In this document: positions 1 to 64,000 of the stretch, in pieces | Numbering within the stretch: position 1 is the first letter of the stretch | Layout: every line of letters begins with the position of its first letter | Source of the DNA: Escherichia coli O157:H7 | Lineage (GTDB): Bacteria > Pseudomonadota > Gammaproteobacteria > Enterobacterales > Enterobacteriaceae | Direction: 5' to 3' (one strand) | Length of the DNA: 64,000 bases | Assembly (NCBI RefSeq): GCF_013167455.1 | Contig: NZ_CP038328.1 | Notes under the pieces: generated by a model | The model's input: only the letters and a program-made list of their open reading frames with translations | Database searches by the model: none | What the model was told of the DNA's origin: nothing | Position numbers and translations under genes: made by a program

Positions 1-10530: not shown

Positions 10531-10561
10531 GGCCTACAATGCCAGTACAGAATTGTAGGCC
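10531..10561. terminator. hairpin GGCCTACAAT-N11-ATTGTAGGCC between convergent ydjE and pncA (bidirectional terminator or REP-like unit)
   Basis: 10-bp perfect inverted repeat read directly from the sequence. Confidence 0.5.
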
Positions 10562-10570
10562 AGCGTAAAA

Positions 10571-11212
10571 TTACCCCTGCGTCTCTTCCCAGTCTGCCAG
10601 CGTATATAGCGTTGCCCCAGCTGCTGACATCTCCATAAACGCGTGCGCACTGTCCTGGGGCTGGATATTCACGCCACGACAACCATCGGTAATCACGTTT
10701 ACCTTATAACCTAACTGTAACGCGTCCAGCACGGTAAACTTCACGCAATAGTCAGTAGCCAGGCCCATAACGATCAATTCATCGATTTCATGATCGCGTA
10801 ACCAGTCATCGAGAGAGGTTTTCTGCCGACGGCCGTTATCAAAAAAGGCACTGTAACTGTCAACTAAAGGATTTTCGCCTTTATGGAACACCGCTGCGAT
10901 CGCTTTTTGGTTCAGTAACGGATGTAATTGTGCGCCTTCACTGTTCTGCACACAGTGATCTGGCCAGAAGGTTTGTGGCAAACCGTCGAGTTGGCCTGGC
11001 GTATAAGGCTCTACACCGTGCTGGCTGGCAAAACTGCCGTGATTCGCCGGGTGCCAGTCCTGACTGGCGATAACCGCTTCACCGCGCGACTGGCACCAGT
11101 CAATCAGGCGGTTAGCGACATCCACCGTACTGTCACCTTCCGGCACGGCGAGCGCGCCACCAGCACAGAAATCATTTTGTAAATCGACCAGTAACAGGGC
11201 GCGAGGGGGCAT
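10571..11212 (-). CDS. pncA: nicotinamidase/pyrazinamidase
   Basis: 213 codons from MPPRALLLVDLQNDF; isochorismatase-like fold; start 10 bp after the ansA stop. Confidence 0.9.
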   Translation of the reverse strand: MPPRALLLVDLQNDFCAGGALAVPEGDSTVDVANRLIDWCQSRGEAVIASQDWHPANHGSFASQHGVEPYTPGQLDGLPQTFWPDHCVQNSEGAQLHPLLNQKAIAAVFHKGENPLVDSYSAFFDNGRRQKTSLDDWLRDHEIDELIVMGLATDYCVKFTVLDALQLGYKVNVITDGCRGVNIQPQDSAHAFMEMSAAGATLYTLADWEETQG

Positions 11213-11222
11213 TGCAGTCTCC

Positions 11223-12239
11223 TTAATCATCCGGCGTCAGTTCGCCGCGCAGGTTTTGGCTCATGGCCTTGCGAATGGTTTCAGTATCCAGTTCCTGGCT
11301 AAGCAGGTAATGCAGTTTGGTTAGCGTGGCTTCTACAGTCATATCTGCACCGCCAATAACGCCAGCATGGGCGAGGGCGTTACCGGTGGCATAACCACCC
11401 ATATTCACTTTACCGGACATACATTGTGTCAGGTTGACCACCACAATACCGCGATCGCTGGCTTCTTGTAATTCCTGCAGGAAGGCTTTGTTTTGTGGCG
11501 CATTACCCACGCCATAGGAGCGCAGAATCAATGCTTTCACCGGTTGGCGCAGAAAATTGCGCACGACGTCAGCAGAAATCCCTGGATAAATCGTCACTAC
11601 GCCAATTGGTTGTGGGGTGATTGGATGTACGATCAATTCCCCTTCACCGTGCGGGGCGGGTGGCGTATTCAAACGACGAATATGGATACCTGCTTCCAGT
11701 AACGGAGGAAGGTTTGGAGAGGCAAACGCATCAAAACCATCGGCATGGGCTTTGGTAGTGCGGTTGCCGCGATACAGTCGGTTATTAAAAAAGAGTGTTA
11801 CTTCGTTGATCGGATAATTCGCCGCAACGTACAACGCATTCAGCAGATTAATTTGTCCGTCAGAGCGTAACTCAGCCAGCGGGATTTGTGACCCTGTCAC
11901 AATGACCGGTTTACCGAGATTTTCGAGCATGAACGACAGCGCAGAGGCGGTATACGCCATCGTGTCGGTGCCGTGCAGAATGACAAAACCATCATAGTCG
12001 TCATAGTGCGCTTTAATATCTTCAGCAATATGCTGCCAGTCTTCCGGCGTCATATCTGAAGAATCCATCAGCGGCGTATATTCATGAATGGTGAAATCTG
12101 GCATCTCCGGGCGATGGAATTCCGGCATCAGCGCCAGTTGGCGTTGTAGATGACCTGACACCGGTATATAACCCTGCTCGGAACGCTGCATCCCGATGGT
12201 CCCGCCCGTGTAGGCAACGTAAATTGATTTCTTTTGCAT
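11223..12239 (-). CDS. ansA: cytoplasmic L-asparaginase I
   Basis: 338-aa ORF MQKKSIYVAYTGGTIGM..., asparaginase type I threonine-rich active-site N-terminus. Confidence 0.9.
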   Translation of the reverse strand: MQKKSIYVAYTGGTIGMQRSEQGYIPVSGHLQRQLALMPEFHRPEMPDFTIHEYTPLMDSSDMTPEDWQHIAEDIKAHYDDYDGFVILHGTDTMAYTASALSFMLENLGKPVIVTGSQIPLAELRSDGQINLLNALYVAANYPINEVTLFFNNRLYRGNRTTKAHADGFDAFASPNLPPLLEAGIHIRRLNTPPAPHGEGELIVHPITPQPIGVVTIYPGISADVVRNFLRQPVKALILRSYGVGNAPQNKAFLQELQEASDRGIVVVNLTQCMSGKVNMGGYATGNALAHAGVIGGADMTVEATLTKLHYLLSQELDTETIRKAMSQNLRGELTPDD

Positions 12240-12319
12240 GATATTGATATGAATGATATCGAAAGAGCAAAAGTATATACGTGAGGGGCAGCGAGCGCAC
12301 CTGGATACTCTGTGGATAT

Positions 12320-12368
12320 GAGAAAAGTCCGGCAGGACGGAGGGATTAGTGTCCCGCCGGAGAAAAGT
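12320..12368 (-). terminator. intrinsic terminator of the inserted ORF: imperfect hairpin CCGGCGGGAC/GTCCTGCCGG followed by ACTTTTCTC on the minus strand
   Basis: Stem-loop plus T-rich tail immediately after the stop of ORF 12371..13093. Confidence 0.5.
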
Positions 12369-12370
12369 GG

Positions 12371-13093
12371 TTAATCCTGCAACGCATAGGTTACGGTCGT
12401 GACTACGCGTACCGTTTTATTAATCGCCGTAGGATCATCTTCATCACTGCCACTGGCAAAGATCTGGAATACGCCTTGTGAGGCATCGCTAATTGACCCC
12501 ACCTGGCTACCTGAGTCCGTTGCAAATTGTAGTGCGGCGTTGCGTGCATCTTTGGTGGCGGCAGCAATCATCTCAGCGCGCAGTGCGCCAATACCATTAA
12601 AGCGATAGGCGACTTTGCTCTCAGCGATAGCGCCATCCGTAGCGACTTGCAGTTCGTTTAATTTCGCGACGACTTTTTCGACAGCAGCAACATTATGGGT
12701 TTTTATCGTCACTGACCCGTCTGCGTTATAGCGTGGCATTGTGGGATCATCTTTCAGATAAAAGGAATCTGTTCGCTTGCTTGTCCATTGGCCCAGAATT
12801 ATCTCTTTCTCGTTAATCCCCTGAGCATTGAGTTCGGCAACAATTTTTTTCTGCGCTTCTTCCAGTTTCGGGAACAGTTCGCCGGGAACATTACCCTTAA
12901 AGTTAATCGCAATTGTTAATTCCGCCGTATCTGCGCGAACTTCTTTTTCAGAAAGCCCGCGCACATTGACATAACGGTTGTTGGTTTTTAAATGTTTAAC
13001 ACCATCGCCAACAAAATAACCACAGGCGCTAATCCCCAGTCCGAGGACGATAGCGGCAATTAAAGAGGGGGCCTTGTTCACTGATGACTCCAT
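12371..13093 (-). CDS. putative lipoprotein, SIMPL/DUF541-like (periplasmic 26-kDa antigen family); not in the K-12 gene order as I recall it
   Basis: 241 codons from the ATG complement at 13091-13093 (MESSVNKAPSLIAAIVLGLGISACGYF...); signal peptide with lipobox ISAC; the longer ORF-track form begins at a GTG. Confidence 0.65.
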   Translation of the reverse strand: MESSVNKAPSLIAAIVLGLGISACGYFVGDGVKHLKTNNRYVNVRGLSEKEVRADTAELTIAINFKGNVPGELFPKLEEAQKKIVAELNAQGINEKEIILGQWTSKRTDSFYLKDDPTMPRYNADGSVTIKTHNVAAVEKVVAKLNELQVATDGAIAESKVAYRFNGIGALRAEMIAAATKDARNAALQFATDSGSQVGSISDASQGVFQIFASGSDEDDPTAINKTVRVVTTVTYALQD

Positions 13094-13196
13094 ATCAGAT
13101 GCTAAATGAGCAAGGGAATGTAGTGGAGAGAGGGAGTGAAAGACAGTCCGATTCAGGAGTGTGGCCGACAGCATATCGGCCACATTTTTGCAGGAT

Positions 13197-15053
13197 TTAA
13201 CGCACGTTGGCGCAGGTCAGGCAAAACGCATAACGGTTTTGTGGGTCGTTAAACGCCGCCAGCTTGTCGCTTTCACTTTTAACGGTAGAGGCTACCGAGG
13301 CCAGCGGTGCAGGTAACATGGCCTGGAACGCATCTGGCAACATTGCCCGGACAGAACCAGACATGTTGTCCATCACTTTGTCGAAGAAGGTCGGTTCATC
13401 AACGTAGTATTCCAGATGCCACTGTTTCGCTTTTGCCAGCTCTGCTGCTTTGGCGACCGCATCATCGAAATCCCCGAGACTATCGACCAGCCCGTTAGCT
13501 TTTGCGTCCTGACCGGTCCAGACGTGGCCCTGGGCGATTTTATCAATCTGCTCCGGCGTCGAATGACGCGCATCAGCAACCAGCGTGATAAAGCGTTTAT
13601 AGCCATTCTCAATGCTTAACTGCATCATCTGCTGCGCTTCCGGCGGCAGTGCCCTGGTGATAGAAACATCCGCCAGCGGTGAAGTTGAGACACCATCAGT
13701 ATGAACACCAATCGAATCCAGACTATTTTCTACGGTGGTGATCACGCCGAAGATACCAATAGAACCGGTCAGGGTGCTGGGGTTAGCCACAATGTAATTA
13801 GCTGGCGTGGAAATCCAGTAACCACCAGATGCCGCCATGCCGCCCATCGATACAACCACAGGCTTACCCGCTGCCCGGGCTGCTGCCAGTTCAGCGCGAA
13901 TCACTTCAGACGCGGTAACGCTGCCGCCTGGGCTATTAACACGCAGGACAATCGCTTTCACTTTCGGGTCAAGGCGAGCGTCGCGGATTTGTGCCGCAGT
14001 GGTATCACCGCCAACATTCCCCTGAGTTTCCTCGCCATCCATAATTGCGCCATTAGCGAAGACGACACCGATGCTGTCACCGGTATCTGCCGGCGTTTTC
14101 AATGCGTAATCGTAATAACTGATGGCGCGATAATTTTTATCAGCCTTACTCCAGCCGAACTCTTTGGTCAGTGCTTTTTCGATTTCCGCACTCGATGCCA
14201 GTGCATCGACCAGCTTGTTTTCCAGTGCATATTTCGCGGTATCGCCACCGGTTTTGGTTAAACCCTCAAGCAACCCTTGCGCGCCAGGGAATACCTGCTG
14301 AGCAGGGATCTGCCGGTTAGCGGCAACAGTATTCAGATAGTTTTGCCACAGCTCACCAATCCAGCGGCTGTCAGCTTCGCGGGCTGCCGGTGACATGTCA
14401 TCACGAATAAACGGTTCAACGGCAGATTTATACGTACCCACGCGGAACACATGGGTGGAAACTTTCAGCTTATCCAGCAACGATTTGTAGTACAGACCGT
14501 TGGTAGCAAAACCGTGCAAATCCACCACGCCTTGCGGTGACAGCCAAATTTTATTGGCGAAACTGGCGAGATAATATTGCCCCTGGCTGTAGTTCTCGCC
14601 AACGGCATAAACCGGTTTCCCGCTGTCACGAAACTCTTTCAGGGCTTTGCCGATGTACTGCATAGACGGTTGGTCGCCGCCTGCGAAGTTTTTCAGATCC
14701 ATCACGATACCGGTGATATTGCGGTCATCCTTCGCCTGGCGAATGGTATTGACGATATCAAACAGTGAGTTTTCCTGCAGACGATCGGAACTGGCACCAA
14801 GTAGTTGGCGGCTTAATTTACTAAACCGCTGAGAACTGTCGGGTTTATCGACGATCACACCAGAAATGTCCAGCAGCAGTGCACCACGACTGGCCGTTTC
14901 TTTCGAATCACCACCACTGACCTGCATCCAGATCCCCACACCAACCAGCACGAGAAAAATAAAGAACAGGTTAAGTACCATTTCACGGACGAAATTCAGC
15001 AGACGCCACGTCCATTTAAAAAATCCGGCAATAAATCGCCAAAGGGTTCGCAT
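13197..15053 (-). CDS. sppA: signal peptide peptidase A (protease IV)
   Basis: 618 codons from [21 protein letters not shown]; tandem S49 peptidase domains. Confidence 0.9.
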
Positions 15054-15213
15054 GTATTCTCCCAACTTAAGGTCACACCTGTCACAGGCGCAATAGATGT
15101 GGTTATCGTAATGACCCAACCGGCACTTGTCAGCAGGAATTGCGGACTGTGCTGTAACAAAATCCACTCTCGTGTTAATTTTGTGAATAAATATCACGAC
15201 AGGAGTTAATCAA

Positions 15214-15765
15214 ATGGATGCACTCGAACTATTGATCAATCGCCGTAGCGCCTCCCGCCTGGCTGAACCCGCACCAACGGGTGAACAACTGCAAAACATC
15301 CTGCGTGCGGGTATGCGCGCGCCGGACCATAAGTCCATGCAACCGTGGCATTTTTTTGTGATTGAAGGGGAAGGGCGCGAGCGTTTCAGCGCCGTACTGG
15401 AACAGGGGGCGATTGCTGCCGGTAGTGATGACAAAGCTATCGACAAAGCCCGTAATGCGCCGTTCCGCGCACCGCTCATCATCACGGTGGTGGCGAAATG
15501 CGAAGAAAATCATAAAGTCCCGCGATGGGAACAGGAAATGTCTGCCGGATGCGCGGTCATGGCGATGCAAATGGCAGCCGTTGCCCAGGGGTTTGGCGGC
15601 ATCTGGCGCAGTGGCGCATTAACTGAAAGTCCGGTAGTGCGTGAAGCATTCGGTTGCCGTGAGCAGGATAAAATTGTCGGTTTTCTCTACCTCGGCACGC
15701 CGCAGCTGAAAGCATCTACGTCGATAAACGTCCCGGACCCGACGCCGTTTGTCACTTATTTCTGA
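15214..15765 (+). CDS. ydjA: NAD(P)H nitroreductase
   Basis: 183-aa [24 protein letters not shown]..., nitroreductase fold. Confidence 0.9.
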
Positions 15766-15881
15766 TAATTGTCGCGAAACTGTCTGGATTGTGAGCAAAG
15801 GCGCAGGAATTCAGACACTCTCACTTATCACTTCACGGAATGAGGGTTACCATACCCGGATTGCATTGACAGGAGATGTCC

Positions 15882-16925
15882 ATGAGCGAGAACTCGATTC
15901 GTTTGACCCAATACAGCCACGGAGCTGGTTGCGGCTGTAAAATTTCCCCAAAAGTGTTGGAAACCATCCTGCACAGTGAGCAGGCGAAGTTTGTTGATCC
16001 GAATTTGCTTGTGGGTAATGAAACCCGCGACGATGCGGCGGTGTACGATCTGGGCAATGGCACCAGCGTTATCAGTACCACCGACTTCTTTATGCCGATC
16101 GTTGATAATCCTTTCGATTTTGGCCGCATTGCGGCGACTAACGCCATCAGCGATATCTTCGCGATGGGGGGCAAACCGATTATGGCAATTGCGATCCTCG
16201 GCTGGCCGATTAACAAACTTTCCCCGGAAATTGCCCGCGAAGTAACCGAAGGTGGACGCTATGCATGCCGTCAGGCGGGTATTGCGCTGGCTGGCGGTCA
16301 CTCCATCGATGCGCCGGAGCCGATTTTTGGTCTGGCGGTAACGGGGATCGTACCGACCGAGCGGGTGAAGAAAAACAGTACCGCACAAGCCGGATGTAAA
16401 CTGTTCCTGACGAAACCGCTGGGGATCGGCGTTCTTACCACGGCTGAGAAAAAATCACTGCTGAAACCAGAACATCAGGGACTGGCGACGGAAGTGATGT
16501 GCCGGATGAACATCGCAGGCGCGTCCTTTGCCAACATTGAAGGCGTAAAAGCGATGACCGACGTAACGGGCTTTGGCCTGCTGGGCCATTTGAGCGAAAT
16601 GTGTCAGGGCGCAGGTGTGCAGGCGCGCGTTGACTATGACGCGATCCCGAAATTGCCGGGGGTTGAAGAGTACATTAAGTTGGGTGCAGTGCCTGGCGGC
16701 ACCGAACGTAACTTTGCCAGCTACGGTCATCTGATGGGTGAAATGCCGCGTGAAGTGCGCGATTTGCTGTGCGATCCGCAAACTTCTGGCGGTTTGCTGC
16801 TGGCGGTCATGCCGGAAGCCGAAAATGAGGTCAAAGCTACAGCCGCCGAGTTTGGCATTGAACTGACGGCGATTGGCGAACTGGTGCCAGCACGCGGCGG
16901 TCGTGCCATGGTTGAGATCCGTTAA
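15882..16925 (+). CDS. selD: selenide, water dikinase (selenophosphate synthetase)
   Basis: 347 codons [23 protein letters not shown] with the glycine-rich Cys/Lys N-terminal motif. Confidence 0.9.
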
Positions 16926-16929
16926 TTCA

Positions 16930-18891
16930 ATGCGGTTGTTTATTGCCGAAAAACCGAGTCTGGCGCGCGCCATTGCTGATGTCCTGCCCAAACCGCACCG
17001 GAAAGGCGATGGCTTTATCGAGTGCGGTAATGGTCAGGTGGTGACCTGGTGTATCGGTCACCTGCTTGAGCAGGCGCAGCCAGACGCCTACGACAGCCGC
17101 TATGCGCGCTGGAATCTTGCGGATTTGCCGATTGTCCCGGAAAAGTGGCAATTACAGCCCCGACCCTCCGTGACCAAACAACTTAACGTCATCAAACGGT
17201 ACCTGCATGAAGCCAGCGAAATCGTTCACGCCGGGGACCCGGATCGCGAAGGGCAACTGCTGGTGGATGAAGTGCTGGACTATCTACAACTGGCACCGGA
17301 AAAGCGCCAGCAGGTGCAGCGTTGCTTGATAAACGACCTGAACCCGCAGGCGGTTGAGCGGGCGATCGACCGTCTTCGTTCCAACAGTGAGTTTGTACCG
17401 CTGTGCGTTTCTGCGCTGGCGCGAGCGCGTGCCGACTGGCTGTACGGCATCAATATGACCCGTGCGTATACCATTCTCGGTCGCAATGCCGGTTATCAGG
17501 GCGTGCTTTCCGTGGGACGCGTGCAGACGCCCGTGCTTGGGCTGGTGGTGCGCCGCGATGAAGAGATTGAAAACTTCGTGGCGAAAGACTTCTTTGAAGT
17601 CAAAGCACATATCGTGACACCTGCCGATGAGCGGTTTACCGCTATCTGGCAACCGAGCGAAGCGTGTGAACCGTACCAGGATGAAGAAGGGCGCTTGTTA
17701 CATCGTCCACTGGCGGAGCATGTGGTTAACCGCATTAGTGGTCAACCGGCTATTGTCACCAGCTATAACGATAAACGGGAATCAGAATCCGCGCCGCTGC
17801 CGTTTTCGCTTTCGGCGTTGCAGATTGAAGCGGCAAAACGCTTTGGTCTGAGCGCGCAGAACGTGCTTGATATCTGCCAGAAGCTGTACGAAACGCACAA
17901 GCTAATCACTTATCCGCGTTCCGATTGTCGCTATTTGCCAGAAGAACATTTTGCCGGACGCCACGCGGTGATGAATGCCATCAGCGTTCATGCACCAGAT
18001 CTGTTGCCGCAGCCAGTGGTAGATCCAGATATACGCAACCGCTGTTGGGATGACAAAAAGGTCGATGCGCACCACGCCATCATTCCGACCGCACGGAGTT
18101 CTGCGATCAACCTGACGGAGAACGAAGCGAAGGTCTATAACCTGATTTCCCGTCAGTATCTGATGCAGTTCTGCCCGGATGCGGTGTTCCGCAAGTGTGT
18201 TATCGAACTGGACATTGCCAAAGGCAAATTTGTCGCTAAAGCGCGTTTTCTTGCTGAAGCAGGCTGGCGCACGCTGTTAGGCAGCAAAGAGCGCGATGAA
18301 GAAAACGACGGTACGCCATTGCCTGTGGTGGCGAAAGGCGATGAGTTGCTGTGTGAAAAAGGTGAAGTGGTAGAGCGGCAAACCCAGCCGCCGCGCCATT
18401 TTACCGATGCAACACTGCTTTCGGCGATGACCGGGATCGCGCGCTTTGTGCAGGACAAAGATCTGAAAAAGATCCTTCGTGCGACCGATGGTCTGGGGAC
18501 AGAAGCAACGCGTGCCGGGATTATTGAACTGTTGTTCAAGCGTGGTTTCCTCATCAAAAAAGGGCGCTATATCCACTCCACCGACGCCGGAAAAGCGTTA
18601 TTCCATTCGCTGCCAGAAATGGCTACGCGACCGGACATGACCGCGCACTGGGAATCGGTGCTGACGCAAATCAGCGAAAAGCAGTGTCGCTATCAGGACT
18701 TTATGCAGCCGCTGGTGGGGACGCTATATCAGCTTATTGATCAAGCCAAACGTACTCCGGTGCGGCAGTTTCGCGGCATTGTGGCTCCGGGCAGTGGTGG
18801 CAGTGCTGATAAGAAAAAGGCTGCACCGCGTAAACGTAGTGCGAAAAAAAGTCCGCCAGCAGATGAAGCCGGAAGCGGGGCGATAGCGTAA
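16930..18891 (+). CDS. topB: DNA topoisomerase III
   Basis: 653 codons from [19 protein letters not shown] (Toprim start); lysine/arginine-rich C-terminal tail. Confidence 0.9.
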
Positions 18892-19018
18892 GCGAGCGAA
18901 TCTTTCGTGCTATTCGAGTCATATTCTGAAATATCCAGCGGATCAAGAAAATTCGTTGGATATTTTTTTTGCATGGATAAAATTATCGCCTCTAAAGTAT
19001 GTAATAACAGGGAATGTG

Positions 19019-20059
19019 ATGAAAAAAGTTTTATTACAAAACCATCCTGGGAGCGAGAAGTATTCTTTTAATGGCTGGGAAATATTTAATAGTAATTTTG
19101 AACGGATGATTAAAGAAAATAAGACCATGCTGCTTTGTAAGTGGGGGTTTTATTTAACATGTGTTGTCGCTGTAATGTTTGTATTCGCAGCGATAACATC
19201 CAACGGTTTGAATGAAAGAGGCCTGATTACCGCGGGATGCTCTTTTCTTTATCTATTAATTATGATGGGGCTTATTGTTCGGGCCGGTTTTAAAGCAAAA
19301 AAAGAACAGCTGCATTATTATCAGGCTAAAGGTATTGAGCCGCTCAGTATCGAGAAATTACAGGCGCTACAATTGATCGCACCTTATCGATTCTATCATA
19401 AGCAATGGTCTGAAACGCTGGAGTTCTGGCCGCGAAAGCCTGAACCTGGCAAAGATACCTTCCAATATCATGTGCTTCCTTTTGACTCGATCGATATCAT
19501 AAGTAAAAGACGCGAGTCTTTAGAGGAACAATGGGGTATCGAAGATAGCGAAAGTTATTGTGCCTTAATGGAGCATTTTCTTTCTGGCGACCATGGAGCC
19601 AATACCTTTAAAGCAAACATGGAGGAAGCCCCAGAGCAGGTTATCGCCTTGTTGAATAAATTTGCTGTTTTTCCCTCAGACTATATCTCTGATTGCGCTA
19701 ATCATAGCTCCGGTAAATCCTCGGCGAAGCTAATATGGGCGGCGGAATTATCATGGATGATCTCGATATCAAGCACAGCTTTTCAAAACGGGACAATTGA
19801 AGAAGAACTGGCCTGGCATTATATAATGCTTGCTTCTCGAAAGGCGCACGAGTTGTTCGAAAGCGAAGAAGATTATCAAAAAAATAGTCTAATGGGATTT
19901 CTTTACTGGCATATCTGCTGCTATCGCAGAAAGTTAACGGATGCTGAACTTGAAGCTTGTTATCGTTACGACAAGCAGTTTTGGGAGCACTACAGTAAGA
20001 AATGCCGTTGGCCCATAAGAAATGTTCCCTGGGGAGCATCATCCGTTAAATACTCATAA
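19019..20059 (+). CDS. ynjI: inner-membrane protein of unknown function (DUF1266)
   Basis: 346 codons from the ATG at 19019 (MKKVLLQNHPGSEKY...); AT-richer than its neighbours; the ORF-track form starts at a TTG 63 bp upstream. Confidence 0.75.
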   Translation: MKKVLLQNHPGSEKYSFNGWEIFNSNFERMIKENKTMLLCKWGFYLTCVVAVMFVFAAITSNGLNERGLITAGCSFLYLLIMMGLIVRAGFKAKKEQLHYYQAKGIEPLSIEKLQALQLIAPYRFYHKQWSETLEFWPRKPEPGKDTFQYHVLPFDSIDIISKRRESLEEQWGIEDSESYCALMEHFLSGDHGANTFKANMEEAPEQVIALLNKFAVFPSDYISDCANHSSGKSSAKLIWAAELSWMISISSTAFQNGTIEEELAWHYIMLASRKAHELFESEEDYQKNSLMGFLYWHICCYRRKLTDAELEACYRYDKQFWEHYSKKCRWPIRNVPWGASSVKYS

Positions 20060-20069
20060 ACGCCTGAAA

Positions 20070-20168
20070 TTTTGCCGGGGGCGCTGCGCTTGCCCGGCCT
20101 ACATTAGAGCGTAACTGCAATGAATTGTGCCCATTTGTAGGCCTGATAAGCGTAGCGCCATCAGGCAT
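20070..20168. repeat. BIME/REP cluster (two palindromic units)
   Basis: GCCGGGGGCGCTGCGCTTGCCCGGCCTACA and TGTAGGCCTGATAAGCGTAGCGCCATCAGGC match the REP palindromic-unit consensus; lies between convergent ynjI and gdhA. Confidence 0.7.
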
Positions 20169-20175
20169 TTACAAC

Positions 20176-21519
20176 TTAAATCACACCCTGCGCCAGCATC
20201 GCATCGGCAACCTTCACAAAACCGGCAATGTTCGCGCCCTGCACGTAGTTGGTTTGCTCACCTTCACCACCATGCTCAACACAGGCATGGTGGATATCCA
20301 GCATGATGTGATGCAAACGTGCGTCAACTTTCTCGGCTTTCCAGCCCAGGCGCGCAGCGTTTTGTGCCATTTCCAGGCCCGATGTAGCGACGCCACCAGC
20401 ATTAGCCGCTTTACCCGGTGCAAATAGTACGCCTGCCTGCTGGAACAGTTCAGTCGCTTCGATGGTGGTCGGCATATTTGCCCCTTCGGCGACGGCTTTA
20501 ACGCCATTAGCGATAAGCTGATGCGCGGCGTCAACATCCAGTTCGTTCTGGGTAGCGCAAGGCAGGGCGATATCAACCGGTACAGACCACGGCTGTTGGC
20601 CTTCGAGATAGACCAGACCAAATTCTTTGGCGTAATCTGCCACTCGACCATCGCGGCTGGATTTGATTTCGATAAGACGTGCCAGTTTCTCTTTCGTGAA
20701 TCCGCTTTCATCAACTACAGTGCCGCTGGAGTCTGACGCAGTGATCACACGAGCACCAAATTCCATCGCTTTTTCGATAGCGTACTGGGCGACGTTGCCG
20801 GAGCCAGAAACGGAAACGCGCATGCCTTCAAAACCCATACCGTGGCGTTTTAGCATTGCTTCTGTGAAATAAACCAGACCGTAGCCGGTAGCTTCCGGGC
20901 GAATAAGACTGCCGCCAAATGAAAGGCCCTTACCGGTGAAGACGCAGGCGGTATTGTTGGAGAGCTTTTTCATCATCCCCGCCATAAAGCCGACTTCACG
21001 ACCACCAACCCCGATATCACCTGCCGGAACGTCGGTATCCGCGCCCAGGTGGCGATACAGTTCAGTCATCAGCGCCTGGCAGAAACGCATCACTTCGCCT
21101 TCGCTTTTCCCTTTCGGGTCGAAATCGCTGCCGCCTTTACCACCGCCCATCGGCAGAGTAGTCAGGGCATTTTTGAAGGTTTGTTCGAAGCCGAGGAATT
21201 TAAGAATGGAAAGGTTAACTGACGGATGGAAGCGCATACCGCCTTTGTACGGGCCGATGGCAGAGCTGAACTGCACACGCCATGCACGGTTGACCTGTAC
21301 CTGATTGCGATCATCAACCCATACCACGCGAAACTGGATCACGCGCTCCGGTTCAACCAGACGCTCCAGTAATGACATCTGGCGATATTTTGGATTTTGT
21401 TCAAGAAAAGGCCAGAGTGTGGTCATTACTTCACGAACGGCTTGCGCGAACTCGGTTTGATTCGGGTCGCGCTTTTGGACATGGTTGAGGAATGACTCCA
21501 GAGAATATGTCTGATCCAT
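20176..21519 (-). CDS. gdhA: NADP-specific glutamate dehydrogenase
   Basis: 447-aa ORF MDQTYSLESFLNHVQKRDPNQTEF..., GGGKGG motif. Confidence 0.95.
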   Translation of the reverse strand: MDQTYSLESFLNHVQKRDPNQTEFAQAVREVMTTLWPFLEQNPKYRQMSLLERLVEPERVIQFRVVWVDDRNQVQVNRAWRVQFSSAIGPYKGGMRFHPSVNLSILKFLGFEQTFKNALTTLPMGGGKGGSDFDPKGKSEGEVMRFCQALMTELYRHLGADTDVPAGDIGVGGREVGFMAGMMKKLSNNTACVFTGKGLSFGGSLIRPEATGYGLVYFTEAMLKRHGMGFEGMRVSVSGSGNVAQYAIEKAMEFGARVITASDSSGTVVDESGFTKEKLARLIEIKSSRDGRVADYAKEFGLVYLEGQQPWSVPVDIALPCATQNELDVDAAHQLIANGVKAVAEGANMPTTIEATELFQQAGVLFAPGKAANAGGVATSGLEMAQNAARLGWKAEKVDARLHHIMLDIHHACVEHGGEGEQTNYVQGANIAGFVKVADAMLAQGVI

Positions 21520-21754
21520 AGATATAAAACCCTTATATATTAATACGATTGTGCTTATGTTGTTTATGTCATGTGCTTTTGCAGTTTTCGACTATACCAT
21601 CAAGAATGTGACGGTAAGCAAGAAAAAAATGACCCAGGAAAGCAAATTAATAACGAGAGTAATCTCATAACCAAATGCGATAACTCAGACGCTAAAGTTT
21701 TGCCACCCGGCTACCGTTATCAGTAGCAGAGACAATAACGTTAAGGAGTTCCCT

Positions 21755-22027
21755 GTGAGTCGAGCATTGTTCGCCGTAGTATTAGCATTTCCATTAATTG
21801 CACTGGCTAACCCGCATTATGGTCCGGACGTGGAGGTAAACGTACCGCCAGAAGTGGTCAGTTCAGGCGGGCAGTCAGCGCAGCCCTGTACTCAGTGCTG
21901 CGTTTATCAGGATAAAAATTATTCTGAAGGGGCGGTAATTAAAGCCGAAGGAATACTGCTGCAATGCCAGCGGGATGACAAAACCCTTAGCACTAATCCG
22001 CTGGTCTGGCGGCGCGTAAAGCCATAA
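21755..22027 (+). CDS. ynjH: secreted small protein of unknown function (DUF1496)
   Basis: 90-aa ORF with GTG start 6 nt after AAGGAG; N-terminal signal peptide MSRALFAVVLAFPLIALA. Confidence 0.75.
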   Translation: MSRALFAVVLAFPLIALANPHYGPDVEVNVPPEVVSSGGQSAQPCTQCCVYQDKNYSEGAVIKAEGILLQCQRDDKTLSTNPLVWRRVKP

Positions 22028-22400
22028 ACGCCTCTAATAATGGAATGTCAGCAGGAGCCAGCGGATATTGCAGCGCCTCTTCAGGTGAGCACCAGACCAG
22101 CGCCTGATGTTCATGTGCCTGTAACGTCCCGTGGAAGTCGGGTACGTGCCAGGCATGAAGATGGATAATCCGGCCCGAAACTTCTCGCTGATGGCTGGCA
22201 ACATACTCACCCACAGTTGCTTCGATGCCCAATTCTTCGTTTAACTCACGCACCAGCGCCTGCTGCTGGCTTTCATCCGGCTCGACTTTACCACCGGCAA
22301 ACTCCCATAATCCCGCCTGATCGCTCTGGGCGGGGCGTTGCGCGAGTAAAATTTTGCCATCACGTTCAATGATGGCGGCAACAACTTCAATCATTTTCAT
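21993..22400 (-). CDS. nudG: Nudix hydrolase (CTP/dCTP pyrophosphohydrolase)
   Basis: 135-aa ORF with Nudix box GGKVEPDESQQQALVRELNEELGI. Confidence 0.85.
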   Translation of the reverse strand: MKMIEVVAAIIERDGKILLAQRPAQSDQAGLWEFAGGKVEPDESQQQALVRELNEELGIEATVGEYVASHQREVSGRIIHLHAWHVPDFHGTLQAHEHQALVWCSPEEALQYPLAPADIPLLEAFMALRAARPAD

Positions 22401-22486
22401 AAATTACACACGGGCAGATAAGCGAAAAATGCCATAATATCCGCACTGTTGCTCAATCAGAAAGGCTTTATATTTAAGGAGTGCCT

Positions 22487-23107
22487 GTGCTAGACCGCCA
22501 TCTTCATCCCCGGATTAAACCGTTGTTGCATCAGTGTGTGCGGGTTCTTGATAAACCGGGCATTACGCCAGATGGTTTAACATTAGTGGGATTTGCCATC
22601 GGTGTGCTGGCACTGCCTTTTCTGGCGCTGGGCTGGTATCTGGCGGCGCTTGTCGTCATTTTGTTGAACAGGCTGCTTGATGGTCTGGACGGTGCGCTGG
22701 CGCGGCGCAGAGGGCTTACCGACGCGGGCGGCTTTCTTGATATTTCTCTCGATTTTCTTTTTTACGCGCTGGTACCTTTTGGGTTTATCCTCGCCGCACC
22801 GCAGCAAAACGCCCTGGCAGGCGGCTGGCTGCTGTTTGCGTTTATCGGCACGGGTAGCAGTTTTCTCGCTTTTGCTGCGCTGGCGGCGAAATATCAGATT
22901 GATAATCCCGGTTATGCGCATAAATCGTTTTATTATCTGGGGGGATTAACCGAAGGCACAGAAACGATCTTACTGTTTGTGCTGGGATGTTTATTCCCTG
23001 CATGGTTTGCGTGGTTTGCGTGGATCTTCGGTGCGTTGTGCTGGATGACGACCTTTACGCGGGTGTGGAGTGGGTATCTGACGCTGAAGTCGCTCCAGCG
23101 TCAGTAA
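22487..23107 (+). CDS. ynjF: CDP-alcohol phosphatidyltransferase family membrane protein
   Basis: 206 codons from the GTG at 22487 (6 nt after AAGGAG); DG(x2)AR...G...D...D motif (LDGLDGALARRRGLTDAGGFLDISLD). Confidence 0.8.
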   Translation: MLDRHLHPRIKPLLHQCVRVLDKPGITPDGLTLVGFAIGVLALPFLALGWYLAALVVILLNRLLDGLDGALARRRGLTDAGGFLDISLDFLFYALVPFGFILAAPQQNALAGGWLLFAFIGTGSSFLAFAALAAKYQIDNPGYAHKSFYYLGGLTEGTETILLFVLGCLFPAWFAWFAWIFGALCWMTTFTRVWSGYLTLKSLQRQ

Positions 23108-23115
23108 TTGCAATG

Positions 23116-24438
23116 TTATTTGCTGCTGTCCGGGCCGCGTTCACCGGTTGCTACCGGATTTTTTGGATCGCTGCTCCATTCGTACCAGCCGCCGTCGTAA
23201 ACGGAGACGTTATTCCAGCCCATTGCTCGTGCGTACATAAAGGTTTCGGACGCGCGCCAGCCGGTGCCGCAGTAGAATGAAACTTGCTGATCTGGTTTGA
23301 TATTCCATGCTTTCCACATAGCGGTAATATCATCGGCGCTACGCATGGTGCCATCCGGATTATGGAAATCTTCCATATGCGTCGAGTCGCTACCAGCGTG
23401 TCCCCAACGTGCTCCGGCTATTTCACCTTTTGGTTTAATATAGCTGTAACCGCTGGTCGTACCGATAAATTCTGGCCACGAACGAATGCTCACCAGCGAT
23501 GCATCCTGGCGATGCAGCAGTCCACGGGCCTGTTCCATATCGAGCATCAACTGCGGTTGTGCCGGGATCTTCACGCCGAAATCCGGTTCCGCTTTCACTT
23601 TCGGTGGCGTACCGCGCTCAACGGGCAGACCCGCGTCGGACCAGGTTTGCCAGCCGCCATCCAGCAGGCGCACATCTTTCACGCCGGCATAAAGCATAAT
23701 CTGCGCCACACGCGCTGCAGCGTATACGTCACGCCCGTACAGAATGACCGTGGTGTCATGGCGAATGCCGTGTTTTGCCAGCATCGCTTTTAGTTGTTCA
23801 TCAGAAACTTTGTTCCACAGCGGTTCGCTTTCCACTTCGTTGGTATCGATGTAGTCAGCACCGGGAATATGGCTGATAAGGTAAAGCTTAGGAGCGCCCC
23901 TGGCCGCTTCAATGACTTTCCAGTCACCGGCAGGTTTCGCCGTAACCTCTTTACCTTGTTGCAGGTCGTGCAGCCATTGCGGATAAACCAGCTGCTCAAA
24001 GTGCGGCAGTTTTTGTAGACGGGAAGGTTCGCTTAGCGCGTCACTCAGAATGGAGATATGCGTAAAACCTGCTTTTTGCAGTCGCGTTTTGACGGCGTCG
24101 ACATCTTTGCCATTACCGTACAGCGCCACCGGGGCATCGGCTTTCAGGTTATGTTGCTTGATCCACGCGTTGAGCTGTTCGGTGCTCATTTTGTCAAGCC
24201 AGCTAGCAGAGAGGTTTAAGGCGGCAGGTTCATGACCAGAAGGGCCATTTAAGGTTTGTGGCCAGCCGTTATAAAACGCGCTGGAGCGAGTATCTATCGC
24301 TTTGCCATTTTGTTGTTGAAGCTGGTCAAGTGTAAGAGGCTTCGCCAGTTCAGCGGCCCACGAAGAAGCGCAAGCCAGCCCTAAAGCCATTGCCAGCGCG
24401 GTCATTTGAGAAACACGTTTCATCGAAAATCCCGACAT
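23116..24438 (-). CDS. ynjE: three-domain rhodanese (thiosulfate/mercaptopyruvate sulfurtransferase), periplasmic
   Basis: 440-aa ORF (435 aa from the second Met); signal peptide; active-site loop CGTGWRAS. Confidence 0.85.
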   Translation of the reverse strand: MSGFSMKRVSQMTALAMALGLACASSWAAELAKPLTLDQLQQQNGKAIDTRSSAFYNGWPQTLNGPSGHEPAALNLSASWLDKMSTEQLNAWIKQHNLKADAPVALYGNGKDVDAVKTRLQKAGFTHISILSDALSEPSRLQKLPHFEQLVYPQWLHDLQQGKEVTAKPAGDWKVIEAARGAPKLYLISHIPGADYIDTNEVESEPLWNKVSDEQLKAMLAKHGIRHDTTVILYGRDVYAAARVAQIMLYAGVKDVRLLDGGWQTWSDAGLPVERGTPPKVKAEPDFGVKIPAQPQLMLDMEQARGLLHRQDASLVSIRSWPEFIGTTSGYSYIKPKGEIAGARWGHAGSDSTHMEDFHNPDGTMRSADDITAMWKAWNIKPDQQVSFYCGTGWRASETFMYARAMGWNNVSVYDGGWYEWSSDPKNPVATGERGPDSSK

Positions 24439-24489
24439 TGTAGTTTTGAGTGCGCCATTCTGAACTGACGCATTGAGAAAAACTTTGCG

Positions 24490-25143
24490 TTATCGCAGTT
24501 TGTTGTAATTTTCTGACCACTGCGCCATATCCAGAACAGAACTATCAGCAGGAACATCCTGGAGATCGTGCGTTACCTGAACGACGGGGATCGCCAGTTC
24601 GCGAACTTCGCTGAACACCCACTGGCGAAAATTATCGCGCAGAGCCACATCAAGACGGCTGAATGGCTCATCCAGTAGCAACGCTTTTGGCTGAGCGAGA
24701 AGGGCGCGAAGCAGAGCAACGCGCGCTCGCTGACCGCCAGACAAAGTAGCAGGATCCTGATGGAAAGCTCCGTCAAGGCCTGAACGCTCAAGTGCATCAT
24801 TCACGGCATTACGTCGGGCATTCCCCTTAAGTGTCGCCGGTAGCGCCAGCAGTAAATTTTGCCCGACACTGAACTGGTCAAATAACAGTGCATCCTGAAA
24901 AAGAATGCCAATCTGACGCTGTGCGGTGGGTAGCATGTCAATCCGTTGCTCATTGAGCCATAGCTCACCTGTACAAGAAAACTGTCCGGCCAGTGCACCA
25001 ATCATCCATGAAAACAGAGTGGATTTTCCACAGCCAGACGGCCCCATTAACGTGACAATGTCACCTTTATCCACCGTAAAGTTAACGTTTGTCAGCAAGC
25101 AACTTTCTGGTAAACGTAGCGAAACATTTTTCACGCAGAGCAT
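24490..25143 (-). CDS. ynjD: ABC transporter ATP-binding protein
   Basis: 217 codons from MLCVKNVSLRL; Walker A GPSGCGKST, signature LSGGQRARV, Walker B LLLDE; start overlaps the ynjC stop. Confidence 0.85.
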   Translation of the reverse strand: MLCVKNVSLRLPESCLLTNVNFTVDKGDIVTLMGPSGCGKSTLFSWMIGALAGQFSCTGELWLNEQRIDMLPTAQRQIGILFQDALLFDQFSVGQNLLLALPATLKGNARRNAVNDALERSGLDGAFHQDPATLSGGQRARVALLRALLAQPKALLLDEPFSRLDVALRDNFRQWVFSEVRELAIPVVQVTHDLQDVPADSSVLDMAQWSENYNKLR

Positions 25144-26678
25144 TAGCGGAGTCCTTGTCTGACATAACCTACCCATTTTGCGACTAACGCGGTCAGGGCA
25201 AAAATAATAAGCGGTAATAGCAGTTGCCATAAAGCCAGGGCGGCGAGAATACCGTTGCTGCCGCCGCTGCTTAATGCCACCGCCTCAGTGGTGAGCGTCG
25301 GAAAACGCCCCGCGCCCAGCCACAGCGTCGGCATATACTGCGCAATACTGACTGAAAATCCCACCGCGAAGGCAATCAGCGTAGGGCGTAGCATAAGCGG
25401 ACATTTCACGTAAAAGAAGATTTTGGCCCGCGACCAGCCCAGTGTTTGTGCAATCAAAATTAACCGTGAATCAATGCGCTGCCAGGCGGGTTGCAGGATA
25501 AACAGCATCCACGGCATTACCCACAGCAGATGCCCCCAGACCACCGCCGTCCAGCTTCCATCCATGTTCAGCCATAGCGCCAGCGTGTACTGGCCCGCCA
25601 CCAGCGGCAGTGCCGGTAATAAAATCGGCAACCATAGCCACAACTGGCGACGCTGTGGCCCCCATTCCAGCCACAGCAGTAACAGGAGCAAAGCGATGAA
25701 TGTCGCCACCAGCCCCATTGTCAGGCTGTTGATGAGCGCTTCACTATTGATCGTCGACTGATCCGCGAGGATCGCCAGCAGAACCACACACAGCACACTG
25801 GTCAAGGGTAAAAAACTCGCCAGCGTAATGCCTGGCAATAAAGGCGTGGCAGGCTTACGAACGCCATCTACGCGGGGAATAGTACGCCGCCAGGTACACC
25901 ATAGCAGATAGCCCAGCAAAACGTAGGCGGCGAGTAACAACATCAGCAGCAGGCTGGCGAGTGCGCCTTTCGTTTGTTGATCGGCGTCGCCCTGAGTTAA
26001 CCACTGCCAGCTAATTACTGCCAGCGTCGGTGGATTACCTGGCCCAAGAATAATCGCCACATCTACGACCGACAGCGACCAGGCAACAATCGCCAGCATC
26101 GCCATTGCCAGCGCAGGCGCGACGGAGGGCAACAGCAGCCAGTTCAGGCATTGCCAGCGGCTGTAGCCCAGCGAATCCAGCACGATGACTTGCTGTAAAA
26201 GCCGTTTTTCACTCAATACCGCTGCTAAGATCCACAGCAGAAATGCGCTTTCTTTCACCGCCAGCGTGAAGCCCAGCCCAATACCCAATTTGTCCATTGG
26301 CGGAGTGAAATACGGGAAATAGTCATAAAGCAGCCCTCCGTCAGCAAAGAGCAGAAGGGCGCTGGTGGCAAAAGCCACATGGGGAATGGCGAGCAGCCAC
26401 GGCAGACGGGTGCACATACGCTGCCATTTCGGCCCAGGCCACAGCGCCACAATCACCAGTAGGGCAATCAACAACGCCCCGACCGCCGCGATGGTTGTCG
26501 ACACCAGCGTTGCCAGTAATGCCTGCGGTAACTGTGGATCGGCAAATAACGCCTGCCAGTGTGTCAACGACAAAGCAGGCGATATCAGCGTGAGAGCTGC
26601 CGGGATCAGCGGTGCATAAATCACCGCCACCATCGCCCACAGCAAAAAGATTAATGCGTACCGTAACGGTGTAGCCAT
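25143..26678 (-). CDS. ynjC: ABC transporter permease (fused two-domain)
   Basis: 511 codons from MATPLRYALIFLLW; about 12 hydrophobic spans. Confidence 0.85.
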   Translation of the reverse strand: MATPLRYALIFLLWAMVAVIYAPLIPAALTLISPALSLTHWQALFADPQLPQALLATLVSTTIAAVGALLIALLVIVALWPGPKWQRMCTRLPWLLAIPHVAFATSALLLFADGGLLYDYFPYFTPPMDKLGIGLGFTLAVKESAFLLWILAAVLSEKRLLQQVIVLDSLGYSRWQCLNWLLLPSVAPALAMAMLAIVAWSLSVVDVAIILGPGNPPTLAVISWQWLTQGDADQQTKGALASLLLMLLLAAYVLLGYLLWCTWRRTIPRVDGVRKPATPLLPGITLASFLPLTSVLCVVLLAILADQSTINSEALINSLTMGLVATFIALLLLLLWLEWGPQRRQLWLWLPILLPALPLVAGQYTLALWLNMDGSWTAVVWGHLLWVMPWMLFILQPAWQRIDSRLILIAQTLGWSRAKIFFYVKCPLMLRPTLIAFAVGFSVSIAQYMPTLWLGAGRFPTLTTEAVALSSGGSNGILAALALWQLLLPLIIFALTALVAKWVGYVRQGLR

Positions 26679-27817
26679 TCTTGTTCCAGCGCATTTACCC
26701 AACCTGCGTGCGGTTCAGCCAGTACCGGCGGCAGATCTTGCGGCATTCTTGATTGCAATGTTTCGCGCTGCCCATCAGGCAGTTTTTGCGGATCGAGAAC
26801 AGAAGGATCGCCCCAGACAGCGGGATCTGCTTTACGCAATTGCGCATCGGGTGAGAGCAAGAAATTGGCAACTACCTTCGCCGCAGCACTGGCATTCGCG
26901 TTGGCAGGAATGGTGACGAAATGCACGTTGCCAATCATCCCCTCGCGAAAGCCAAAACTGTAACTGCTTGCAGGCAAATCGCCGCTGGCGATTTTTTGCT
27001 GCGCATGCGCGGGGTTAAAGGTCAGCGACAGGCGAAATGTTCCGGCTTTCAGCAGAGCATCCATCCGCGCGGGCGAAGGCGGGAAATCCTTTCCTTCGCG
27101 CCACAAATACGGATGCAGCGCATCAAGATATTGCCACAAGGGAGCAGTGACACGGGCGAAAGTCGCATCGTTCGGCGCTTCATTTAATGCGGCGGGATCG
27201 GGCGTCAGCATAATCAGCAACTGTTCAAGAAACGCCGTGCCGGTAAAGTCCGGTGGGCGCGGATAGGTAACCGTGCCGGGATTGGCTTTAGCAAACTCCA
27301 GTAAGGCTTGCGGCGTTTGTGGTGGCTGTGGCGTAACATCGCGGCGGGCGATAAATGTCAGTTGTGCGCCCCCCCAGGGCGATTCAGCCCCTTCTGTAGG
27401 CACTGAAAAATCTTCCCGCACCGGCAGCTGTGTGTCGACATAGCGCCAGTTGGGCAGAGTCTCTGCCCAGTCGGTTTGCAGTAAATTGGCCTCTTTTAAG
27501 GTGCGGAAGTTTTCGCCGTTCACCCAGAGCAGATCCACCGAGCCGCCCGTTTTACGTCCGGCAGCAGCTTCGGTCTGAATGCGCTTCACCGCGTCTGCGG
27601 CATCCGCCAGACGAACAATCTTCAGGTTTATAGCGTAATGGGTTTTCATCTCGCCGCTAACCCAGTCGAGATAGCGGTTAATTGCGGTATCGCCGCCCCA
27701 GGCGTTAAACCAGACAGTTTGCCCTTTGGCCTCATTTTTAATTTCTTGCCAGTCACTGGCATGTGTTGCCAGAGAAAACAGCGATAACAATCCCAGCAAC
27801 CACCCACAATGGCGCAT
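26651..27817 (-). CDS. ynjB: ABC transporter periplasmic substrate-binding protein
   Basis: 388 codons with signal peptide MRHCGWLLGLLSLFSLATHA; overlaps the ynjC start by 28 bp. Confidence 0.8.
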   Translation of the reverse strand: MRHCGWLLGLLSLFSLATHASDWQEIKNEAKGQTVWFNAWGGDTAINRYLDWVSGEMKTHYAINLKIVRLADAADAVKRIQTEAAAGRKTGGSVDLLWVNGENFRTLKEANLLQTDWAETLPNWRYVDTQLPVREDFSVPTEGAESPWGGAQLTFIARRDVTPQPPQTPQALLEFAKANPGTVTYPRPPDFTGTAFLEQLLIMLTPDPAALNEAPNDATFARVTAPLWQYLDALHPYLWREGKDFPPSPARMDALLKAGTFRLSLTFNPAHAQQKIASGDLPASSYSFGFREGMIGNVHFVTIPANANASAAAKVVANFLLSPDAQLRKADPAVWGDPSVLDPQKLPDGQRETLQSRMPQDLPPVLAEPHAGWVNALEQEWLHRYGTH

Positions 27818-27826
27818 CATCTCTCC

Positions 27827-28375
27827 TTAAGAACGTTTTTCCGGAATACGGCACAGCCCCTGAGCGGGAATGTCCATGGCAGAATTAAAACGGGCTGACA
27901 GATTTTGCAGGCCGATCAATGCCGTCAGTTCGGTGAGCTCCTGAGCGTCAAAATGCGCAGCCAGTCGGGTACGCAGGGCATCATCGACCGTTGGCGGCGT
28001 TACGCTTGCGGCTTCGGCGTACTCCAGCGCCAGCCGTTCTTCATCGCTAAAGAGCGGGCTTTGCCGCCAGTCAGCCACTGCCAGCAGTTTATCGCTGCTG
28101 CCGGTGCGCTCGGCGACTTTCATACTGGTGATATCCACACAAAACTCACACAGGCACATTTGCGCAATGCGCGCGCTGACAAGCGATCGTACTACCGGAT
28201 CGAGCGGTGAGCGTTTGCGCTCCAGCCAGCCAACAAACATCGACACCAGATAAAAGATAAACGGGATCCGCCCCCACCAGCGAATGGGGCTTAGCACCTC
28301 GCCGTAATGGCGACGATGCAGCCACGCCTGCGGACGTAAAATGAAAGGAATTTTGCTAAGCGGCGGTAAACCCAT
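27827..28375 (-). CDS. ynjA: AhpD-like / carboxymuconolactone decarboxylase family protein
   Basis: 182-aa ORF with CxxC motif (MCLCEFCVD) typical of AhpD-like proteins. Confidence 0.8.
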   Translation of the reverse strand: MGLPPLSKIPFILRPQAWLHRRHYGEVLSPIRWWGRIPFIFYLVSMFVGWLERKRSPLDPVVRSLVSARIAQMCLCEFCVDITSMKVAERTGSSDKLLAVADWRQSPLFSDEERLALEYAEAASVTPPTVDDALRTRLAAHFDAQELTELTALIGLQNLSARFNSAMDIPAQGLCRIPEKRS

Positions 28376-29082
28376 CAGGCATTCCTCTTCTGGCGCTCAA
28401 GCCATATTTTCTTCGCCATAAAAATCACCACGGTCAGGGCAAACAGAATAAACAGTCCGGTGACAAACCAGAAGGTACCGCCTGTTAACATGCTGCCCGC
28501 CCAGGAATAAACAATAGTCGCCGGTAACTGACCAAGCCCGGTGGCGATAAAAAACGAGCGAAAACGTATTGAAGTCAAACCGGCAGCATAGCTGATTGGA
28601 TCGAAAGGGACAAAAGGCAATAACCGACAGACCAGGATGGTGTGTTTGCCGTAGCGAGTGAAAAAGCCGTCCATACTGTCAAGTACGGTTTTGCCGGTTA
28701 ATTTTTCCACCACTTCGCGGCCCATCACTCTGGCGATAAAAAAGCACAGTGCCGCGCCGGCCATCGAACTGGTCCACGACAGCGAGCCGCCCCAGAACGC
28801 GCCAAACAGCGACGCATTGGCAAAGGTGATCAAAAACGCAGGTAGCGGTGCAGCAATGGCCTGTAAAATCATCAACAAGAACGAGACAACTGCCGCCAGT
28901 GCGCCGTAAGACTGAATAAAGCGTTCTATACCCTGTTGGTCCACGGCGGCAAACGCCGCAACGCTGCGATTGATAAACTCATGGACGCCGGGAAGCAGCG
29001 CCCATGCCAGCAGCATAGCGAACAACAGGATGATGAGGGTTATACGGTAGTACCAGATTTTACGCGATTGCATCTTCATCAT
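28375..29082 (-). CDS. ydjZ: DedA-family inner-membrane protein
   Basis: 235-aa hydrophobic ORF; stop overlaps the ynjA start. Confidence 0.8.
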   Translation of the reverse strand: MMKMQSRKIWYYRITLIILLFAMLLAWALLPGVHEFINRSVAAFAAVDQQGIERFIQSYGALAAVVSFLLMILQAIAAPLPAFLITFANASLFGAFWGGSLSWTSSMAGAALCFFIARVMGREVVEKLTGKTVLDSMDGFFTRYGKHTILVCRLLPFVPFDPISYAAGLTSIRFRSFFIATGLGQLPATIVYSWAGSMLTGGTFWFVTGLFILFALTVVIFMAKKIWLERQKRNA

Positions 29083-29096
29083 CCTTTATCCTGGCT

Positions 29097-29774
29097 TTAT
29101 TCGGTGATTTTAAAGGTAACCGTTGCCAGCGTGTTATTCGCCGGGAGAACCGAGGCATTGCCTTTGAATTTAACTTCACCTCGTTTTTCAACCGCACCAT
29201 AAGTGTATGTTGCATTGCTGACGATGCCGACCGGGCAGCTATCCAGACACACCAGGCAACCCGTTTTCTTCTCTTCTGCTGCCGTTAAATTACCGCCAAA
29301 GCGCATGTCCAGTTTCTTGCCATTACTGTCAACAATCACTTCATCGAAGGAATACGTTTTTGCCGCCCCTTGCCAGTTGACCGAAATATCCAGTTTGCTG
29401 CCTGTGACATGAGTCGTTTCTTTATTATCCATCGTCATGTTTTCGCCCGGTGTACCACCTGCCTCTTTCAGGGCTTCATAAAATGCTTTCGGGGTCGCAT
29501 AACCCATAAACAGCGATTTATGTCCGTTGGAGCCATCTTTAAACACAATACCGTGACGAGTGTCGTCGGTGAGGAAACGACCATTAATTTGCACCAGCAT
29601 GGTTACCGTATGGTTATTGGCATCGACGCGCAGCGGTTGGCTGTTCGAAAGTCCGTCGTATTCCACTTTTGCCGCCGCATTCTCTTTTTGATCGCAGCCG
29701 CTAAGCCCAGCAACAGCCAGTAAGCAGAGTGCAGTCAGTCCTTTTTTCCATGACACTGAATAATGTTGCAACAT
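29097..29774 (-). CDS. ydjY: lipoprotein with C-terminal CxxCxxxCP cysteine motif
   Basis: 225 codons from MLQHYSVSWKKGLTALCLLAVAGLSGC (lipobox LSGC); C-terminal GCLVCLDSCP. Confidence 0.75.
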   Translation of the reverse strand: MLQHYSVSWKKGLTALCLLAVAGLSGCDQKENAAAKVEYDGLSNSQPLRVDANNHTVTMLVQINGRFLTDDTRHGIVFKDGSNGHKSLFMGYATPKAFYEALKEAGGTPGENMTMDNKETTHVTGSKLDISVNWQGAAKTYSFDEVIVDSNGKKLDMRFGGNLTAAEEKKTGCLVCLDSCPVGIVSNATYTYGAVEKRGEVKFKGNASVLPANNTLATVTFKITE

Positions 29775-29778
29775 CGTT

Positions 29779-30489
29779 CTATCCTTCATTTTTTGGGTGA
29801 GTAAGTGGGTTGCGGCGCGAAGCAGACAGATCCACATGTTTGTGTCGGGCGTAGAGTTTTGCGAGCTGGACGAGAATAAACAGCGCCAGGCCCGCCAGAC
29901 AGAGTTGTAAAATAAAGCGCAGCGTAATGCCTTCATTGGCGAGATCGCTTGCCATCACGGTATAAATAACAATACCGGGCAGGGTCGTGAGTGCCGAAAT
30001 AAGGGTATAAGGCCAGAAGGCGATTGTGGTTAATCCGTAAGCGTAATTTTGAATATTGTAAGGAAACAACGGGATTAAGCGGGTCAGAATAAGAAAATCA
30101 ATACCGTTACGCGCAATGCCTTTTTCAATGGCCTGGAAGGTATGGCTATGGCCAACGTATTTCAGCAGTAAATCACGTCCCATCCAGCGCGCCAGCAGGA
30201 ATGAGCACGAGGAGGCCAGCGTGGCGGCAATTAATGAGAGTAGTGTCCCTAAGAACGGGCCAAAAACTATTCCTCCCGCGATCACCAATATGCTTCCTGG
30301 TAACAGAAAGAGGGTGGCAATGATGAATAACAGAATATAGAGGCTATAACCGAACAATCCGCTCTGGCGAATGAGTGTCTGTAAGTGGGGTAAATCGGTG
30401 AGCAGATCGAATAAACCGAAAGCGTGGATAGCGTAAATGGCCAGCGCAAAAATAAGACAGGCAAAAAGAAATTTACGCTCAGCGTTCAT
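29779..30489 (-). CDS. ydjX: DedA/TVP38-family inner-membrane protein
   Basis: 236 codons from MNAERKFLFACLIFALAIY; first gene of the minus-strand cluster. Confidence 0.8.
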   Translation of the reverse strand: MNAERKFLFACLIFALAIYAIHAFGLFDLLTDLPHLQTLIRQSGLFGYSLYILLFIIATLFLLPGSILVIAGGIVFGPFLGTLLSLIAATLASSCSFLLARWMGRDLLLKYVGHSHTFQAIEKGIARNGIDFLILTRLIPLFPYNIQNYAYGLTTIAFWPYTLISALTTLPGIVIYTVMASDLANEGITLRFILQLCLAGLALFILVQLAKLYARHKHVDLSASRRNPLTHPKNEG

Positions 30490-30655
30490 CGTGGAGTTTC
30501 CTATATCAAACTTGATAATAGAGAAGTGGTCAGACAACTAAAAACGCAGTGACGGTATAACAAAGGACGGCAGGCAACAAATCATTACTGACAGTTTGTT
30601 GATTTTTCTCAAGGTTAATTCTCCTGACCCAGTTTGAGCCAGGAGAGCTGCTAAA

Positions 30656-31462
30656 TTAGCGGCGGAAGGTCGCCCAGACGGGGGCGTGATCGGACGGTTT
30701 TTCCATGCTGCGGATTTCATAGTCGATGCCGGTTTCTACGCAACATTCTGCCAGCGGTTGGCTGGCGAGCAGCAGGTCGATGCGCAGACCACGGTTATCG
30801 TCAAAACCTTTTGAGCGGTAATCAAACCATGAGAAACGATCTGCTGTTTGCGGATTCGCATGGCGGAAGGTATCAACCAATCCCCAGCTCATCAGTCTCT
30901 CCATCCATTCGCGTTCCTCCGGAAGGAAAGAACATTTTCCGGTACGCAGCCAGCGCTTACGGTTCTCTTCGCCAATGCCAATATCCAGGTCGCCAGGACT
31001 GATATTCATATCGCCCATAATCAGCACCGGATTTTCACGCTTGAGTTCGGTTTCCAGGTAGTTTTGCAGATTCTGATAAAACTGCGCCTTTGCCGGGAAT
31101 TTTATCGGATGGTCGCGGCTTTCACCCTGCGGGAAGTAACCGTTGATCACGGTGACATTGCCCAGCGGCGAGGGGATTTCCGCCATAATAATCCGCCGCT
31201 GCGCCTCTTCTTCGTCACCGGGAAAGCCGCGACGCACGGCAATCGGCGTCTCTTTGGTCAGCAGCGCCACGCCATAATGGCCTTTCTGCCCGTGATAAAA
31301 CACGTTGTAGCCGAGCTTCGCCACCTCTTCGAGGGGAAACATATCGTCATGAACTTTTGTCTCCTGCAGGCCAATCACATCCGGTTGGTGCTTTTCGACG
31401 ATGGCTTCAAGCTGGTGGGGTCTGGCGCGCAGGCCATTGATATTAAAAGAGACAAATTTCAT
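30656..31462 (-). CDS. xthA: exodeoxyribonuclease III
   Basis: 268 codons from [21 protein letters not shown]. Confidence 0.9.
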
Positions 31463-31819
31463 AGTCGCTGCCATTTATTCAGATAAAGAGTGCGTGGATG
31501 GTAGCAGAATTTCGCTTTGCTTACCGCCTGTTGTTAAGTGATTTGATCGATGGTTGTTAATGATGTCAACGATGGCGCAAAAAATGCCCGCTTTTGGTGC
31601 GCGCTGCGTCAGAATGGCGCAGTAATTTCCAGTAAATTTCGTCAATGATCACAATTCCAGAATTATATTTTACTTCTGCATAACATTGCGTTTTTTATTC
31701 TTTTTATTCACCCACATCGCAAACGTATTCACTTAATATGCACTTTAAATGCATATGGTTTGGTTATAACTCCTTGATTTCCAGTTAGCCTCCGCCGTTT
31801 ATGCACTTTCATCACTGGC

Positions 31820-31835
31820 TGGCACGAACCCTGCA
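31820..31835 (+). promoter_or_regulatory. sigma54 (-24/-12) promoter element TGGCAC-N5-CTGCA upstream of astC
   Basis: TGGCACGAACCCTGCA read in the sequence about 75 bp upstream of the astC ATG; the ast operon is known to be NtrC/sigma54 controlled. Confidence 0.6.
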
Positions 31836-31871
31836 ATCTACATTTACAGCGAAAACATTACTTATTATTAA

Positions 31872-37935
<6,064 letters not shown>

Positions 37936-37940
37936 TACTT

Positions 37941-37964
37941 ACCCGCAGAAATCTTTCTGCGGGT
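37941..37964 (+). terminator. perfect inverted repeat ACCCGCAGAAA/TTTCTGCGGGT after astE
   Basis: Read directly from the sequence; the tail is only weakly T-rich. Confidence 0.45.
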
Positions 37965-38180
37965 ATTAAGTTACCTTCTTATAAATTAATACAGATTAAT
38001 CCTGGTTATTTGCTTTATTTATCACCAGTCATCCGGTATAGTTCTTCATAATCTCTGCAAAATCATGGTGTTGTAATATTCTCTCATCACTCTCCATCAA
38101 ATTTTCTTTTTTTCTCCATAATTGGCGCAAAAGTGTTTTTTACACTTTCATTGTTTTACCGTTGCTCTGATTAATTGACG

Positions 38181-38195
38181 CTAAAGTCAGTAAAG
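38181..38195 (+). promoter_or_regulatory. candidate CpxR-type direct repeat CTAAA-N4-GTAAA in the spy promoter region
   Basis: Pentamer direct repeat about 80 bp upstream of spy; spy is a known CpxR/BaeR target. Confidence 0.35.
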
Positions 38196-38264
38196 TTAAT
38201 CTCGTCAACACGGCACGCTACTTAAGAAAGCCGTAATAAATAACTGAAAGGAAGGATATAGAAT

Positions 38265-38750
38265 ATGCGTAAATTAACTGCACTGTTTGTTGCCTCTACC
38301 CTGGCTCTTGGCGCGGCTAACCTGGCCCATGCCGCAGACACCACTACCGCAGCACCGGCTGACGCGAAGCCGATGATGCACCACAAAGGCAAGTTCGGTC
38401 CGCATCAGGACATGATGTTCAAAGACCTGAACCTGACCGACGCGCAGAAACAGCAGATTCGCGAAATCATGAAAGGCCAGCGTGACCAGATGAAACGTCC
38501 GCCGCTGGAAGAACGTCGCGCAATGCATGACATCATTGCCAGCGATACCTTCGATAAAGCAAAAGCTGAAGCGCAGATCGCAAAAATGGAAGAACAGCGC
38601 AAAGCTAACATGCTGGCGCACATGGAAACCCAGAACAAAATTTACAACATCCTGACGCCGGAACAGAAAAAGCAATTTAATGCTAATTTTGAGAAGCGTC
38701 TGACAGAACGTCCAGCGGCAAAAGGTAAAATGCCTGCAACTGCTGAATAA
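38265..38750 (+). CDS. spy: periplasmic ATP-independent chaperone Spy
   Basis: 161-aa ORF with signal peptide MRKLTALFVASTLALGAANLAHA. Confidence 0.9.
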   Translation: MRKLTALFVASTLALGAANLAHAADTTTAAPADAKPMMHHKGKFGPHQDMMFKDLNLTDAQKQQIREIMKGQRDQMKRPPLEERRAMHDIIASDTFDKAKAEAQIAKMEEQRKANMLAHMETQNKIYNILTPEQKKQFNANFEKRLTERPAAKGKMPATAE

Positions 38751-38773
38751 TCTTTCAGCCAAAAAACTTAAGA

Positions 38774-38836
38774 CCGCCGGTCTTGTCCACTACCTTGCAG
38801 TAATGCGGTGGACAGGATCGGCGGTTTTCTTTTCTC
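38774..38836 (+). terminator. intrinsic terminator after spy (long stem CCGCCGGTCTTGTCCAC/GTGGACAGGATCGGCGG then TTTTCTTTTCTC)
   Basis: Stem-loop and T-tract read directly from the sequence. Confidence 0.55.
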
Positions 38837-38874
38837 TTCTCAAACAGTTGTAAAAAAAGCCTGATCACCACTAA

Positions 38875-40375
<1,501 letters not shown>

Positions 40376-40388
40376 TGTTGACTCCGAA

Positions 40389-40408
40389 TGCTGGTTATCT
40401 ATCCAGTG
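40389..40408. promoter_or_regulatory. LexA (SOS) box CTG-N10-CAG upstream of cho
   Basis: GCTGGTTATCTATCCAGTG about 15 bp upstream of the cho start codon; cho is a known SOS gene. Confidence 0.55.
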
Positions 40409-40469
40409 TAACAGCCGGGAAGCGATTAAAAAAGAGGCGGGTCGATGACAAAGGTTACACCGTCTGACG

Positions 40470-40572
40470 TGCTACGCCTGTCAGGCCTATTCGACTCCTG
40501 CAATGTATTGAATTTGCATAGTTTTGTAGGTCGAATAAGGCGTTCACGCCGCATCCGGCGTGAACAAATTAC
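40470..40572. repeat. BIME/REP cluster between cho and nadE
   Basis: Palindromic units CGCCTGTCAGGCCTATTCGAC and TGTAGGTCGAATAAGGCGTTCACGCCGCATCCGGCGTGAACA. Confidence 0.65.
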
Positions 40573-40604
40573 TCTTTTTTGCACAATCCAATAGGTGCAA
40601 ATTA

Positions 40605-41432
40605 TTACTTTTTCCAGAAATCATCGAAAACGGTAATTGGCGGACGGCGTTTATGTTCGGTTTTCAGATACCAGTTCTCTATTGTTCTGGCGACCTGTTG
40701 AGGTACGTTTTTCCCTTCCAGATAGTCGTCGATATTGTCATAGGTCACGCCGAGTGCCACTTCATCTGGCAGAGAAGGGCGATCATCTTCCAGATCGGCC
40801 GTTGGCGCTTTCTTATAAAGGTGTTCCGGGCAACCTAATGCTGCCAGTAACTGTTTACCCTGACGTTTGTTGAGACGATACAGTGGATTAATGTCCGTAC
40901 CGCCGTCACCATATTTAGTGAAGAATCCGGTAATGGCTTCTGCTGCATGATCGGTGCCCACCACGACACCGCTGGTCATACCCGCAATGCTATATTGTGC
41001 TTTCATCCGCTCACGCGCTTTTTCATTGCCACGGACAAAATCGCTCAGTTCAATGCATGCTTCCCGCAATGCCTGCTCGCTAGCCAATACCGCGCCCTTG
41101 ATATTAACGGTTAATACGCGATCCGGTTGAATAAAGGCAATGGCATCCTGGCAATCTTGTTCGTCGGCCTGAACACCATAGGGCAGGCGTACGGCAATAA
41201 ATTGCAGTGATTCGTTGCCGGTTTCCTGGCGCAGCTCATTAATCGCCATCTGGCACAGCTTACCGGCAAGCGTGGAGTCCTGACCGCCGCTGATCCCGAG
41301 CACCAGTGATTTAATGAACGGATAAGTTTGCAGGTAGCTTTTCAGAAAATCGACACTACGACGAATTTCCTCTTCAGCATTAATCTGCGGTTTTGCGCCC
41401 AGCGCCTTTATTATTTGTTGTTGCAATGTCAT
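40605..41432 (-). CDS. nadE: NH3-dependent NAD+ synthetase
   Basis: 275-aa ORF with PP-loop SGGQDS. Confidence 0.9.
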
Positions 41433-41633
41433 TGAACCCCTCCAGACAGAAAAGACAAAACTTCCTTAAAGCTAACCCGTTGCTACTGAAACGACAAGCG
41501 ACAGCGGGCTGAATGGTGGTTAAAACGTCATACAGGAATCCTCTGAAAGCGGAGCCGTTTCGTTCATGGGCTTGAAAAAGCGCCCAATGTATTCCAGGCT
41601 TATCTAACACGCTGATAAACAATAGGACGGAAT

Positions 41634-41972
41634 ATGAACAAGAATATGGCAGGAATTCTGAGTGCAGCGGCGGTATTAACCATGCTGGCGGGTTGTACGG
41701 CTTATGATCGTACCAAAGACCAGTTTGTACAGCCTGTGGTGAAAGACGTCAAAAAAGGCATGAGCCGGGCGCAGGTTGCACAAATTGCGGGTAAACCTTC
41801 GTCTGAAGTGAGCATGATCCATGCTCGTGGTACTTGCCAGACCTACATCCTGGGTCAACGTGATGGTAAAGCAGAAACCTACTTTGTCGCGTTAGATGAT
41901 ACCGGACATGTCATCAACTCCGGTTATCAGACCTGTGCTGAATACGACACTGATCCACAGGCTGCGAAGTAA
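41634..41972 (+). CDS. osmE: osmotically inducible lipoprotein E
   Basis: 112-aa ORF with lipobox LAGC. Confidence 0.85.
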
Positions 41973-42003
41973 TCACTTCGTCTGAAAGCTTGAGTAACAA
42001 CGG

Positions 42004-42031
42004 AAACCGGCCATTGCGCCGGTTTTTTTTT
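42004..42031 (+). terminator. intrinsic terminator after osmE (stem AAACCGGC/GCCGGTTT plus T-run)
   Basis: Read directly from the sequence. Confidence 0.6.
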
Positions 42032-42073
42032 GGCCTGAGTTCTTAATTATCTTCGCGAATTATTTGCCCGAAA

Positions 42074-42089
42074 TGTGAAGAGGGTCATA
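42074..42089. promoter_or_regulatory. candidate CRP site TGTGA-N6-TCATA upstream of chbB
   Basis: One-mismatch CRP half-sites about 190 bp upstream of chbB; the chb operon is known to be CRP dependent. Confidence 0.35.
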
Positions 42090-42271
42090 ACCGCAGGTCA
42101 AGGAGAGACAATTTATAAGGTCAAAGAAATACTATTGCTCAGGTCTATACCGTATACTCCTTTCAGCCACAAAAAAAGTCATGTTGGTTTCGCAAGTTAC
42201 CCAGAGCATGGAAGCAGGTTAAGGCTTGCGGAGTGTCTGGCTGACAGATAATCGTCGATGAGGGCAGTTTT

Positions 42272-42592
42272 ATGGAAAAGAAACACATTTATCTGTTTTG
42301 TTCTGCGGGCATGTCTACCTCTTTACTGGTATCAAAAATGCGCGCACAGGCAGAAAAATATGAAGTTCCGGTCATTATTGAAGCATTTCCGGAAACACTG
42401 GCTGGTGAAAAAGGTCAGAATGCCGATGTCGTGTTATTAGGGCCGCAGATTGCTTATATGTTGCCCGAAATCCAGCGTTTGTTACCCAACAAACCGGTTG
42501 AAGTAATTGACTCGCTGCTTTATGGCAAAGTCGATGGTTTAGGCGTGCTTAAGGCTGCGGTTGCAGCGATTAAAAAAGCCGCAGCAAATTAA
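42272..42592 (+). CDS. chbB: PTS chitobiose-specific EIIB
   Basis: 106-aa [23 protein letters not shown] with active-site Cys. Confidence 0.9.
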
Positions 42593-42636
42593 TTTATTTT
42601 AAATTTTCCCGTCAAAGAGTTATTTCATAAATCAAT

Positions 42637-42661
42637 ACCGCAATATTTAAATTGCGGTTTT
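42637..42661 (+). terminator. hairpin plus T-run between chbB and chbC (possible intra-operon attenuator)
   Basis: CCGCAAT-N6-ATTGCGG followed by TTTTT. Confidence 0.4.
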
Positions 42662-42676
42662 TAAGGGTATTTTTCT

Positions 42677-44035
42677 ATGAGTAATGTTATTGCATCGCTT
42701 GAAAAGGTACTCCTCCCTTTTGCAGTTAAAATAGGAAAGCAGCCACACGTTAATGCAATCAAAAATGGCTTTATTCGCTTAATGCCGTTAACCCTTGCGG
42801 GGGCCATGTTTGTATTAATTAACAACGTTTTTCTAAGCTTTGGGGAGGGGTCGTTTTTTTATTCCTTAGGTATTCGCCTCGACGCCTCAACCATTGAAAC
42901 ACTTAATGGTCTGAAAGGTATTGGCGGCAACGTATATAACGGAACATTAGGGATAATGTCTTTAATGGCACCGTTCTTTATTGGCATGGCGCTGGCAGAA
43001 GAGCGTAAAGTCGATGCGCTGGCGGCTGGGTTGTTATCCGTTGCAGCATTTATGACCGTCACCCCATATAGTGTCGGTGAGGCCTATGCGGTTGGCGCAA
43101 ACTGGTTAGGTGGGGCGAATATCATCTCCGGGATTATTATTGGCCTGGTGGTGGCAGAAATGTTTACCTTTATTGTCCGCCGCAATTGGGTCATTAAACT
43201 GCCCGACAGCGTACCTGCTTCAGTATCGCGTTCCTTCTCGGCATTAATTCCCGGCTTTATTATTCTTTCCGTGATGGGGATTATTGCCTGGGCGTTGAAT
43301 ACCTGGGGCACCAACTTCCATCAGATCATTATGGATACCATCTCAACCCCACTGGCATCGTTGGGTAGCGTGGTGGGCTGGGCCTATGTGATCTTTGTTC
43401 CACTGCTCTGGTTCTTCGGTATTCATGGCGCGCTGGCGCTGACCGCACTGGACAACGGCATTATGACGCCGTGGGCGCTGGAAAATATCGCGACCTATCA
43501 GCAATATGGTTCCGTCGAAGCGGCGCTGGCAGCCGGTAAGACCTTCCATATCTGGGCCAAGCCGATGCTGGACTCCTTTATTTTCCTTGGAGGCAGTGGT
43601 GCGACTTTAGGCCTGATCCTGGCTATCTTTATTGCCTCTCGCCGTGCTGATTATCGTCAGGTGGCAAAACTGGCGCTGCCGTCCGGCATCTTCCAGATTA
43701 ACGAACCGATTCTGTTTGGTCTGCCAATTATCATGAACCCGGTGATGTTTATCCCGTTTGTACTGGTACAACCGATTCTGGCGGCAATCACCCTGGCAGC
43801 GTACTACATGGGCATTATTCCTCCGGTGACCAATATTGCACCGTGGACCATGCCAACCGGTCTGGGAGCCTTCTTTAACACCAACGGTAGCGTCGTCGCA
43901 TTGCTGGTTGCACTCTTCAACCTTGGTATCGCAACGTTAATTTATCTGCCCTTTGTTGTGGTGGCTAACAAAGCACAAAATGCGATTGATAAAGAAGAGA
44001 GCGAAGAAGATATCGCTAACGCCCTGAAATTTTAA
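42677..44035 (+). CDS. chbC: PTS chitobiose-specific EIIC
   Basis: 452-aa polytopic membrane ORF. Confidence 0.9.
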
Positions 44036-44085
44036 TCGATGCCGGTACGGGTAATCGTGCCGGTAAGAAAAGAGAGGAACGATGT

Positions 44086-44436
44086 ATGATGGATCTCGAT
44101 AATATTCCCGATACGCAAACGGAAGCTGAAGAGCTGGAAGAAGTGGTGATGGGGCTTATCATCAACTCCGGACAAGCGCGCAGCCTGGCGTATGCCGCAC
44201 TGAAACAGGCGAAGCAGGGCGATTTTGCCGCAGCAAAAGCCATGATGGATCAGTCACGGATGGCATTGAATGAAGCGCATCTGGTACAGACGAAACTGAT
44301 TGAAGGCGATGCGGGCGAAGGTAAGATGAAAGTGAGTCTGGTGCTGGTCCACGCTCAGGATCATTTAATGACGTCCATGCTTGCGCGTGAACTGATTACT
44401 GAATTAATTGAGCTTCATGAAAAACTGAAGGCATAA
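44086..44436 (+). CDS. chbA: PTS chitobiose-specific EIIA
   Basis: 116-aa ORF. Confidence 0.9.
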
Positions 44437-44443
44437 GGAGTCG

Positions 44444-45286
44444 ATGATGCAGCCAGTGATTAACGCGCCGGAAATTGCCACTGCCCGAGAACAGCAGTTG
44501 TTTAATGGCAAAAACTTCCATGTGTTTATCTATAACAAAACTGAGAGTATCAGCGGACTGCATCAGCACGACTATTATGAATTTACTCTGGTATTAACCG
44601 GGCGTTATTTCCAGGAGATTAACGGTAAGCGCGTGTTACTGGAACGGGGCGATTTTGTTTTTATTCCGTTAGGTTCGCACCATCAAAGTTTTTATGAGTT
44701 TGGTGCCACGCGCATATTGAACGTTGGGATCAGTAAACGCTTTTTTGAGCAGCATTACCTGCCATTGTTGCCTTATTGCTTTGTAGCTTCGCAGGTATAC
44801 CGGACCAATAACGCTTTTCTCACCTATGTGGAAACAGTGATTTCTTCATTGAATTTCCGCGAAACAGGGCTGGAAGAGTTTGTTGAGATGGTTACTTTTT
44901 ATGTCATTAACCGTTTACGTCATTACCGCGAAGAACAGGTGATTGATGATGTACCGCAGTGGCTGAAAAGTACGGTAGAAAAGATGCATGATAAAGAGCA
45001 GTTTAGTGAATCGGCGCTGGAGAATATGGTGACGTTGTCAGCCAAATCACAGGAATATTTGACGCGGGCGACTCAACGATATTATGGCAAAACGCCAATG
45101 CAGATTATTAATGAAATCCGTATTAATTTTGCCAAAAAACAACTGGAAATGACCAACTATTCAGTGACGGATATTGCGTTTGAGGCCGGTTATAGTAGCC
45201 CGAGTTTGTTTATTAAAACGTTTAAGAAATTAACGTCCTTTACGCCTAAGAGCTATCGTAAGAAATTGACTGAATTTAATCAGTAA
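44444..45286 (+). CDS. chbR: AraC-family regulator of the chb operon
   Basis: 280-aa ORF with C-terminal AraC-type helix-turn-helix. Confidence 0.9.
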
Positions 45287-45391
45287 GTCGTTATACCTGA
45301 CAATTCACATATCTGTCCTGTTGCTGGATTATTTATGTCCGGGGGGGGCAGATATGCCAGATATCAGTATTCTGTACTGAAGGGAGAAATT

Positions 45392-46744
45392 ATGAGCCAG
45401 AAATTAAAAGTCGTCACTATTGGTGGCGGGAGCAGCTATACCCCGGAGTTACTGGAAGGATTTATTAAGCGTTATCACGAATTGCCGGTCAGCGAATTAT
45501 GGCTGGTGGATGTCGAAGGTGGCAAAGCTAAACTGGATATTATTTTCGATCTCTGCCAACGGATGATTGATAACGCTGGCGTCCCGATGAAGCTTTATAA
45601 AACGCTGGATCGCCGCGAAGCATTGAAAGATGCTGATTTCGTTACTACCCAACTGCGCGTTGGCCAATTACCGGCGCGTGAACTGGATGAACGTATTCCA
45701 TTAAGTCATGGTTATCTTGGTCAGGAAACCAACGGCGCGGGCGGTCTGTTTAAAGGTCTGCGTACCATTCCGGTGATTTTTGACATCGTAAAAGATGTCG
45801 AAGAACTTTGTCCGAATGCATGGGTGATTAACTTCACTAACCCGGCGGGAATGGTCACTGAAGCCGTTTATCGTCATACCGGATTTAAACGCTTTATCGG
45901 CGTGTGTAATATTCCGATCGGCATGAAGATGTTTATTCGCGATGTTCTGATGCTGAAAGACAGCGATGATTTATCTATCGATCTGTTCGGCCTCAACCAT
46001 ATGGTGTTCATTAAGGATGTGCTGGTAAATGGCAAGTCGCGCTTTGCCGAATTGCTTGATGGTGTGGCATCCGGGCAGTTAAAAGCATCTGGCGTTAAAA
46101 ATATTTTCGATCTGCCATTTAGCGAAGGCTTAATTCGTTCTCTGAATCTGTTGCCGTGTTCTTATTTGCTTTATTACTTCAAGCAAAAAGAGATGCTGGC
46201 TATTGAAATGGGCGAATACTACAAAGGCGGCGCACGAGCGCAGGTAGTACAGAAAGTCGAGAAACAACTTTTTGAGCTGTATAAAAACCCGGAGTTGAAA
46301 GTTAAGCCGAAAGAACTGGAACAGCGCGGTGGGGCTTATTACTCTGATGCAGCGTGCGAAATGATCAACGCTATCTACAACGATAAGCAAGCAGAACATT
46401 ACGTTAATATCCCGCATCATGGGCATATTGATAATATTCCGGCAGACTGGGCGGTAGAAATGACCTGTACGCTGGGGCGCGATGGCGCGACGCCACATCC
46501 GCGCATTACGCATTTCGATGATAAAGTGATGGGGCTGATTCACACCATTAAAGGCTTCGAGATTGCTGCCAGCAACGCCGCACTTAGCGGAGAATTTAAC
46601 GATGTGTTACTGGCGCTAAACCTTAGTCCGTTGGTGCATTCCGATCGCGATGCTGAGCTGCTGGCACGCGAGATGATTCTGGCGCACGAGAAATGGCTGC
46701 CAAATTTTGCCGACTGCATCGCAGAGCTTAAAAAAGCACATTAA
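45392..46744 (+). CDS. chbF: family 4 6-phospho-beta-glucosidase (NAD/Mn dependent)
   Basis: 450 codons from MSQKLKVVTIGGGSSYTPEL; AAGGGAG ribosome-binding site. Confidence 0.9.
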   Translation: MSQKLKVVTIGGGSSYTPELLEGFIKRYHELPVSELWLVDVEGGKAKLDIIFDLCQRMIDNAGVPMKLYKTLDRREALKDADFVTTQLRVGQLPARELDERIPLSHGYLGQETNGAGGLFKGLRTIPVIFDIVKDVEELCPNAWVINFTNPAGMVTEAVYRHTGFKRFIGVCNIPIGMKMFIRDVLMLKDSDDLSIDLFGLNHMVFIKDVLVNGKSRFAELLDGVASGQLKASGVKNIFDLPFSEGLIRSLNLLPCSYLLYYFKQKEMLAIEMGEYYKGGARAQVVQKVEKQLFELYKNPELKVKPKELEQRGGAYYSDAACEMINAIYNDKQAEHYVNIPHHGHIDNIPADWAVEMTCTLGRDGATPHPRITHFDDKVMGLIHTIKGFEIAASNAALSGEFNDVLLALNLSPLVHSDRDAELLAREMILAHEKWLPNFADCIAELKKAH

Positions 46745-47515
<771 letters not shown>

Positions 47516-47525
47516 GTAAGGTGGT

Positions 47526-47553
47526 AAGGTCACTCCCCAGGGGACGTGACCTT
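47526..47553. terminator. bidirectional hairpin between convergent chbG and katE
   Basis: AAGGTCAC...GTGACCTT stem with inner CCCC/GGGG pairing. Confidence 0.5.
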
Positions 47554-47561
47554 ATCCATAT

Positions 47562-49823
47562 TTACGCCGGAATTTTGTCAATCTTAGGAATGCGTGACCA
47601 CACGCGGTGTGCTGCCATCAGCGTTAACAGTTCATCCATAAAACTACCGTCGGCGCTGTCAGCTTCCACAATCCCTTCTTCACCCTGGTCAGCGACCTTG
47701 ATTGTTGCTTTAAACTTGCGCGCGTCTCCCGCCAGCGCAATCGGTTTAAGGTGTTTGTAGGCTTCCATCAGGTAGTAGTTGGCATCGCCGTTGTCAGCGA
47801 TATCCGCGATATTGCCGCAAGGGACAATGACCGCATCGACCGTCAGCGAAGGCGCACCGGCAAAGGTAGCGGCTATAGGCAACACCGTACCGTCATCCGC
47901 AGTCACTTCACCCATTCGGGAGTAGAGCAGTTTGGCATGAACGCCTTTGGCCTTCAGCGCCTTGAGAATGGCCAGAAGGTCTGCCGATCTCACTTCATCA
48001 TTAAGTAAAATCGCTACCACGCGACCTTTCACATCACCGTCAGGAATGGCGTACAAACTTAAGGATGGATCCTTTTTCAGACCGTTGACGTCCGGAGGTG
48101 GGGTGATATTCAGCTGGTCGTCAGTCAGTTCGATACCGAGATTTTTCGCCACCGCCTGGGCCAGAGTGAGATCAATATGCGCCAGCTGGTCAACAACGCG
48201 CTCACGAATATACGGACGAACGACTTTGCTTAACTCAAAACTGAAACCATCGACAATATGGCGCTGCTCGAATGGCGTCTGACTTAGCCAGAACAGACGC
48301 GGATGGGAATAATATTCGCCAAAAGATGGACTGCGCTCGCGAACTTTATTTCCTTCCACGCGTTCCTGATATGATTCAAAACCGCCGCGTTTCGGTCCCG
48401 GCGGTGTTTCGCGCGGCCAGTTATCGTTGATCGAGTTCGGTTCGTAATTCGCCGGGTTAGTGTCGATCCCCATACGATGCATGCCGTCACGCTGGAAATT
48501 ATGGTAAGGGCAGGTTGGGCGGTTAATCGGAATCTCATGGAAATTCGGCCCACCAAGACGACTGATTTGTGTATCGGTATAGGAGAACAAACGTCCCTGC
48601 AACAGGGGATCGTTGGTGAAGTCCAGACCAGGAACAATATGACCTGGATGGAATGCTGCTTGTTCGTTTTCGGCAAAGAAGTTATCCGGATTGCGATTGA
48701 GCACCATTTTGCCGACACGCTGAACGGGCACCAGTTCTTCCGGGATAAGTTTAGTTGGATCGAGAAGATCGAAGTCGAACTTGAATTCATCTTCTTCAGG
48801 AATCAACTGGAAGCCCAGTTCGTATTCCGGAAAATCGCCTGCTTCAATGGCTTCCCACAACTCGCGGCGGTGGAAGTCCGGGTCACGTCCGGTTAGTTTT
48901 TGTGCTTCATCCCAAACGAGTGAGGCTTTACCTGCCAGTGGTTTCCAGTGGAAACGTACAAACGTTGCCTTCCCTTCGGCATTAATCAGGCGGAAGGTAT
49001 GAATACCAAAGCCTTCCATGGTGCGGTAACTGCGGGGGATGCCGCGATCCGACATCGCCCACATCACGTTGTGCAGAGTTTCAGGTTGCAGAGAAACATA
49101 ATCCCAGAAAGTATCGTGGGCGCTTTGCCCTTGTGGAATTGCCCAGTGTGGTTCTGGTTTTACCGCATGAACAAAATCGGGGAATTTATGCGCATCCTGG
49201 ATAAAGAAGATTGGCGTGTTATTGCCAACGAGGTCAAAAATACCCTCTTCAGTATAGAACTTGGTGGCAAAGCCACGGATATCACGCACGGTATCGGCAG
49301 AGCCAGCACCACCCTGAACGGTAGAGAACCTAACAAATACTGGGGTGATTTTGTTCGGATCTGAGAGGAAATCCGCTTTGGTGATATCGCTTAAGCTTTT
49401 ATATGGCTGGAAATAACCGTGAGCGGCTGATCCACGTGCATGAACAATACGTTCCGGGATGCGCTCATGGTCAAAGTGGGTGATTTTCTCGCGCAGAATA
49501 AAATCTTCCAGCAGCGTTGGACCACGGCTACCGGCACGCAGTGAGTTTTGATCGTCGGCGATGCGCACGCCCTGATTAGTGGTCAGCGCATAATTTTCAC
49601 TGCCTTTGCGTACGTCTTCCAGAGAATTAAGTTTTTCGTTACGCGTATCAGGGGCTTTCAGGCTCCCTGAGGCGGTAGGTTGTGCACCTGGCGGTGTTGG
49701 TTCAGCCGCTGGACGATGAGAGCCGTCCTCAGGTGCCAGTGAGTCCATCCCCGGTTTCGCTTCGCTGGAATCGTGTAGTGGTGACTGGTGCTGATGTGGG
49801 TTCTTTTCGTTTTGTTGCGACAT
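47562..49823 (-). CDS. katE: catalase HPII
   Basis: 753-aa ORF, large-subunit monofunctional catalase. Confidence 0.95.
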
Positions 49824-50026
49824 TGAACTCGTCTCCTTAATTTATTACTGAAAGGGCCGCTGTTTTGGTCAAAAAACTCTCTAACTATAGACCACCAGCC
49901 AGACCCCGCTTCGGAGACTATTCTGGAAACGGTGTTATGAAATACACGCAAAGCGGGACGTACAGGGGCTAAATCGGCTAAACTACAGTTTTTCTGATTT
50001 TTAATATGCGTTTAGTGAAGCCAGTA

Positions 50027-50269
50027 ATGAAGAAACCGCTCCGCCAGCAAAACCGCCAGATTATTAGCTATGTCCCACGCACGGAACCCGCGCCGCCAGA
50101 ACATGCGATAAAGATGGATTCGTTTCGTGATGTCTGGATGCTGCGTGGCAAATATGTTGCGTTTGTACTGATGGGAGAGTCATTTCTGCGCTCACCGGCG
50201 TTTACTGTGCCTGAATCCGCCCAGCGTTGGGCAAATCAGATCCGCCAGGAAGGGGAAGTGACTGAGTAA
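50027..50269 (+). CDS. cedA: cell division modulator CedA
   Basis: 80 codons from MKKPLRQQNRQIISYV; an in-frame upstream ATG at 50006 is the alternative start. Confidence 0.85.
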   Translation: MKKPLRQQNRQIISYVPRTEPAPPEHAIKMDSFRDVWMLRGKYVAFVLMGESFLRSPAFTVPESAQRWANQIRQEGEVTE

Positions 50270-50545
50270 AGATTACGTACCTCCCGGTTTTGCCGGGAGT
50301 TACATGGCCTGAAATTCTCTATTTCATTGCTACATTCATTCAAACCACCTGTAACAAAAAGCTGCCTTTGACGATCTATTGCTATAAATAAGTGATCTTT
50401 TTTCTTTAATTGTTTATTTATTTTAAAATGGTTAAGTTTTGCTAATCATGATGAGCTATTTTTGATAGTTCATCCTGTGGCGTCGCTCTTAAACTTATAT
50501 TGTAAATGACTTAGATTTAAATGAGATAATAATTTTGTTAACAAT

Positions 50546-51313
50546 ATGAGGCGGGAGATGTTTTCTACAAACTTAATACAGAGTAATTATGGTGATTTAA
50601 ATATTAAAAGCCTGGCTTTCGACTCTTTTAAAGAAAGGCTGCAGTCTACTATGACAGCACTCACTTTCTTTATATCAACGGGTCAATGTGACTGCGATGA
50701 AATAGCAGAATCAAACTTTAATTATATGATTGCCTATATGTCTAACATTAACTATGATGCCTCAAAGCCAGGAGCGCCAGCACTTAGTTTTGATACATAT
50801 CTGCAGGACAATGTTAAATATAGAGTAATAATTAATAATCTTTATGGTAGTGAAATTCGGATAAGAGGTATAAATAAAGATTTTATTGGAATGGATGTCA
50901 CTTCTGTATTTCGCCCAGAAAAAATGACCAATTTGATCAGTATAAAAAACAGGTTGGTTATTCACTATTTAAGGACTATATACTATGAACAATATTATAT
51001 ACATCCTGTCGGGAGCATTTTTGCTGCGATTCAAAAAAATGAGAGTCTCCTAAAGTTTCCTTCGATAATATCAATGCTTAATATCAATCTTCTTTTTAAT
51101 CCACTAAATCTTCCGGGAATGGGAAGTGGTATACTTGAAGATATTATGAGTATTCCAGATAGTTCACTTAGAAAACGTCTCGGGTATGAGGTTTTAAGCT
51201 TCTCGCTACAGGCACATTCATTGAGCCAGGAATGTATTGATAAGTTGGACATTTTTTCGCTGACGATCTGTTTAAATATGAGTCAGTATGCATCGCCGCG
51301 ATGGAACATTTAA
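50546..51313 (+). CDS. ydjO: uncharacterized protein in an AT-rich stretch
   Basis: 255-aa ORF; start possibly at the second Met (50558), which has a GAGG ribosome-binding site; markedly AT-rich. Confidence 0.7.
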   Translation: MRREMFSTNLIQSNYGDLNIKSLAFDSFKERLQSTMTALTFFISTGQCDCDEIAESNFNYMIAYMSNINYDASKPGAPALSFDTYLQDNVKYRVIINNLYGSEIRIRGINKDFIGMDVTSVFRPEKMTNLISIKNRLVIHYLRTIYYEQYYIHPVGSIFAAIQKNESLLKFPSIISMLNINLLFNPLNLPGMGSGILEDIMSIPDSSLRKRLGYEVLSFSLQAHSLSQECIDKLDIFSLTICLNMSQYASPRWNI

Positions 51314-51320
51314 AAAGTAA

Positions 51321-51353
51321 GGCAACGGCCCCTTTACAAAACGGACCGTTGCC
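51321..51353. terminator. bidirectional hairpin between convergent ydjO and ydjN
   Basis: GGCAACGG...CCGTTGCC inverted repeat. Confidence 0.5.
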
Positions 51354-51363
51354 AGCATAAGAA

Positions 51364-52755
51364 TTAATGGTGTGCCAGTTCGGCGTCGTCTTCGCTATCC
51401 AGAATGGCTTTATCGGTTTGCTTCAGCCACTGGCTGGTCAGCGTGCCAGCTGTCATCGAGCCACTAACGTTTAGCGCCGTACGGCCCATGTCGATAAGCG
51501 GTTCAACGGAGATTAACAGCGCCACCAGGGTTACTGGCAGGCCCATCGCAGGCAGCACAATCAGTGCGGCGAAAGTTGCACCACCACCGACACCGGCAAC
51601 GCCTGCGGAGCTAACGGTAACAATACCGACCAGCGTCGCAATCCACATCGGGTCCAGCGGGTTAATGCCAACCGTAGGCGCAACCATCACCGCCAGCATT
51701 GCCGGATACAAACCGGCGCAGCCGTTCTGACCAATGGTCGCACCGAAAGAGGCGGCGAAACTGGCGATGGATTCAGGAACACCGAGTCGACGCGTTTGTG
51801 CTTCCACATTCAGTGGGATAGACGCAGCACTGGAACGGCTGGTAAAGGCAAACGTCAGCACAGGCCATACCTTACGGAAGTACTTCAGCGGACTCACGCC
51901 ATTAATGCCCAGCAGAATGCCATGCACTGCAAACATAATCAGCAGACCGAGGTAGGACGCGACAACGAAACTTCCCAGTTTGATGATGTCTTGCAGGTTA
52001 GAACCTGCAACCACTTTGGTCATTAGTGCCAGAACGCCGTAAGGGGTCAACTGCATGACCAGGCGAACTAGTTTCATCACCCAGCTTTGCAGGGTATCGA
52101 TAGCGGTTAAGACGCGTTCACCTTTCGGCGCATCATCCTTCAGCAGTTTCAGCGCAGCTACACCGAGGAATGCGGCAAAAATTACCACGCTGATAATTGA
52201 CGTCGGATTGGCTCCGGTCAGATCGGCAAACGGGTTTTTCGGGATAAAGGACAAGACCAGCTGCGGAACGCTCAGGTCAGAGACTTTACCAACATAGTTA
52301 CTTTCGATGGCGTTCAGACGTGCAGTTTCTGCACCACCCTGAACCAGACCTTCAGCCGTCAAACCAAACAGGTTGGTTACCAGCACACCGACCAGCGCCG
52401 CAATCAGCGTGGTAAACAAAAGCGTACCAATGGTCAGAAAACTGATTTTGCCTAACTGAGATGCGTTATGCAGACGGGCAACCGCGCTCAGAATAGAGGC
52501 GAAGACTAACGGCATAACGATCATTTGCAGCAGTTGAACATAGCCGTTACCAACAATGTTAAACCACTGTACAGAATCTTTAAGTACCTGGCTGTCAGAA
52601 CCATAAATGGTATGCAGGGCAAGGCCAAAAACCACACCCATCACCAGACCCACCAGCACTTTTTTCGCCAGACTCCACTGTTTATGGCGGGTCTGAGCCA
52701 GCGCAAACAGCAGTACAACGAACACCACGATGTTCGCAATTAATGGAAAGTTCAT
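51364..52755 (-). CDS. tcyP: sodium:dicarboxylate symporter family transporter (L-cystine importer)
   Basis: 463-aa polytopic ORF; named ydjN in older annotation. Confidence 0.85.
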
Positions 52756-52887
52756 CCCCGTTCTCCTGATCTTATTATTTCTATCACTGCGTAGCAGTCA
52801 TAGTGTTGGCGCAAGATTAACAGAACTGTGAGCTGGCTCTTATATTCAAATGGAATTGCTTATTACAGAAAGGCGATTTTTGCCTTT

Positions 52888-53478
52888 TTAGTATTCAACC
52901 TGATGCTTAATAAGCCGATGAAACTGGATCTGCAAGGTATTGATCATTTGCGATGACCAACGAACAGCGCTGTTTTCGGGTAATGAATGAGGCATCCATA
53001 CCGACCAGACAAATAATGCCATGCAGATAAAACGTTCCAGTTGGTTACCCTTTTGGGGAACCAGGATAGGCAAGCGGAAACGCCAGCGGCATGGCCAGAG
53101 CAGGGGAACACCGGCGGGTGTCAGCATATCGGCAAGTATGTGGCTTAAATAACCCAGCACCATTCCTTGTAGCGCATCAGCCGGAATGAACCAGCTTTCA
53201 GGAACCTTAAGGTAAAAGGTTGCCAGCAGCGCAAATACCGCCAGCAGACTGTGGGTAAAACCACGATGCCCAAAAGCGCGGGCGATCGGTTTTGATATCC
53301 ACTTTAATCGCTGCCCAAGAAACGACTTTGGGTGATCGATGTCCGGTAACAAACACGTCAGGATTGCGGAAGGGACAATATGCCACCAGTCACCCTGTGC
53401 CAGCACGGGCGTCAGCTCGGCATTTTTGGCAAATACCGCACAAGCAATAGAAAAGAGAAGGTGACCTTCCGCCGTCAT
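52888..53478 (-). CDS. ydjM: LexA-regulated inner-membrane protein
   Basis: 196 codons from MTAEGHLLFSIACAVFA; LexA box immediately upstream. Confidence 0.8.
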   Translation of the reverse strand: MTAEGHLLFSIACAVFAKNAELTPVLAQGDWWHIVPSAILTCLLPDIDHPKSFLGQRLKWISKPIARAFGHRGFTHSLLAVFALLATFYLKVPESWFIPADALQGMVLGYLSHILADMLTPAGVPLLWPCRWRFRLPILVPQKGNQLERFICMALFVWSVWMPHSLPENSAVRWSSQMINTLQIQFHRLIKHQVEY

Positions 53479-53502
53479 GATAAAACTCACTAAACTGTCG
53501 AT

Positions 53503-53522
53503 ACGTACAGTATAGGATTTTT
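53503..53522. promoter_or_regulatory. LexA (SOS) box CTGT-N8-ACAG upstream of ydjM
   Basis: AACTGTCGATACGTACAGTA, 25 bp upstream of the ydjM start; a second weaker palindrome follows at 53519-53540. Confidence 0.6.
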
Positions 53523-53640
53523 ATACAGTGCACGGAAGTGGTGACGGTGTAACTCTTTCTCTTAAATTGACGATTAATCCGTCAGTTGAATGCAAATTCA
53601 GATAAAGAACCAGGGGCAGCGTGATCACTGCCCCTGGTCA

Positions 53641-54309
53641 TTAACCGAGAAGGTCTTTTGCGGTGAGTTCTGTCAGCGATGAGAGTTTGACGTTTGCTAA
53701 TACAAAACGTGGATCATTTTGCGCTTCTGGCGCAGGAACGACGATGGAACGCATGCGGGCTGCTTTAGAGGCGATCATGCCATTTACCGAATCCTCCAGC
53801 GCTACGCAGGTCAGTGGGTCAACGCCCAGTTTTGCTGCGCAGTCGAGATATACTTGCGGATGCGGCTTGCTGTAAGGCAGTTTTTCGGCCGAGGCGAGGG
53901 CATCGAAACTGTCGCGTAAGTCAAACATGGTCAACACTTTTTCCAGCATATGTAGTGGTGACGCGGAGGCCAGTCCCACCAATAAACCTTGTTCTTTGCA
54001 TAACGCAACGGCTTCGCGCACGCCTGGTAATAATGGACGTGTCTCTTCAACCAGTGAAATGGCACGGGCAATAACCCGTTCTACTACTTCCTGACGGCTT
54101 GGCCCATTCCACGGTTGCCGGGCGTACCAAAGATCGACCACCATATCGATGCGTAAACCTAAGGTGTCCGGCAGCTCGTTACGACGGGAGATATCCACCC
54201 CCAGGCTTGCCATCACATCCAGTTCGGCTCGATCCCATAAAGGTTCTGAGTCGATAAGTAATCCATCCATATCAAAAATTGCAGCAAGAATCTGACGCGG
54301 GGTTGACAT
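53641..54309 (-). CDS. yniC: HAD-superfamily sugar phosphatase
   Basis: 222-aa ORF with HAD motif I (AAIFDMDGLLIDSE). Confidence 0.85.
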   Translation of the reverse strand: MSTPRQILAAIFDMDGLLIDSEPLWDRAELDVMASLGVDISRRNELPDTLGLRIDMVVDLWYARQPWNGPSRQEVVERVIARAISLVEETRPLLPGVREAVALCKEQGLLVGLASASPLHMLEKVLTMFDLRDSFDALASAEKLPYSKPHPQVYLDCAAKLGVDPLTCVALEDSVNGMIASKAARMRSIVVPAPEAQNDPRFVLANVKLSSLTELTAKDLLG

Positions 54310-54455
54310 TACAACCTCTCCTTTAGAGCATTATGTGTAAGGTATTAAGCCGTGCTTATGATTAAGCGCCTATCATATCGCCTTTAAAGAATGGGCGAAA
54401 ACGGATATCTACAGGTAAACTAAGTGAAACGACGCGTCTTAATCAAGGAGAACTC

Positions 54456-54992
54456 ATGACGTATCAACAAGCTGGACGCATTGCTGTTTTGAAAAGGATT
54501 ATGGGTTGGGTGATTTTTATACCTGCATTGATCTCTACATTGATTTCTTTGCTGAAATTTATGAATACCCGGCAGGAAAACCAGGAAGGCATTAATGCGG
54601 TCATGCTCGACTTTACTCATGTCATGATCGATATGATGCAGGCGAATACGCCTTTTTTGAATCTGTTCTGGTATAACTCCCCGACGCCCAATTTTAATGG
54701 TGGCGTGAACGTTATGTTCTGGGTGATTTTCATCCTGATTTTTGTTGGACTGGCGTTGCAGGATTCCGGTACCCGGATGAGTCGCCAGGCGCGCTTCTTG
54801 CGGGAAGGTGTTGAAGATCAACTCATTCTGGAAAAAGCCAAAGGGGAAGAGGGGCTAACGCGTGAACAAATTGAGTCACGTATTGTTGTTCCGCACCATA
54901 CTATTTTCCTGCAGTTTTTCTCACTGTATATCCTGCCGGTTATTTGTATTGCTGCAGGTTATGTGTTCTTTTCTCTGCTTGGGTTTATTTAA
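54456..54992 (+). CDS. yniB: inner-membrane protein of unknown function
   Basis: 178-aa ORF with hydrophobic spans. Confidence 0.8.
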   Translation: MTYQQAGRIAVLKRIMGWVIFIPALISTLISLLKFMNTRQENQEGINAVMLDFTHVMIDMMQANTPFLNLFWYNSPTPNFNGGVNVMFWVIFILIFVGLALQDSGTRMSRQARFLREGVEDQLILEKAKGEEGLTREQIESRIVVPHHTIFLQFFSLYILPVICIAAGYVFFSLLGFI

Positions 54993-54998
54993 TCAAAA

Positions 54999-55015
54999 GG
55001 CCGCACGGAGCGGCC
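54999..55015. terminator. bidirectional hairpin GGCCGC-acgga-GCGGCC between yniB and yniA
   Basis: Read directly from the sequence. Confidence 0.45.
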
Positions 55016-55032
55016 ATTATCTTCAACCCATA

Positions 55033-55893
55033 TCACGCAGCTAATAATCTATCCAGTGACTGCTGAGCAATAACCAAATGCTGACCGCCAAATAATCTTG
55101 CACGATTTAACAGCGTGTAGAGTTGGTAAACCGGTTGACGTTCAAGGAAATCGGCAGGTAGCGGGGATACTGACTGATAGCCGTCATAGATTTGTGGCGG
55201 CTGTTCAGTATGCAGCGGTAACATCGCCAGGTCGCACTCTCGGTCACCCCAGTAGCAGGCCGGGTCGAAAATGTACGGGCCATCCGGACCCAGCGCACAG
55301 TTGCCGGACCATAAATCGCCGTGCAACAGAGAAGGCTGCGGTTGATGTGAGGCGAGACGCTGCTGAATATGCTCGACGATGGCATCGATATTGCCGAAAG
55401 CGATCCCTTTTTCTGCTGCCAGTTCCAACTGCCAGCCAATCCGTTGTTCAGCAAAAAACGTTGACCAGCGACGTTGCCAGGTGTTGGGCTGTGGAGTTGT
55501 GGAGAGCGAGTTATCAAAATCGAGTCCAAATTGTGGTTGGTCGCTCCATTGATGTAAACGCGCAATTTGCTGACCAAGAATAAATGCGCTATGCGCATCC
55601 AGCGGACGAGGTGGGAGATAATCCATCACCAGAAAACTGTAGTCACGGTCAGCGCCAACTGCCCAAACCTTAGGCACGGTGACGGTTTTACTACGCGACA
55701 GTAACTCCAGTTGGTCGGCTTCGGCGGTAAAACCGGGAAGCAGTTCCCTTTCATCACATTTGACGAAAAAGTCATGTCCTGCATAGCGCAAATGCCATGC
55801 GGCATGGACTTCTCCGCCAGGCAGTTCATTACGCAGTTCGATTTCGCCTTCACCTAACTGCTCGCTCAAAAGACGACTGATTGCCTGCCACAT
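55033..55893 (-). CDS. yniA: fructosamine/ketosamine kinase family protein
   Basis: 286-aa ORF, kinase-like fold (LHGDLWSGN). Confidence 0.85.
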   Translation of the reverse strand: MWQAISRLLSEQLGEGEIELRNELPGGEVHAAWHLRYAGHDFFVKCDERELLPGFTAEADQLELLSRSKTVTVPKVWAVGADRDYSFLVMDYLPPRPLDAHSAFILGQQIARLHQWSDQPQFGLDFDNSLSTTPQPNTWQRRWSTFFAEQRIGWQLELAAEKGIAFGNIDAIVEHIQQRLASHQPQPSLLHGDLWSGNCALGPDGPYIFDPACYWGDRECDLAMLPLHTEQPPQIYDGYQSVSPLPADFLERQPVYQLYTLLNRARLFGGQHLVIAQQSLDRLLAA

Positions 55894-55998
55894 GATGTCT
55901 CTCCCATGTTGTCTGCCAGATCATAAGGTTAGCGCAAGAATGCGGTGTAAAAACACGAGCTAACGCACACCACAGACTGATTATTGCCCAAAAACCAT

Positions 55999-56289
55999 TT
56001 ATTTTCTGTTGCTATTCCATTCCTCCCAGGTCGTGATGGTGATTTCAGGATCTTTGCCGGTTGCACTTTGGGTAAGCCCCGAAACCAGTTCTCTAATTTC
56101 TTCTTCACTTTGGGTACTGATAAGTCCAAAAGTGTTAGTCCCCAGCTCATGGATATTTCCCTCATCATCCGTCATGGTGAGCAAAAAACCGTCGCGAGTC
56201 AGGTAATTATTCAACTCGTTAATTTCAGTCAATGTATCCTCATGCAACATGACGGTTATGACATAACGGACAAGATCGCCACTGGCCAT
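55999..56289 (-). CDS. ydiZ: small protein of unknown function
   Basis: 96-aa ORF MASGDLVRYVITVMLHEDTL. Confidence 0.75.
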   Translation of the reverse strand: MASGDLVRYVITVMLHEDTLTEINELNNYLTRDGFLLTMTDDEGNIHELGTNTFGLISTQSEEEIRELVSGLTQSATGKDPEITITTWEEWNSNRK

Positions 56290-56389
56290 AGTTCACCCCT
56301 TTGTTATCACATGACTTTTGAGCATAGTCGGAGAAACGCGTTGCCGACAGGTTGGTGATGATTCCCCCAATGCTGGGGGAATGTTTTTG

Positions 56390-57319
56390 TTAGCGGGAAA
56401 GGTAAGCGTAAATTTTTTGCGTATCGTCATGGGAGCACAGACGTGTTCCCTGATTGAGTGTGGCTGCACTCCCCGCAGCTACGCCAAAACGAACCATCTC
56501 TTCAAGAGAGGCATTTTCTGCCAGTTTCAGTGTCATCGCGCCGACCATGCTATCACCAGCGCCAACGGTACTCTGGCTTTTCACCGGTGGTGGCACCACC
56601 TGAATGCAGTTTTCACTATCAACACCCAGCGCTCCTTGTGGACCCAGGGAAACGACAACCCGTTTGGCCTTGCCGCTATTAACGATTTCCTGCGCGGCTT
56701 TGCGGACATCGTCTGGCTGGGTGAGTTCGCGATTCACCAGCGCACTGAGTTCTTTTTGGTTAGGCTTAACCAACTCGATGTTACCAATCGCCAGTGCTGC
56801 ACTTAACGCTTCGCCAGAACTGTCGATGATGCAGCGGATCCCTTGGTTTTGCGCAGCGGAAATCAGTTGGGTTAATTTTTCCAGCTTCACACCTGGCGGC
56901 AGGCTTCCGCTTATGACCAGGATGGCCCCGGATTCAATTTCCAGAACTTGCTCTTCAAGCTGGCGAAACTCATCTTCATTTAATGCCGCGCCTGGCATAA
57001 CAAAACGATACTGCTCACCGCTTGCTTCCACATGTACGTGTAAATTCTGCCGGGTCCAGTCTTTGGCTTCTACAGTAGCGACGGGGACATTTTCATCCGC
57101 CAACAGTGAAACCAGGTGTTCGCCGGTCGCGCCACCCGCCGGGAAGATCGCTGTGGCACTGCCTCCAAGATGGGCAATGGCGCGGGCGACGTTGATGCCG
57201 CCGCCCCCGGGTTCGAACACCGGTGCGGTACAGCGCAGTTTTCCTTCGGGATAAATTTGCGGGGTAATTGTTGCGCTATCGAGAGAGGGCGCAAGTGTCA
57301 ACGTATAGATACGTACCAT
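56390..57319 (-). CDS. pfkB: 6-phosphofructokinase II
   Basis: 309 codons from MVRIYTLTLAPSLD; ribokinase-family motifs. Confidence 0.9.
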   Translation of the reverse strand: MVRIYTLTLAPSLDSATITPQIYPEGKLRCTAPVFEPGGGGINVARAIAHLGGSATAIFPAGGATGEHLVSLLADENVPVATVEAKDWTRQNLHVHVEASGEQYRFVMPGAALNEDEFRQLEEQVLEIESGAILVISGSLPPGVKLEKLTQLISAAQNQGIRCIIDSSGEALSAALAIGNIELVKPNQKELSALVNRELTQPDDVRKAAQEIVNSGKAKRVVVSLGPQGALGVDSENCIQVVPPPVKSQSTVGAGDSMVGAMTLKLAENASLEEMVRFGVAAGSAATLNQGTRLCSHDDTQKIYAYLSR

Positions 57320-57605
57320 CATTTCCTCCTATAGGCTGATTTCAGTCTGGCACCGAATCAGCGGAAAGTGAAGAAATTAACAATATGATTTATTGGAGCT
57401 TTATTTAAAATTTTGCAGATAAATATATATAAATAAAAATCTGTTTTCGCCACATGCTTATTCAAAAAATGAAATAAGAATACATTGATAAGTTATTCGC
57501 GCCTTTTTATAATTCGTTACCTTTCCAGGGACGCTAATCTTTGATCCTTAAGAAAGTTTCCGGGACCGCGATGGTCTCTTTTTTTGTTGTACGGACTCTT
57601 GATAA

Positions 57606-58364
57606 ATGAAGCTTTTGAAGACAGTTCCTGCCATCGTTATGTTGGCGGGGGGCATGTTTGCGTCACTGAATGCAGCTGCCGATGATTCCGTTTTTACTGT
57701 CATGGACGATCCTGCCAGCGCTAAAAAACCTTTCGAAGGTAATCTGAACGCAGGGTATCTTGCACAATCAGGCAATACGAAAAGCTCCTCACTTACGGCT
57801 GACACCACCATGACCTGGTATGGACAAACCACTGCCTGGTCGCTGTGGGGGAACGCCAGTAATACTTCTTCTAATGATGAGCGTTCTTCAGAAAAATATG
57901 CGGCGGGCGGGCGTAGCCGTTTTAATTTAACTGATTATGACTATTTATTTGGTCAGGCAAGCTGGCTGACAGACCGTTATAACGGCTATCGAGAGCGCGA
58001 TGTGTTGACCGCGGGTTATGGTCGTCAGTTTTTGAATGGCCCGGTACACAGTTTCCGCTTTGAATTCGGTCCAGGTGTGCGTTACGACAAATATACCGAC
58101 AATGCCAGTGAAACTCAGCCGCTGGGCTATGCCTCCGGTGCTTATGCATGGCAGCTTACTGACAACGCTAAATTTACGCAGGGTGTTTCCGTCTTTGGCG
58201 CGGAAGACACAACGCTGAACTCCGAAAGCGCATTAAATGTTGCTATTAATGAGCATTTTGGACTGAAGGTGGCTTACAACGTCACATGGAACTCTGAACC
58301 TCCAGAGTCTGCACCGGAACATACCGACCGTCGGACAACCTTATCGCTGGGCTACAGCATGTAA
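57606..58364 (+). CDS. ydiY: outer-membrane beta-barrel protein (DUF481)
   Basis: 252-aa ORF with signal peptide and C-terminal aromatic residue pattern. Confidence 0.8.
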   Translation: MKLLKTVPAIVMLAGGMFASLNAAADDSVFTVMDDPASAKKPFEGNLNAGYLAQSGNTKSSSLTADTTMTWYGQTTAWSLWGNASNTSSNDERSSEKYAAGGRSRFNLTDYDYLFGQASWLTDRYNGYRERDVLTAGYGRQFLNGPVHSFRFEFGPGVRYDKYTDNASETQPLGYASGAYAWQLTDNAKFTQGVSVFGAEDTTLNSESALNVAINEHFGLKVAYNVTWNSEPPESAPEHTDRRTTLSLGYSM

Positions 58365-58416
58365 AATTATCTGCCGGACCGTGTTATGCGGTCTGGCTGT
58401 CTTCGTTTGTCACTGC

Positions 58417-58524
58417 TCAGCCCCAAATCATTGCTGCCCAACGTAGCAACAACATAGCGCCACAGATTGCCAGTAGCACCACCACCATCTTCCAGTGTTT
58501 TTTATCAAAGCGTTTAGTCGGCAT
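58417..58524 (-). CDS. yniD: small single-pass membrane protein (35 aa)
   Basis: MPTKRFDKKHWKMVVVLLAICGAMLLLRWAAMIWG, the C-terminal 35 codons of ORF 58417..58635. Confidence 0.6.
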   Translation of the reverse strand: MPTKRFDKKHWKMVVVLLAICGAMLLLRWAAMIWG

Positions 58525-58698
58525 ACCAGTGTCCTGCATATCTCTTGTGCGTGATAACGGAGTGTAACAAAAGGGACAGGCATCAAGGGATTTTTTGTTA
58601 TTACAGCCGTCGGGTGGCGTTGTACACCTGATCACTGTTTCTGCGTTTTATGAAAAAATAAAATTATGTATCGATATATAAATATCGTAAATAGCTGG

Positions 58699-64000: not shown

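Follow-up and report, generated by a model that had tools for sequence, protein, structure and literature searches.

The sppA-ansA spacer of Escherichia coli O157:H7 contains a gene, ECs_2473/Z2800, that we consider an ordinary, vertically inherited chromosomal gene, older than the divergence of Escherichia and lost many times in Enterobacteriaceae (with a probability of roughly 0.8). Its 236-amino-acid product consists of one N-terminal hydrophobic helix leading directly into a SIMPL alpha/beta domain. The gene, which lies in a stretch of 64,000 nucleotides (hereafter the window), is already known: RefSeq lists it with the same family name, and it appears in transcriptome and phosphoproteome tables of O157:H7. 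What is added here is a corrected start codon, evidence that the label "lipoprotein" rests on a non-conserved cysteine, and evidence for an old enterobacterial gene lost by K-12, not an O157-specific island.

The sppA-ansA spacer and the start codon of the SIMPL gene

The gene, its ribosome-binding site and its two neighbours are arranged as follows.

11223-12239, minus strand: ansA (asparaginase I), downstream neighbour; open reading frame, PGAP and Sakai annotation
12371-13081, minus strand: coding sequence of the SIMPL-domain protein, 236 amino acids, GTG start, TAA stop; ECs_2473, Z2800, WP_001030441.1
13088-13091, minus strand: Shine-Dalgarno sequence GGAG, 6 nt upstream of the GTG start; seen in the sequence, with AAGGAG or AAGGAA and no ATG in relatives
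13197-15053, minus strand: sppA (signal peptide peptidase, protease IV), upstream neighbour; open reading frame, PGAP and Sakai annotation on identical DNA

The end of the sppA stop codon (13197) and the ansA ATG (12239) are 957 bp apart (12240-13196, minus strand), in agreement with the gap of about 0.95 kb given in a preliminary description of this DNA. The 241-codon ORF on the same strand that had been placed in this gap is present, with 240 amino acids plus the stop when read from the ATG at 13093; the frame ends at 12371 and encodes 270 amino acids from the farthest GTG and 236 from the GTG at 13081. Both PGAP and the Sakai annotation take this last codon as the start. It is kept in six of seven orthologues of the gene, and E. 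albertii, E. whittamii, Escherichia sp. E1V33 and E. fergusonii retain it behind AAGGAG or AAGGAA at the ribosome-binding site, without the ATG. Judged from these sequences, the start codon conserved in this gene is the GTG at 13081, which lies 12 nt past the ATG chosen earlier, and that ATG (13091-13093) is an E. coli-only variant within the Shine-Dalgarno site. The earlier statement that the gene has no canonical Shine-Dalgarno sequence can be traced to this choice of the wrong start codon: GGAG precedes the GTG by 6 nt, and it was overlooked because the ATG at 13093 sits inside the ribosome-binding site.

The DNA of the window at this locus is 100% identical to that of O157:H7 genomes, where the gene is labelled ECs_2473, "putative lipoprotein" (Sakai), Z2800 (EDL933) and WP_001030441.1, "SIMPL domain-containing protein" (PGAP). 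The suggestion that it might be undescribed content has to be withdrawn, as it carries these annotations and as ECs_2473 was already listed as absent from MG1655 in a 2016 microarray paper on Sakai. Its GC content had been said to look native, which is roughly the case, the value of 48.0% being slightly low compared with 50.8-52.1% in the flanking genes and 49.3% in the whole window.

A two-allele polymorphism in Escherichia coli

A megablast search found the SIMPL gene in 943 of 5426 complete E. coli genomes (17.4%). Among these carriers, 347 have at least 99% identity, those sampled being O157:H7 (100%), O145 and relatives, and 596, including O25b:H4-ST131, have about 97.8%. A match to the K-12-type spacer of 166 bp, covering at least 80% of it, was obtained in 4481 genomes; here the sppA-ansA gap measures 166 bp and the gene is absent. 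Thus the preliminary description was right in calling the gene an addition relative to K-12, and the outcome that it had named as its refutation, an ordinary core gene present in K-12 and in most E. coli genomes, did not materialize. The spacer is a clean two-allele polymorphism in E. coli, and about 83% of the sequenced E. coli, K-12 included, have lost the SIMPL gene.

The two alleles differ by the following segment, the upstream edge of which lies next to a hairpin.

12319-13159, minus strand: segment of 841 bp found only in the long allele; alignment blocks and allele counts
13160-13184, minus strand: hairpin 13 nt past the sppA stop, with an 11-bp stem, a 3-nt loop and no U-tract; folding

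In the short allele these 841 bp are replaced by 52 bp that include a T-run completing an intrinsic terminator of sppA, and the junction is identical in all seven short alleles that were read, two of them from species representatives and five from the E. coli collection. When the alleles were aligned globally with cheap gap extension, this 52-bp filler was spread over spurious short matches, the only reliable aligned blocks between long and short alleles being the hairpin and a 78-bp block next to ansA. Since the 52 bp cannot be aligned to the long allele, "one simple deletion" is only an approximation of the event that separates the two.

Distribution beyond E. coli and ancestry

The order sppA-SIMPL-ansA is also found in E. 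fergusonii (70% amino acid identity), E. albertii (86-87%), E. whittamii (93%) and Escherichia sp. E1V33 (95%). Moreover, orthologues with 58-68% amino acid identity occupy the same site on short metagenomic contigs whose flanks are Citrobacter-, Kosakonia- and Superficieibacter-like. These contigs led us to drop the idea that the gene was gained at the base of Escherichia; they point to an old gene of Enterobacteriaceae with a patchy distribution, which was repeatedly lost. In a scan of Enterobacterales that started from the N-terminus of ansA, with one genome per species, the gap could be measured at 109 of 120 loci. All but a few of the gaps were between 51 and 270 bp, with no SIMPL gene in any of those (86 bp in Salmonella and about 55 bp in Citrobacter, for example), and the two gaps of 957 bp were those holding the gene. 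In Citrobacter youngae ATCC 29220 the site is filled with other cargo.

Synonymous divergence was compared between the SIMPL gene and sppA in the same genomes. For the SIMPL gene dS is 0.58 versus E. whittamii, 1.25 versus E. albertii and 1.61 versus E. fergusonii, and the corresponding values for sppA are 0.54, 0.70 and 1.66; the two genes thus agree for E. whittamii and E. fergusonii, and the SIMPL gene is about twice as diverged for E. albertii. The fact that its dS tracks that of sppA fits vertical descent, to which it can be objected that recombination across the conserved flanks could produce the patchiness seen outside Escherichia.

The preliminary description had ranked the gene as a candidate for strain-specific content, that is, horizontal cargo recently inserted into the sppA-ansA spacer of O157:H7. 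Its absence from K-12 and from 83% of the complete E. coli genomes, a GC content slightly below that of the flanks and the other cargo in Citrobacter youngae ATCC 29220 would suit such an islet. However, five Escherichia species and three further lineages of enterics have the gene at this position, and its divergence scales with that of its flanks. The alleles of O157 and ST131 differ by a dS of 0.075, a value in keeping with ordinary divergence within E. coli. A scan of the region found neither an integrase nor flanking repeats above chance. A 10-nt inverted repeat at 12373-12382 and 13188-13197 was rejected as a signature of mobility, about 0.5 such pairs being expected per 1 kb and the repeat not being conserved in E. 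albertii. Searches of the region with PADLOC (0 families) and against PHROG (best match with E=0.063, none significant) speak likewise against a mobile islet, and the idea of an anti-phage defence or phage-derived gene was rejected on the same results. A recent islet is therefore very improbable, and an O-island type of insertion is refuted by the synteny across Escherichia and other enterics; the qualification "strain-specific" does not apply to a gene that 943 E. coli genomes, four other Escherichia species and other enterics carry at one site.

Repeated loss across Enterobacteriaceae might equally suggest a decaying, non-functional ORF that by chance has stayed open in some lineages, and occasional damage is indeed seen, namely a 16-amino-acid in-frame deletion in one homologue (P0004) and an IS200/IS605 insertion upstream of the gene in one strain. 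Yet none of the seven orthologues is disrupted, and dN/dS stays at 0.03-0.14 at divergences that reach dS values above 1.5, a pattern in the coding sequences that shows purifying selection on the gene. Furthermore, 19 columns are invariant in 67 homologues, and both a peptide and a regulated transcript have been detected in published data (see below). Selection and expression together refute decay, which we regard as scarcely credible.

Transcription signals and expression

A second structure was found by folding at the downstream end of the gene.

12322-12361, minus strand: terminator-like element past the stop of the SIMPL gene, with an 11-bp stem and a 12-nt loop (12328-12361), followed by UUUUCU; folding

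The centroid structure of this element has -21.2 kcal/mol (z=-3.18) and that of the hairpin behind sppA -17.8 kcal/mol (z=-3.94). A strict pattern scan for terminators had missed both, because one is without a T-run and the loop of the other, with 12 nt, exceeds the limit of 8 nt; folding recovered both. The sppA hairpin also marks the left edge of the DNA specific to the long allele, and K-12-type genomes and E. fergusonii have a T-run behind the equivalent stem. The statement that sppA has no obvious terminator was thus half right: a strong hairpin does follow its stop codon by 13 nt, and in this allele it has no U-tract. A simple pattern scan of the sppA-ansA gap detected no sigma-70-like promoter, and an Rfam search of the region returned no RNA family.

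Two published data sets show that the gene is expressed. In a Sakai microarray, the ECs2473 transcript was up 11.66-fold on lettuce cell-wall polysaccharide, the same condition raising sppA 4.17-fold and ansA 3.87-fold. In the phosphotyrosine proteome of EHEC, the peptide TNnRyVNVR is assigned to Z2800 with an FDR below 1% (PMC3681748, supplement). This tryptic peptide, TNNRYVNVR, corresponds to residues 33-41 of the 236-amino-acid protein, and Y68 of the old 267-amino-acid annotation is Y37 in the present numbering.

12971-12973, minus strand: codon of Tyr37, reported phosphotyrosine site of Z2800; PMC3681748, numbering checked

Co-transcription with sppA, which the preliminary description had proposed, is plausible, because the sppA hairpin lacks a U-tract, no promoter was found and sppA, ECs2473 and ansA are induced together. 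The induction of ECs2473 is about three times that of sppA, so a promoter of its own, missed by the simple scan, may also exist. In the scheme that we propose, the SIMPL gene of the long allele would be transcribed largely by read-through from sppA, the hairpin of which has lost its U-tract, and transcription would stop at the gene's own hairpin and U-tract.

A SIMPL domain of the Campylobacter jejuni type

The assignment to the SIMPL/DUF541 family that had been made from the N-terminal pattern was confirmed by Pfam, where PF04402 matches with an i-Evalue of 4.1e-18 and 66.8 bits over model positions 1-205 of 205; the same family is present in all 120 homologues listed.

12386-12970, minus strand: SIMPL (PF04402) domain, residues 38-232; Pfam, PDB and Foldseek matches

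Phmmer against the PDB retrieved 10AM (E=1.6e-27) and 7C50 (E=6.4e-26). An AlphaFold2 model built with 67 homologues (pLDDT 89.3) shows a single continuous helix, residues 4-33, that leads directly into the alpha/beta domain. Foldseek matched this model to 7C50 (E=2.9e-18) and to BP26 (4HVZ, E=6.8e-13), with no other meaningful match, so that AlphaFold2 and Foldseek together show the two-lobed alpha/beta fold of the solved SIMPL members. The 19 invariant columns of the 67 homologues include R36, V38, V40, G42, E45, Q202, G203 and R225, and the near-invariant ones include D189, S190 and G191. The protein also has a helix ending in G-[YFW]-F-[IV]-G, an R-x-V-x-V-[KR]-G motif and a C-terminal DSGS...ASQG block, features that place it in the same subfamily as the SIMPL-like protein of Campylobacter jejuni.

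The gene neighbourhoods of two distant homologues have no neighbour in common, and the context thus gives no clue to function. Likewise, the literature yielded no known function for any member of the subfamily, "SIMPL" being a common acronym that mostly leads to unrelated papers.

Membrane anchor or lipoprotein

Two overlapping features define the N-terminus.

13007-13069, minus strand: N-terminal hydrophobic helix, residues 5-25, PSLIAAIVLGLGISACGYFVG, ending in G-[YFW]-F-[IV]-G; AlphaFold2, conservation and hydrophobicity
13022-13024, minus strand: codon of Cys20 in the candidate lipobox I-S-A-C; alignment column

The motif LGLGISAC and the pattern VNVRGLSEKEVRADTAELTIAIN, from which a lipobox and a SIMPL/BP26-type N-terminus had been proposed, are both found in the ORF. 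Checked by eye, the E. coli N-terminus, MNKAPSLIAAIVLGLGISAC, obeys the lipobox rule [LVI][ASTVI][GAS]C: K3 lies in the n-region, and a hydrophobic stretch free of charges leads to I-S-A-C20. If the protein were a true lipoprotein, signal peptidase II would cut before Cys20, the cysteine would be lipidated and the SIMPL domain would be periplasmic, the Gly at +2 sorting it to the outer membrane. Besides the lipobox itself, this reading has in its favour the Sakai label "putative lipoprotein", the deposition of the C. jejuni homologue as "Periplasmic protein" and the fact that the SIMPL relatives BP26 and YggE are periplasmic. We nevertheless consider it somewhat unlikely. Only five of the 67 homologues, namely four Escherichia sequences and a Citrobacter-like one (P0007), have a cysteine in this column (A 22, G 13, M 12, S 9, L 5, C 5, T 1), and in E. 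fergusonii the motif reads I-T-V-C, with a non-canonical Val at -1. The best-conserved part of the N-terminus, a nearly invariant G-[YFW]-F-[IV]-G-x-G, falls directly past the would-be cleavage site, where it extends the hydrophobic helix, and three K/R residues are found within the next 15 residues.

Because the cysteine is so rare, the hydrophobic motif behind it so nearly invariant and the helix of the model continuous, we infer that the N-terminus across the family is a predicted uncleaved membrane helix, which would serve as an inner-membrane anchor and keep the SIMPL domain close against the membrane surface. In that case Escherichia and one Citrobacter-like lineage would have acquired the lipobox-like cysteine recently. 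Going by its lack of conservation across homologues, lipidation is possible in E. coli and cannot be required for the function of the family.

An anchor of this kind leaves the side of the membrane to be decided, and the short N-tail may be periplasmic and the SIMPL domain cytoplasmic. This alternative, which we consider less likely than not, would make the labels "periplasmic" and "lipoprotein" wrong for the whole subfamily. The eukaryotic SIMPL protein is intracellular, which suits it, whereas the characterised bacterial SIMPL proteins are exported. In 113 homologues the N-tail has on average 0.88 K+R, versus 2.90 in the 15 residues past the helix; in 110 of the 113 the C-side count is the higher of the two, and 24 of the 113 have no K/R before the helix. 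By the positive-inside rule, such an excess argues for a cytoplasmic domain, so that the charge distribution even favours this orientation, which we present as an alternative and not as a finding: part of the positive charge, R36 and R41, belongs to the first beta-strand of the folded domain, and the start codons of the metagenomic homologues may be wrong. The phosphorylation of Tyr37, just past the helix, in EHEC also agrees with a cytoplasmic location, but it had to be downgraded as proof of cytoplasmic exposure since the same study lists phosphotyrosine on the outer-membrane adhesin Iha (PMC3681748).

Proposed history and significance

As a proposed history, a SIMPL gene would already have stood between sppA and ansA before the divergence of Escherichia. 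Enterobacteriaceae would have lost it many times, one of the losses falling in the lineage that led to K-12 and to about 83% of the sequenced E. coli, and E. coli as a species is caught midway through one such loss. The alleles themselves allow another view, in which the gene-less haplotype may keep the ancestral T-run of the terminator and the gene-bearing one may have lost it before the split of E. coli and E. albertii. The polymorphism would then be an old presence/absence polymorphism or the product of introgression, not a recent deletion. That two such deeply diverged haplotypes exist at sppA-ansA and that, in addition, the SIMPL domain faces the cytoplasm across the subfamily is, taken as one proposition, rather improbable. 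The orientation of the domain and the unexpectedly deep divergence of the two haplotypes are nonetheless the points worth attention, the significance of the gene otherwise going little beyond bookkeeping, with nothing to suggest a new kind of system. By analogy with its paralogue YggE, the protein probably has a non-enzymatic role connected with membrane or envelope stress, and it may, by analogy only, be dispensable under most conditions. Two major pathogenic lineages, O157:H7 and ST131, carry the gene, laboratory strains lack it and lettuce cell-wall material induces it, which makes it a possible cheap knockout target in studies of plant colonisation or envelope stress.

Comparison with known SIMPL proteins

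The closest solved relative is the SIMPL-like protein of C. jejuni (7C50/7C51 and 10AM). The 10AM entry, named "Periplasmic protein", contains the full-length protein of 231 amino acids in 9 chains, and its alignment spans residues 9-236 of the window protein, from the N-terminal hydrophobic segment through the last residue, with the R-x-V-x-V-K/R-G motif and the FAxDSxSxxGxIxxASQG block in common. For 7C50, Foldseek gives a TM of 0.80 (target-normalised) with 32% identity. The C. jejuni protein differs in its distant host (Campylobacterota) and in having no Cys at the lipobox position. As its own function is not known to us either, the match gives a fold and not a function.

Brucella BP26/Omp28 (4HVZ) belongs to the same Pfam family and has the SIMPL fold (Foldseek probability 1.00), at 19% identity and with a TM of only 0.47-0.50; phmmer against the PDB did not find it with E up to 1. 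BP26 is soluble and periplasmic; its signal peptide is cleaved off and the protein assembles into a large oligomer. In contrast, the window protein keeps its N-terminal membrane helix.

YggE, another SIMPL-domain protein, is the product of the E. coli core gene yggE, has a classical cleaved signal peptide and is represented by the NCBIfam equivalog NF008299 ("oxidative stress defense protein"). The window protein has a weak local match to it (E=8e-4, residues 38-201) that reaches 18.9 bits versus a curated cut-off of 249, and was for this reason classified as a paralogue of YggE, orthology being rejected. Lastly, PF04402, which the window protein matches over the full model, takes its name from eukaryotic SIMPL/IRAK1BP1, an intracellular signalling adaptor in mammals that has no membrane anchor.

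Two haplotypes of the sppA-ansA spacer in E. coli

The sequence following the sppA stop was compared between the window and loci from other genomes.

Window 13150-13196 against L002, L004 and L010: sequence past the sppA stop

The T-run after the sppA hairpin is kept in the short, gene-less E. coli allele, in E. fergusonii and in the contig with Citrobacter-like flanks, and it is missing from all the alleles of E. coli, Escherichia sp. E1V33, E. whittamii and E. albertii that bear the SIMPL gene. At the other end of the spacer, the 84 bp adjoining ansA share only 88-90% identity between the long and the short E. coli alleles. Taken together, these two observations, which involve few sites, make the short haplotype look older, or more foreign, than would be expected if it had arisen recently by deletion from the present long allele.

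An inverted repeat lies at the two stop codons of the long allele.

Window 12373-12382 and 13188-13197: perfect 10-nt inverted repeat, AATCCTGCAA / TTGCAGGATT

Its arms lie exactly at the SIMPL stop (12373-12382) and at the sppA stop (13188-13197), and about 0.5 pairs of perfect 10-nt inverted repeats per 1 kb are expected by chance. The repeat is absent from E. albertii, and its arms do not coincide with the indel boundaries.

Altered alleles, survey outliers and the neighboring ydjE

Individual E. coli strains carry modified versions of the SIMPL locus. In strain E400634 (L142:1434-1892), the stretch separating sppA from the SIMPL gene is interrupted, near the sppA hairpin, by an IS200/IS605 tnpA. 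P0004, a 220-aa E. coli allele of the SIMPL protein, has an in-frame deletion of 16 aa (residues 153-168, AESKVAYRFNGIGALR) and may be damaged. When the E. coli genome collection was searched with the sppA-ansA region, 2 of 5425 matches fell on records labeled as plasmids, and a single genome out of 5426 gave no match whatever; mislabeled replicons or a larger deletion may account for these outliers.

In O157:H7 genomes, an MFS transporter gene lies beyond ansA, downstream of pncA.

Window ~9200-10480; L001:220-1479; L007:1-608: ydjE, MFS transporter gene

According to the annotation of O157:H7 genomes, rather than of the window itself, the ydjE adjoining pncA is a pseudogene lacking its N-terminus, and in strain Z869 an IS3-family transposase is annotated directly past it.

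Other cargo at the sppA-ansA site

Comparison of the spacers revealed that in other species the cargo of this site differs from the SIMPL gene.

L040:981-3200; L089; L097: sppA-ansA spacers with other cargo

The 2.2-kb spacer of Citrobacter youngae ATCC 29220 contains two long minus-strand ORFs of 384 and 414 aa, whose sequences, judged by eye, resemble a regulator of the GlxA/AraC type and a transporter with multiple membrane passes. The spacer measures 749 bp in a Klebsiella MAG and 403 bp, with internal repeats, in Raoultella ornithinolytica. The sppA-ansA spacer may be a spot of recurrent insertion and deletion.

Follow-up and report, generated by a model that had tools for sequence, protein, structure and literature searches.

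The exact 9-bp direct repeat around a hairpin between a SIMPL-domain gene and ansA in Escherichia coli O157:H7 is probably a terminator U-tract with a look-alike spacer rather than an insertion scar

Does an exact 9-bp direct repeat that brackets a palindrome at the 3' end of a gene missing from most E. coli genomes record the insertion or excision of a mobile segment, or does it belong to the transcription terminator of that gene? The question is raised by the interval between sppA and ansA in a 64-kb stretch of E. coli O157:H7 DNA (hereafter the window, in whose positions all coordinates are given), where an open reading frame for a SIMPL-domain protein lies on the minus strand. An earlier note on this DNA had offered both an insertion or excision footprint and a duplicated terminator T-tract as possible explanations. 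The reading that we prefer, and to which we assign a probability of roughly 0.7, is that the palindrome acts as a Rho-independent terminator for the SIMPL gene, followed by its U-tract and preceded by a spacer that happens to look like that U-tract, and that the repeat came about by substitution and is not the scar of an insertion.

All genes of the locus are carried by the minus strand; sppA comes first, followed by the SIMPL gene, the hairpin unit, ansA and pncA (Table 1). Over 1.8 kb, genomes of the O157:H7/O55:H7 type match the window at 100% identity. The product of the SIMPL gene matches Pfam PF04402 with E = 4.9e-18, and in identical genomes it bears the RefSeq name 'SIMPL domain-containing protein' (WP_001030441.1). 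Read from the annotated GTG (window 12995-13081), the N-terminus of the protein is MNKAPSLIAAIVLGLGISAC, which to the eye suggests the signal peptide of a lipoprotein, with I-S-A-C as its lipobox. The stop codon of sppA occupies 13197-13199. A literature search on the sppA-SIMPL-ansA locus found nothing relevant.

Table 1. Features of the sppA-SIMPL-ansA interval in the window
Feature	Position	Strand	Basis or remark
ansA (asparaginase I), next gene 3' of the putative terminator	11223..12239	-	RefSeq annotation
ansA upstream region, of high identity in SIMPL-bearing and empty alleles; homology resumes here	12240..12316	-	alignments
9-mer copy 3' of the hairpin in gene sense (ACUUUUCUC), putative U-tract	12320..12328	-	5 U in the first 8 nt past the stem
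Putative terminator hairpin of the SIMPL gene	12328..12361	-	inverted repeat, fold, kept pairing
9-mer copy 5' of the hairpin in gene sense, stop-to-hairpin spacer (TAA-CC-ACUUUUCUC)	12360..12368	-	
SIMPL/DUF541 gene, 236 aa, GTG start at 13081, TAA stop 12371-12373	12371..13081	-	Pfam PF04402
sppA terminator hairpin (GTGGCCGA-loop-TCGGCCAC), no U-tract behind it in the window allele	13161..13183	-	

On the plus strand, positions 12320-12373 read GAGAAAAGT (12320-12328)-CCGGCAGGACGGAGGGATTAGTGTCCCGCCG-GAGAAAAGT (12360-12368)-GG-TTA, in which TTA (12371-12373) is the stop codon of the minus-strand ORF and only 2 nt separate that codon from the nearer repeat copy. The perfect repeat flanking the hairpin is real: a repeat search of the window detected both the 9-nt direct repeat and the inverted repeat that abuts it, and GAGAAAAGT occurs exactly twice in the 64 kb, at these two places, against a mean of 0.42 copies in shuffled windows, 6 of 100 of which held at least two. 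The palindrome is likewise present, but its size had been overstated at 31 bp; the arms (12328-12338 and 12351-12361) are 11 nt long with one mismatch, 91% complementary, and enclose a 12-nt loop, which gives a stem of 10-11 bp whose ends overlap the 9-mer copies by 1-2 nt.

In gene-sense RNA the hairpin is UCCGGCGGGAC-ACUAAUCCCUCC-GUCCUGCCGGA, an 11-bp stem that includes one G-U pair and closes a loop of 12 nt, and it starts 11 nt past the TAA stop. The whole unit in this sense is UAA-CC-ACUUUUCUC-(CGGCGGGAC-ACUAAUCCCUCC-GUCCUGCCGG)-ACUUUUCUC-AUAUCC, the parentheses marking the hairpin. The predicted fold of the gene-sense RNA has an energy of -21.2 kcal/mol (z = -6.1), a stability reached by none of 200 shuffles; the antisense RNA is less stable (-18.5 kcal/mol, z = -2.6). 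The U-tract behind the stem, CUUUUCUC, holds 5 U in 8 nt, with a longest consecutive U run of only 4. A simple terminator scan did not call the SIMPL hairpin, the loop limit of the scan being 8 nt against the 12-nt loop found here, and a scan of the region against Rfam at E <= 1 returned no match. On the opposite strand the antisense loop contains GGAGGG, followed 4 nt on by a GTG and a 17-codon ORF (plus strand 12339-12402); conservation of GGAGGG does not extend to Escherichia sp. E1V33, E. whittamii or E. albertii, and this combination is probably due to chance.

How far the juxtaposition of repeat and hairpin departs from expectation depends on the null that is used. Among 262 hairpins of the window (stem of at least 8, at most one mismatch, loop of 3-14), no hairpin but that of SIMPL is abutted by a direct repeat of more than 5 nt, and 142 unrelated metagenomic hairpins that share its stem have abutting repeats of 4 nt at most. 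With uniform base composition the chance of an exact 9-mer match is about 4^-9 per register, or about 1% per 64-kb window, and if both flanks are pyrimidine-rich it is about 0.5^9 = 0.2% per hairpin. In view of the single case among the window hairpins and the 4-nt maximum among the 142 controls, the exact abutting 9-mer is unusual under the uniform-composition null, and to that extent the suggestion that it is unlikely by chance was sound, but it is much less unusual once pyrimidine-rich flanks are granted. Pure coincidence is an uncomfortable account of the 9/9 match unless this pyrimidine bias is allowed for.

The history of the gene itself bears on whether anything was inserted here. The site between sppA and ansA is occupied by a SIMPL gene in Escherichia sp. 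E1V33, E. whittamii and Escherichia sp. MOD1-EC7003, and also in two E. albertii strains, in a contig labelled E. fergusonii and in the relative L041; at the one locus taken from each of three non-Escherichia enterobacterial genera, sppA adjoins ansA and there is no SIMPL gene. Nucleotide identity to O157 for SIMPL, ansA and sppA, respectively, is 93.1%, 96.1% and 92.1% in MOD1-EC7003, 88.7%, 92.6% and 91.8% in E1V33, and 80.0%, 89.3% and 88.2% in E. albertii, and the SIMPL identities rank these relatives in the same order as those of ansA and sppA. Since the divergence of SIMPL tracks that of the flanking genes, the comparison indicates vertical descent of the SIMPL gene within Escherichia. 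Together with its presence at the site throughout the sampled members of the genus, such descent would make the gene an Escherichia-specific, old resident of the site and the K-12-type state the odd one in the genus, and it argues against a recent gain in O157. The description of the ORF as inserted is therefore apt only in that it is absent from K-12-type E. coli and from other genera; in this lineage the gene appears to be a genus-wide resident that was not inserted. The tree of the locus is ((E. coli, MOD1), (E1V33, whittamii)), E. albertii. The fergusonii-labelled contig (L032) has an ansA 80% and an sppA 78% identical to those of E. coli, about as distant as the other genera; it keeps the sppA-SIMPL-ansA synteny, and its SIMPL terminator differs, with GGCGGCAAATGCTGCC and then TTTTTAT. 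Either the species label of this contig (from NCBI, taken from the protein) or the history of the region is odd.

The orthologous hairpins (Table 2) point to a structure that has been maintained in the mRNA. Across six Escherichia sequences, stem pairing is kept in 92% of cells, against at most 51% in slid registers, with a shuffle control that was not significant. The hairpin of E. albertii (two strains), which occupies the equivalent position and folds with a 6-nt loop, contributes to the stem comparison a double change from G-C to A-U and a series of GC, GU and AU pairs. Wobble pairs in the gene-sense RNA fall at different places, a G-U at one pair in O157, a G-U at a second in ST131 and a U-G at a third in E1V33 and E. 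whittamii, and every single-sided change in the stem gives G-U or U-G in gene-sense RNA and an A-C mismatch in antisense. Because these wobbles are valid only in the gene-sense RNA, they suggest that the structure is selected in the mRNA and that the hairpin is the terminator of the gene, an identification made in the earlier note and with which anatomy, fold and strand-specific wobbles all agree.

Table 2. Hairpin arms and flanking sequences of the SIMPL gene in E. coli and relatives (gene sense)
Lineage	Upstream flank	5' arm	3' arm	Downstream flank	Upstream-downstream 9-mer identity
E. coli	ACTTTTCTC	CGGCGGGAC	GTCCTGCCGG (O157) / GTTCTGCCGG (ST131)	ACTTTTCTC	9/9
MOD1-EC7003	ACTTTTCAC	CGGCGGTGAC	GTTCGCCGG	ACTTTTCGC	8/9
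E1V33	ACTTGTCCC	CGGCGGGAT	GTTCCGCCGG	ACTTTTCTC	7/9
E. whittamii	ATTTGTCCC	CGGCGGGAT	GTTCCGCCGG	ACTTTTCTC	6/9
E. albertii	TCAGAACCGCTT (unrelated)	CAACGGAACG	CGTTCCGTCG	CGCTTTCCTTCTC	repeat absent
L041	GACCCTCTGT	GGCGGA	TCCGCC	CATTGTCATTCC	repeat absent

The repeat is distributed more narrowly than the hairpin, which both E. albertii and L041 possess without it. On this comparison the hairpin is older than the repeat, since E. albertii has the one without the other, and the repeat is either younger than the hairpin or unstable. Among the four ingroup lineages it is the upstream 9-mer that drifts, the downstream one being conserved, and 4 of 5 ingroup sequences retain the U-tract. Measured from the stop codon, the GGCGG core of the stem lies 12 nt away in E. 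coli and in the cryptic clades, 13 nt in E. albertii and 10 nt in L041, and this near-constancy (10-13 nt) implies that the repeat added no length. The E. albertii hairpin (L031 ~3212-3270; L040 1311-1365) is flanked by an exact 5-nt direct repeat of its own, CGCTT, which is unrelated to the E. coli 9-mer and 3 of whose 5 bases also take part in a predicted outer CGC/GCG helix; it may be a by-product of pairing together with chance.

Within E. coli, the SIMPL gene is present in 943 of 5,426 complete genomes and missing from 83%, and in 4,482 genomes sppA is followed directly by ansA. When the 5,426 genomes were searched with the 65-nt repeat-hairpin-repeat unit (blastn, word 11), the unit was found in exactly the 943 SIMPL-bearing genomes, once in each, chromosomal and at full length; it was found in none of the 4,482 genomes lacking the gene, and never on a plasmid or at another locus. 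An arrangement present irrespective of the ORF, which had been considered as a possible outcome, is thus not what these genomes contain. Two alleles of the unit predominate, an O157/O55 type (351 genomes) and a B2/ST131 type that has one G-to-A change in the plus-strand arm (591 genomes). The sole indel among the 943 is in strain 2013C-4465 (L004 ~1201-1269), where four additional bases, GAGA (TCTC in gene sense), separate the stem from the upstream 9-mer at the stem/repeat junction; they apparently came from slippage in a (TC)n run, and they demonstrate that the spacer tolerates a change of length. No second copy of the hairpin with up to 3 mismatches occurs in the window, and no variant from which the hairpin had been precisely removed between the repeats occurs among the 943 genomes. 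Over window positions 11900-13700, the flanks of the empty haplotype are 96-97% and the B2 filled haplotype 98.1% identical to the window, and on this difference the presence/absence polymorphism of the SIMPL gene appears to be old and to consist of two deep haplotypes.

The earlier note had proposed the empty site as a check on the footprint. K-12 and four other empty alleles differ from the filled allele over the whole interval that begins at the sppA stop and ends about 80 nt before the ansA ATG; common to empty and filled alleles are the sppA hairpin (GTGGCCGAC...GTCGGCCAC) and the ansA-proximal segment from TATCC on. Between these common parts K-12 has 53 nt, ATTATTTTTTACGTCGACGAATCCTCTTCCCGCTGTTTCGCCCCATATTTCCT (L001 708-760), which do not fold (-1.1 kcal/mol) and whose length is exactly that of the segment from the SIMPL stop to TATCC (window 12318-12370). 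A single copy of GAGAAAAGT had been predicted at the empty site, and none with up to 2 mismatches exists in the K-12 sppA-ansA intergenic region, a result in which the five empty alleles are alike.

What the empty alleles hold instead resembles a remnant. The first ~21 nt of the 53-nt segment match the sppA-proximal sequence of the fergusonii-labelled contig (ATTTTTTTACCTCGACGAATC versus ATTTTTTTGTCTCCAGAATC), and the last ~30 nt are similar to the SIMPL terminator from its loop through the 3' arm to the U-tract, most of all to that of E1V33 and E. whittamii (TCCCGCTGTCTCGCCCCATATTTCCT versus TCCCTCTGTTCCGCCGGACTTTTCTCA). In global alignments of the empty segment compared with composition-preserving shuffles, p was <= 0.002 for E1V33 and E. 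whittamii and 0.02 for O157. The tetranucleotide AATC is common to the 5' region (TGAATCGG) and the hairpin loop (CTAATCCC), and it is probable from these resemblances that the empty allele is an old deletion of the SIMPL gene with a junction near AATC and a terminator remnant that has decayed. Identity in the remnant is only ~55-70%, against 97% in the flanks; a remnant so much more diverged than its flanks implies that the empty haplotype was not recently derived from any sampled filled allele. Single-gap 'jumping' alignments for the deletion junction were fragmented and uninformative except against E1V33 and E. whittamii, and the empty intergenic region could not be aligned with that of the other genera.

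Against this background, a target-site duplication of 9 bp or a footprint of excision is a very improbable origin for the repeat, whether the mobile segment was the ORF as a cassette or a small palindromic element. The idea has an obvious appeal, as several transposons (Tn5, Tn10, IS1) duplicate 9 bp of target, the repeat is perfect and lies directly against an inverted repeat, and the ORF is lacking from most E. coli and from three other enterobacterial genera. However, both copies lie on the ansA side of the ORF and bracket the hairpin only, the empty sites carry a different 53-nt segment without the 9-mer, and the ORF occupies this site throughout Escherichia. The hairpin without a repeat in E. 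albertii, the constant length of the spacer between stop and hairpin, the single copy per genome and the lack of any hairpin-excised variant among the 943 genomes all weigh in the same direction, as does the fact that the loops and flanks of the 142 metagenomic hairpins sharing this stem bear no relation to those of the SIMPL hairpin. A mobile palindromic element was also considered in its own right and rejected: across the window, the E. coli genomes and metagenome contigs, the hairpin was found at this locus only, the 142 other matches being unrelated GC-rich hairpins.

The sequence behind a second hairpin, that of sppA, differs between alleles. Directly behind the sppA hairpin, SIMPL-bearing E. 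coli, the cryptic clades and E. albertii have ACTCCTGAATCGG, without a U-tract, and the K-12-type and fergusonii-labelled alleles have ATT(A)TTTTTT, a T-run of 9-10 nt, a difference of 9 nt. It seems probable from these sequences that sppA transcripts run into the SIMPL gene in O157- and B2-type strains and end at the SIMPL hairpin. Because the K-12 segment and the SIMPL 3' region are both 53 nt long, the upstream 9-mer was considered as a displaced sppA U-tract; this was rejected, as the fergusonii-labelled T-run is contiguous with the sppA hairpin and also with a CTCC.GAATC motif that K-12 keeps too. The sppA hairpin aligned better on the reverse strand, which raised the possibility that it is inverted between alleles; this was rejected because the hairpin originally had an A-run and a T-run on its sides, of which each allele has lost one.

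In the terminator reading that we prefer, the hairpin would form in the gene-sense RNA 11 nt past the stop, and RNA polymerase would release in the ACUUUUCUC that follows. The same terminator would probably also end transcripts that read through from sppA, the hairpin of which has lost its U-tract, and termination at this point would shield the ansA promoter region just downstream. The copy at 12320-12328 would serve as the U-tract, and the copy at 12360-12368 would be the short pyrimidine-rich spacer between stop and hairpin, the two having reached or retained their identity, which is found only in E. coli, via substitutions in a spacer of constant length. From the sequence and the predicted fold we infer that termination does occur at this hairpin, and we likewise infer that the perfect match is of chance or compositional origin; nothing indicates that the 9/9 match has a function of its own.

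The proposal of a duplicated terminator T-tract was correct in so far as one of the copies is the T-tract. Duplication is neither required nor demonstrated, and could have happened as a one-off ancient copying event in the ancestor of E. coli and the cryptic clades, in which a copy of the T-tract overwrote the spacer and then decayed elsewhere while staying intact in E. coli. Local duplication is one conceivable route; conversion, through replication slippage or a template switch across the base of the hairpin, is another. We regard such an event as unlikely, although several observations would fit it: the upstream flanks of the four ingroup lineages are between 6/9 and 9/9 like the downstream tract and those of the outgroups E. 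albertii and L041 are not, an ancestor with a perfect repeat needs as few substitutions (4) as one with an imperfect repeat, and the exact abutting 9-mer is an outlier against both null sets (262 and 142 hairpins). On the other hand, the length of the spacer is unchanged (12 versus 13 versus 10 nt), which would demand an exact 9-for-9 replacement, there is no ongoing homogenisation, and the spacer of L041, GACCCTCTGT, is already pyrimidine-rich without any repeat. Concerted evolution of the two flanks was rejected as well, the copies differing from each other in MOD1, E1V33 and E. whittamii.

Substitutional drift is accordingly favoured over a one-off replacement as the source of the 9/9 match, because we know of no standard mechanism for an exact 9-for-9 replacement of sequence and because the copies are not being homogenised. 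Drift would have started from a spacer that was already pyrimidine-rich, as that of L041 is, and passed through an ingroup ancestor with 7/9 to 9/9 identity, and parsimony over the four ingroup lineages counts 4 changes whether the ancestral repeat was perfect and decayed or imperfect and converged.

Finally, the two matching tracts could both be U-rich for a reason. [quoted passage not shown] (2012). By this analogy the unit could be a selected module for Hfq binding, located where the SIMPL mRNA ends or in an sRNA derived from its 3'UTR; the order of elements is the same, the gene-sense RNA being ACUUUUCUC-hairpin-ACUUUUCUC, and in E. coli, as in the class I modules, a single-stranded U-rich stretch lies directly 5' of the stem and a U-rich tail lies 3' of it. 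We nevertheless think this improbable. In E1V33 and E. whittamii the U-rich motif 5' of the stem (ACUUUUC in E. coli) is eroded, E. albertii lacks it, and U is replaced by G, C or A in the upstream run of the three other ingroup species. Unlike the class I sRNA modules, moreover, the SIMPL element stands at the end of an mRNA, with a 3'UTR of only 11 nt before the hairpin, an unconserved upstream U-run and a short tail that has only four consecutive U, and Rfam offers no match to it. Were the match between the U-rich stretches not accidental, an Hfq-type module could act as a post-transcriptional regulator specific to the SIMPL-bearing lineages (O157/O55 and B2), an outcome at least as improbable as the module itself.

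All of these observations suggest that the locus is a routine terminator of little biological weight, and that what looked like an insertion scar is the terminator's own U-tract with a spacer that resembles it. The SIMPL gene is an old Escherichia resident missing from most E. coli rather than an acquisition of O157. The clean failure at the empty site illustrates how that test separates a target-site duplication from a look-alike, and, where direct repeats abut terminator hairpins, the conservation of spacer length in outgroups is worth checking before a footprint is called.

The SIMPL unit can be set beside several known systems. Like the target-site duplications of Tn5/IS50, Tn10/IS10 and IS1 and the substrates of their precise excision, it has an exact 9-bp direct repeat flanking an inverted repeat; unlike the transposons themselves, the segment that it encloses is a single-copy hairpin of 32 nt that has neither a transposase nor the terminal repeats of any known element, and unlike their duplications it has a hairpin older than the repeat, no added length, no matching empty site and no excised variant. 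REP/BIME palindromes of E. coli are likewise short, extragenic, GC-rich and placed at gene 3' ends, but REPs number hundreds of copies per genome, whereas the SIMPL hairpin occurs once, at this locus only, and is unlike other hairpins with the same stem. Bidirectional terminators have an A-rich 5' flank, in contrast to the pyrimidine-rich flank here, which in E. coli equals the U-tract. From typical Rho-independent terminators, the loops of which usually have about 3-8 nt, the SIMPL hairpin differs in a 12-nt loop that exceeds this range and in a short, interrupted U-tract (CUUUUCUC). In its other properties it is like them: a GC-rich stem-loop just past the stop codon on the sense strand, a U-rich tract within 0-2 nt of the stem, pairing kept by wobble and compensatory changes in the sense RNA, and a position between two genes of the same strand, upstream of the next promoter region.

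Follow-up and report, generated by a model that had tools for sequence, protein, structure and literature searches.

What does a terminator-like hairpin do when it faces away from both genes that flank it? Such an element lies between sppA, encoding signal peptide peptidase, and a gene for a SIMPL-domain lipoprotein (hereafter, the SIMPL gene) in the window analysed here, a 64,000-nucleotide stretch of Escherichia coli O157:H7 DNA (assembly GCF_013167455.1, contig NZ_CP038328.1). The initial annotation had described it as a textbook intrinsic terminator on the plus strand, and had offered two explanations: either it stops antisense transcripts that leave an inserted ORF, or sppA relies on the hairpin alone or is read through.

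The hairpin and its neighbours

Over positions 12150-13350, the window is 100% identical to O157:H7 strain PV15-279, and the gene calls at the locus are those of the PGAP annotation of an identical O157:H7 record. They place sppA and the SIMPL gene on the minus strand on either side of the hairpin, as the initial annotation had stated, followed by ansA on the same strand (Table 1). The hairpin begins 12 nt past the sppA TAA in the direction of transcription, and the hairpin with its run of five T's (T5) lies 7 nt from the complement of the stop codon. The SIMPL protein matches Pfam family PF04402/DUF541 (E = 3e-18); from the sequence, it starts at a GTG preceded by GGAG and carries the lipobox ISAC. 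The nearest plus-strand CDS is ydjE, which ends at 10478, 2.7 kb upstream of the hairpin.

Table 1. Features of the sppA-SIMPL-ansA locus, in window coordinates (d, terminator score)
Feature	Position	Strand	Details
ansA CDS	11223-12239	minus	PGAP
Predicted SIMPL terminator	12320-12362	minus	Hairpin 12327-12362, UUUUCUC 12320-12326; d = +5.6, -21.1 kcal/mol
SIMPL-domain (PF04402/DUF541) lipoprotein CDS	12371-13081	minus	PGAP
Promoter-like site	12966-12994	plus	TTGACA-17-TAAATG
Hairpin-to-SIMPL spacer	13082-13159	minus	78 nt, ends at SIMPL start codon
ORF through the hairpin	13084-13200	plus	38 codons
-10-like hexamer in spacer	13117-13122		TACATT
Conserved block in spacer	13136-13150		CGGACTGTCTTTCAC
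Hairpin, anatomy	13160-13184	plus	Arms TGTGGCCGA (13160-13168) and TCGGCCACA (13176-13184), 7-nt loop CAGCATA (13169-13175); from sequence and folding
Hairpin, read on plus strand	13160-13184	plus	d = +8.5, tail weight 3.75, tail UUUUU then GCAGG (marginal U-tract)
Hairpin, read on minus strand	13160-13184	minus	d = -30.5, tail CUCCUGAAUCGG
T5 run	13185-13189	plus	Reads A5 on the sppA strand, immediately before the hairpin
sppA stop codon	13197-13199	minus	
sppA CDS	13197-15053	minus	PGAP

The anatomy described earlier was confirmed on both strands. On the plus strand, a GC-rich stem of nine perfect pairs (six of them G-C), as in intrinsic terminators, encloses a 7-nt loop and is followed directly by TTTTT. 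On the minus strand, the hairpin is co-oriented with sppA and lies just past its stop, and no U-tract follows it. The plus-strand RNA folds at -27.4 kcal/mol (z = -6.7, none of 200 shuffles being as good); this fold reaches into the T-run through G-U pairs, with predicted pairing of the U's to AGGAG upstream. The minus-strand RNA folds at -19.7 kcal/mol (-17.8 in a second estimate; z = -3.9) into an 11-bp stem with a 3-nt loop. Terminator scores, computed with our own implementation of the d'Aubenton-Carafa score, are positive for the plus strand and negative for the minus strand.

The configuration is unlikely to arise by chance: the window contains five distinct perfect hairpins of at least 9 bp, this is the only one flanked by T5 or A5, and the combination arose in 1 out of 100 dinucleotide shuffles. 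The motif is unique in the window with three mismatches allowed, and it occurs at one place per genome in the 943 E. coli genomes that carry the allele. Rfam searches over 12000-13500 returned no match at E-values up to 10. A REP/BIME or other dispersed repeat is ruled out by the single copy and the absence of an Rfam match.

Orthologous hairpins in Escherichia and nine missing bases

Alignments revealed the same stem (GTGGCC...GGCCAC) at an equal distance from the sppA stop in O157:H7, the ST131 strain EC958, MOD1-EC7003, E. whittamii, E. albertii, E. fergusonii and K-12, the stem lying 12 nt past the stop in all Escherichia examined. In K-12, the sequence in the sppA direction reads TAA-GTCTTGTACTGA-GTGGCCGAC-AGATC-GTCGGCCAC-ATTATTTTTTAC. 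It shares with O157 the stem GUGGCCGA/UCGGCCAC and the 7 nt between the conserved arms. Past the hairpin, K-12 has AUUAUUUUUU where O157 has CUCCUGAAUC, giving d = +21.9 in the sppA direction and -25.4 on the opposite strand. A 'Primary' sppA 3' terminus has been mapped in K-12 by RNAtag-seq/Term-seq at 1850735 (U00096.3; Supplementary Data 3, PMC10687069), and this position falls within the U-tract past the hairpin. Since the K-12 hairpin matches that of the window in place and has a mapped 3' end, the window hairpin is, on these alignments, the orthologue of the mapped sppA terminator and of the sppA terminator hairpin found across Escherichia. The two alleles differ in that the A5 upstream of the O157 hairpin has no counterpart in K-12, the loop sequences are unlike each other, and no SIMPL gene follows in K-12.

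The most telling comparison for the O157 arrangement is with E. fergusonii. Gene order is unchanged there (ydjA / sppA-SIMPL-ansA-pncA), the outer stem (UGUGGCC/GGCCACA) is shared, A/T-rich sequence forms a 5' shoulder, and the spacer past the hairpin is homologous. In this species, the sequence past sppA reads TAA-ATCAGCAAATTA-TGTGGCC-(16-nt apical part)-GGCCACA-TTTTTTTGT-CTCCAGAATCAGACTGTTTTTCAC. It differs from O157 in its longer apical loop and in having kept a sense U7: the hairpin with T7 scores d = +16.5 in the sense direction and -31.3 in the antisense direction. The bases that follow the U7 region, CTCCAGAATCAGACTG, align to O157 CTCCTGAATCGGACTG (in the O157 stretch CTCCTGAATCGGACTGTCTTTCAC); therefore, the alleles differ by a 9-nt indel covering the sense U-tract. 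The 9 nt missing from the O157-type allele, TTTTTTTGT, lie precisely at the position of that tract. We refer to the form present in E. coli phylogroups E and B2, E. albertii and E. whittamii as the O157-type allele.

Two other ways of deriving the O157 arrangement were discarded. An inversion of the hairpin with its T-run is ruled out by the 12 nt between stop and hairpin, which are equal in length and alignable across species through the states AAATTA, AATTA, AAATA and AAAAA; it is also rejected because the 9-nt indel, on the other side, accounts for the difference between the alleles. The second was a composite sense terminator, in which an outer stem (GUCC/GGAC) would combine with the distal U-rich CUGUCUUUC. 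It is predicted in E. albertii, where it scores negative, and the outer pairing is disrupted in O157, E. whittamii and E. fergusonii.

We searched one genome per species with SppA as the query and inspected the sequence downstream of the 80 loci obtained, 74 of them from other genera. Most other-genus loci with readable downstream sequence show, by eye, a sense hairpin and T-run right past sppA; the one that was scored, in Citrobacter youngae, has d = +22.3. Three loci (L016, L034 and L067) have no such hairpin and T-run. The SIMPL gene is absent from all the other-genus loci, in which ansA mostly lies ~50-65 nt past sppA, with longer gaps in about a dozen. One metagenome-assembled genome, Citrobacter sp. 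HRGM_Genome_0066 (L004, L011), has a contig whose SppA is 99.5-100% identical to that of O157 and a second contig with a Citrobacter-like sppA, so this bin is mixed.

Within Escherichia, a SIMPL gene lies between sppA and ansA in every non-coli lineage examined (MOD1-EC7003, E. whittamii, E. albertii and E. fergusonii, the protein of the last being 70% identical). Among 5,426 complete E. coli genomes, 943 carry it, including O157:H7 and O55:H7 (phylogroup E) and ST131 EC958 (B2); the remaining ones, K-12 among them, have a sppA-ansA spacer of ~170 bp and no SIMPL gene. This distribution marks the SIMPL gene as old in the genus and lost from most E. coli, and not as a recent O157 insertion. Describing it as an inserted ORF, as the initial annotation did, is thus misleading. 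The 943 allele-carrying genomes are at least 98.5% identical over the 66 surrounding bases, which amounts to one mismatch allowed at any position.

The origin of the K-12-type spacer is less simple. Past the U-tract, it contains a 52-nt segment (TTATTTTTTACGTCGACGAATCC...CATATTTCCT; approximately 769-820 in locus L001) whose similarity to the O157 spacer, the O157 post-SIMPL region and both E. fergusonii regions is no better than that of shuffled sequences. A microhomology deletion between two CCAC motifs, one at the end of the hairpin and one just past the SIMPL stop, was considered as the source of the K-12 allele and set aside, as the 52-nt segment matches neither side. Moreover, for alleles within a species, K-12 and O157-type sequences diverge unusually far in the loop and in the 12 nt preceding the hairpin. 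The two classes of sppA-spacer alleles, therefore, look either old or brought in by recombination.

Taken together, the comparisons make it fairly probable, in our view, that the hairpin is that of the original intrinsic terminator of sppA and that its sense U-tract was lost in the O157-type allele, leaving a poor stop and read-through into the SIMPL gene. The appearance of a backwards terminator would then probably be an ordinary by-product of evolution. Of the two original explanations, the comparative evidence (sense U-tracts in K-12 and E. fergusonii, none in O157) speaks for reliance on the hairpin alone or read-through and not for an antisense stop. One observation counts against such decay: the K-12-type allele, with its U-tract, is nested among E. 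coli whose SIMPL-carrying alleles have none.

The run of five T's and the plus strand

Along the alignment, the plus-strand T5 corresponds to the A/T-rich shoulder upstream of the old sppA terminator, in a form specific to its lineage. On the sense strand, this shoulder ends in AAATTA in E. fergusonii, AATTAC in E. albertii, AAATAT in E. whittamii and AAAAAT in O157, EC958 and MOD1-EC7003. The plus-strand equivalents in the first three are TAATTT, TAATTG and TATTTG, respectively, so T5 is not conserved. Since the shoulders are equal in length and their endings vary, T5 is one or two point changes away from sister-species states without a positive terminator score. The plus-strand score is negative in E. 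whittamii, E. albertii and E. fergusonii, and in the first two it is negative on both strands. Within the O157-type group, T5 was found in four E. coli sequences (the window, EC958, 100248 and AST85) and in MOD1-EC7003. Together with the positive plus-strand score and the near-identity of the 943 genomes around the hairpin, this makes selection for antisense termination within E. coli conceivable.

The plus-strand element, therefore, deserves the word 'textbook' in part. The hairpin, the T5 and the positive score stand; the term overstates a tract of only five U's that are predicted to be paired with AGGAG, a T-run that the sister species lack, and a setting with neither a plus-strand gene end nor a convincing promoter. 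The element does not lie at the end of a co-oriented gene or transcript, and its U-tract is not retained in orthologues.

This bears on the possibility that the hairpin is a working plus-strand intrinsic terminator, kept against antisense transcripts that would otherwise enter sppA from the SIMPL gene or beyond it. We consider this rather unlikely. The positive score, the very stable fold and the presence of T5 in every O157-type sequence inspected (the four E. coli and MOD1-EC7003) are in its favour, against which stand the degenerate T-run with its negative scores in the three sister species, the short and probably paired U-tract, the distance to ydjE as the closest plus-strand gene, and the absence of an Rfam match. 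The plus-strand promoter scan of the locus found no site reaching 10 of 12 matches. The best promoter-like site (Table 1) pairs a perfect -35 with a weak -10 and would suit an antisense start, but the invariant -10 T is missing, and the -35 reads TTCACA in two SIMPL-carrying lineages. In the extreme form of this proposal, which we judge very unlikely, the plus-strand hairpin and U5 would end an unannotated cis-antisense RNA of ~190 nt, starting near 13002 and covering the SIMPL ribosome-binding site and first codons, so that E. coli would have recycled one shoulder of the decayed sppA terminator as the end of a new regulatory RNA. It is possible that the plus-strand hairpin stops stray antisense RNA; such termination would probably be incidental, a by-product and not the reason for the element. 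A plus-strand coding ORF through the hairpin was also considered and rejected: it has no Shine-Dalgarno (SD) sequence, and its frame is broken by a 4-nt indel in E. albertii.

The supplements of a 3'-end paper (eLife, 2021) make no mention of sppA, and a literature search by locus tag returned nothing relevant. For EHEC Sakai, Term-seq and dRNA-seq data sets exist, the latter as GEO GSE143631 (PMC7547250).

An insertion sequence has used the same site. In strains 100248 and AST85, IS200C is inserted exactly between T5 (13189) and GCAGG (13190), co-oriented with the plus-strand hairpin and T5 (1641-2351 in locus L003). Six other IS200C copies sampled from other genomes all lie directly 3' of a hairpin and T-run, for instance at sites after rph and wzzB. 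A preprint from 2025-26 reports terminator-like sequences upstream of IS200/IS605 elements, in agreement with these sites. That IS200C chose this hairpin and T5 in the plus orientation, as it did six genuine-looking terminators elsewhere, might be taken as support for an antisense terminator. However, an insertion sequence selects its target in DNA. The choice marks the plus-strand configuration as terminator-like at that level and is uninformative on RNA termination. In L003, the right end of the element provides sppA, along its direction of transcription, with a canonical terminator (d = +26.5).

Conservation of the stem and the fate of sppA transcripts

The stem-loop has been conserved more closely than its surroundings. 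Its 23 nt are identical in O157, EC958, MOD1-EC7003, E. whittamii and E. albertii. In E. albertii, the match is 23 out of 23 positions, compared to 72 out of 96 in the rest of the spacer; were sites independent, a full match over 23 positions would have a chance of ~0.001. In E. albertii, one closing pair shows a compensatory change from U-A to C-G. At two positions altered on one side only (C to U in strain E69, and U/C at the innermost pair), G-U pairing persists only in the sppA-sense RNA. Covariation is weak, with one compensatory pair that 79 out of 500 shuffles equal. Overall, the pattern of substitutions leans towards selection on the sense RNA.

The palindrome GTGGCCGA-N7-TCGGCCAC might be an operator bound by a dimeric regulator of the SIMPL gene, the RNA hairpin being irrelevant; it lies ~80-100 bp upstream of the SIMPL start, and its half-sites and 7-bp spacing are common to O157-type and K-12-type alleles. 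We find this scarcely credible, given that K-12-type genomes retain the palindrome without a SIMPL gene and have a mapped terminator there. In addition, the arms in E. fergusonii are reduced to their outer 7 bp and enclose a 16-nt spacer, which suits an RNA stem and not an operator of fixed spacing, and the one-sided changes keep G-U pairing.

Strict conservation of stem and loop while the flanks drift would also be expected of an element for RNA stability or processing. The sppA RNA would then end downstream, through Rho in the spacer or at the SIMPL terminator, and be trimmed by exonucleases back to the hairpin. Hairpins that protect upstream cistrons are established in general, the REP sequence between malE and malF being an example, and like them the sppA hairpin is a stable stem-loop without a U-tract between co-oriented genes. 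Unlike REP/BIME hairpins, it is single-copy and outside any repeat family. Nowhere else in the 1.2-kb region does C exceed G as much as in the spacer (26 C and 10 G in 78 nt), which would suit Rho; on the other hand, 78 nt before a ribosome-binding site leave little room for Rho loading. As an explanation in its own right, we think this quite improbable, although it overlaps with the decay of the sppA terminator and does not oppose it. If it were true, there would be a stable sppA-only message, and the levels of sppA and SIMPL would be uncoupled.

Under the loss of the sense U-tract, which remains our preferred explanation, the course of the transcript can be outlined. E. coli RNA polymerase requires a U-tract for efficient intrinsic termination, so most sppA transcripts of the O157-type allele should pass the hairpin. 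The hairpin would terminate them poorly, and they would continue over the 78-nt spacer, through the SIMPL gene, to an end at 12320-12326. The SIMPL gene is followed there by a canonical sense terminator of its own, at which RNA that escapes the sppA hairpin probably stops. The sppA hairpin may have been retained because it still aids its mRNA, either by weak pausing or termination or by blocking 3' exonucleases. Rho involvement is conceivable, given the C-rich, G-poor spacer.

The spacer itself has several features that might influence expression of the SIMPL gene: the conserved block CGGACTGTCTTTCAC, a -10-like TACATT and the SD sequence GGAG before the GTG. They could represent a rut site, SD sequestration or a promoter. 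RNAfold pairs the spacer CUCUCCA with the SIMPL SD (UGGAG). Conservation of the CGGACTGTCTTTCAC block and of a TAnAnT hexamer extends from E. coli to E. fergusonii (the hexamer being TACATT in O157 and TAGAGT in E. fergusonii). No sigma-70-like promoter with at least 8 of 12 matches was found from the 3' part of sppA to the SIMPL start; the conserved TAnAnT may be a weak SIMPL promoter. The strong terminator ahead of the SIMPL gene in E. fergusonii means that this gene must be served there by a separate promoter. Therefore, SIMPL expression in O157 need not depend on read-through. In a milder and similarly unlikely version of the recycling proposal, loss of the U-tract would have joined sppA and SIMPL into an operon in one class of alleles, and the other class would have discarded the SIMPL gene and kept the terminator.

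Bidirectional terminators, in which an A-tract, a hairpin and a U-tract lie between convergent genes, are similar in appearance. The resemblance consists of a GC-rich hairpin with an A/T-rich shoulder, and GCAAATTA-hairpin-UUUUUUUG in E. fergusonii is partly symmetric. Nevertheless, O157 retains one side only, the A-tract side on the sense strand; the flanking genes are co-oriented, not convergent; and the antisense strands of K-12 and E. fergusonii do not score as terminators. An orphan, wrong-way terminator can thus be what is left of a normal one that has no U-tract and has kept its A/T-rich shoulder. This calls for caution in calling terminators from sequence alone and in annotating antisense transcription. 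The alleles also form a natural series for the contribution of the U-tract in vivo: hairpin with U7 in E. fergusonii, hairpin with U-tract and no SIMPL gene in K-12, and hairpin alone in O157 and B2 strains. Such a series would reveal whether or not sppA and the gene for the uncharacterised SIMPL lipoprotein are expressed together in O157 and ST131.

An automated terminator scan did not list the hairpin, probably because a G-T-tolerant stem extension absorbs the T-run. In a crude scan of the whole window, whose gene assignments are unreliable beyond ~44 kb, it was the clearest positive-scoring intergenic terminator opposing both neighbouring genes. The sole other site opposing both neighbours in that scan was a REP-like hairpin (GCCGCATCCGGCG core) followed by TTTTTT, at 40533-40574 on the plus strand between the minus-strand genes cho and nadE, with d = +0.1. 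The IS1203 copy that splits chbA in PV15-279 is absent from the window (at ~44240-44340), and beyond ~44.3 kb window coordinates are 1331 bases below a colinear mapping onto that strain; the window therefore represents an O157-type strain other than PV15-279. Three further perfect hairpins of 9-11 bp are located at 37940-37965, 53609-53638 and 56361-56382; the second has a strong terminator score on the minus strand (d = +25.9) and probably follows hxpB.

Follow-up and report, generated by a model that had tools for sequence, protein, structure and literature searches.

The topB-gdhA interval of Escherichia coli as a probable multi-allelic slot holding ynjI and a BIME-1

Introduction

Gain and loss of genes at chromosomal hotspots between conserved core genes is a general concept of comparative genomics. 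REP units are imperfect 30-40-nt palindromes whose foot carries a conserved GTAG (CTAC) tetranucleotide, and they occur as many extragenic copies scattered over the genome. A BIME-1 is a single-copy inverted pair of such units, a y and a z1, joined by a long L linker, and the linker frequently carries an IHF site (PMC3333891). Elsewhere in E. coli, the ybeQ-hscC cluster, ordered ybeQ(Sel1)-ybeR(DUF1266)-djlB(J)-ybeT(Sel1)-ybeU(DUF1266)-djlC(J)-hscC in K-12, encodes two soluble DUF1266 proteins, YbeR and YbeU, together with the HscC-DjlC/DjlB Hsp70 system (PMC8215388).

Here we describe the interval between topB and gdhA in a 64,000-nucleotide stretch of E. coli O157:H7 DNA (the window). With a probability of about 70%, we read positions 18720-20175 as an allele of an accessory slot that has several alleles and is bounded by topB and the convergent gdhA. 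Such an allele would comprise four parts: the final ~57 codons of topB in a form particular to the haplotype, a topB terminator hairpin overlapping a weak ynjI promoter, a persistently AT-rich ynjI encoding a two-helix membrane anchor and a DUF1266 domain, and one BIME-1 (y, L, z1) between the ynjI and gdhA stop codons. Alleles would be swapped by homologous recombination in conserved flanks, the topB body on the left and the BIME or gdhA end on the right, and not by a mobile element.

Results

The O157:H7 interval holds a single AT-rich gene and a single repeat element. Positions 18700-20400 are 100% identical to E. coli O157:H7, and RefSeq calls topB, ynjI ("DUF1266 domain-containing protein") and gdhA there. 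Terminator and promoter, ynjI and the BIME make up the content of the 1,284-bp interval. The sequence-only reading had called ynjI AT-richer than both neighbors, and the composition bears this out: G+C is 41.0% in ynjI versus 55.2% in topB and 53.5% in gdhA, GC3 is 41%, 59% and 55% respectively, and across the 64 kb just 3.8% of windows of 1,041 nt reach the same AT content. The features discussed below are as follows.

18720-18891, plus strand: last ~57 codons of topB, encoding a C-terminal tail rich in Lys and Arg; identity drops here, at the left end of the variable segment
18922-18929, plus strand: probable BglJ-RcsB box (taTTCTGA) inside the invariant block AATTCTGAAATATCCA; fits the published core wwTTCykA (PMC3950696)
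18928-18970, plus strand: topB intrinsic terminator, a hairpin of 16 pairs then a T-run by terminator scan
18956-18983, plus strand: probable ynjI promoter, with a weak -35 TTGGAT at 18956-18961 and a -10 TAAAAT at 18978-18983
19019-20059, plus strand: ynjI coding sequence, 346 aa and stop, from RefSeq, Pfam, hydropathy, an AF2 model and dN/dS
20074-20103, minus strand: y-type REP unit, GTAG head at the 20102 end, 14 nt past the ynjI stop codon
20104-20135, no strand: 32-nt L linker of the BIME-1, its length and conserved positions common to two independent BIME-1 copies
20136-20167, plus strand: z1-type REP unit with its GTAG head at 20137; it follows the stop codon of the opposite-strand gdhA by 8-9 nt
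20176-21519, minus strand: gdhA, the conserved right flank, convergent with ynjI; haplotype homology returns at its stop codon

The interval lacks the hallmarks of an integrated element. Its genes are ynjI alone, plus the BIME, with no integrase or transposase; positions 14000-24000 hold no tRNA gene, and a search for direct repeats flanking the interval found none. On these three counts we rejected a genomic island or integrative element. Rfam covariance models gave no match at E<=1 across 18000-21800.

The interval exists in at least four states across 5,426 complete E. coli genomes. Comparative alignment thus upheld the suspicion of the sequence-only reading that the interval varies between strains. 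The ynjI and BIME-1 state accounts for 3,469 genomes, an empty state with a 76-bp spacer and one y REP for 1,531, and a cassette of an HscC-like Hsp70 and a J-domain/Sel1 protein for 352; the remaining defined state, a hyperdivergent ynjI allele with 68% amino acid identity and dS of about 3, was found in 13. At megablast sensitivity ynjI matched at the topB-gdhA locus only, and genomes outside the ynjI group matched gdhA only. Because ynjI is confined to one locus at that sensitivity, the states behave as alleles.

The alleles have sharp edges. On the left, divergence sets in within the final ~170 nt of topB; on the right it stops at the BIME or where gdhA terminates, at its stop codon. Against haplotypes B and C, O157 shows an identity of 0.90-1.00 through 18719 but of 0.30-0.75 from 18720 on, and each haplotype has its own version of the TopB tail. 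Genomes with the divergent ynjI allele are 95-100% identical in the flanks but 57-76% in the ynjI body, with dS of 2.97 in ynjI versus 0.07-0.10 in selD, topB and gdhA; O157 identity returns exactly where the y unit begins. The Hsp70-type cassette, a second HscC-type Hsp70 system carried by ~6% of complete genomes, is present in Nissle 1917. YnjI has no similarity to the J/Sel1 protein of haplotype C. A 266-aa Nissle protein has no Pfam match, and its 49-residue match to YnjI (E=5e-4) was judged not meaningful as evidence of homology.

The repeat downstream of ynjI is a single BIME-1. A z1 consensus had no match in the sequence at up to 3 mismatches, owing to a 1-nt insertion in the topB-gdhA copy, and a structure-based pattern, GTAGGCCKG-N14-26-CMGGC, was used in its place. 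Scanning the 64 kb with this pattern gave exactly two matches, 20074-20102 on the minus strand and 20137-20166 on the plus strand, against 0.01 expected from shuffled sequence. The formal scan therefore supports both REP units that the sequence-only reading had placed at 20070-20168, a placement correct to within 4 nt. The units are inverted copies of one another (24 nt, 83% complementary, 32 nt apart), and each folds into a hairpin of -13 to -16 kcal/mol. The element follows the BIME-1 definition: a y unit, a 32-nt L linker and a z1 unit, inverted and single. What had been described as a BIME cluster at the 3' end of ynjI is thus a BIME in the right place, though one BIME-1 and not a cluster.

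This copy aligns column for column with the BIME-1 (RIP/RIB) copies at pepB-sseB and fliA-fliC. Like them, it is extragenic, lies between convergent 3' ends, and has GTAG heads facing a ~32-nt linker. Its y unit has GCCGGG/CCCGGC feet in place of the usual GCCGGAT...ATCCGGC, and its loop is shortened by 5 nt. The same variant is kept at this locus in Pseudocitrobacter, so the BIME-1 copy is old at the site. Related sequence is abundant elsewhere: the 101-116-nt BIME element matches at a median of 16 places per E. coli genome, with a maximum of 36 (E<=1e-3), and the matches listed have no annotated feature underneath.

With the IHF consensus core taken as WATCAANNNNTTR, the linker contains an IHF-like core, CTGCAAtgaaTTG, that is degenerate, matching at 6/9 positions, and the fliA-fliC copy matches at 8/9; IHF may bind here. 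The remark that such elements bind gyrase fits poorly, since in vivo gyrase cleavage is documented and enriched for BIME-2 (PMC6379681), and the ynjI-gdhA element, a BIME-1, lacks the tandem y and z2 units and short linkers of that class. The REP hairpins would form the 3'-end structures of two converging mRNAs, ynjI and gdhA. According to Liang 2015, as cited in PMC12306157, a REP reduces translation of the gene before it when that gene's stop codon is under 16 nt away; each of the two units here is that close to a stop codon.

Could the BIME itself drive the variability, by REP-mediated illegitimate recombination, through the REP-associated transposase TnpA-REP, or as a target for insertion sequences whose activity leaves deletions or replacements? 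We consider this conceivable but doubtful. In the divergent allele the right junction coincides precisely with the y unit, every empty Escherichia allele retains one to three REPs in its spacer, and the empty allele of Pseudocitrobacter faecalis holds the same REP units in permuted order. TnpA-REP cleaves BIMEs in vitro (PMC3333891). Insertion sequences do land here: IS621 interrupts the z1 unit at GTAG|GCC in strain PSJ-36, and IS1397 lies within the single REP of an empty allele. However, the left boundary is topB coding sequence with no REP, haplotype C ends in an ordinary hairpin instead of a REP, and plain homologous recombination would also break at a conserved repeat. The general expectation that REP/BIME elements mark boundaries of variable DNA thus holds for the right edge and fails for the left. 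With no REP at the left breakpoint, the variability can be explained without the BIME.

Other enterobacteria share ynjI at this site. Outside E. coli, four lineages have the gene in the topB-gdhA interval, with amino acid identities of 58-90%: Escherichia sp. MOD1-EC7003 (90%), P. faecalis (80%), an unplaced genus (60%) and a Kluyvera georgiana-like genome (58%). In two of these lineages the type strain of the same or nearest species, P. faecalis (flanks 99% identical) and K. georgiana respectively, is without it. Its G+C is 39-44% in every host, versus 53-61% in the flanks, and the hairpin, -10, Shine-Dalgarno sequence and ATG are conserved across the ynjI-bearing lineages. In P. faecalis the BIME-1 is also conserved, and dS of ynjI is 1.28 versus 1.3-1.8 in the flanks. 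The permuted REP units rule out the P. faecalis empty allele as a single deletion of the occupied one. topB and gdhA lie within 300 bp of each other in 62/80 enterobacterial species representatives, and ynjI is present in 1/80; those without it include E. albertii, E. whittamii, Salmonella, Citrobacter and Klebsiella. From these alignments we infer that the ynjI cassette is old at topB-gdhA and has been repeatedly lost or replaced, but the species counts fit gain and recombinational spread as well as repeated loss.

An unlikely alternative is that ynjI and the BIME form a recent foreign islet of some E. coli lineages, with the empty site ancestral. The low GC3 of the gene (41% versus 55-60% in the flanks), its absence from 36% of E. 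coli and from 79/80 species representatives, and a response to H-NS like that of many acquired genes would all agree with recent import. Yet orthologs occupy the same site in the four other lineages, synonymous divergence of the P. faecalis gene equals that of its flanks, and promoter and terminator are conserved across genera. Mobility genes, tRNA genes and direct repeats are all absent, and the low G+C is kept in every host, unlike an import still to adjust. These observations sit better with a long-standing allele of the topB-gdhA slot.

YnjI is a membrane-anchored member of the DUF1266 family. The product of 19019-20056 matches PF06889 at E=2e-26 (93.7 bits against a cut-off of 27, above the Pfam gathering threshold), with residues 167-338 spanning profile positions 1-175 of 175, and so the DUF1266 label of the sequence-only reading was right. 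Hydropathy places membrane helices at about residues 38-60 and 68-90. In the AF2 model (pLDDT 90.4) the DUF1266 domain is all-helical, and from the charge distribution it is probably cytoplasmic; no structural relative of YnjI was found. An LQNHPG motif just after the ATG is nearly invariant among 55 homologs, dN/dS is 0.07-0.15, and by these measures ynjI is a real gene under purifying selection. The subfamily is rare, with 84 representatives among 1.84 billion. YnjI shares PF06889 with YbeR and YbeU, but has ~165 extra N-terminal residues with two membrane helices, and ynjI stands alone without an overlapping J-protein gene. Pairwise comparison of YnjI with YbeR or YbeU gave no significant similarity.

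The company kept by DUF1266 genes suggests two functional readings. The first, which takes YnjI for an immunity-like protein orphaned from a toxin-immunity pair and makes the slot a hotspot of conflict genes, strikes us as improbable. Distant YnjI-type genes directly follow genes for a 653-aa Amidase_3 protein and a 270-aa Exo_endo_phos protein, others adjoin an SMI1_KNR4 gene or share an island with a YobI-ATPase, and in one genus the topB-gdhA slot itself encodes a Lipase_3 protein and, after it, a pair of ~300-aa paralogs; some ynjI alleles are very divergent. These contexts number three or four only, however, and no toxin partner is present at the E. coli locus. YnjI matches no PADLOC defense family at E<=0.01, its overall dN/dS is low, and a cytoplasmic DUF1266 domain would be ill-suited to guard against a cell-wall amidase.

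The second reading draws on chaperones. A DUF1266 gene adjoins or overlaps a J-domain gene in ybeR-djlB, in ybeU-djlC and in Leminorella, where a YbeU homolog overlaps a DnaJ/DjlB_C gene by 4 nt. The alternative topB-gdhA cargo encodes a full-length HscC paralog (43% identity) whose partner fuses a DjlC-like J domain to YbeQ-like Sel1 repeats. With low confidence, we suggest that YnjI could be an inner-membrane protein, expressed under certain conditions, with a DUF1266 domain in the cytoplasm that takes part in a membrane-proximal process like that of its HscC/DjlB/DjlC-linked paralogs YbeR and YbeU. A stronger version would make the slot a set of interchangeable parts of one membrane-proximal chaperone pathway: YnjI as membrane-anchored adaptor or client of HscC-type Hsp70/J machines, the HscC paralog and J-Sel1 cargo as its substitute, and the ynjI/cassette/empty polymorphism as long-lived across genera under balancing selection. 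We give this version very little credence. No J-domain or Hsp70 neighbor of ynjI or its YnjI-type homologs appeared in any context examined, and a search among YbeU homologs found no DnaJ-DUF1266 fusion.

Upstream of ynjI, the end of topB and the start of ynjI are compactly overlaid. The RNA of the topB terminator folds at -18 kcal/mol, and five lineages conserve its stem, in which T-A replaces C-G as a compensatory change. PMC3950696 reports that ynjI promoter activity requires the BglJ-RcsB site, which was mutagenized, that activity rises moderately in an hns stpA mutant, and that the box lies 65-68 nt from the transcription start. The AATTCTGAAATATCCA block around our putative box is invariant between lineages, and the reported distance would place the start at ~18990-93. 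The candidate -10 is likewise conserved across lineages. A consensus promoter scan found no plus-strand promoter upstream of ynjI; the candidate scores below threshold, as expected if it is activator-dependent. The weak promoter, overlapped by the terminator hairpin, would then be BglJ-RcsB-dependent and partly repressed by H-NS/StpA.

The ynjI reading frame begins at ATG 19019. This is the RefSeq start of the 346-aa protein, it is conserved in every lineage, and a Shine-Dalgarno sequence, AGGGA (19009-13), also conserved, lies 5 nt before it. The sequence-only reading had noted a non-canonical upstream frame from 18956. The frame is indeed open from TTG 18956, giving an ORF of 367 aa, but the true start is 63 nt further on, and the extra stretch is a mechanical ORF, neither coding nor conserved, that crosses the terminator of topB and the probable -35 of ynjI. 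That the TTG is a genuine alternative start adding 21 N-terminal residues is scarcely credible: apart from the open frame, it has in its favor automatic 383-aa gene calls for variants with another T-run length (P0001, 2,116 member sequences), but it sits in the descending arm of the terminator, is itself the first base of the candidate -35 and precedes the likely transcription start, single-nucleotide indels break the frame between TTG and ATG in two other lineages, and the Shine-Dalgarno sequence, the conserved family motif (from residue 5 of the 346-aa form) and RefSeq all point to the ATG.

Discussion

ynjI and BIME-1 are textbook items, and alone their presence changes nothing; with gene and repeat already known, the population picture is a modest addition. 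A 1.3-kb interval usually taken as fixed K-12 backbone proves to be a four-state locus, which is of modest comparative value. It offers a clean natural case of REP/BIME sequence at recombination junctions, attracting IS621 and IS1397, and it calls for caution in pan-genome or MLST-style use of the topB 3' end. The repeated association of DUF1266 with HscC, DjlB/DjlC and Sel1 genes is a testable lead on this domain.

Comparison with known systems places the slot near two of them. The HscC-DjlC/DjlB Hsp70 system is resembled by the alternative cargo, an HscC paralog with a J/Sel1 protein; this cassette lies outside the window, and its tie to ynjI consists of the shared slot and the co-occurrence of the families elsewhere. 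The slot itself resembles E. coli hotspots of gene gain and loss, which also hold alternative contents between the same two core genes and show a spike of divergence in the adjoining core-gene ends. Unlike typical hotspots, topB-gdhA is very small (0 to 3 genes), has no integrase or tRNA gene, and carries the same single-gene cargo at the same site in several genera.

The ynjI slot and its alternative contents

The interval between topB and gdhA is a variable slot that holds ynjI and a BIME-1 repeat in O157:H7. The gene, how it is regulated and the class of repeat were known before; our analysis adds a population structure of four states, the finding that the cassette recurs in several genera, the exact positions of the junctions and a weak lead on function. 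From 18700 to 20400 the window, which is E. coli O157:H7, matches strain PV15-279 at 100% identity; the RefSeq annotation of that strain gives topB, ynjI and gdhA here, and K-12 shares 99.4% identity over the same stretch with the same gene layout.

Features of the ynjI region
15876-16925, + strand, selD
16930-18891, + strand, topB
19019-20059, + strand, ynjI (RefSeq annotation; 346 aa)
20074-20102, - strand, y REP unit (pattern scan, stable hairpin)
20137-20166, + strand, z1 REP unit (pattern scan, stable hairpin)
20176-21519, - strand, gdhA

A survey of 5,426 complete E. coli genomes revealed that the interval is not invariant but takes at least four states, with about 60 genomes left unassigned. 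At megablast sensitivity ynjI matched nowhere but here, and genomes not in state A gave a match to gdhA alone, so the states behave as alleles.

States of the topB-gdhA interval in E. coli
State A: ynjI and BIME-1; 3,469 genomes, including K-12 and O157:H7
State B: spacer of 76 bp holding one y REP; 1,531 genomes, including UTI89 and UPEC132
State C: Hsp70-family gene and J-domain/Sel1-repeat gene; 352 genomes, including EC-1639 and Nissle 1917
State A2: ynjI allele with 68% amino acid identity; 13 genomes, including PT62 and ET201

State C, which pairs an HscC paralogue with a J-domain/Sel1 protein (loci L005 861-5000, L090 and L091), comes in sub-variants that carry a second J/Sel1 gene, as in BH100, or an extra 266-aa protein, which in Nissle 1917 has a signal peptide and 34% G+C. 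Its upstream spacer contains an ERIC-like repeat, and its cassette terminates in an ordinary hairpin, not a REP. IS insertions occur among state A and state B genomes. PSJ-36 (L110), whose ynjI is annotated as frameshifted, carries an insertion of about 1.28 kb with an IS621 transposase gene inside the z1 REP (GTAG|GCC, window equivalent 20139-20140), its junctions sharing a 2-bp overlap AG (CT on the other strand). ETEC4070 (L008, without ynjI) has IS1397 in the 76-bp topB-gdhA spacer, where other genomes of this haplotype have their one REP, and GDSC2239PM (H8) has an IS1 copy in the interval.

The junctions between states are sharp. Identity of state A to B or C is 0.90-1.00 through 18719 and 0.30-0.75 from 18720, within the last ~57 codons of topB, whose Lys/Arg-rich protein tail exists in a distinct version in each state; on the right, identity between states resumes at the gdhA stop codon. 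State A2 is 95-100% identical to O157 in flanks, promoter and BIME and 57-76% identical in the ynjI body, with a dS of 2.97 for ynjI versus 0.07-0.10 for neighbouring genes. Its identity to O157 returns exactly where the y unit begins, bearing out the proposal of the sequence-only reading that the repeat marks a boundary of variable DNA. In E. albertii NBRC 107761 (L016 6130-6414), topB ends early (…APSSGE*), leaving the Lys/Arg-rich-tail sequence of other species untranslated in the spacer, followed by a y-z2-y REP array.

A probably old cassette across genera

Occupancy by ynjI is rare across species but recurs in other genera. Of the 80 Enterobacteriaceae species representatives examined, 62 have topB and gdhA no more than 300 bp apart, one carries ynjI (Escherichia sp. 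MOD1-EC7003, 90% amino acid identity), and the remainder have other insertions or rearrangements. All empty Escherichia alleles keep 1-3 REPs in the spacer. An HscC-like/J pair occupies the site in Klebsiella spallanzanii. Across loci L047 8463-12441, L062, L049 and L067/L068 from other genera, the cargo at the site comprises a Lipase_3 protein of 692 aa accompanied by two ~300-aa paralogues of each other, a phage-like region that includes an integrase-like gene, a transporter/dehydratase/LysR block with an HscC-like/J pair behind it, and proteins of 269-291 aa that match no Pfam family. Two Enterobacter sp. genomes and Buttiauxella noackiae (L071, L072, L086) lack gdhA here and have ynjH directly after topB.

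We also found ynjI between topB and gdhA in a Pseudocitrobacter faecalis metagenome contig (80% amino acid identity), a Kluyvera georgiana-like contig (58%) and an unplaced genus (60%); the P. faecalis and K. georgiana type strains are without it. The flanks of the P. faecalis type strain are 99% identical to the occupied contig, which shares with E. coli the same BIME-1 and the same unusual y unit. The empty P. faecalis allele is not a clean deletion of the occupied one, since its z1 and y units stand in permuted order. Between E. coli and P. faecalis, dS is 1.28 for ynjI, matching the flanks at 1.3-1.8, and ynjI has 39-44% G+C in every host versus 53-61% for the flanks. From these comparisons, we read ynjI as an old cassette at this locus that recombination in the flanks would, time and again, have removed, exchanged or brought back.

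Promoter and terminator upstream of ynjI

The non-canonical frame noted upstream of ynjI is an ORF-calling artefact. This mechanical ORF opens at TTG 18956, which falls in the descending arm of the topB intrinsic terminator, a 16-pair hairpin followed by a T-run. In an alignment of seven topB-ynjI spacers drawn from five lineages, the conserved parts are the block AATTCTGAAATATCCA, the terminator hairpin, a -10 element (ATAAAAT), a Shine-Dalgarno sequence (AGGGA) and the ATG, and the stem shows a compensatory C-G to T-A change. Activation of the promoter in this spacer works through a BglJ-RcsB site, examined by mutagenesis, whose centre lies 65-68 nt before the transcription start, and ynjI expression increases moderately in an hns stpA mutant (PMC3950696). 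The sequence taTTCTGA at 18922-18929 fits the published core wwTTCykA (PMC3950696); given this box and the published box-to-start distance, transcription would begin near 18990, just 3' of TAAAAT (18978-83), with TTGGAT (18956-61) as a putative weak -35. In two lineages the stretch from TTG to ATG has indels of one nucleotide that disrupt the frame, and the family motif LQNHPG, nearly invariant in 55 homologues, begins at residue 5 of the 346-aa form. We therefore reject TTG 18956 as a start codon and assign it to promoter and terminator sequence. Public 383-aa calls (protein cluster P0001, 2,116 member sequences) join an upstream GTG ORF (18907) in frame to ynjI at the T-run 18960-18970, and variation in the length of this run probably accounts for them; another frequent public call is a 264-aa form truncated at the N terminus (P0004, 752 member sequences).

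The BIME-1 repeat

The repeat after ynjI is a BIME-1. A formal scan for a GTAG head with palindrome feet confirmed the two REP units of the sequence-only reading, finding exactly two sites in 64 kb against 0.01 expected by chance; they are inverted copies with 32 nt between them. Rfam gave no match at E<=1 in 18000-21800. The element has a median of 16 matching places per E. coli genome and aligns unit for unit with the pepB-sseB and fliA-fliC copies (y unit, ~32-nt linker, z1 unit), matching the published definition of y unit, L linker, often with an IHF site, and z1 unit (PMC3333891). Unlike the usual BIME-1, the ynjI copy has a y loop 5 nt shorter and a degenerate predicted IHF-like core in its linker (6/9 positions). 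Gyrase binding, raised in the sequence-only reading, fits this copy poorly: the class for which cleavage by gyrase has been documented in vivo is BIME-2, composed of y and z2 units (PMC6379681), making IHF, not gyrase, the relevant candidate partner. At 10529-10563 (tggcctacaatgccagtacagaattgtaggccag), two REP heads (CCTAC, GTAGG) face each other over 17 nt, neither with a REP stem, and may be a BIME remnant.

Both units sit close to stop codons. The y unit starts 14 nt past that of ynjI and the z1 unit 8-9 nt past that of gdhA on the other strand, both within the <16-nt range for which REPs are reported to reduce how much the preceding gene is translated (Liang 2015, as cited in PMC12306157). 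The empty haplotype also has a REP 9 nt past the gdhA stop codon.

YnjI and leads on its function

YnjI is a predicted membrane protein of rare architecture, under constraint. Its gene is AT-richer than its flanks, as noted from sequence, with 41.0% G+C (GC3 41%) versus 55.2% for topB (GC3 59%) and 53.5% for gdhA (GC3 55%), an AT-richness reached by just 3.8% of segments of this length across the 64 kb. Its dN/dS of 0.07-0.15 indicates a functional gene. The protein matches Pfam DUF1266 across the entire model (E=2e-26, residues 167-338), and hydropathy predicts two membrane helices (about residues 38-60 and 68-90). Lys/Arg-rich segments on both sides and a short loop would place both termini and DUF1266 in the cytoplasm. 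This architecture appears in 8 clusters among 5.8 billion proteins by word-based search and in 84 representatives among 1.84 billion by full HMMER scan.

Neighbouring genes offer two leads. Some distant YnjI-type genes follow an amidase or endonuclease/phosphatase-family gene or adjoin an SMI1_KNR4 gene, hinting weakly at an immunity-like role; YnjI has no match in PADLOC. The second lead is chaperone-related. The remaining two DUF1266 genes of K-12, ybeR and ybeU, overlap djlB and djlC, respectively, which encode J proteins, and cluster with two Sel1-repeat genes and hscC, and a YbeU homologue in Leminorella overlaps a DnaJ/DjlB_C gene. No J-protein or Hsp70 neighbour stands beside any YnjI-type gene examined. 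HscC is proposed to work at the membrane alongside DjlB and DjlC, which are tail-anchored, and its targets may be cytosolic domains of membrane proteins (PMC8215388), a picture that a membrane-anchored DUF1266 protein would fit circumstantially. The state C Hsp70 shares 43% identity with HscC from end to end, and its companion fuses a DjlC-like J domain to YbeQ-like Sel1 repeats. The state C cargo at the ynjI slot is a compact version of the K-12 ybe-hscC module.

Follow-up and report, generated by a model that had tools for sequence, protein, structure and literature searches.

The window analysed here is a stretch of 64,000 nucleotides of Escherichia coli O157:H7 (contig NZ_CP038328.1). Eight intact genes, ydjXYZ and ynjABCDE, occupy the minus strand between positions 23116 and 30489, according to the open reading frame list, the PGAP annotation of a reference of 100% identity and our own translation (Table 1). 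Gene order and overlaps are as described in an earlier, sequence-only reading of the region: ydjZ and ynjA have 1 nt in common (TGATG), as do ynjC and ynjD (TAATG), ynjB and ynjC overlap by 28 nt, and the remaining intergenic distances are 4, 14 and 9 nt, apart from the 66 nt between ynjD and ynjE. The family labels given there also stand, i.e., two DedA/VTT proteins, a lipoprotein, a CMD/AhpD-like CxxC protein, an ABC importer and a three-domain periplasmic rhodanese. A further gene, ynjF, is convergent with ynjE across an 8-nt gap. The G+C content of the locus (0.48-0.57) is ordinary. All eight proteins have the same lengths as in K-12, with 2-18 substitutions per protein. Of 5426 complete E. 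coli genomes, 5424 carry the locus, and 5379 carry at least 80% of its length. The ydjXYZ-ynjABCD/ynjE locus is already annotated and, as a locus, is no new discovery; what is new here are the cross-phylum synteny, the gene fusions, the Cys3 motif and fold of YdjY, the cysteines of YdjZ and the recurrent neighbours.

Table 1. Features of the ydjXYZ-ynjABCDE-ynjF region (positions in the window)
Feature	Coordinates	Strand	Description	Basis or location
ynjF	22487..23107	+	CDP-alcohol phosphatidyltransferase-family membrane protein, 206 aa	PGAP name
ynjE	23116..24423	-	periplasmic three-domain rhodanese, 435 aa, active-site loop C385-GTGWR	structures 3IPO, 2WLR
ynjD-ynjE spacer	24424..24489	-	spacer with separate ynjE promoter	promoter scan and sequence
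ynjD	24490..25143	-	ABC ATPase, 217 aa, without C-terminal regulatory domain	
ynjC	25143..26678	-	fused double ABC permease, 511 aa	twelve hydrophobic segments
ynjB	26651..27817	-	periplasmic substrate-binding protein, 388 aa	NF008633, 560 bits vs cut-off 203
ynjA	27827..28375	-	CMD/AhpD-like protein, 182 aa, motif C74-L-C76-E-F-C79	PF02627, E = 5e-8
ydjZ	28375..29082	-	DedA/VTT inner-membrane protein, 235 aa, near-invariant C113 and C152	
ydjY	29097..29774	-	lipoprotein, 225 aa, GCLxCLDSCP motif (Cys173/176/180)	
ydjX	29779..30489	-	DedA/VTT (TVP38/TMEM64-type) inner-membrane protein, 236 aa	PGAP name
FNR-box-like site TTGAGAAAAATCAA	30599..30612	-		xthA-ydjX spacer, ~116 nt upstream of ydjX start

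Transcription units and anaerobic control

The eight genes had been read as a single operon, which does not agree with published ChIP and expression data; these define two FNR-activated units, with a ynjE promoter in the 66-nt spacer. The ydjXYZ-ynjABCD unit is directly activated by FNR from a site at -60.5, while ynjE is a unit by itself, activated by FNR from a site at -41.5 (Myers 2013). The sole near-consensus box within the xthA-ydjX spacer, TTGAGAAAAATCAA, has one mismatch to TTGAT-N4-ATCAA and probably corresponds to the -60.5 site; this spacer differs from that of K-12 by one base, which lies outside the box. The ynjD-ynjE spacer, identical in K-12, contains a sigma-70-like site at 24464-24437 (promoter scan) and an FNR half-site (...TTTTCTCAA) at 24473-24486. 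A promoter between ydjXYZ and ynjA, which the sequence-only reading had named as evidence that would count against it, was not found in the data and literature consulted. In an independent-component expression study, ydjXYZ-ynjABCD and ynjE fall into one anaerobic module with yjiLM and yedEF, the latter described as a putative selenium transporter and sulfurtransferase, and the same study proposes a link of this module to selenium and molybdenum use. The transcription units and their FNR control are thus already published, and the idea of a selenium or molybdenum role is not new.

Encoded proteins and their relatives

YnjE carries a signal peptide and matches its solved structures with E ~1e-280. 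It is periplasmic and shows poor activity with thiosulfate and 3-mercaptopyruvate (published); consequently, its natural donor or acceptor is probably something else. Its nearest solved relative after its own structures is EanB, the anaerobic ergothioneine synthase, a rhodanese-like sulfurtransferase that forms C-S bonds (E ~1e-88, residues 33-427), and the loop FYCGTGWR and the segment SGY(S/N)YIK are conserved between them. Unlike EanB, YnjE is exported and no EanA-type methyltransferase lies near its gene; shared chemistry is putative only, and E. coli is not known to make ergothioneine.

The importer YnjBCD has no assigned substrate in the literature searched, as the earlier reading had stated. 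YnjB, which has a signal peptide and an AlphaFold model of pLDDT 85, gave no match in a sequence search of the PDB. Its closest solved folds are cluster-D binding proteins (TM 0.55-0.65, 12-18% identity) that bind iron, phosphonate, polyamines or sugar phosphates, not oxyanion binders of the CysP/ModA type, and its invariant residues are chiefly aromatic and acidic; YnjBCD is therefore probably not an importer of selenite or thiosulfate. YnjB shares the fold class of cluster-D importers with a fused double permease, such as ThiBPQ (thiamine), PhnSTUV (2-aminoethylphosphonate) and FbpABC (iron), and YnjC is likewise a fused permease, with weak matches to PhnU2, CysT and ModB and with PF00528 on its orthologues. 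Compared with these systems, YnjB defines an NCBIfam subfamily of its own. YnjD contains Walker A (GPSGCGKST), signature (LSGGQ) and Walker B (LLLDEP) motifs, its best NCBIfam matches being the PhnT2, sulfate, ThiQ and ModC ATPases.

YdjX and YdjZ carry the VTT/DedA domain of the DedA-superfamily lipid transporters (the undecaprenyl-phosphate flippase UptA and the scramblases TMEM41B/VMP1) and fall in the TMEM41/Tvp38 branch. YdjX has five hydrophobic segments and a weak NCBIfam match to UptA, and PF09335 is present in its orthologues. YdjZ, which is 50-58% identical to its Firmicutes orthologues, differs from the lipid transporters by two near-invariant cysteines: among 57 YdjZ-like sequences, 55 have C113 and 52 have C152, whereas 31 YdjX-like sequences have a cysteine at these columns in 0 and 4 cases, respectively, and E. 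coli YdjX has neither. Moreover, unlike those transporters, the pair is linked with a cysteine-bearing lipoprotein and with a rhodanese.

This lipoprotein, YdjY, has no solved relative of its fold, and its three motif cysteines are invariant across 22 sequences from several phyla. Its lipobox is LSGC with Asp at +2, the inner-membrane retention signal of lipoproteins, and the prediction is that YdjY is not released from this membrane. A signal peptide or transmembrane segment was looked for in YnjA and none was found. YnjA scores 101 bits against NF053654 ('YciW-related (seleno)protein'), under the cut-off of that family, and in alignments with PA0269-type AhpD-like structures it retains the CxxC pair while Thr replaces the conserved His. 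Its CxCxxC motif is retained in the CMD paralogues of Citrobacter and Kluyvera. In other taxa an HdrD-like Fe-S protein stands in its place, and Fer4-CCG::DedA fusions adjoin YdjY in eight Desulfobacterota lineages; the best NCBIfam match of the Fer4-CCG partners is 'pyridine nucleotide-disulfide oxidoreductase/dicluster-binding protein'. YnjF matches archaetidylinositol-phosphate and PIP synthases weakly.

Synteny and gene fusions across phyla

We sampled 80 YdjY loci from 44 lineage groups, which are not independent of one another, include many metagenome bins and rest on crude ORF calling. The YdjY gene adjoins a DedA gene almost always, DedA being present in 29 groups in addition to fusions. 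Binding proteins of the YnjB subfamily occur in 9 of the 44 groups (381-491 bits vs cut-off 203), YnjE-like rhodaneses in 6 and YnjF-like genes in 5. These families adjoin one another in Firmicutes, Desulfobacterota and Campylobacterota with partly kept order, including colinear operons (loci L059, L055 and L068). Rhodanese::YdjY (P0152, P0232) and DedA::YdjY (P0122, P0192) fusions were detected, and rhodanese fusions also occur in AFDB. Recurrent adjacency across phyla, these fusions and the common expression module bear out the earlier proposal of one functional unit. Its eight members were rightly recognised, but the unit as drawn was too small: the convergent ynjF belongs to it too, since YnjF-like genes lie within YdjY operons in four Firmicute lineages and ynjF forms a two-gene operon with an overlapping YnjA-like CMD gene in Citrobacter and Kluyvera. 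The locus lacks ydjY in four genera (Klebsiella, Raoultella, Citrobacter and Kluyvera), although ydjX, ydjZ, ynjA-E and ynjF are all retained there; YdjY is thus dispensable in these genera and cannot be an obligatory step of the relay discussed below.

Genes of selenium metabolism are found nearby. Four groups have SelD within 10 kb of YdjY, and 6 have a YedF-like gene within this distance; after the Facklamia cluster come selD-yedF-selB-selA, and the distance between selD and ynjE in E. coli is 6.2 kb. The arsenosugar-type protein ArsS and two 'arsenosugar' transferase families (TIGR04282, TIGR04283) adjoin YdjY/DedA genes in 6-8 lineage groups. This neighbourhood is named 'arsenosugar biosynthesis' in NCBIfam, earlier 'radical SAM/selenodomain-associated', and the E. 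coli window has only the part that is common to both contexts.

A possible cysteine relay and its rivals

The explanation that we favour, while holding it only tentatively, is a relay of thiols by which sulfane sulfur or selenium would cross the inner membrane in anaerobic cells. It builds on the observed gene structure, family membership, motif conservation, synteny and fusions. Periplasmic YnjE would load the element onto its active-site Cys and pass it to YdjY, from which the DedA pair YdjX/YdjZ, by way of the two conserved cysteines of YdjZ, would carry it through the membrane to cytoplasmic YnjA, which would receive it on its CxCxxC motif or free it reductively. In other phyla the HdrD-like Fe-S/CCG protein, sometimes fused to DedA, would replace YnjA. 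YnjBCD would import some solute, probably not an oxyanion; this solute, or an alcohol related to it, may be joined by YnjF to a carrier that is either a lipid or CDP-activated. Which way the element flows, which element it is, each transfer between partners and what YnjBCD and YnjF do are our inferences. The exported parts, the Cys motifs, the fusions, the synteny, the nearness of SelD/YedF, the co-expression with yedEF and the FNR control suggest such a relay. Against it stand the loci without ydjY, the dissimilarity of YnjB to CysP/ModA-type binders and the lipid-moving activity of the characterised DedA proteins. No phenotype links these genes to selenium or sulfur supply, and the classical E. 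coli formate-dehydrogenase/selenium mutant screens did not, to our knowledge, yield them. SelD nearness may be due to selenoprotein genes (ArsS-type, PrdB-like) inside those clusters. The sulfur- or redox-linked uptake proposed in the sequence-only reading survives as a theme, in agreement with the rhodanese fusions, the Cys motifs and the HdrD-like swap; a sulfur compound as the ligand of YnjB would be conjectural, the nearest folds being those of iron, phosphonate and polyamine binders.

Some neighbours, namely YnjF, choline-kinase-like kinases, nucleotidyltransferase-like proteins and MprF-like flippase domains, suit a special membrane lipid pathway better than the relay. YnjBCD would then import an alcohol or amino-alcohol head group, which in other taxa a kinase and a nucleotidyltransferase-like protein would first activate, Kennedy-style, and which YnjF would join to CDP-diacylglycerol; the DedA pair (elsewhere MprF-like flippase domains) would flip the lipid to the outer leaflet, where YdjY and YnjE would modify or use it. 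In keeping with this, YnjF-like genes directly precede YnjB-type importer genes in YdjY operons, the YnjA-like gene of Citrobacter and Kluyvera is translationally coupled to ynjF, choline-kinase/APH-like kinases, DUF2064/CofC-like proteins (TIGR04282) and GT2 transferases (TIGR04283) recur, and an OlsE-like lipid hydroxylase is fused to YdjY. The aromatic and acidic residues of YnjB would also suit an amine or polyol ligand. Such a pathway would not explain why YdjY, YdjZ and YnjA have invariant cysteines, nor would it account for the rhodanese fusions and the HdrD-like redox partner; moreover, E. coli is not known to have an anaerobic phospholipid that lacks an explanation. Its kinase, nucleotidyltransferase and GT2 partners are absent from the E. 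coli window. Characterised DedA relatives are lipid movers and distinct lipids have been proposed for other family members, yet of eight paralogues in E. coli, DedA was the only one with strong undecaprenyl-phosphate transport, and YdjX and YdjZ gave none (published). We consider the lipid pathway unlikely. The HdrD/CCG-type disulfide-reductase domain fused to DedA in Desulfobacterota and the AhpD-type CxxC of YnjA would equally be expected of a periplasmic thiol/disulfide shuttle that imports no element; the DedA pair would exchange a small thiol/disulfide or thiol lipid, re-reduced in the cytoplasm by YnjA or the HdrD-like protein, with YdjY and YnjE as periplasmic clients. The Facklamia cluster includes a CcdA/DsbD-like membrane protein and a ResA-like thioredoxin, and outer-face cysteines therefore need a supply of reductant. 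This shuttle, which we hold to be quite unlikely, would leave the ABC importer and YnjF without a role and the SelD/YedF association and yedEF co-expression unexplained, and E. coli already has DsbD and CydDC for periplasmic reducing power.

ArsS (337 bits vs cut-off 300) and the two 'arsenosugar' transferase families (224 vs 182; 178 vs 134), found with YdjY in 8 groups and pointing to arsenic or a 5-deoxyribosyl product rather than to the relay, raise the question of metalloid handling. The YdjY CxxCxxxC and YnjA CxCxxC motifs would bind arsenite or antimonite, also when methylated or thiolated, and move them in or out, feeding ArsS-type arsenosugar synthesis in some taxa, where a nucleoside-hydrolase-like gene and an MTR-kinase-like kinase would complete a 5-deoxyriboside route. 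It is well established that three cysteines can coordinate As(III) in a trigonal Cys3 site, the spacing of the YnjA motif is that of the As(III) site of ArsR, and YdjY homologues occur in Desulfuribacillus stibiiarsenatis. We nevertheless regard metalloid handling as improbable: arsM, arsR, arsB/acr3 and arsC are not among the recurrent YdjY neighbours, ArsS and its partner transferases are absent from the E. coli window, FNR control and yedEF co-expression do not suggest arsenic, and the names of TIGR04282 and TIGR04283 are presumably annotations by association. Equally doubtful is that the genes share an anaerobic promoter and no common function, the DedA pair being a spare for membrane homeostasis, YnjBCD a thiamine- or phosphonate-like importer and YnjE a helper of Moco sulfuration. 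YnjE is indeed named 'molybdopterin synthase sulfurtransferase' in the K-12 RefSeq record and appears in the literature as a Moco-related enzyme, YnjB is called 'putative thiamine transport system' in some sources, and YnjD and YnjC most resemble the ThiQ and PhnT2/PhnU2 families. This is already disfavoured by synteny, as the same subfamilies recur together in distant phyla with partly kept order, and also by the gene fusions, by translational coupling and by the export of YnjE. Molybdopterin synthase, moreover, is cytoplasmic.

The cysteine relay would have parallels in known systems. YeeE/YeeD (TsuA/TsuB) brings in sulfur species, here thiosulfate, by means of a Cys-bearing membrane protein and a small cytoplasmic thiol protein. 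A selenium-metabolism role is predicted for the paralogous YedE/YedF, whose genes are those co-expressed with the E. coli locus. The present locus has no sequence relation to YeeE/YeeD; its membrane part is a DedA pair without the YeeE fold, and it adds a periplasmic rhodanese and lipoprotein, an ABC importer and a lipid-type transferase. In MerP-MerT-MerA mercury uptake, the order of a periplasmic Cys protein, a Cys-pair membrane protein and a cytoplasmic disulfide-oxidoreductase-type enzyme would be similar, but as an analogy only, the cargo being different and homology to any Mer protein absent by NCBIfam comparison. In E. coli the locus represents a nine-gene inner-membrane system that is conserved in other bacteria and induced under anaerobiosis.

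Gene set and transcription of the locus

The window is a segment of an O157-type E. coli chromosome in which the ORF list, the reference annotation and our own translation concur on eight intact minus-strand genes, ydjX, ydjY, ydjZ, ynjA, ynjB, ynjC, ynjD and ynjE, as the sequence-only reading had described. The gene junctions also agree with it: ydjZ/ynjA and ynjC/ynjD share one base each, and ynjB and ynjC overlap by 28 nt. The interval 23116-30489 is matched at 100% in several O157 genomes and the locus was found in 5424 of 5426 complete E. coli genomes. All eight proteins have K-12 lengths, with 2-18 substitutions each. A signature of horizontal transfer was sought through the G+C content of the locus, and base composition proved ordinary. 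The plus-strand gene ynjF converges with ynjE, leaving 8 nt between the stop codons, and a published tool lists the two as an 'excludon' pair. Relatives of ynjF recur within YdjY/DedA/YnjB operons of Firmicutes, and ynjF belongs to the system, though it lay outside the gene set first delimited. The parts form one system, of nine genes in E. coli when ynjF is included. The earlier proposal of a functional unit holds to this extent, but neither as a single operon nor with eight genes. None of the seven proteins scanned (the nine-protein set minus YnjC and YnjD) matched a PADLOC family, and a defence role was rejected.

Transcription divides the locus in two. A genome-wide FNR study reports two directly FNR-activated units, ydjXYZ-ynjABCD with a site at -60.5 and ynjE alone with a site at -41.5, and FNR control rests on published ChIP and expression evidence. 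These K-12 data can be transferred to the window because both promoter regions are essentially identical to those of K-12. FNR boxes in the sequence, together with the published FNR-dependent expression, place the locus in the FNR regulon. Within the xthA-ydjX spacer, TTGAGAAAAATCAA alone comes near the FNR consensus, and the 66-nt ynjD-ynjE spacer contains an FNR half-site upstream of ynjE and the sole sigma-70-like site that a consensus scan detected on the operon's strand across the locus. The motifs derived from the sequence are centred about 116 and about 56 nt upstream of the two start codons. After an approximate conversion between K-12 sequence versions, the published site coordinates fall about 20 and about 77 nt upstream of the ydjX and ynjE starts, so that they do not map exactly onto these motifs.

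The consensus scan revealed no promoter between ydjZ and ynjA, and neither the scan nor the literature gave promoter evidence splitting ydjXYZ from ynjA onward, in line with the sequence-only reading. A BaeR overexpression paper treats ynjABCD as an operon and reports ynjA and ynjB up 1.4-1.6-fold, probably indirectly; this weak induction is no evidence for a separate promoter. In a genomic SELEX for PdhR targets, one peak fell within the xthA-ydjX spacer, which shows no PdhR box. Independent-component analysis applied to E. coli transcriptomes defined an "uncharacterized" module consisting of ydjXYZ-ynjABCD, ynjE, yedEF and yjiLM, which is more active anaerobically and reduced in fnr and arcA mutants; that study suggested a connection with the use of selenium and molybdenum. 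Reading the ydjX, ynjE, yedE and yjiM promoters for a shared operator yielded only FNR-like half-sites. Ahead of ydjX, 15 nt from its start codon and near the mapped published FNR coordinate, stands the perfect inverted repeat TATCAA-GT-TTGATA. Its half-sites are in reversed order compared with those of an FNR box, and the upstream regions of ynjE, yedE and yjiM showed nothing comparable. The ynjE coding sequence also contains an exact copy of GTGGCGCAGATTATGCT, listed in a genome-wide study as an intragenic sigma-54 binding site.

Features of the locus and of the surrounding window
Feature	Position	Strand	Remark
selD	15876-16925	plus	selenophosphate synthetase, intact; 6.2 kb from ynjE
nudG/ynjH overlap	21993-22027		35 nt at the 3' ends
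ynjF	22487-23107	plus	CDP-alcohol phosphatidyltransferase-family gene
ynjE	23116-24423	minus	last gene of the eight
GTGGCGCAGATTATGCT copy	23693-23709	minus	within ynjE
ydjX	29779-30489	minus	first gene of the eight
TATCAA-GT-TTGATA	30504-30517	minus	inverted repeat upstream of ydjX
FNR-box-like TTGAGAAAAATCAA	30599-30612		upstream of ydjX; one mismatch
ES036 (CssrF) small RNA	40483-40525	minus	Rfam 42.9 bits (gathering score 37.6); between cho and nadE
espL1	58699-60597	minus	632-aa ORF; in the O157 reference, annotated as a type III secretion effector

ES036 is the only Rfam match in the window, where no tRNA gene was found. The presence of espL1 identifies the source as an enterohaemorrhagic-type strain. 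The genes nudG (minus) and ynjH (plus) are likewise listed as an excludon pair, and the position of nudG, encoding a CTP-type pyrophosphohydrolase, next to ynjF may or may not be meaningful. Strain FORC_044, whose operon matches at 100%, is not colinear with the window upstream. Its selD is annotated as frameshifted, and a 1.3-kb IS3-family insertion (FORC_044 record L092, 7911-9216) splits its MFS transporter gene ydjE. This insertion is absent from the window (about 9216-9222), where the ORF at 9015-10478 is uninterrupted; the window is therefore not from the strain of this best-matching record.

Protein families encoded by the nine genes

YdjX and YdjZ belong to the DedA/VTT family and, within it, to the TMEM41/Tvp38 branch. 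PF09335 is recorded on orthologues 73-76% identical to them, the literature treats both as DedA members, and their NCBIfam matches to UptA and DedA are weak. They were not classed as UptA-type flippases: NF052604 scores 27-36 bits against a cut-off of 250, and when all eight E. coli DedA paralogues were assayed in a published study (undecaprenyl-phosphate transport, MX2401 resistance), high-level resistance came from DedA alone. Across phyla, YdjZ orthologues share about 50-58% identity and carry C113 in 55 of 57 cases and C152 in 52 of 57; YdjX-like proteins have a cysteine in the corresponding columns in 0 and 4 of 31.

YdjY is a lipoprotein with the lipobox LSGC and an aspartate at +2, the inner-membrane retention signal of lipoproteins. 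The three cysteines of its GCLxCLDSCP motif are invariant, and its family is very small, amounting to 390 clusters in a set of 1.84 billion representatives. The "4Fe-4S ferredoxin-type" label that YdjY bears in K-12 RefSeq and UniProt entries is a motif artefact. Only three cysteines are present (CxxCxxxCP) against the four of CxxCxxCxxxCP, Pfam Fer4 matches are non-significant (E = 0.09-0.25), the lipoprotein signal is of the Sec type without a twin-arginine motif, and the fold is unlike that of ferredoxins.

The sequence-only reading called YnjA AhpD-like, which is right for the fold and the CxxC. The protein has a CMD domain (PF02627, E = 5e-8) whose C76-E-F-C79 aligns with the CxxC of PA0269-type structures. 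The proton-relay histidine of AhpD (CxxCxxxH) is however replaced by threonine (CVDIT vs CVNMH), and an additional Cys74 creates a CxCxxC motif; YnjA is therefore a CMD-fold thiol protein and not a canonical AhpD. In an ENA metagenome, a 574-aa protein (P0266), near-identical and of E. coli type, combines the CMD (YnjA) and binding-protein (YnjB) domains in one chain, which may be a true read-through fusion or an assembly or annotation artefact.

All parts of a binding-protein-dependent (type I) ABC importer are present in YnjBCD, as first read, and the literature searched likewise assigns it no substrate. YnjB has a signal peptide and falls in an NCBIfam subfamily of its own (NF008633, 560 bits against a cut-off of 203). 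Its structure model (pLDDT 85) shows the two-lobe class II binding-protein fold and has 930 PDB matches at E <= 0.001, binding proteins foremost, while no PDB entry matched YnjB by sequence. The structural neighbours, which are only distantly similar (TM 0.55-0.65), bind iron, phosphonate, polyamines, citrate or sugar phosphates and so span many ligand classes. With its 12 hydrophobic segments YnjC fits a permease of two six-helix halves, and it weakly resembles PhnU2, CysT and ModB; YnjD carries the Walker A (GPSGCGKST), signature (LSGGQ) and Walker B (LLLDEP) motifs. The identification of YnjE as a three-domain rhodanese was confirmed by 98-99% identity to the solved YnjE structures 3IPO and 2WLR. 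Its catalytic C385 lies within the CGTGWR loop of the rhodanese domain, a CxxGxR-type motif. Published work describes YnjE as periplasmic, with no apparent thiosulfate:glutathione activity and poor activity with thiosulfate or 3-mercaptopyruvate, its physiological substrate being described as unclear. Beyond its own structures, the closest solved relative is EanB, an anaerobic ergothioneine synthase.

YdjY-encoding loci in other bacteria

To compare gene contexts across phyla, 80 YdjY-encoding loci were collected from one-genome-per-species data and every ORF within 7 kb of YdjY was clustered without use of prior labels. Besides Escherichia, the loci come from many Firmicutes (Gemella, Finegoldia, Peptostreptococcus, Catonella, Facklamia, Clostridium and a Bacillus), Desulfobacterota, Campylobacter, Sulfurospirillum and a spirochaete. 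The counts below refer to 44 lineage groups that are our own labels and non-independent, with many loci from metagenome bins and simple ORF calling. DedA/VTT genes lie near YdjY in 29 groups, and Fer4-CCG::DedA fusions in 8 further groups of Desulfobacterota. A small four-helix membrane protein, either free or fused to the N-terminus of YdjZ, occurs in 30. It forms the third core component in other taxa, is about 130 aa long and shares ancestry with the N-terminal extension found on long YdjZ proteins (hhalign 98.6-99.4%); a profile search of the six-frame translation revealed no copy in the E. coli window. HdrD-like Fer4-CCG proteins were found in 16 groups, and YnjB-subfamily binding proteins (381-491 bits, cut-off 203) in 9, accompanied by half-size YnjC permeases and an ATPase. 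Less frequent neighbours are ArsS radical SAM enzymes with TIGR04282/TIGR04283 transferases and choline-kinase-like kinases (8 groups), YnjE-like rhodaneses and YedF-like genes (6 each), YnjF-like CDP-alcohol phosphatidyltransferases and MprF-like flippase domains (5 each) and SelD (4).

Three Firmicute operons are colinear with that of E. coli, in the order YdjY, small membrane protein, DedA, DedA, Fer4-CCG, YnjF, YnjB, YnjC, YnjD, the Fe-S/CCG protein occupying the position of E. coli YnjA. Elsewhere YdjY is fused to a DedA domain, a rhodanese domain or an OlsE-like lipid hydroxylase. No version of the system that we saw is richer than that of Facklamia lactis (locus L081, 2998-18235), where a single-strand run encodes a GT2 protein, a PrdB-like fragment whose end looks like a stop at a selenocysteine codon, ArsS, a CcdA/DsbD-like protein, a ResA-like thioredoxin, two DedA proteins, a nucleoside-hydrolase-like protein, the small membrane protein, YdjY and a rhodanese. 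Only a short gap, with two small ORFs on the opposite strand, separates this run from selD-yedF-selB-selA, which have its orientation. ArsS, TIGR04282 and TIGR04283 occur only in the YdjY clusters of other taxa and were not found in the E. coli window by tblastn. With ArsS and both transferases missing from the window, an ArsS-type 'arsenosugar'/radical SAM-selenodomain system was rejected for the E. coli locus.

Other enterobacteria retain a syntenic locus, flanked by xthA and nudG/gdhA, but without ydjY; YdjY is therefore accessory in this family. Klebsiella and Raoultella retain ydjX-ydjZ-ynjA-ynjBCD-ynjE and the convergent ynjF, while ydjX-ydjZ-ynjBCD-ynjE is the arrangement of the Citrobacter and Kluyvera loci that were examined, C. 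rodentium having only one DedA gene, which is divergent. On the opposite strand of these loci, a YnjA-like CMD gene and ynjF overlap and form an operon of two genes; the YnjA-like products are 50-57% identical and retain CxCxxC. YnjA and YnjF are tied to each other and to the cluster.

Possible functions and significance

In terms of protein families, the locus brings together an ABC importer and a DedA pair with a rhodanese and a CMD-fold protein. It was not classed as a UptA-type flippase, a canonical AhpD, a ferredoxin, an ArsS system or, on the seven proteins scanned, a defence system. In working logic it would come closest to the thiol relays Mer and YeeE/YeeD, to which it has no homology. 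Where the sequence-only reading proposed sulfur- or redox-linked uptake, the best single interpretation, which we advance tentatively as possible and short of probable, is a relay of sulfane sulfur or selenium from cysteine to cysteine. Cysteine proteins, the rhodanese and the three-cysteine lipoprotein, would act at the outer face, the DedA pair, with cysteines on one member, in the membrane, and a thiol or Fe-S disulfide-type redox protein at the inner face, the importer and the lipid-type transferase being added to this core; how the cargo is handed over, which way it moves and what it consists of are our inferences. Such a relay is suggested by the rhodanese::YdjY fusions and conserved cysteines, by SelD and YedF neighbours and the published co-expression with yedEF, by FNR control, exerted when E. 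coli makes selenium-dependent formate dehydrogenases, and by selD lying 6.2 kb away. It accounts poorly for YnjBCD, YnjF and the kinase, transferase and flippase neighbours. These same partners fit a lipid head-group pathway, which we regard as rather unlikely.

A periplasmic thiol/disulfide shuttle appears unlikely. Metalloid handling, to which the ArsS context and the sites with three cysteines would point, is in our judgement very unlikely, and there is equally little chance that the neighbouring genes have unrelated functions. A more specific version of the cysteine relay, in which the cluster and yedEF form a high-affinity selenium acquisition route of anaerobic bacteria, is a quite unlikely proposal. 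The periplasmic rhodanese and the lipoprotein would then capture selenium as perselenide or selenotrisulfide, the cysteine-bearing DedA would pass it through the membrane, a non-lipid cargo for this superfamily, and a cytoplasmic CxCxxC or HdrD-like reductase would release selenide for SelD. According to a 2022 review, a high-affinity transporter for selenium has yet to be identified.

Locus annotation, transcription units, FNR control and the selenium/molybdenum hypothesis are already in print. In the literature searched we found neither the YdjY-DedA-rhodanese-redox module shared across phyla nor the inclusion of ynjF, the YdjZ cysteine signature or the YdjY fusions, any of which may have been described before. 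The partner families may be discussed in the selenoprotein-neighbourhood papers of Haft and colleagues.

The operon itself will not surprise a specialist; the comparative evidence makes a long-standing gap directly testable. Nine unexplained genes in the core genome of the best-studied bacterium are switched on without oxygen, and gut and oral anaerobes share them. DedA proteins have so far been regarded as lipid movers, with ties to antibiotic resistance and, among eukaryotes, autophagy. If the cysteine relay is true, they could carry a chalcogen through conserved cysteines, which would bear on how bacteria supply trace selenium to formate dehydrogenases, and the locus may be an entry route for selenium. 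If the lipid pathway is true, E. coli makes an undescribed anaerobic lipid. Either way, a "y-gene operon" becomes the subject of specific tests, on three cysteine motifs, a nine-gene set and a partner regulon (yedEF, yjiLM).

Follow-up and report, generated by a model that had tools for sequence, protein, structure and literature searches.

ydjY is one of the remaining uncharacterised genes of Escherichia coli, and its product joins a lipoprotein signal at one end to a cluster of closely spaced cysteines near the other, which raises the question of what such a cluster could be doing in an exported protein. We analysed the gene within the window, the whole 64-kb stretch of the O157:H7 genome that opens above, together with relatives of the protein and their genomic surroundings. 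The gene, the models of its family and a ferredoxin-like database label are already known, and the bare observation of a cysteine-bearing lipoprotein is not new. In the literature we found no functional study of ydjY; the mentions of it are in lists and in the FNR regulon. The features of the gene and its product are as follows.

29097..29774, minus strand: ydjY coding sequence, a 225-aa lipoprotein of the YdjY domain family (translation, RefSeq annotation, NCBIfam)
29694..29774, minus strand: Sec-type lipoprotein signal peptide, residues 1–27, MLQHYSVSWKKGLTALCLLAVAGLSGC (read from the sequence)
29694–29705, minus strand: lipobox L24-S-G-C27, with Asp28 at +2 (read from the sequence)
29553..29555, minus strand: His74 in a T-R-H motif, probable fourth member of the cysteine site (His in 62 of 66 relatives)
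29232..29258, minus strand: cysteine triad C173-x2-C176-x3-C180-P181, within the signature FGGN...TGCxxCxxSC..GIxSN (conservation in 66 relatives)

The 225-residue product matches the O157:H7 RefSeq entry ‘lipoprotein YdjY’ at 100% identity, and 5352 of 5426 complete E. coli genomes carry the gene. Its signal peptide passes from a KK n-region through a hydrophobic core to LSGC27 and contains no twin arginine or Tat signal. The original prediction had read a lipobox at the start of the protein, and this reading stands: LSGC fits the lipobox pattern [LVI][ASTVI][GAS]C, with C27 as the predicted lipid-bearing residue, and a lipobox recurs in 42 of 66 relatives, most of the others having plain signal peptides. 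A proteome study of O157:H7 also counts YdjY among the lipoproteins, listing it as ‘LSGC81D’ in the numbering of an older 279-aa ORF (window 29097–29936) that starts 54 residues too early (PMC3210124). We conclude that YdjY is an exported lipoprotein whose lipidation is predicted from its sequence. According to the Lol-avoidance rule, an Asp at +2 leads to retention of a lipoprotein in the inner membrane. Because Asp28 fits this rule, YdjY is predicted to be retained there; among its close relatives from enterobacteria, P0020, P0032 and P0042 also have Asp at +2 and P0034 has Glu.

YdjY belongs to a small family that spans several phyla. NCBIfam model NF040466 matches residues 49–223 with 145.1 bits (cut-off 50), and PF27149 is the Pfam family precomputed for relatives. 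Clustered at 50% identity, the family amounts to 313 clusters in a set of 1.8 billion representatives, ranging over Enterobacterales, many Firmicutes, Campylobacterota, Desulfobacterota and Spirochaetia. The E. coli protein is 48–58% identical to most of the aligned Firmicutes and Desulfobacterota members, and export, by lipobox or signal peptide, is found in Gram-negatives and Firmicutes anaerobes alike. AlphaFold2 modelled YdjY with a pLDDT of 92.7, and a fold search with this model returned almost no neighbour in the PDB, so that YdjY, on the model, has a fold without a solved relative. DUF371 (PDB 7y7n) was considered as a relative and rejected, with a sequence identity of 9% and a Foldseek E of 3.9; unlike YdjY it is archaeal and cytoplasmic, and it is itself uncharacterised. 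YdjY itself gave no Pfam or NCBIfam match to rhodanese, TusA, DsrE or Se_S_carrier families, and neither a Pfam match nor a fold match to an HMA domain with its GMTCxxC motif.

The string GCLVCLDSCP, noted earlier near the C-terminus, is indeed there. It reads G172-C173-L-V-C176-L-D-S-C180-P181, with 53 residues between the start of the motif and the C-terminus. C..C...CP occurs a single time across the six reading frames of the window, and its chance expectation in a protein of this size is ~1.4e-5. We assessed constraint in a set of 66 diverse relatives (alignment A2; 26–54% identity to the query, mean column identity 26%). C173 is kept in 61 of the 66, C176 and C180 in 64 each, S179 in 62 and G172 in 65, and F159, G161 and N162 in 61–65, with P181 kept in just 36. 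The signature and His74 are complete in the YdjY of the window, and each of these residues, C173, C176, C180, S179, G172 and His74 among them, is at least 90% conserved. By this measure the Cys/His set is under the kind of constraint expected of an active site or a binding site. Because C173 is the most replaceable triad position (Thr, Ser, Glu, Asp and Tyr are seen in relatives), C176-x3-C180 would be the core of the site.

The pattern of losses bears on the role of His74. Three of the four relatives without it also lack at least one triad cysteine (hypergeometric estimate, p ~0.002): in P0173, P0206 and P0217 the histidine and cysteines have been lost together and the remaining fold signature persists, and in P0173 and P0217 nearly the whole Cys/His set is gone. 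Such joint loss, as seen in the alignment, is more readily expected of a functional site with His74 as a member than of one on which the fold depends, and His74 is probably the fourth member of the site. A selenocysteine paired with a cysteine would mark a redox-active cysteine. We scanned metagenome DNA for TGA at the C173 codon in the motif and obtained 81 pattern matches, none of them YdjY-like; the scan covered this one codon in motifs of undiverged form.

The three cysteines with His74 could instead form a mononuclear structural metal site, most likely Zn(Cys3His), that stabilises the fold, with the real function of YdjY lying elsewhere on the protein, for instance in ligand or lipid binding for its membrane neighbours YdjX and YdjZ. 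A Cys3His set is a classic structural zinc site, and CxxC plus one Cys and one His is the commonest such pattern. The triad region is modelled as a rigid element, with a pLDDT of ~98, and C173 is replaced by Asp in P0206 and Glu in P0202, both acceptable zinc ligands. Against this, other relatives have Thr, Ser or Tyr in place of C173, and P0173 and P0217 retain FGGN, SN and P211 after loss of the set, which suggests that the site is dispensable for folding. Structural zinc would also leave unexplained the thiol-redox, rhodanese, selenium and arsenic context described below. We regard it as unlikely, and nonetheless as a serious rival to the carrier function proposed below.

The surroundings of ydjY in the window are listed here.

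30599..30612, unstranded: FNR-like box TTGATTTTTCTCAA in the xthA–ydjX intergenic region, upstream of ydjX (one mismatch to TTGAT-N4-ATCAA)
29779..30489, minus strand: ydjX, a VTT/DedA (TVP38/TMEM64, COG0398) membrane protein (Pfam VTT_dom 6e-26, RefSeq)
28375..29082, minus strand: ydjZ, a second VTT/DedA membrane protein (Pfam VTT_dom 1e-23)
27827..28375, minus strand: ynjA, an AhpD/CMD-like protein with a C-L-C-E-F-C motif (Pfam CMD 5e-9)
24490..27817, minus strand: ynjB-ynjC-ynjD, binding protein, permease and ATPase of an ABC importer, in an operon with ydjY (Pfam/NCBIfam, RefSeq)
23116..24423, minus strand: ynjE, a periplasmic three-domain rhodanese (RefSeq annotation)
22469..23107, plus strand: ynjF, a CDP-alcohol phosphatidyltransferase, convergent with ynjE (Pfam CDP-OH_P_transf, RefSeq)

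The genes are tightly packed around ydjY, with the ydjX stop codon 4 nt upstream of the ydjY start and the end of ydjY 14 nt before ydjZ. The best NCBIfam match of YnjA is a YciW-related (seleno)protein model, under its cut-off; its PDB relatives are generic AhpD/CMD proteins only, and among the loci examined ynjA adjoins ydjY in Enterobacterales only. A PDB sequence search with YnjB found no relative. YnjE has been described as periplasmic, without thiosulfate:GSH activity and with no clear physiological substrate (PMC10215317). Matches to the FNR consensus are not significant by themselves over the window (50 against 38 expected); for ydjXYZ-ynjABCD, ChIP and expression data established direct activation by FNR from a class 1 site at −60.5 (PMC3688515). 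The original prediction spoke of a redox or metal role for the surrounding operon, and a thiol/redox flavour is borne out by the AhpD-like CxCxxC of YnjA, the periplasmic rhodanese YnjE and the activation by FNR. As a minor pointer, a ydjZ deletion was silver-sensitive in a Keio screen (PMC6071238). The literature also mentions that ynjABCD responds to BaeR.

To see which of these neighbours travel with ydjY we sampled 80 genomic loci from 44 genus-level lineages and 9 metagenomic loci, whose ORFs were searched and clustered. The genomic loci were drawn from a closer alignment, A1, and represent the close subfamily only (> ~46% identity); the distant members P0134, P0203 and P0164 were left out of the context analysis, their contigs being too short. 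A YdjZ- or YdjX-like VTT gene adjoins ydjY in ~83 of the 89 loci, contig ends accounting for most exceptions. YdjZ-like genes (E 1e-59 to 1e-83 against E. coli YdjZ) flank the ydjY homologues in 57 of 80 loci and YdjX-like genes adjoin them in 23 of 44 lineages, ydjZ being the most constant partner. P0201 is a natural VTT–YdjY fusion, and at P0244, on a distant branch, no VTT neighbour was found. From these gene arrangements the partnership between YdjY and VTT proteins looks obligate.

The VTT partners carry conserved thiols and redox domains of their own. YdjZ orthologues are highly conserved, with C113 present in 59 of 59 and C152 in 56 of 59, both within the VTT domain, and in Desulfobacterota the VTT partner has an N-terminal Fer4_8/Fer4_17/CCG module that is heterodisulfide-reductase-like. 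The commonest fusion reported for COG0398 is to pyridine-nucleotide-disulfide (mercuric-reductase-like) oxidoreductases, and COG0398 proteins are currently seen as phospholipid scramblases and not as ion or metalloid carriers (bioRxiv 10.1101/2023.01.04.522824).

Beyond the VTT genes, sulfur, selenium and arsenic functions recur near ydjY. Rhodaneses lie close to ydjY homologues in 14 of 44 lineages, E. coli ynjE included, with ynjE-like neighbours in Catonella, Campylobacter and Peptostreptococcaceae, and rhodanese–YdjY fusions occur in both domain orders (P0151, P0153 and P0182). Clostridium, Catonella and Bacillus benzoevorans are among the 8 lineages (of 44) with a YnjB-like binding protein nearby. 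ArsS-like genes are near ydjY in 8 of the 44 lineages, TIGR04282/3 genes in 9, yedF in 7, selD in 5 and Se_S_carrier genes in 4; arsenite-methyltransferase-like genes were counted with the ArsS, TIGR04282 and TIGR04283 set (8–9 of 44 lineages). Curated cut-offs were passed for TIGR04282 (138 bits, cut-off 134), TIGR04283 (229, 182), ArsS (337, 300), SelD (352, 125) and YedF (120, 110). In Desulfobacterota, ydjY has selD, yedF (218 bits against a cut-off of 110) and Se_S_carrier genes no more than a few kb away, and at one locus (L082) selenium genes are directly upstream of it, in the order selD-yedF-ydjY. No ArsS, ArsM or TIGR04282/3 gene was found in the six Escherichia/Citrobacter loci examined. 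The links of selenium and arsenic genes to ydjY are therefore recurrent across phyla but not universal, and since SelD/YedF genes reach 5–7 and ArsS-type genes 8–9 of 44 lineages, no single element is singled out. In the literature searched, we did not find a description of the tight partnership of YdjY with COG0398 proteins and its rhodanese, selenium and arsenic neighbourhood.

The cluster of Facklamia brings many of these genes together. It begins with a TIGR04282–kinase fusion, a TIGR04283 glycosyltransferase, a PrdB-like ORF, an ArsS radical SAM protein, a CcdA/DsbD-like membrane protein (CcdA-like) and a thioredoxin (ResA-like), continues with YdjZ-like and YdjX-like genes, a nucleoside hydrolase, a small membrane protein, YdjY and a rhodanese, and ends with an arsenite-methyltransferase-like gene on the opposite strand followed by SelD, YedF, SelB and SelA. 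The CcdA-like protein and the ResA-like thioredoxin together would export reducing power. Exported Firmicutes proteins in general avoid cysteine unless it is functional. Because of this avoidance and of the CcdA/ResA pair, we argue that the YdjY thiols would be reduced and working ones.

The same neighbourhoods could instead point to lipids. VTT proteins may scramble or flip an unusual phospholipid whose headgroup YdjY binds or modifies at the outer leaflet; the lipid would be made by YnjF and, elsewhere, by the set of ArsS, TIGR04282, TIGR04283, kinase and nucleoside hydrolase, with the triad recognising an arsenic- or selenium-bearing headgroup. COG0398 proteins do resemble eukaryotic scramblases (bioRxiv 10.1101/2023.01.04.522824), and 6 of the 44 lineages, all but one of these 6 being Firmicutes, have a YnjF-like gene close to ydjY; LPG_synthase_TM flippase-like genes are neighbours in 5 lineages. 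An OlsE-like lipid hydroxylase is fused to a YdjY domain in P0237, and a DUF2064 nucleotidyltransferase–kinase fusion, a GT2 enzyme and a nucleoside hydrolase share clusters with ydjY. However, the headgroup-building genes are absent from the Escherichia and Citrobacter loci examined, fold searches gave no lipid-binding match for YdjY, and the rhodanese fusions point to direct transfer of sulfur or selenium onto protein thiols. On balance, lipid handling appears rather improbable.

Exported cysteines are oxidised through DsbA in the E. coli periplasm, and the CxxC and CxxxC pairs of YdjY can close, so that the triad might amount to an ordinary structural disulfide and one spare thiol, free of any cofactor. 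The odd number of cysteines does not fit this well, nor do the near-invariance of the triad in Firmicutes anaerobes, the loss of the cysteines along with His74 and the reducing CcdA/ResA pair in the Facklamia cluster, and we give this explanation little credence.

The likeness of the motif to a truncated ferredoxin, which the original prediction had drawn, did not hold up. Pfam Fer4_3 and Fer4_21 score 15 and 13.9 bits on YdjY, and neither reaches its gathering threshold (27 and 35); ferredoxin matches in PDB searches with the YdjY sequence and with the profile of the 66-sequence family were insignificant (E 0.26–0.65). YdjY shares with the Fer4 clan of 4Fe-4S ferredoxins the local string C-x2-C-x3-C-P, but the full CxxCxxCxxxCP is incomplete (K170-T-G-C173-L-V-C176-L-D-S-C180-P, with Lys170 at the first Cys position), no fourth conserved cysteine exists across the 66 relatives, and the proline is not conserved in the family. 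Structure prediction, proposed with the claim as a check, yielded the confident model described above without a ferredoxin neighbour, and the (beta-alpha-beta)2 fold of ferredoxins is not that of YdjY. Periplasmic Fe–S proteins of E. coli leave the cytoplasm already folded via Tat, and because YdjY is without a twin arginine its Sec export speaks against an Fe–S cluster. Judged by HMM thresholds, motif completeness, export route and modelled fold, YdjY is not an Fe–S ferredoxin, and ‘4Fe-4S ferredoxin-type domain’, its label in databases, probably misleads. That YdjY is nevertheless a periplasmic electron carrier whose Fe–S cluster is held by three cysteines and His or another ligand, as the weak motif likeness (Fer4_3 E 0.048, alignments to FwdG and NuoI around CxxCxxxCP), the ‘ferredoxin’ name in some sources and anaerobic expression (PMC3688515) might suggest, is highly improbable given these results and the export of the family in Gram-positives too.

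We tentatively favour, at less than even confidence, a reading in which YdjY acts outside the cytoplasm, together with YdjX/YdjZ, and carries sulfur, selenium or arsenic species on its thiols. The data directly show export signals, a conserved site, paired genes and fusions; the ligand, the direction of transfer and a physical complex we infer. Counting against this reading are the present view of COG0398 proteins as scramblases, lipid genes among the neighbours, the likeness of Cys3His to a zinc site, the scan of the C173 codon without a selenocysteine variant, the patchy and mixed selenium and arsenic links, and P0244 with no VTT gene beside it. YdjY would be the extracytoplasmic subunit of a module with YdjX and YdjZ, tethered to the inner membrane and facing the periplasm. 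Its working site would consist of reduced thiols, C176 and C180 at the centre and C173 as a further ligand, probably joined by His74. This cluster may bind, covalently or by coordination, one of the soft chalcogens or metalloids, the candidates being sulfane sulfur, selenium (as perselenide or selenotrisulfide) and As(III). A periplasmic rhodanese, YnjE in E. coli, would deliver the species to YdjY, which would in turn exchange it, in one direction or the other, with the membrane proteins, among them YdjZ with its two invariant membrane-domain cysteines. Thiol-redox partners would act on the cytoplasmic side, possibly YnjA in E. coli and, in Desulfobacterota, the Fe–S/CCG heterodisulfide-reductase-like domains fused to the VTT protein.

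By analogy, a carrier of this kind resembles MerP/MerT or rhodanese relays in logic, and belongs to none of those families. As with MerP/MerT (with MerA), a small exported cysteine protein sits beside a cysteine-bearing inner-membrane protein, relatives have a cytoplasmic disulfide-reductase-type domain as well, and a soft element would, as proposed, be passed across the membrane from thiol to thiol; unlike MerP, YdjY has neither the HMA fold nor GMTCxxC, its partner is a VTT/DedA protein instead of MerT, and no mer genes are nearby. Among rhodanese-based sulfur and selenium relays, Sud is periplasmic, and Rhd-TusA-DsrE2 and YedE/YedF-SelD are cytoplasmic. YdjY recalls them in having rhodaneses fused or adjacent and YedF, Se_S_carrier and SelD as neighbours, and its conserved cysteine site could serve as acceptor; it differs in lacking a TusA, DsrE or rhodanese fold, in having three cysteines and not one, and in being extracytoplasmic and lipid-anchored. 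The As(III) sites of ArsR, ArsD and ArsM likewise have three closely spaced cysteines, and ArsM- and ArsS-type genes recur near ydjY; here the spacing and the fold differ, and YdjY is periplasmic.

For E. coli the carrier reading can be extended, more speculatively, to the whole locus. ydjXYZ-ynjABCD with ynjE and ynjF might form a dedicated, anaerobically induced route that captures trace selenium (or an organic selenium or arsenic compound) outside the cell and transfers it across the inner membrane, in which YnjE would load the YdjY triad, the species would pass to the membrane cysteines of YdjZ (and YdjX), and cytoplasmic thiol-redox partners would bring it ultimately to SelD. We consider this route doubtful as it stands.

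The comparative data link YdjY closely with COG0398, the branch of the DedA/VTT superfamily to which relatives of human TMEM41B and VMP1 belong, and the context of ydjY bears on what the bacterial COG0398 DedA proteins do or transport and on anaerobic selenium uptake by E. coli. If the site is only structural zinc, ydjY remains an ordinary accessory lipoprotein gene. If the selenium route is true, COG0398 DedA/VTT proteins would gain their first non-lipid function, and E. coli the specific system for selenium uptake that has long been missing.

Of the 5352 E. coli genomes that have ydjY, only 379 carry a sequence at least 99% identical at the DNA level to the O157:H7 gene (window 29097-29774); the majority match it at 95-99%, and the commonest YdjY protein cluster in E. 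coli is 97% identical to the O157:H7 protein. As core genes go, the O157:H7 ydjY allele is fairly divergent. Upstream, the xthA-ydjX intergenic region contains an FNR-like half-palindrome, which agrees with the published FNR site of the ydjXYZ-ynjABCD operon (PMC3688515).

30599-30612 of the window: FNR-like half-palindrome, TTGATTTTTCTCAA

Within the same operon, YnjA (window 27827-28375, (−) strand) has the motif C-L-C-E-F-C, an AhpD CxxC with one additional Cys. Its top NCBIfam match, the ‘YciW-related (seleno)protein’ model, scores 101 bits, far under the cut-off of 310, and among the ydjY loci compared YnjA lies next to ydjY in Enterobacterales only.

In Campylobacterota, Desulfobacterota and Facklamia, the gene directly 3′ of ydjY encodes a membrane protein of ~130–155 aa. 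This protein is hydrophobic, with about four hydrophobic stretches as judged by eye, carries a ‘W-L-E-M-R’ motif and matched nothing in Pfam or NCBIfam. In many Firmicutes it forms the N-terminal part of a YdjZ-like fusion of ~396 aa in total; the E. coli ydjY operon does not contain the gene. Examples, with coordinates within fetched loci holding ydjY homologues, are:

L001 8649-9029: small membrane protein
L005 8666-9130: small membrane protein
L079 7505-7903: small membrane protein
L022 8742-9926: small membrane protein as the N-terminal third
L090 922-1365: small membrane protein

Also beside ydjY, Desulfobacterota combine heterodisulfide-reductase-like Fer4_8/Fer4_17/CCG domains and a YdjX-like VTT domain in one protein of ~570–680 aa, for which the top NCBIfam match, under cut-off, is NF045663, ‘dicluster-binding protein near Sec’.

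L005 9127-10977: Fer4_8/Fer4_17/CCG-VTT fusion
L020, L026, L028, L054, L055, L076, L081, L088, L089: further loci with this fusion

In the L079 and L082 clusters, apparent ORF breaks at in-frame stops may mark candidate selenocysteine codons.

L079 1693-2160: PrdB-like ORF, ending ...LLSPG, seemingly cut at an in-frame stop
L079 10067-10669, (−) strand: shortened arsenite-methyltransferase-like ORF, seemingly cut likewise
L082 2517-3380: SelD ORF lacking its N-terminus, seemingly cut likewise

Individual relatives showed further YdjY architectures: a YdjY domain joined to an OlsE-like fatty-acid/ornithine-lipid hydroxylase (P0237), YdjY followed by DUF5719 repeats (P0161), a ~200 aa N-terminal domain of no known kind preceding YdjY (P0243 and P0253), and tandem YdjY-YdjY proteins (P0122 and P0132).

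The window also encodes a CDP-alcohol phosphatidyltransferase, YnjF.

22469-23107 of the window, (+) strand: ynjF
L038, L043, L053, L059, L068: loci with YnjF-like CDP-alcohol phosphatidyltransferases

That such transferases recur within ydjY/VTT/ynjBCD-like clusters of several Firmicutes suggests that the ydjY/VTT system may include a lipid product.

Follow-up and report, generated by a model that had tools for sequence, protein, structure and literature searches.

Besides astC of K-12 and of Salmonella, the closest known counterparts of the control region analysed here are glnHp2 and argT-hisJQMP; like the promoter of the astCADBE operon, these are weak promoters of the NtrC/sigma-54 class and depend on DNA bending by a protein placed between remote NtrC sites and the promoter. 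The bending protein is IHF at glnHp2 and is reported to be ArgR at astCp, described as a weak promoter that ArgR binds naturally (bioRxiv 10.1101/086108); argT is, like astC, a sigma-54 site of arginine metabolism (PMC4591121). Against these two systems, the ast region has an unusually long spacer between NtrC sites and promoter (~230–255 bp), and it apparently combines both ARG boxes and an IHF consensus with overlapping sigma-S and ArcA control.

The sigma-54 promoter of astCADBE is already characterised, and its presence here is a textbook case and an ordinary finding. Kiupakis and Reitzer reportedly mapped where astC transcription starts, and footprinted NtrC and ArgR, in a 2002 paper that is cited by all the studies listed next. 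In Escherichia coli K-12, the sigma-54 ChIP-seq site OS17, assigned to astC, is the 17-mer CTGGCACGAACCCTGCA, with a tabulated distance of 62 from the predicted start to astC and the status “C”, i.e., experimentally confirmed in EcoCyc (PMC4591121). In gSELEX, in vitro binding to the astC/xthA spacer was seen with RpoN holoenzyme by itself, with NtrC and with the two combined, and astC is named among the experimentally confirmed RpoN promoters (Shimada et al. 2021, PMC8743547). In nitrogen-starved cells astCADBE is an NtrC ChIP-seq target, and its control by NtrC is cited as direct binding plus expression evidence (Brown et al. 2014, PMC4066584). The published NtrC ChIP peak (1830021–1830101) covers the promoter and not the predicted upstream sites described below; since other NtrC targets in the same table also peak over their promoters, the ChIP peak does not locate the enhancer (PMC4066584). 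In Salmonella, ChIP-chip places sigma-54 at the orthologous TGGCACGAATGCTGCAAT, with NtrC as the assigned activator, and the Salmonella ast operon is induced by a constitutive enhancer-binding protein (PMC3844500). In the O157:H7 strain EDL933, astCADBE is listed as regulated by RpoS, RpoN, ArgR and NtrC (PMC2907692).

Herein we compare with these systems the astC locus of an E. coli O157:H7 window, i.e., the whole stretch of 64,000 nucleotides that was analysed (Table 1). The window carries the same 17-mer as K-12 astCp2, the same 62-nt distance from start to astC and the same divergent xthA, and the 445-bp spacers are 99% identical. Relative to K-12 MG1655 there are six spacer substitutions (at 31516, 31735, 31810, 31852 and 31886–87). 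These leave the -24/-12 element and the NtrC-type sites untouched; one of them changes a W position of the ARG box, and two fall between repeats of the ArcA site. Salmonella Typhimurium astC (STM1303; Samuels et al. 2013) shares the gene, the position and the -24/-12 blocks (TGGCACGAA..CTGCAAT) and differs in the spacer bases (GAATGC against GAACCC).

Table 1 Features of the xthA–astC control region, in window coordinates; centres are given relative to the predicted sigma-54 start.
Feature	Position	Strand	Basis and remarks
xthA (exonuclease III), divergent	30656..31462	-	NCBIfam model, RefSeq annotation
Possible third NtrC position, half-site only	31563..31579		Right half TGGCGCA; 22 bp from site 1; conjectural
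NtrC-type site 1, TGCCCGCTTTTGGTGCG	31585..31601		10/14 consensus positions; centre ~-253; predicted
NtrC-type site 2, TGCGTCAGAATGGCGCA	31605..31621		11/14 consensus positions; centre ~-233; 20 bp from site 1; predicted
Conserved block AAATTTCG-N5-GATCACAATTCCAGAATTATATTT	31634..31671		-212 to -175, 38 bp; alignment
Second ARG-box candidate, TCTGCATAACATTGCGTT (other genera: CTGAATAATATTTCG type)	31675..31692		Centre -162.5; weaker
Best ARG box (ArgR), ATTCACTTAATATGCACT	31727..31744		11.2 bits; centre -110.5; predicted
Palindrome TGCACTTTAAATGCAT	31739..31754		Inside inverted repeat I1, arms 31736–45 and 31747–56
Putative partner ARG box, 3 bp downstream	31748..31765		Left half alone conserved: TGCAT here, TGAAT in 53/59
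IHF core consensus, AATCAAGGAGTTA matching WATCAANNNNTTR	31767..31779	-	Centre ~-73; predicted
Sigma-54 -24/-12 promoter element (astCp2), CTGGCACGAACCCTGCA	31819..31835	+	Direct reading, PWM, ChIP-seq identity, conservation
Sigma-S/sigma-70-type -10 with -13C (CTACATT)	31838..31844	+	Abuts -12 element; invariance
Predicted sigma-54 transcription start (A)	31846	+	19-bp rule of Bonocora et al.; 62-nt 5' UTR
ArcA-P operator, four direct repeats, 11-bp spacing	31854..31896		+9 to +51; matches footprinted K-12 site
astC-astA-astD-astB-astE operon, arginine succinyltransferase pathway	31908..37935	+	ORFs, NCBIfam, RefSeq

The -24/-12 element upstream of astC

A sequence-only reading of the window had proposed a GG-N10-GC element at 31820–31835, and exactly that sequence, position and gap were found there. 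On the + strand the interval reads TGGCACGAACCCTGCA and lies 73 nt upstream of the ATG of astC (31908), with GG at 31821–22, GC at 31833–34 and a gap of exactly 10 nt, which is the spacing of sigma-54 promoters. A single base departs from the consensus TGGCAC-N5-TTGCW, namely C for T at 31831 (CTGCA vs TTGCA). The element is located in the 445-bp divergent spacer between xthA and astC and has the sense orientation, close to the gene it would regulate; the rule of Bonocora et al. (PMC4591121), which counts 19 bp downstream from the centre of the motif, predicts initiation at 31846, 62 nt from the astC ATG, and the A at this position is invariant in 59/59 orthologues. The downstream genes had been taken for those of the arginine succinyltransferase pathway, and this identification was borne out, as astC, astA, astD, astB and astE matched NCBIfam equivalog/subfamily models far above the curated cut-offs, and the RefSeq annotation of an identical strain gives the same five ast genes.

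Several O157:H7 and related chromosomes match the 601 bases around the element with 100% identity; 5424 of the 5426 complete E. coli genomes contain this stretch, and 5347 of the 5426 have an identical 40-mer 31812–31851. Among the 5424 records, two that carry the xthA-astC region are labelled plasmid, and for these a misassembly or a plasmid-carried chromosomal segment is possible.

A loose pattern (TGGCACN5TTGCW, one mismatch allowed) run over the 64-kb window gave three matches against 3.65 expected; since a bare consensus match was therefore not significant, we used in its place a position weight matrix (PWM) built from ChIP-seq sites. The matrix was a leave-one-out PWM derived from the 41 other intergenic, sense-oriented E. 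coli sigma-54 ChIP-seq sites (Table 1 of Bonocora et al. 2015, PMC4591121). The astC element scored 18.07 bits, the top value among ~128,000 positions on both strands (runner-up 15.14 bits), outscoring 32 of the 41 training sites; in 30 shuffles of the window this score was never attained. The runner-up, CTGGCATATCTGCTGCT at 19906–19922 (15.1 bits), is in sense orientation near the 3' end of a PRK11380-family gene adjoining gdhA, and its motif is absent from the published high-stringency sigma-54 ChIP-seq list. A scan of the spacer for sigma-70 promoters and terminators found nothing relevant above chance. An Rfam scan of 31400–32000 returned a sub-threshold mgtC-leader match (21 bits vs a gathering score of 48, E = 0.09), which we treated as chance.

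For the comparative analysis, astC loci were fetched with a degenerate coding-sequence pattern encoding ENFDEWM, 21 nt inside astC; because the anchor is in coding sequence, the retrieval was independent of the promoter sequence. We kept 58 genuine astC loci, in which 86–98 of the first 100 residues are identical where complete, and with the window these make 59 sequences from Escherichia, Salmonella, Citrobacter, Enterobacter, Leclercia, Lelliottia, Kosakonia, Phytobacter, Silvania, Pseudenterobacter and Huaxiibacter. The pattern CTGGCA[CT]G-N5-TGCA[AC]T is present in all 58 other loci, 72–74 nt from the ATG. In the alignment, 31815–31824 (which includes the -24 CTGGCA) and 31832–31835 (-12, TGCA) are invariant in 59/59 sequences, and the 5-nt spacer at 31827–31831 varies freely. 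Fixed -24/-12 blocks, a free spacer and a fixed position are the expected signature of a -24/-12 element. Together with the top PWM score and the K-12 site OS17, the conservation in 58/58 loci upholds the proposal that this is the RpoN promoter of the ast operon. A genuine sigma-54 promoter was thus recognisable from sequence alone by a first-stage reader.

Two of the retrieved lineages deserve separate mention. In the type strain of Escherichia albertii, NBRC 107761 (L004), the astC start position reads ATA, not ATG, and in the -24 element the base equivalent to 31826 is A in place of G; an altered start or a difference in sequencing may lie behind this. In the Kosakonia/Phytobacter loci (L024, L069 and L074), a different gene end and a hairpin terminator, not xthA, are found upstream of the NtrC-type sites; since the part of the ast control region that begins with the NtrC sites is kept in these loci, they delimit the functional unit.

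Predicted sites on either side of the element

The upstream enhancer-binding-protein sites that belong to a sigma-54 promoter are represented here by a predicted NtrC-type pair. Scanning with the consensus TGCACCAnnnTGGTGCA, as quoted in PMC8743547 (14 scored positions), identified sites 1 and 2 as the sole pair in 64 kb with at least 10/14 matches each and a spacing of 20–23 bp. The statistic is a modest one, as a pair of this kind turned up in 6 of 200 shuffles. Across genera, both sites keep their TGC and GC cores. A half-site further upstream may mark a third NtrC position, which in Enterobacter and relatives carries a perfect TGGTGCA in the alignment (GTGGTGCAATATTTGCACC matches). The link to nitrogen-limited induction that had been suggested for the ast genes agrees with published binding data, in which the operon is an NtrC target by ChIP-seq under nitrogen starvation (PMC4066584) and by gSELEX (PMC8743547).

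ArgR or enhancer sites had been anticipated within 31680–31790. The ArgR part of this expectation stood, as a conserved ARG box is found at 31727–31744, whereas the enhancer part did not, the NtrC-type sites being further upstream at 31585–31621; the range itself holds ARG-box and IHF-type sites. ARG boxes were scored with an empirical PWM of 12 boxes, the best pairs of six K-12 operators (argE/C, carA, argI, argG, argA and argR), and were compared with the 18-bp imperfect palindrome wnTGAATwwwwATTCAnw. The best box of the spacer conforms to this palindrome and ranks fifth in the window, with a score inside the range of bona fide K-12 boxes (10.0–21.7 bits). Over the 59 orthologues its median is 10.9 bits, with at least 8 bits in 48/59, and ATTCAC and ATGCA are invariant. 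The putative partner box at 31748–31765 is weak alone (median -0.7 bits over the orthologues), and the pair has a consensus pair score of 18 and a PWM pair rank of 3 in the window. Since the partner is weak by itself, the arrangement corresponds in part to a tandem 39-bp operator, in which the second box is 2–3 bp away. Alternative registers at 31716–33 and 31737–54 also score. The weaker candidate at 31675–31692 reaches 5.5 bits here, with an orthologue median of 6.5 and at least 8 bits in 23/59.

The register of the pair would also account for the palindrome within inverted repeat I1, whose letters suggest that it may consist of the ATGCA right half of box 31727–44 and the TGCAT left half of the next box, 12 bp downstream; the 3 bp between the two boxes have their midpoint at 31746, the symmetry centre of the palindrome. 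The text of the ArgR ChIP-exo paper makes no mention of ast. A tandem duplication (TTTTTATTC, two copies) occupies 31692–31709, where conservation beyond Escherichia is poor.

Directly after the -12 block, 31837–31844 (TCTACATT) is invariant, beyond what sigma-54 needs, and 31837–31849 reads TCTACATT(T/C)ACAG across genera. The operon depends on RpoS in K-12 (10.1101/082537) and, strongly, in EDL933 (PMC2907692), and judging from its letters and invariance the CTACATT hexamer may well be the -10 of the RpoS-dependent ast promoter. As this sigma-S-type -10 overlaps the sigma-54 promoter, the two holoenzymes may compete. CTGGCA was considered as a -35 of the sigma-S promoter and was rejected, as the spacer of ~14 nt is too short.

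Further downstream, 31854–31896 is the reverse complement of the K-12 astC ArcA-P site 1830018–1830060, which is given in the supplement of Park et al. (2013) alongside a 44-bp DNase I footprint in the text. Forty-one of the 43 bases are identical, the differences being at 31886–87 alone (GC for AT), between repeats. The site has the TGTTA-type direct repeats with 11-bp spacing and, for its K-12 counterpart, the footprint that define an ArcA operator. The overlapping sigma-S-type -10, the ArcA operator and the IHF consensus were all absent from the sequence-only reading.

Readings of the control region

We consider the element at 31820–31835 to be astCp2, the sigma-54 (RpoN), NtrC-activated promoter of E. 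coli astCADBE, with a probability of about 95%. The present analysis supplies the motif and its ranking, the pattern of conservation and where the sites lie; occupancy by sigma-54 and NtrC, as well as the “experimentally confirmed” status, is taken from literature on the identical K-12 sequence. On this reading, RNA polymerase–sigma-54 would be held as a closed complex on the GG/GC element (31819–31835), and under nitrogen limitation phosphorylated NtrC would occupy two or three phased sites ~230–255 bp upstream (31585–31621) and contact the polymerase by DNA looping, leading to an open complex and a start near 31846. The ~200 bp interval between enhancer and promoter would carry DNA bends, made by arginine–ArgR at the ARG boxes and probably by IHF at 31767–31779, and these bends would tune the loop. 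Stationary-phase expression would come from the sigma-S-type -10, and anaerobic repression would be exerted through the ArcA operator that follows it. What we infer is the layout of the loop, the parts played by ArgR and IHF, and which hexamer sigma-S would use. The result is a worked map of a multi-input control region that brings together NtrC, sigma-54, ArgR, sigma-S, ArcA and probably IHF.

Three other readings of the element were weighed against this one. If the GG-N10-GC were a chance occurrence without function, ast would be transcribed from sigma-S or sigma-70 promoters alone, which would be in keeping with the strong RpoS dependence of astCADBE in EDL933 (PMC2907692) and with loose consensus matches that are no commoner than in shuffled sequence (3 vs 3.65 expected). 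The PWM score, however, is the top of the window and was reached by no shuffle, the -24/-12 blocks are invariant around a variable spacer in 59 loci from about a dozen genera, and sigma-54 ChIP-seq, gSELEX and ChIP-chip place the factor at identical or orthologous sequence, so that a chance match is effectively refuted and carries next to no weight. A second possibility is that sigma-54 depends here mainly on an activator other than NtrC, in favour of which the NtrC-type sites are imperfect (10/14 and 11/14) and the strongly conserved block at 31634–31671 is without an assigned factor. It is nevertheless very improbable, because NtrC binds the spacer both in vitro (PMC8743547) and in vivo (PMC4066584), the operon is listed under NtrC control in Salmonella (PMC3844500) and EDL933 (PMC2907692), and the conserved TGC...GC cores are spaced like NtrC half-sites.

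The sigma-54 element could alternatively be chiefly repressive, a parked closed complex occluding the overlapping sigma-S/sigma-70 -10 (31838–44). The element and CTACATT do overlap physically, and sigma-54 is bound as a transcriptionally inactive holoenzyme in standard medium (Bonocora et al., PMC4591121), a source that also cites a precedent for occlusion by overlapping promoters (its reference 27); according to Shimada et al. (PMC8743547), some RpoN-recognised promoters gain activity without RpoN or NtrC. Set against this, published lists give the promoter as experimentally confirmed and activated by NtrC (PMC4591121, PMC8743547, PMC4066584), and conserved, phased NtrC sites would be purposeless in a purely occlusive role. 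We therefore regard a chiefly repressive element as very improbable, and retain activation of astCp2 by NtrC as the main function, to which occlusion of the sigma-S -10 could be added as a secondary effect.

Two comparative leads in the spacer

Beyond what is established for ast regulation, the comparison yields two minor, possibly new leads: the IHF consensus with its conservation, and the block at 31634–31671. The match to the IHF consensus is perfect and is found at the same place in 58/59 loci, with three matches in 64 kb on both strands. Its TAAC and TTGAT are invariant and its N positions vary, so that conservation is confined to the specified bases. The block is near-invariant over about a dozen genera, being conserved like the promoter, and it is kept in Kosakonia and Phytobacter. 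Two assignments were tried for it and gave a poor fit: as a CRP site, the left half matches 2/5 by eye, and as an ARG-box pair it scores at most 5.3 bits.

On the strength of alignment, the conserved IHF consensus (-73) and the 38-bp block might be two previously undescribed inputs to ast control, a suggestion that we offer tentatively and consider rather doubtful; either may be covered by earlier published footprints. An IHF input at -73 would make the enhancer–promoter loop one shaped jointly by ArgR and IHF, in which ArgR would not simply be standing in for IHF.

Two minor observations concern the minus strand of the spacer. Within the 31634–31671 block it carries a perfect TATAAT, from 31668 to 31663. 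Near xthA, a further conserved block (31485–31515, AGTGC..GGATGGTAGCAGAAT) contains CTACCAT on this strand, which is a possible sigma-S-type -10 for xthA.

Follow-up and report, generated by a model that had tools for sequence, protein, structure and literature searches.

A conserved LexA (SOS) operator at the cho promoter of Escherichia coli O157:H7, as described for K-12 ydjQ/cho

The gene cho of Escherichia coli O157:H7 is preceded by a short palindrome, and the question raised by this locus is whether that palindrome is an operator for LexA and to what extent it governs cho expression. The site lies in a stretch of 64,000 nucleotides (the window), all of which was scanned for LexA boxes. 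An initial annotation had described it as a CTG-N10-CAG SOS operator about 15 bp upstream of the cho start that places the gene under direct SOS control in this strain. The site is almost certainly the LexA (SOS) operator of the cho promoter, as described for K-12 ydjQ/cho. This assignment agrees with its sequence, matrix score, and conservation, and with the fact that it overlaps both the -10 element and the published start site; the functional evidence is transferred from K-12 and Salmonella. By analogy with these organisms, lexA-dependent and damage-inducible expression of cho, known from the literature, would be expected here as well. The features of the locus are compiled in Table 1.

Table 1. 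Coordinates of the cho locus and of the ydjM reference sites in the window.
Feature	Position	Strand	Basis or remarks
cho (ydjQ), excinuclease Cho, 295 aa, GTG start 40375-40373	39488..40375	-	ORF and NF007833
Shine-Dalgarno GGAG	40382..40385	-	6 nt upstream of GTG; columns 89-95% conserved
LexA box 20-mer CACTGGATAGATAACCAGCA, cho operator	40389..40408	-	matrix score, published 25-mer, 79/79 loci
Core palindrome CTGGATAGATAACCAG (CTG-N10-CAG)	40391..40406	-	pattern search; arms CTG and CAG invariant in 79/79 loci
Predicted start site of cho-only transcript, G, 10th base of the 20-mer	40399	-	K-12 1823491, PMC6131387
Putative extended -10 element TGtTACACT	40405..40413	-	TG 40413-40412, hexamer TACACT 40410-40405
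Putative weak -35-like TTTTTA	40427..40432	-	3/6 matches, 16-nt spacer, within conserved T-run
nadE, upstream gene, same strand	40605..41432	-	NF001979, 444 bits
ydjM	52888..53478	-	downstream of boxes 53493-53530
ydjM LexA box TACTGTACGTATCGACAGTT	53493..53512		matrix 15.2 bits
ydjM LexA box CACTGTATAAAAATCCTATA	53511..53530		matrix 12.0 bits

The identity of the downstream gene is clear. The NCBIfam equivalog model NF007833 (“excinuclease Cho”) matches the predicted protein with 579.6 bits against a cut-off of 367 and covers residues 1-287 of 295, and the gene is annotated as cho in the K-12 and O157 records. Models of UvrC match the protein only over their N-terminal part (model positions 3 to approximately 190, out of 574-698); the homology thus comprises only the N-terminal, 3'-incision half of UvrC, and the C-terminal 5'-incision half is absent. 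A search of the protein against Pfam-A returned no domain at E <= 0.001, and the domain assignment therefore rests on the NCBIfam models. Cho carries out 3' incision only and serves as a back-up of UvrC (summarized in PMC518961, citing Moolenaar et al., 2002). The gene is convergent with ves, which lies on the plus strand, and the 3' ends of the two overlap by 41 bp (39488-39528), as they do in K-12. Elsewhere in the window, chbA is intact (44086-44436); in the O157:H7 strain PV15-279, in which the 351-bp cho promoter query is identical to the window, chbA is split by an IS1203 insertion (positions 24067-25280 of locus L086); the window therefore stems from another O157 isolate or lineage.

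On the plus strand the site reads TGCTGGTTATCTATCCAGTG, the reverse complement of which is the 20-mer CACTGGATAGATAACCAGCA on the cho strand. The 16-mer CTGGTTATCTATCCAG at 40391-40406 constitutes the CTG-N10-CAG core, and the sequence and coordinates given in the initial annotation are thus correct. The palindrome is imperfect and its spacer is A/T-rich, with A or T at 8 of the 10 bases; the SOS box consensus is TACTG(TA)5CAGTA, as quoted in PMC6590174. Between the CAG arm and the GTG start codon lie exactly 15 nt, CATTCGGAGTCAACA, which include the ribosome-binding GGAG, so that the previously estimated distance holds when counted between these two triplets. The 25-mer TACACTGGATAGATAACCAGCATTC that Table 4 of PMC3009722 gives for cho matches the window exactly.

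The position of the site relative to the promoter was derived from a start site mapped in K-12. SMRT-Cappable-seq of this strain assigned the operon b1741 a start site at 1823491 on the forward strand of NC_000913.3 (PMC6131387, Supplementary Data 2), which is the central G of GGATA-G-ATAACC (K-12 locus L001) and corresponds to window position 40399. By sequence identity, transcription of cho in O157:H7 would begin at the same base. Relative to it, the -10 hexamer occupies positions -11 to -6, the TG dinucleotide -14/-13, and the LexA box about -9 to +11, and the leader has a length of 24 nt. The first 4 bp of the 20-mer are the last 4 bp of the -10 hexamer, and the K-12-mapped start site falls at the centre of the box. 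The motif TGnTAYACT is read as an extended -10 element from its location 6 nt upstream of the mapped start site. Its columns in 79 species loci (described below) are T 92%, G 100%, n, T 100%, A 100%, Y, A 100%, C 100%, and T 100%. The -35-like TTTTTA probably represents the corresponding upstream hexamer. A consensus scan of 40300-40700 returned neither a terminator nor a canonical sigma-70 promoter; for the latter it demands 4/6 matches to the -35 hexamer, and that of cho is too poor (3/6). The cho promoter is assigned on the strength of its extended -10 element together with the start site known from the literature. In the column counts of the 79 loci, the T-run that contains the -35-like hexamer shows 75-100% conservation at positions -27 to -22, counted from the C of CTG. 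Since in the alignment a G+C-rich hairpin precedes the T-run in many genera (seen in Leclercia, Kosakonia, Phytobacter, and Klebsiella), the T-run also resembles a nadE terminator tail.

This arrangement suggests a simple mode of regulation. The cho promoter would be a compact one, consisting of an extended -10 element and a poor -35 element, a start at G 40399, and a 24-nt leader with GGAG and GTG. A LexA dimer bound to 40408-40389 would cover about -9 to +11 and occlude both the -10 element and the start site. Since the box lies over these two elements, LexA would block RNA polymerase, which is thus expected to be excluded from the promoter. Upon DNA damage, RecA-stimulated self-cleavage of LexA would free the promoter, and the Cho then produced would cut 3' of bulky lesions in UvrB-DNA complexes that are poorly handled by UvrC.

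The quality of the site was assessed by means of a symmetrised log-odds matrix of 20 columns, built from 17 other E. coli LexA boxes (Table 4 in PMC3009722) with cho excluded. With this matrix the cho box obtained 19.5-19.6 bits, which is within the range of the experimentally supported training boxes (13.6-28.5 bits) and ranks first among all matrix hits in the window, so that the matrix scoring proposed in the initial annotation supports the site. Boxes of similar score are those of ruvA (19.3 bits) and uvrD (18.8 bits). The ruvAB box, CGCTGGATATCTATCCAGCA, shares with the cho box (19.3 versus 19.6 bits) the CTGG...CCAG variant of the consensus CTGT...ACAG, although gene and promoter context are different. 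The genes uvrA, uvrB, and uvrD resemble cho in having a single LexA box at an excision-repair promoter and in being modestly induced (2- to 5-fold). In random 64-kb sequences generated by a first-order Markov model, the mean best score was 11.4 bits, and a site scoring as high as the cho box occurred in only 4 of 200. Extrapolated from this frequency, roughly one or two sites of about 19.6 bits would be expected by chance in a genome of 5.5 Mb. The score alone is therefore suggestive, not decisive, and the argument for an operator is carried by position and conservation rather than by the score alone. The bare CTG-N10-CAG pattern is uninformative, with 27 matches in the window versus 12.7 +/- 3.2 in dinucleotide shuffles, an excess that probably stems from frequent CTG and CAG codons. 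Among the copies of the pattern in the window, only those at cho and ydjM score as LexA boxes. The second and third ranks of the matrix scan are two overlapping boxes upstream of ydjM, which are known SOS operators and lie 14 nt upstream of the ydjM ATG. As ydjM is another classic SOS gene, these boxes act as an internal positive control for the scan, and they can be used in this way for any LexA-box scan of the window. A weak site at 38011-38030 without the CTG arm was dismissed, as its 10.4 bits are below the mean best score of random windows.

Regulation of cho by LexA is documented in the literature. The gene (as ydjQ) is listed under “Known SOS box” in PMC6590174, an entry resting on Fernandez de Henestrosa (2000) and Courcelle et al. 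(2001), and is UV-induced according to PMC3009722. It is counted among the classic SOS genes in PMC11228462, with a heterology index of 7.5 (a home-made version of the index gave 8.0 for the cho box) and a 5.1-fold lexA dependence under AZT. With ciprofloxacin, a log2 fold change of cho of up to 1.59, about 3-fold, was reported (PMC11002266). For S. Typhimurium ydjQ, the heterology index is 6.69 and upregulation by nalidixic acid has been described (tabulated value 3.33). Under AZT itself, cho was not induced (0.77-fold), though most SOS genes were (PMC11228462), and its induction by UV amounted to 2.4-fold in exponential versus 36.6-fold in stationary phase, with recA induced equally in both (bioRxiv 10.64898/2026.06.22.733644). 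By analogy with these organisms, SOS control of cho thus appears to be real yet modest and to vary with conditions. Of the direct SOS control claimed at the outset, the existence of a LexA operator of cho stands, based on its score, promoter overlap, conservation, and the published work, whereas the control that it exerts is modest and condition-dependent.

The variable induction is one reason to consider an account in which the LexA box is genuine but a minor input, direct SOS control is overstated, and cho expression is set mainly by read-through from nadE, by growth-phase or stationary-phase factors, and by the weak GTG start. In addition to the lack of induction by AZT and the unequal UV response of the two growth phases, this account draws on the absence of detectable fluorescence from a Salmonella ydjQ-gfp fusion, on the conserved GTG start, which is kept in all 25 aligned representatives, and on a “novel” nadE-cho operon b1740|b1741 that was reported from start site 1822427 besides the cho-only transcript (PMC6131387). 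The 5.1-fold lexA dependence and the reported induction by UV, ciprofloxacin, and nalidixic acid speak against it, as does the invariance of the box arms over 79 species, which argues for strong selection on LexA binding. Such a minor role of LexA is plausible and is compatible with the operator explanation rather than exclusive of it, but as the prevailing state of affairs we consider it unlikely.

The K-12 start sites of the nadE-cho and cho-only transcripts (1822427 and 1823491) correspond to the region 40399-41463 of the window, so that some transcription of cho may initiate ahead of the LexA operator and escape promoter occlusion. The 206-nt spacer between nadE and cho contains further elements. 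A match to the Rfam family RF02751 (ES036 or CssrF sRNA; 42.9 bits versus a gathering score of 37.6) is located at 40483-40525 on the minus strand, immediately ahead of the cho promoter, and could represent a piece of the nadE 3' UTR. It is followed on the nadE side by a REP-type element (GTTCACGCCGGATGCGGCGTGAAC...CCTAC) at about 40526-40565 on the minus strand, which forms a strong hairpin between the two genes. The REP element is present in E. coli and is absent from the spacer in most of the other aligned genera. The predicted fold of the spacer has a z-score of -4.0. A role of the box in RNA structure was rejected, as this fold comprises the REP hairpin and other stems but gives the box no part, and transcripts from the cho promoter contain only the downstream half of the box. 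A connection of the box itself with Dcm methylation, considered in view of the preprint on UV induction, was likewise discarded, since there is no CCWGG inside the box.

Taken together, these features allow a tentative proposal, which as a whole we regard as possible and somewhat doubtful. The cho promoter might be an invariant fused unit across the Enterobacteriaceae, in which the extended -10 element TGnTAYACT and a LexA half-site overlap by 4 bp, the start lies at the dyad, and the start codon is always GTG, and this unit might be set on the T-tail of the nadE terminator. Leaky read-through would then provide a LexA-independent pool of Cho that depends on the growth state. If this were true, the read-through pool could explain the erratic induction of cho between inducers and growth phases.

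The attribution of the control to “this strain” in the initial annotation is misleading, as the box is a species-wide state and nothing about it is specific to the O157:H7 strain. Over the 351 bp surrounding the site, the window shows 100% identity to E. coli O157:H7 chromosomes, and the promoter region was found in 5425 of 5426 complete E. coli genomes, invariably between nadE and cho. One complete genome lacked the region, and two of the 5425 matches came from records with a plasmid label. A 30-mer centred on the box was matched exactly in 5069 of the 5425 genomes, K-12 included, with one mismatch in 353 and with two in 3. The 16-mer core was unchanged throughout an alignment that contained K-12 MG1655, UTI89, and three hits from among the most divergent; one aligned strain carried TACTGG, nearer to the consensus, in place of CACTGG, and the differences between the aligned strains were concentrated immediately outside the box. 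E. coli K-12 cho (ydjQ, b1741) has the identical 20-mer CACTGGATAGATAACCAGCA, the same distance to the GTG, and the same -10 element and Shine-Dalgarno sequence. The sole difference from the window near the site is a C in K-12 for the G at 40415, 7 nt upstream of the 20-mer, and the operator itself is free of differences. This position is -16 of the promoter and precedes the TG of the extended -10 element by 2 nt. The G found here is the O157-type base, with C in K-12, UTI89, and others, and the column varies across genera. A 50-mer that includes 40415 was matched at >=99% identity by 359 of the 5425 genomes.

Beyond the species, a scan of one genome per species yielded 80 loci with relatives of Cho (70-98% identity), 79 of which include upstream sequence. 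The sampled genera include Escherichia, Salmonella, Citrobacter, Klebsiella, Enterobacter, Kosakonia, Raoultella, Cedecea, and Trabulsiella. In all 79 Enterobacteriaceae species loci the box is conserved; the highest-scoring matrix hit within the 250 nt preceding cho reached 14.8-25.3 bits, versus best scores of -11.5 to 4.2 bits in a control stretch of 280 nt within cho. Its position was also constant in 79 of 79, at 11-16 nt from the start of the protein match or at 18-19 nt for matches beginning at residue 3. In Salmonella enterica, ydjQ has a single box at the equivalent position, which in the subspecies arizonae and diarizonae reads TACTGGATGAATAACCAGTT (22.3 bits); it differs from the E. 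coli box in the spacer and the outer bases and is nearer to the consensus (TACTG instead of CACTG). According to column counts anchored on the box in the 79 loci, the CTG and CAG arms show 100% invariance at a fixed 10-nt spacing, the core spacer positions 7, 8, 9, 11, and 13 vary freely, and the A at position 18 is 97% conserved. Judged from these aligned sequences, the combination of invariant arms and a variable spacer marks a protein-binding palindrome rather than neutral drift or an RNA element.

These column counts also bear on the question whether the conserved block is a promoter only (-10 element plus start region) or a binding site for some other protein, with an accidental likeness to a LexA box. 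The left arm overlaps the invariant -10 hexamer, and the promoter alone could explain why that arm is conserved. This explanation fails for the right arm, which is just as invariant: its CAG (core positions +14 to +16) is fully conserved and is followed by a nearly invariant T/C-A, with the A at position 18, and it is located at about +7 to +11 of the transcript, beyond such a promoter constraint. The fixed spacing between the arms in all loci and the published lexA-dependent expression (PMC11228462) contradict this possibility as well, and we regard it as very improbable. A chance match without any regulatory role, which could be invoked because the bare pattern occurs in the window at twice the shuffle expectation and such a score is expected once or twice per random genome, is effectively refuted by the conservation of the site with invariant arms and a variable spacer in 79 of 79 species and is further contradicted by the top score in the window, the location at a DNA-repair gene promoter over a mapped start site, and the published lexA dependence, leaving it a negligible probability.

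The operator described here is already known and represents the textbook LexA site of cho/ydjQ. Only three descriptive points are mildly new, namely the invariance of the arms over 79 species, the fusion of the operator to an extended -10 element with the start at the dyad, and the juxtaposition of the promoter with the nadE terminator tail. The footprint across genera is a tidy description of a known promoter-operator and does not constitute a new system. The finding has little importance beyond correct annotation: cho and its operator are intact in the O157:H7 genome, as they are in essentially all E. coli.
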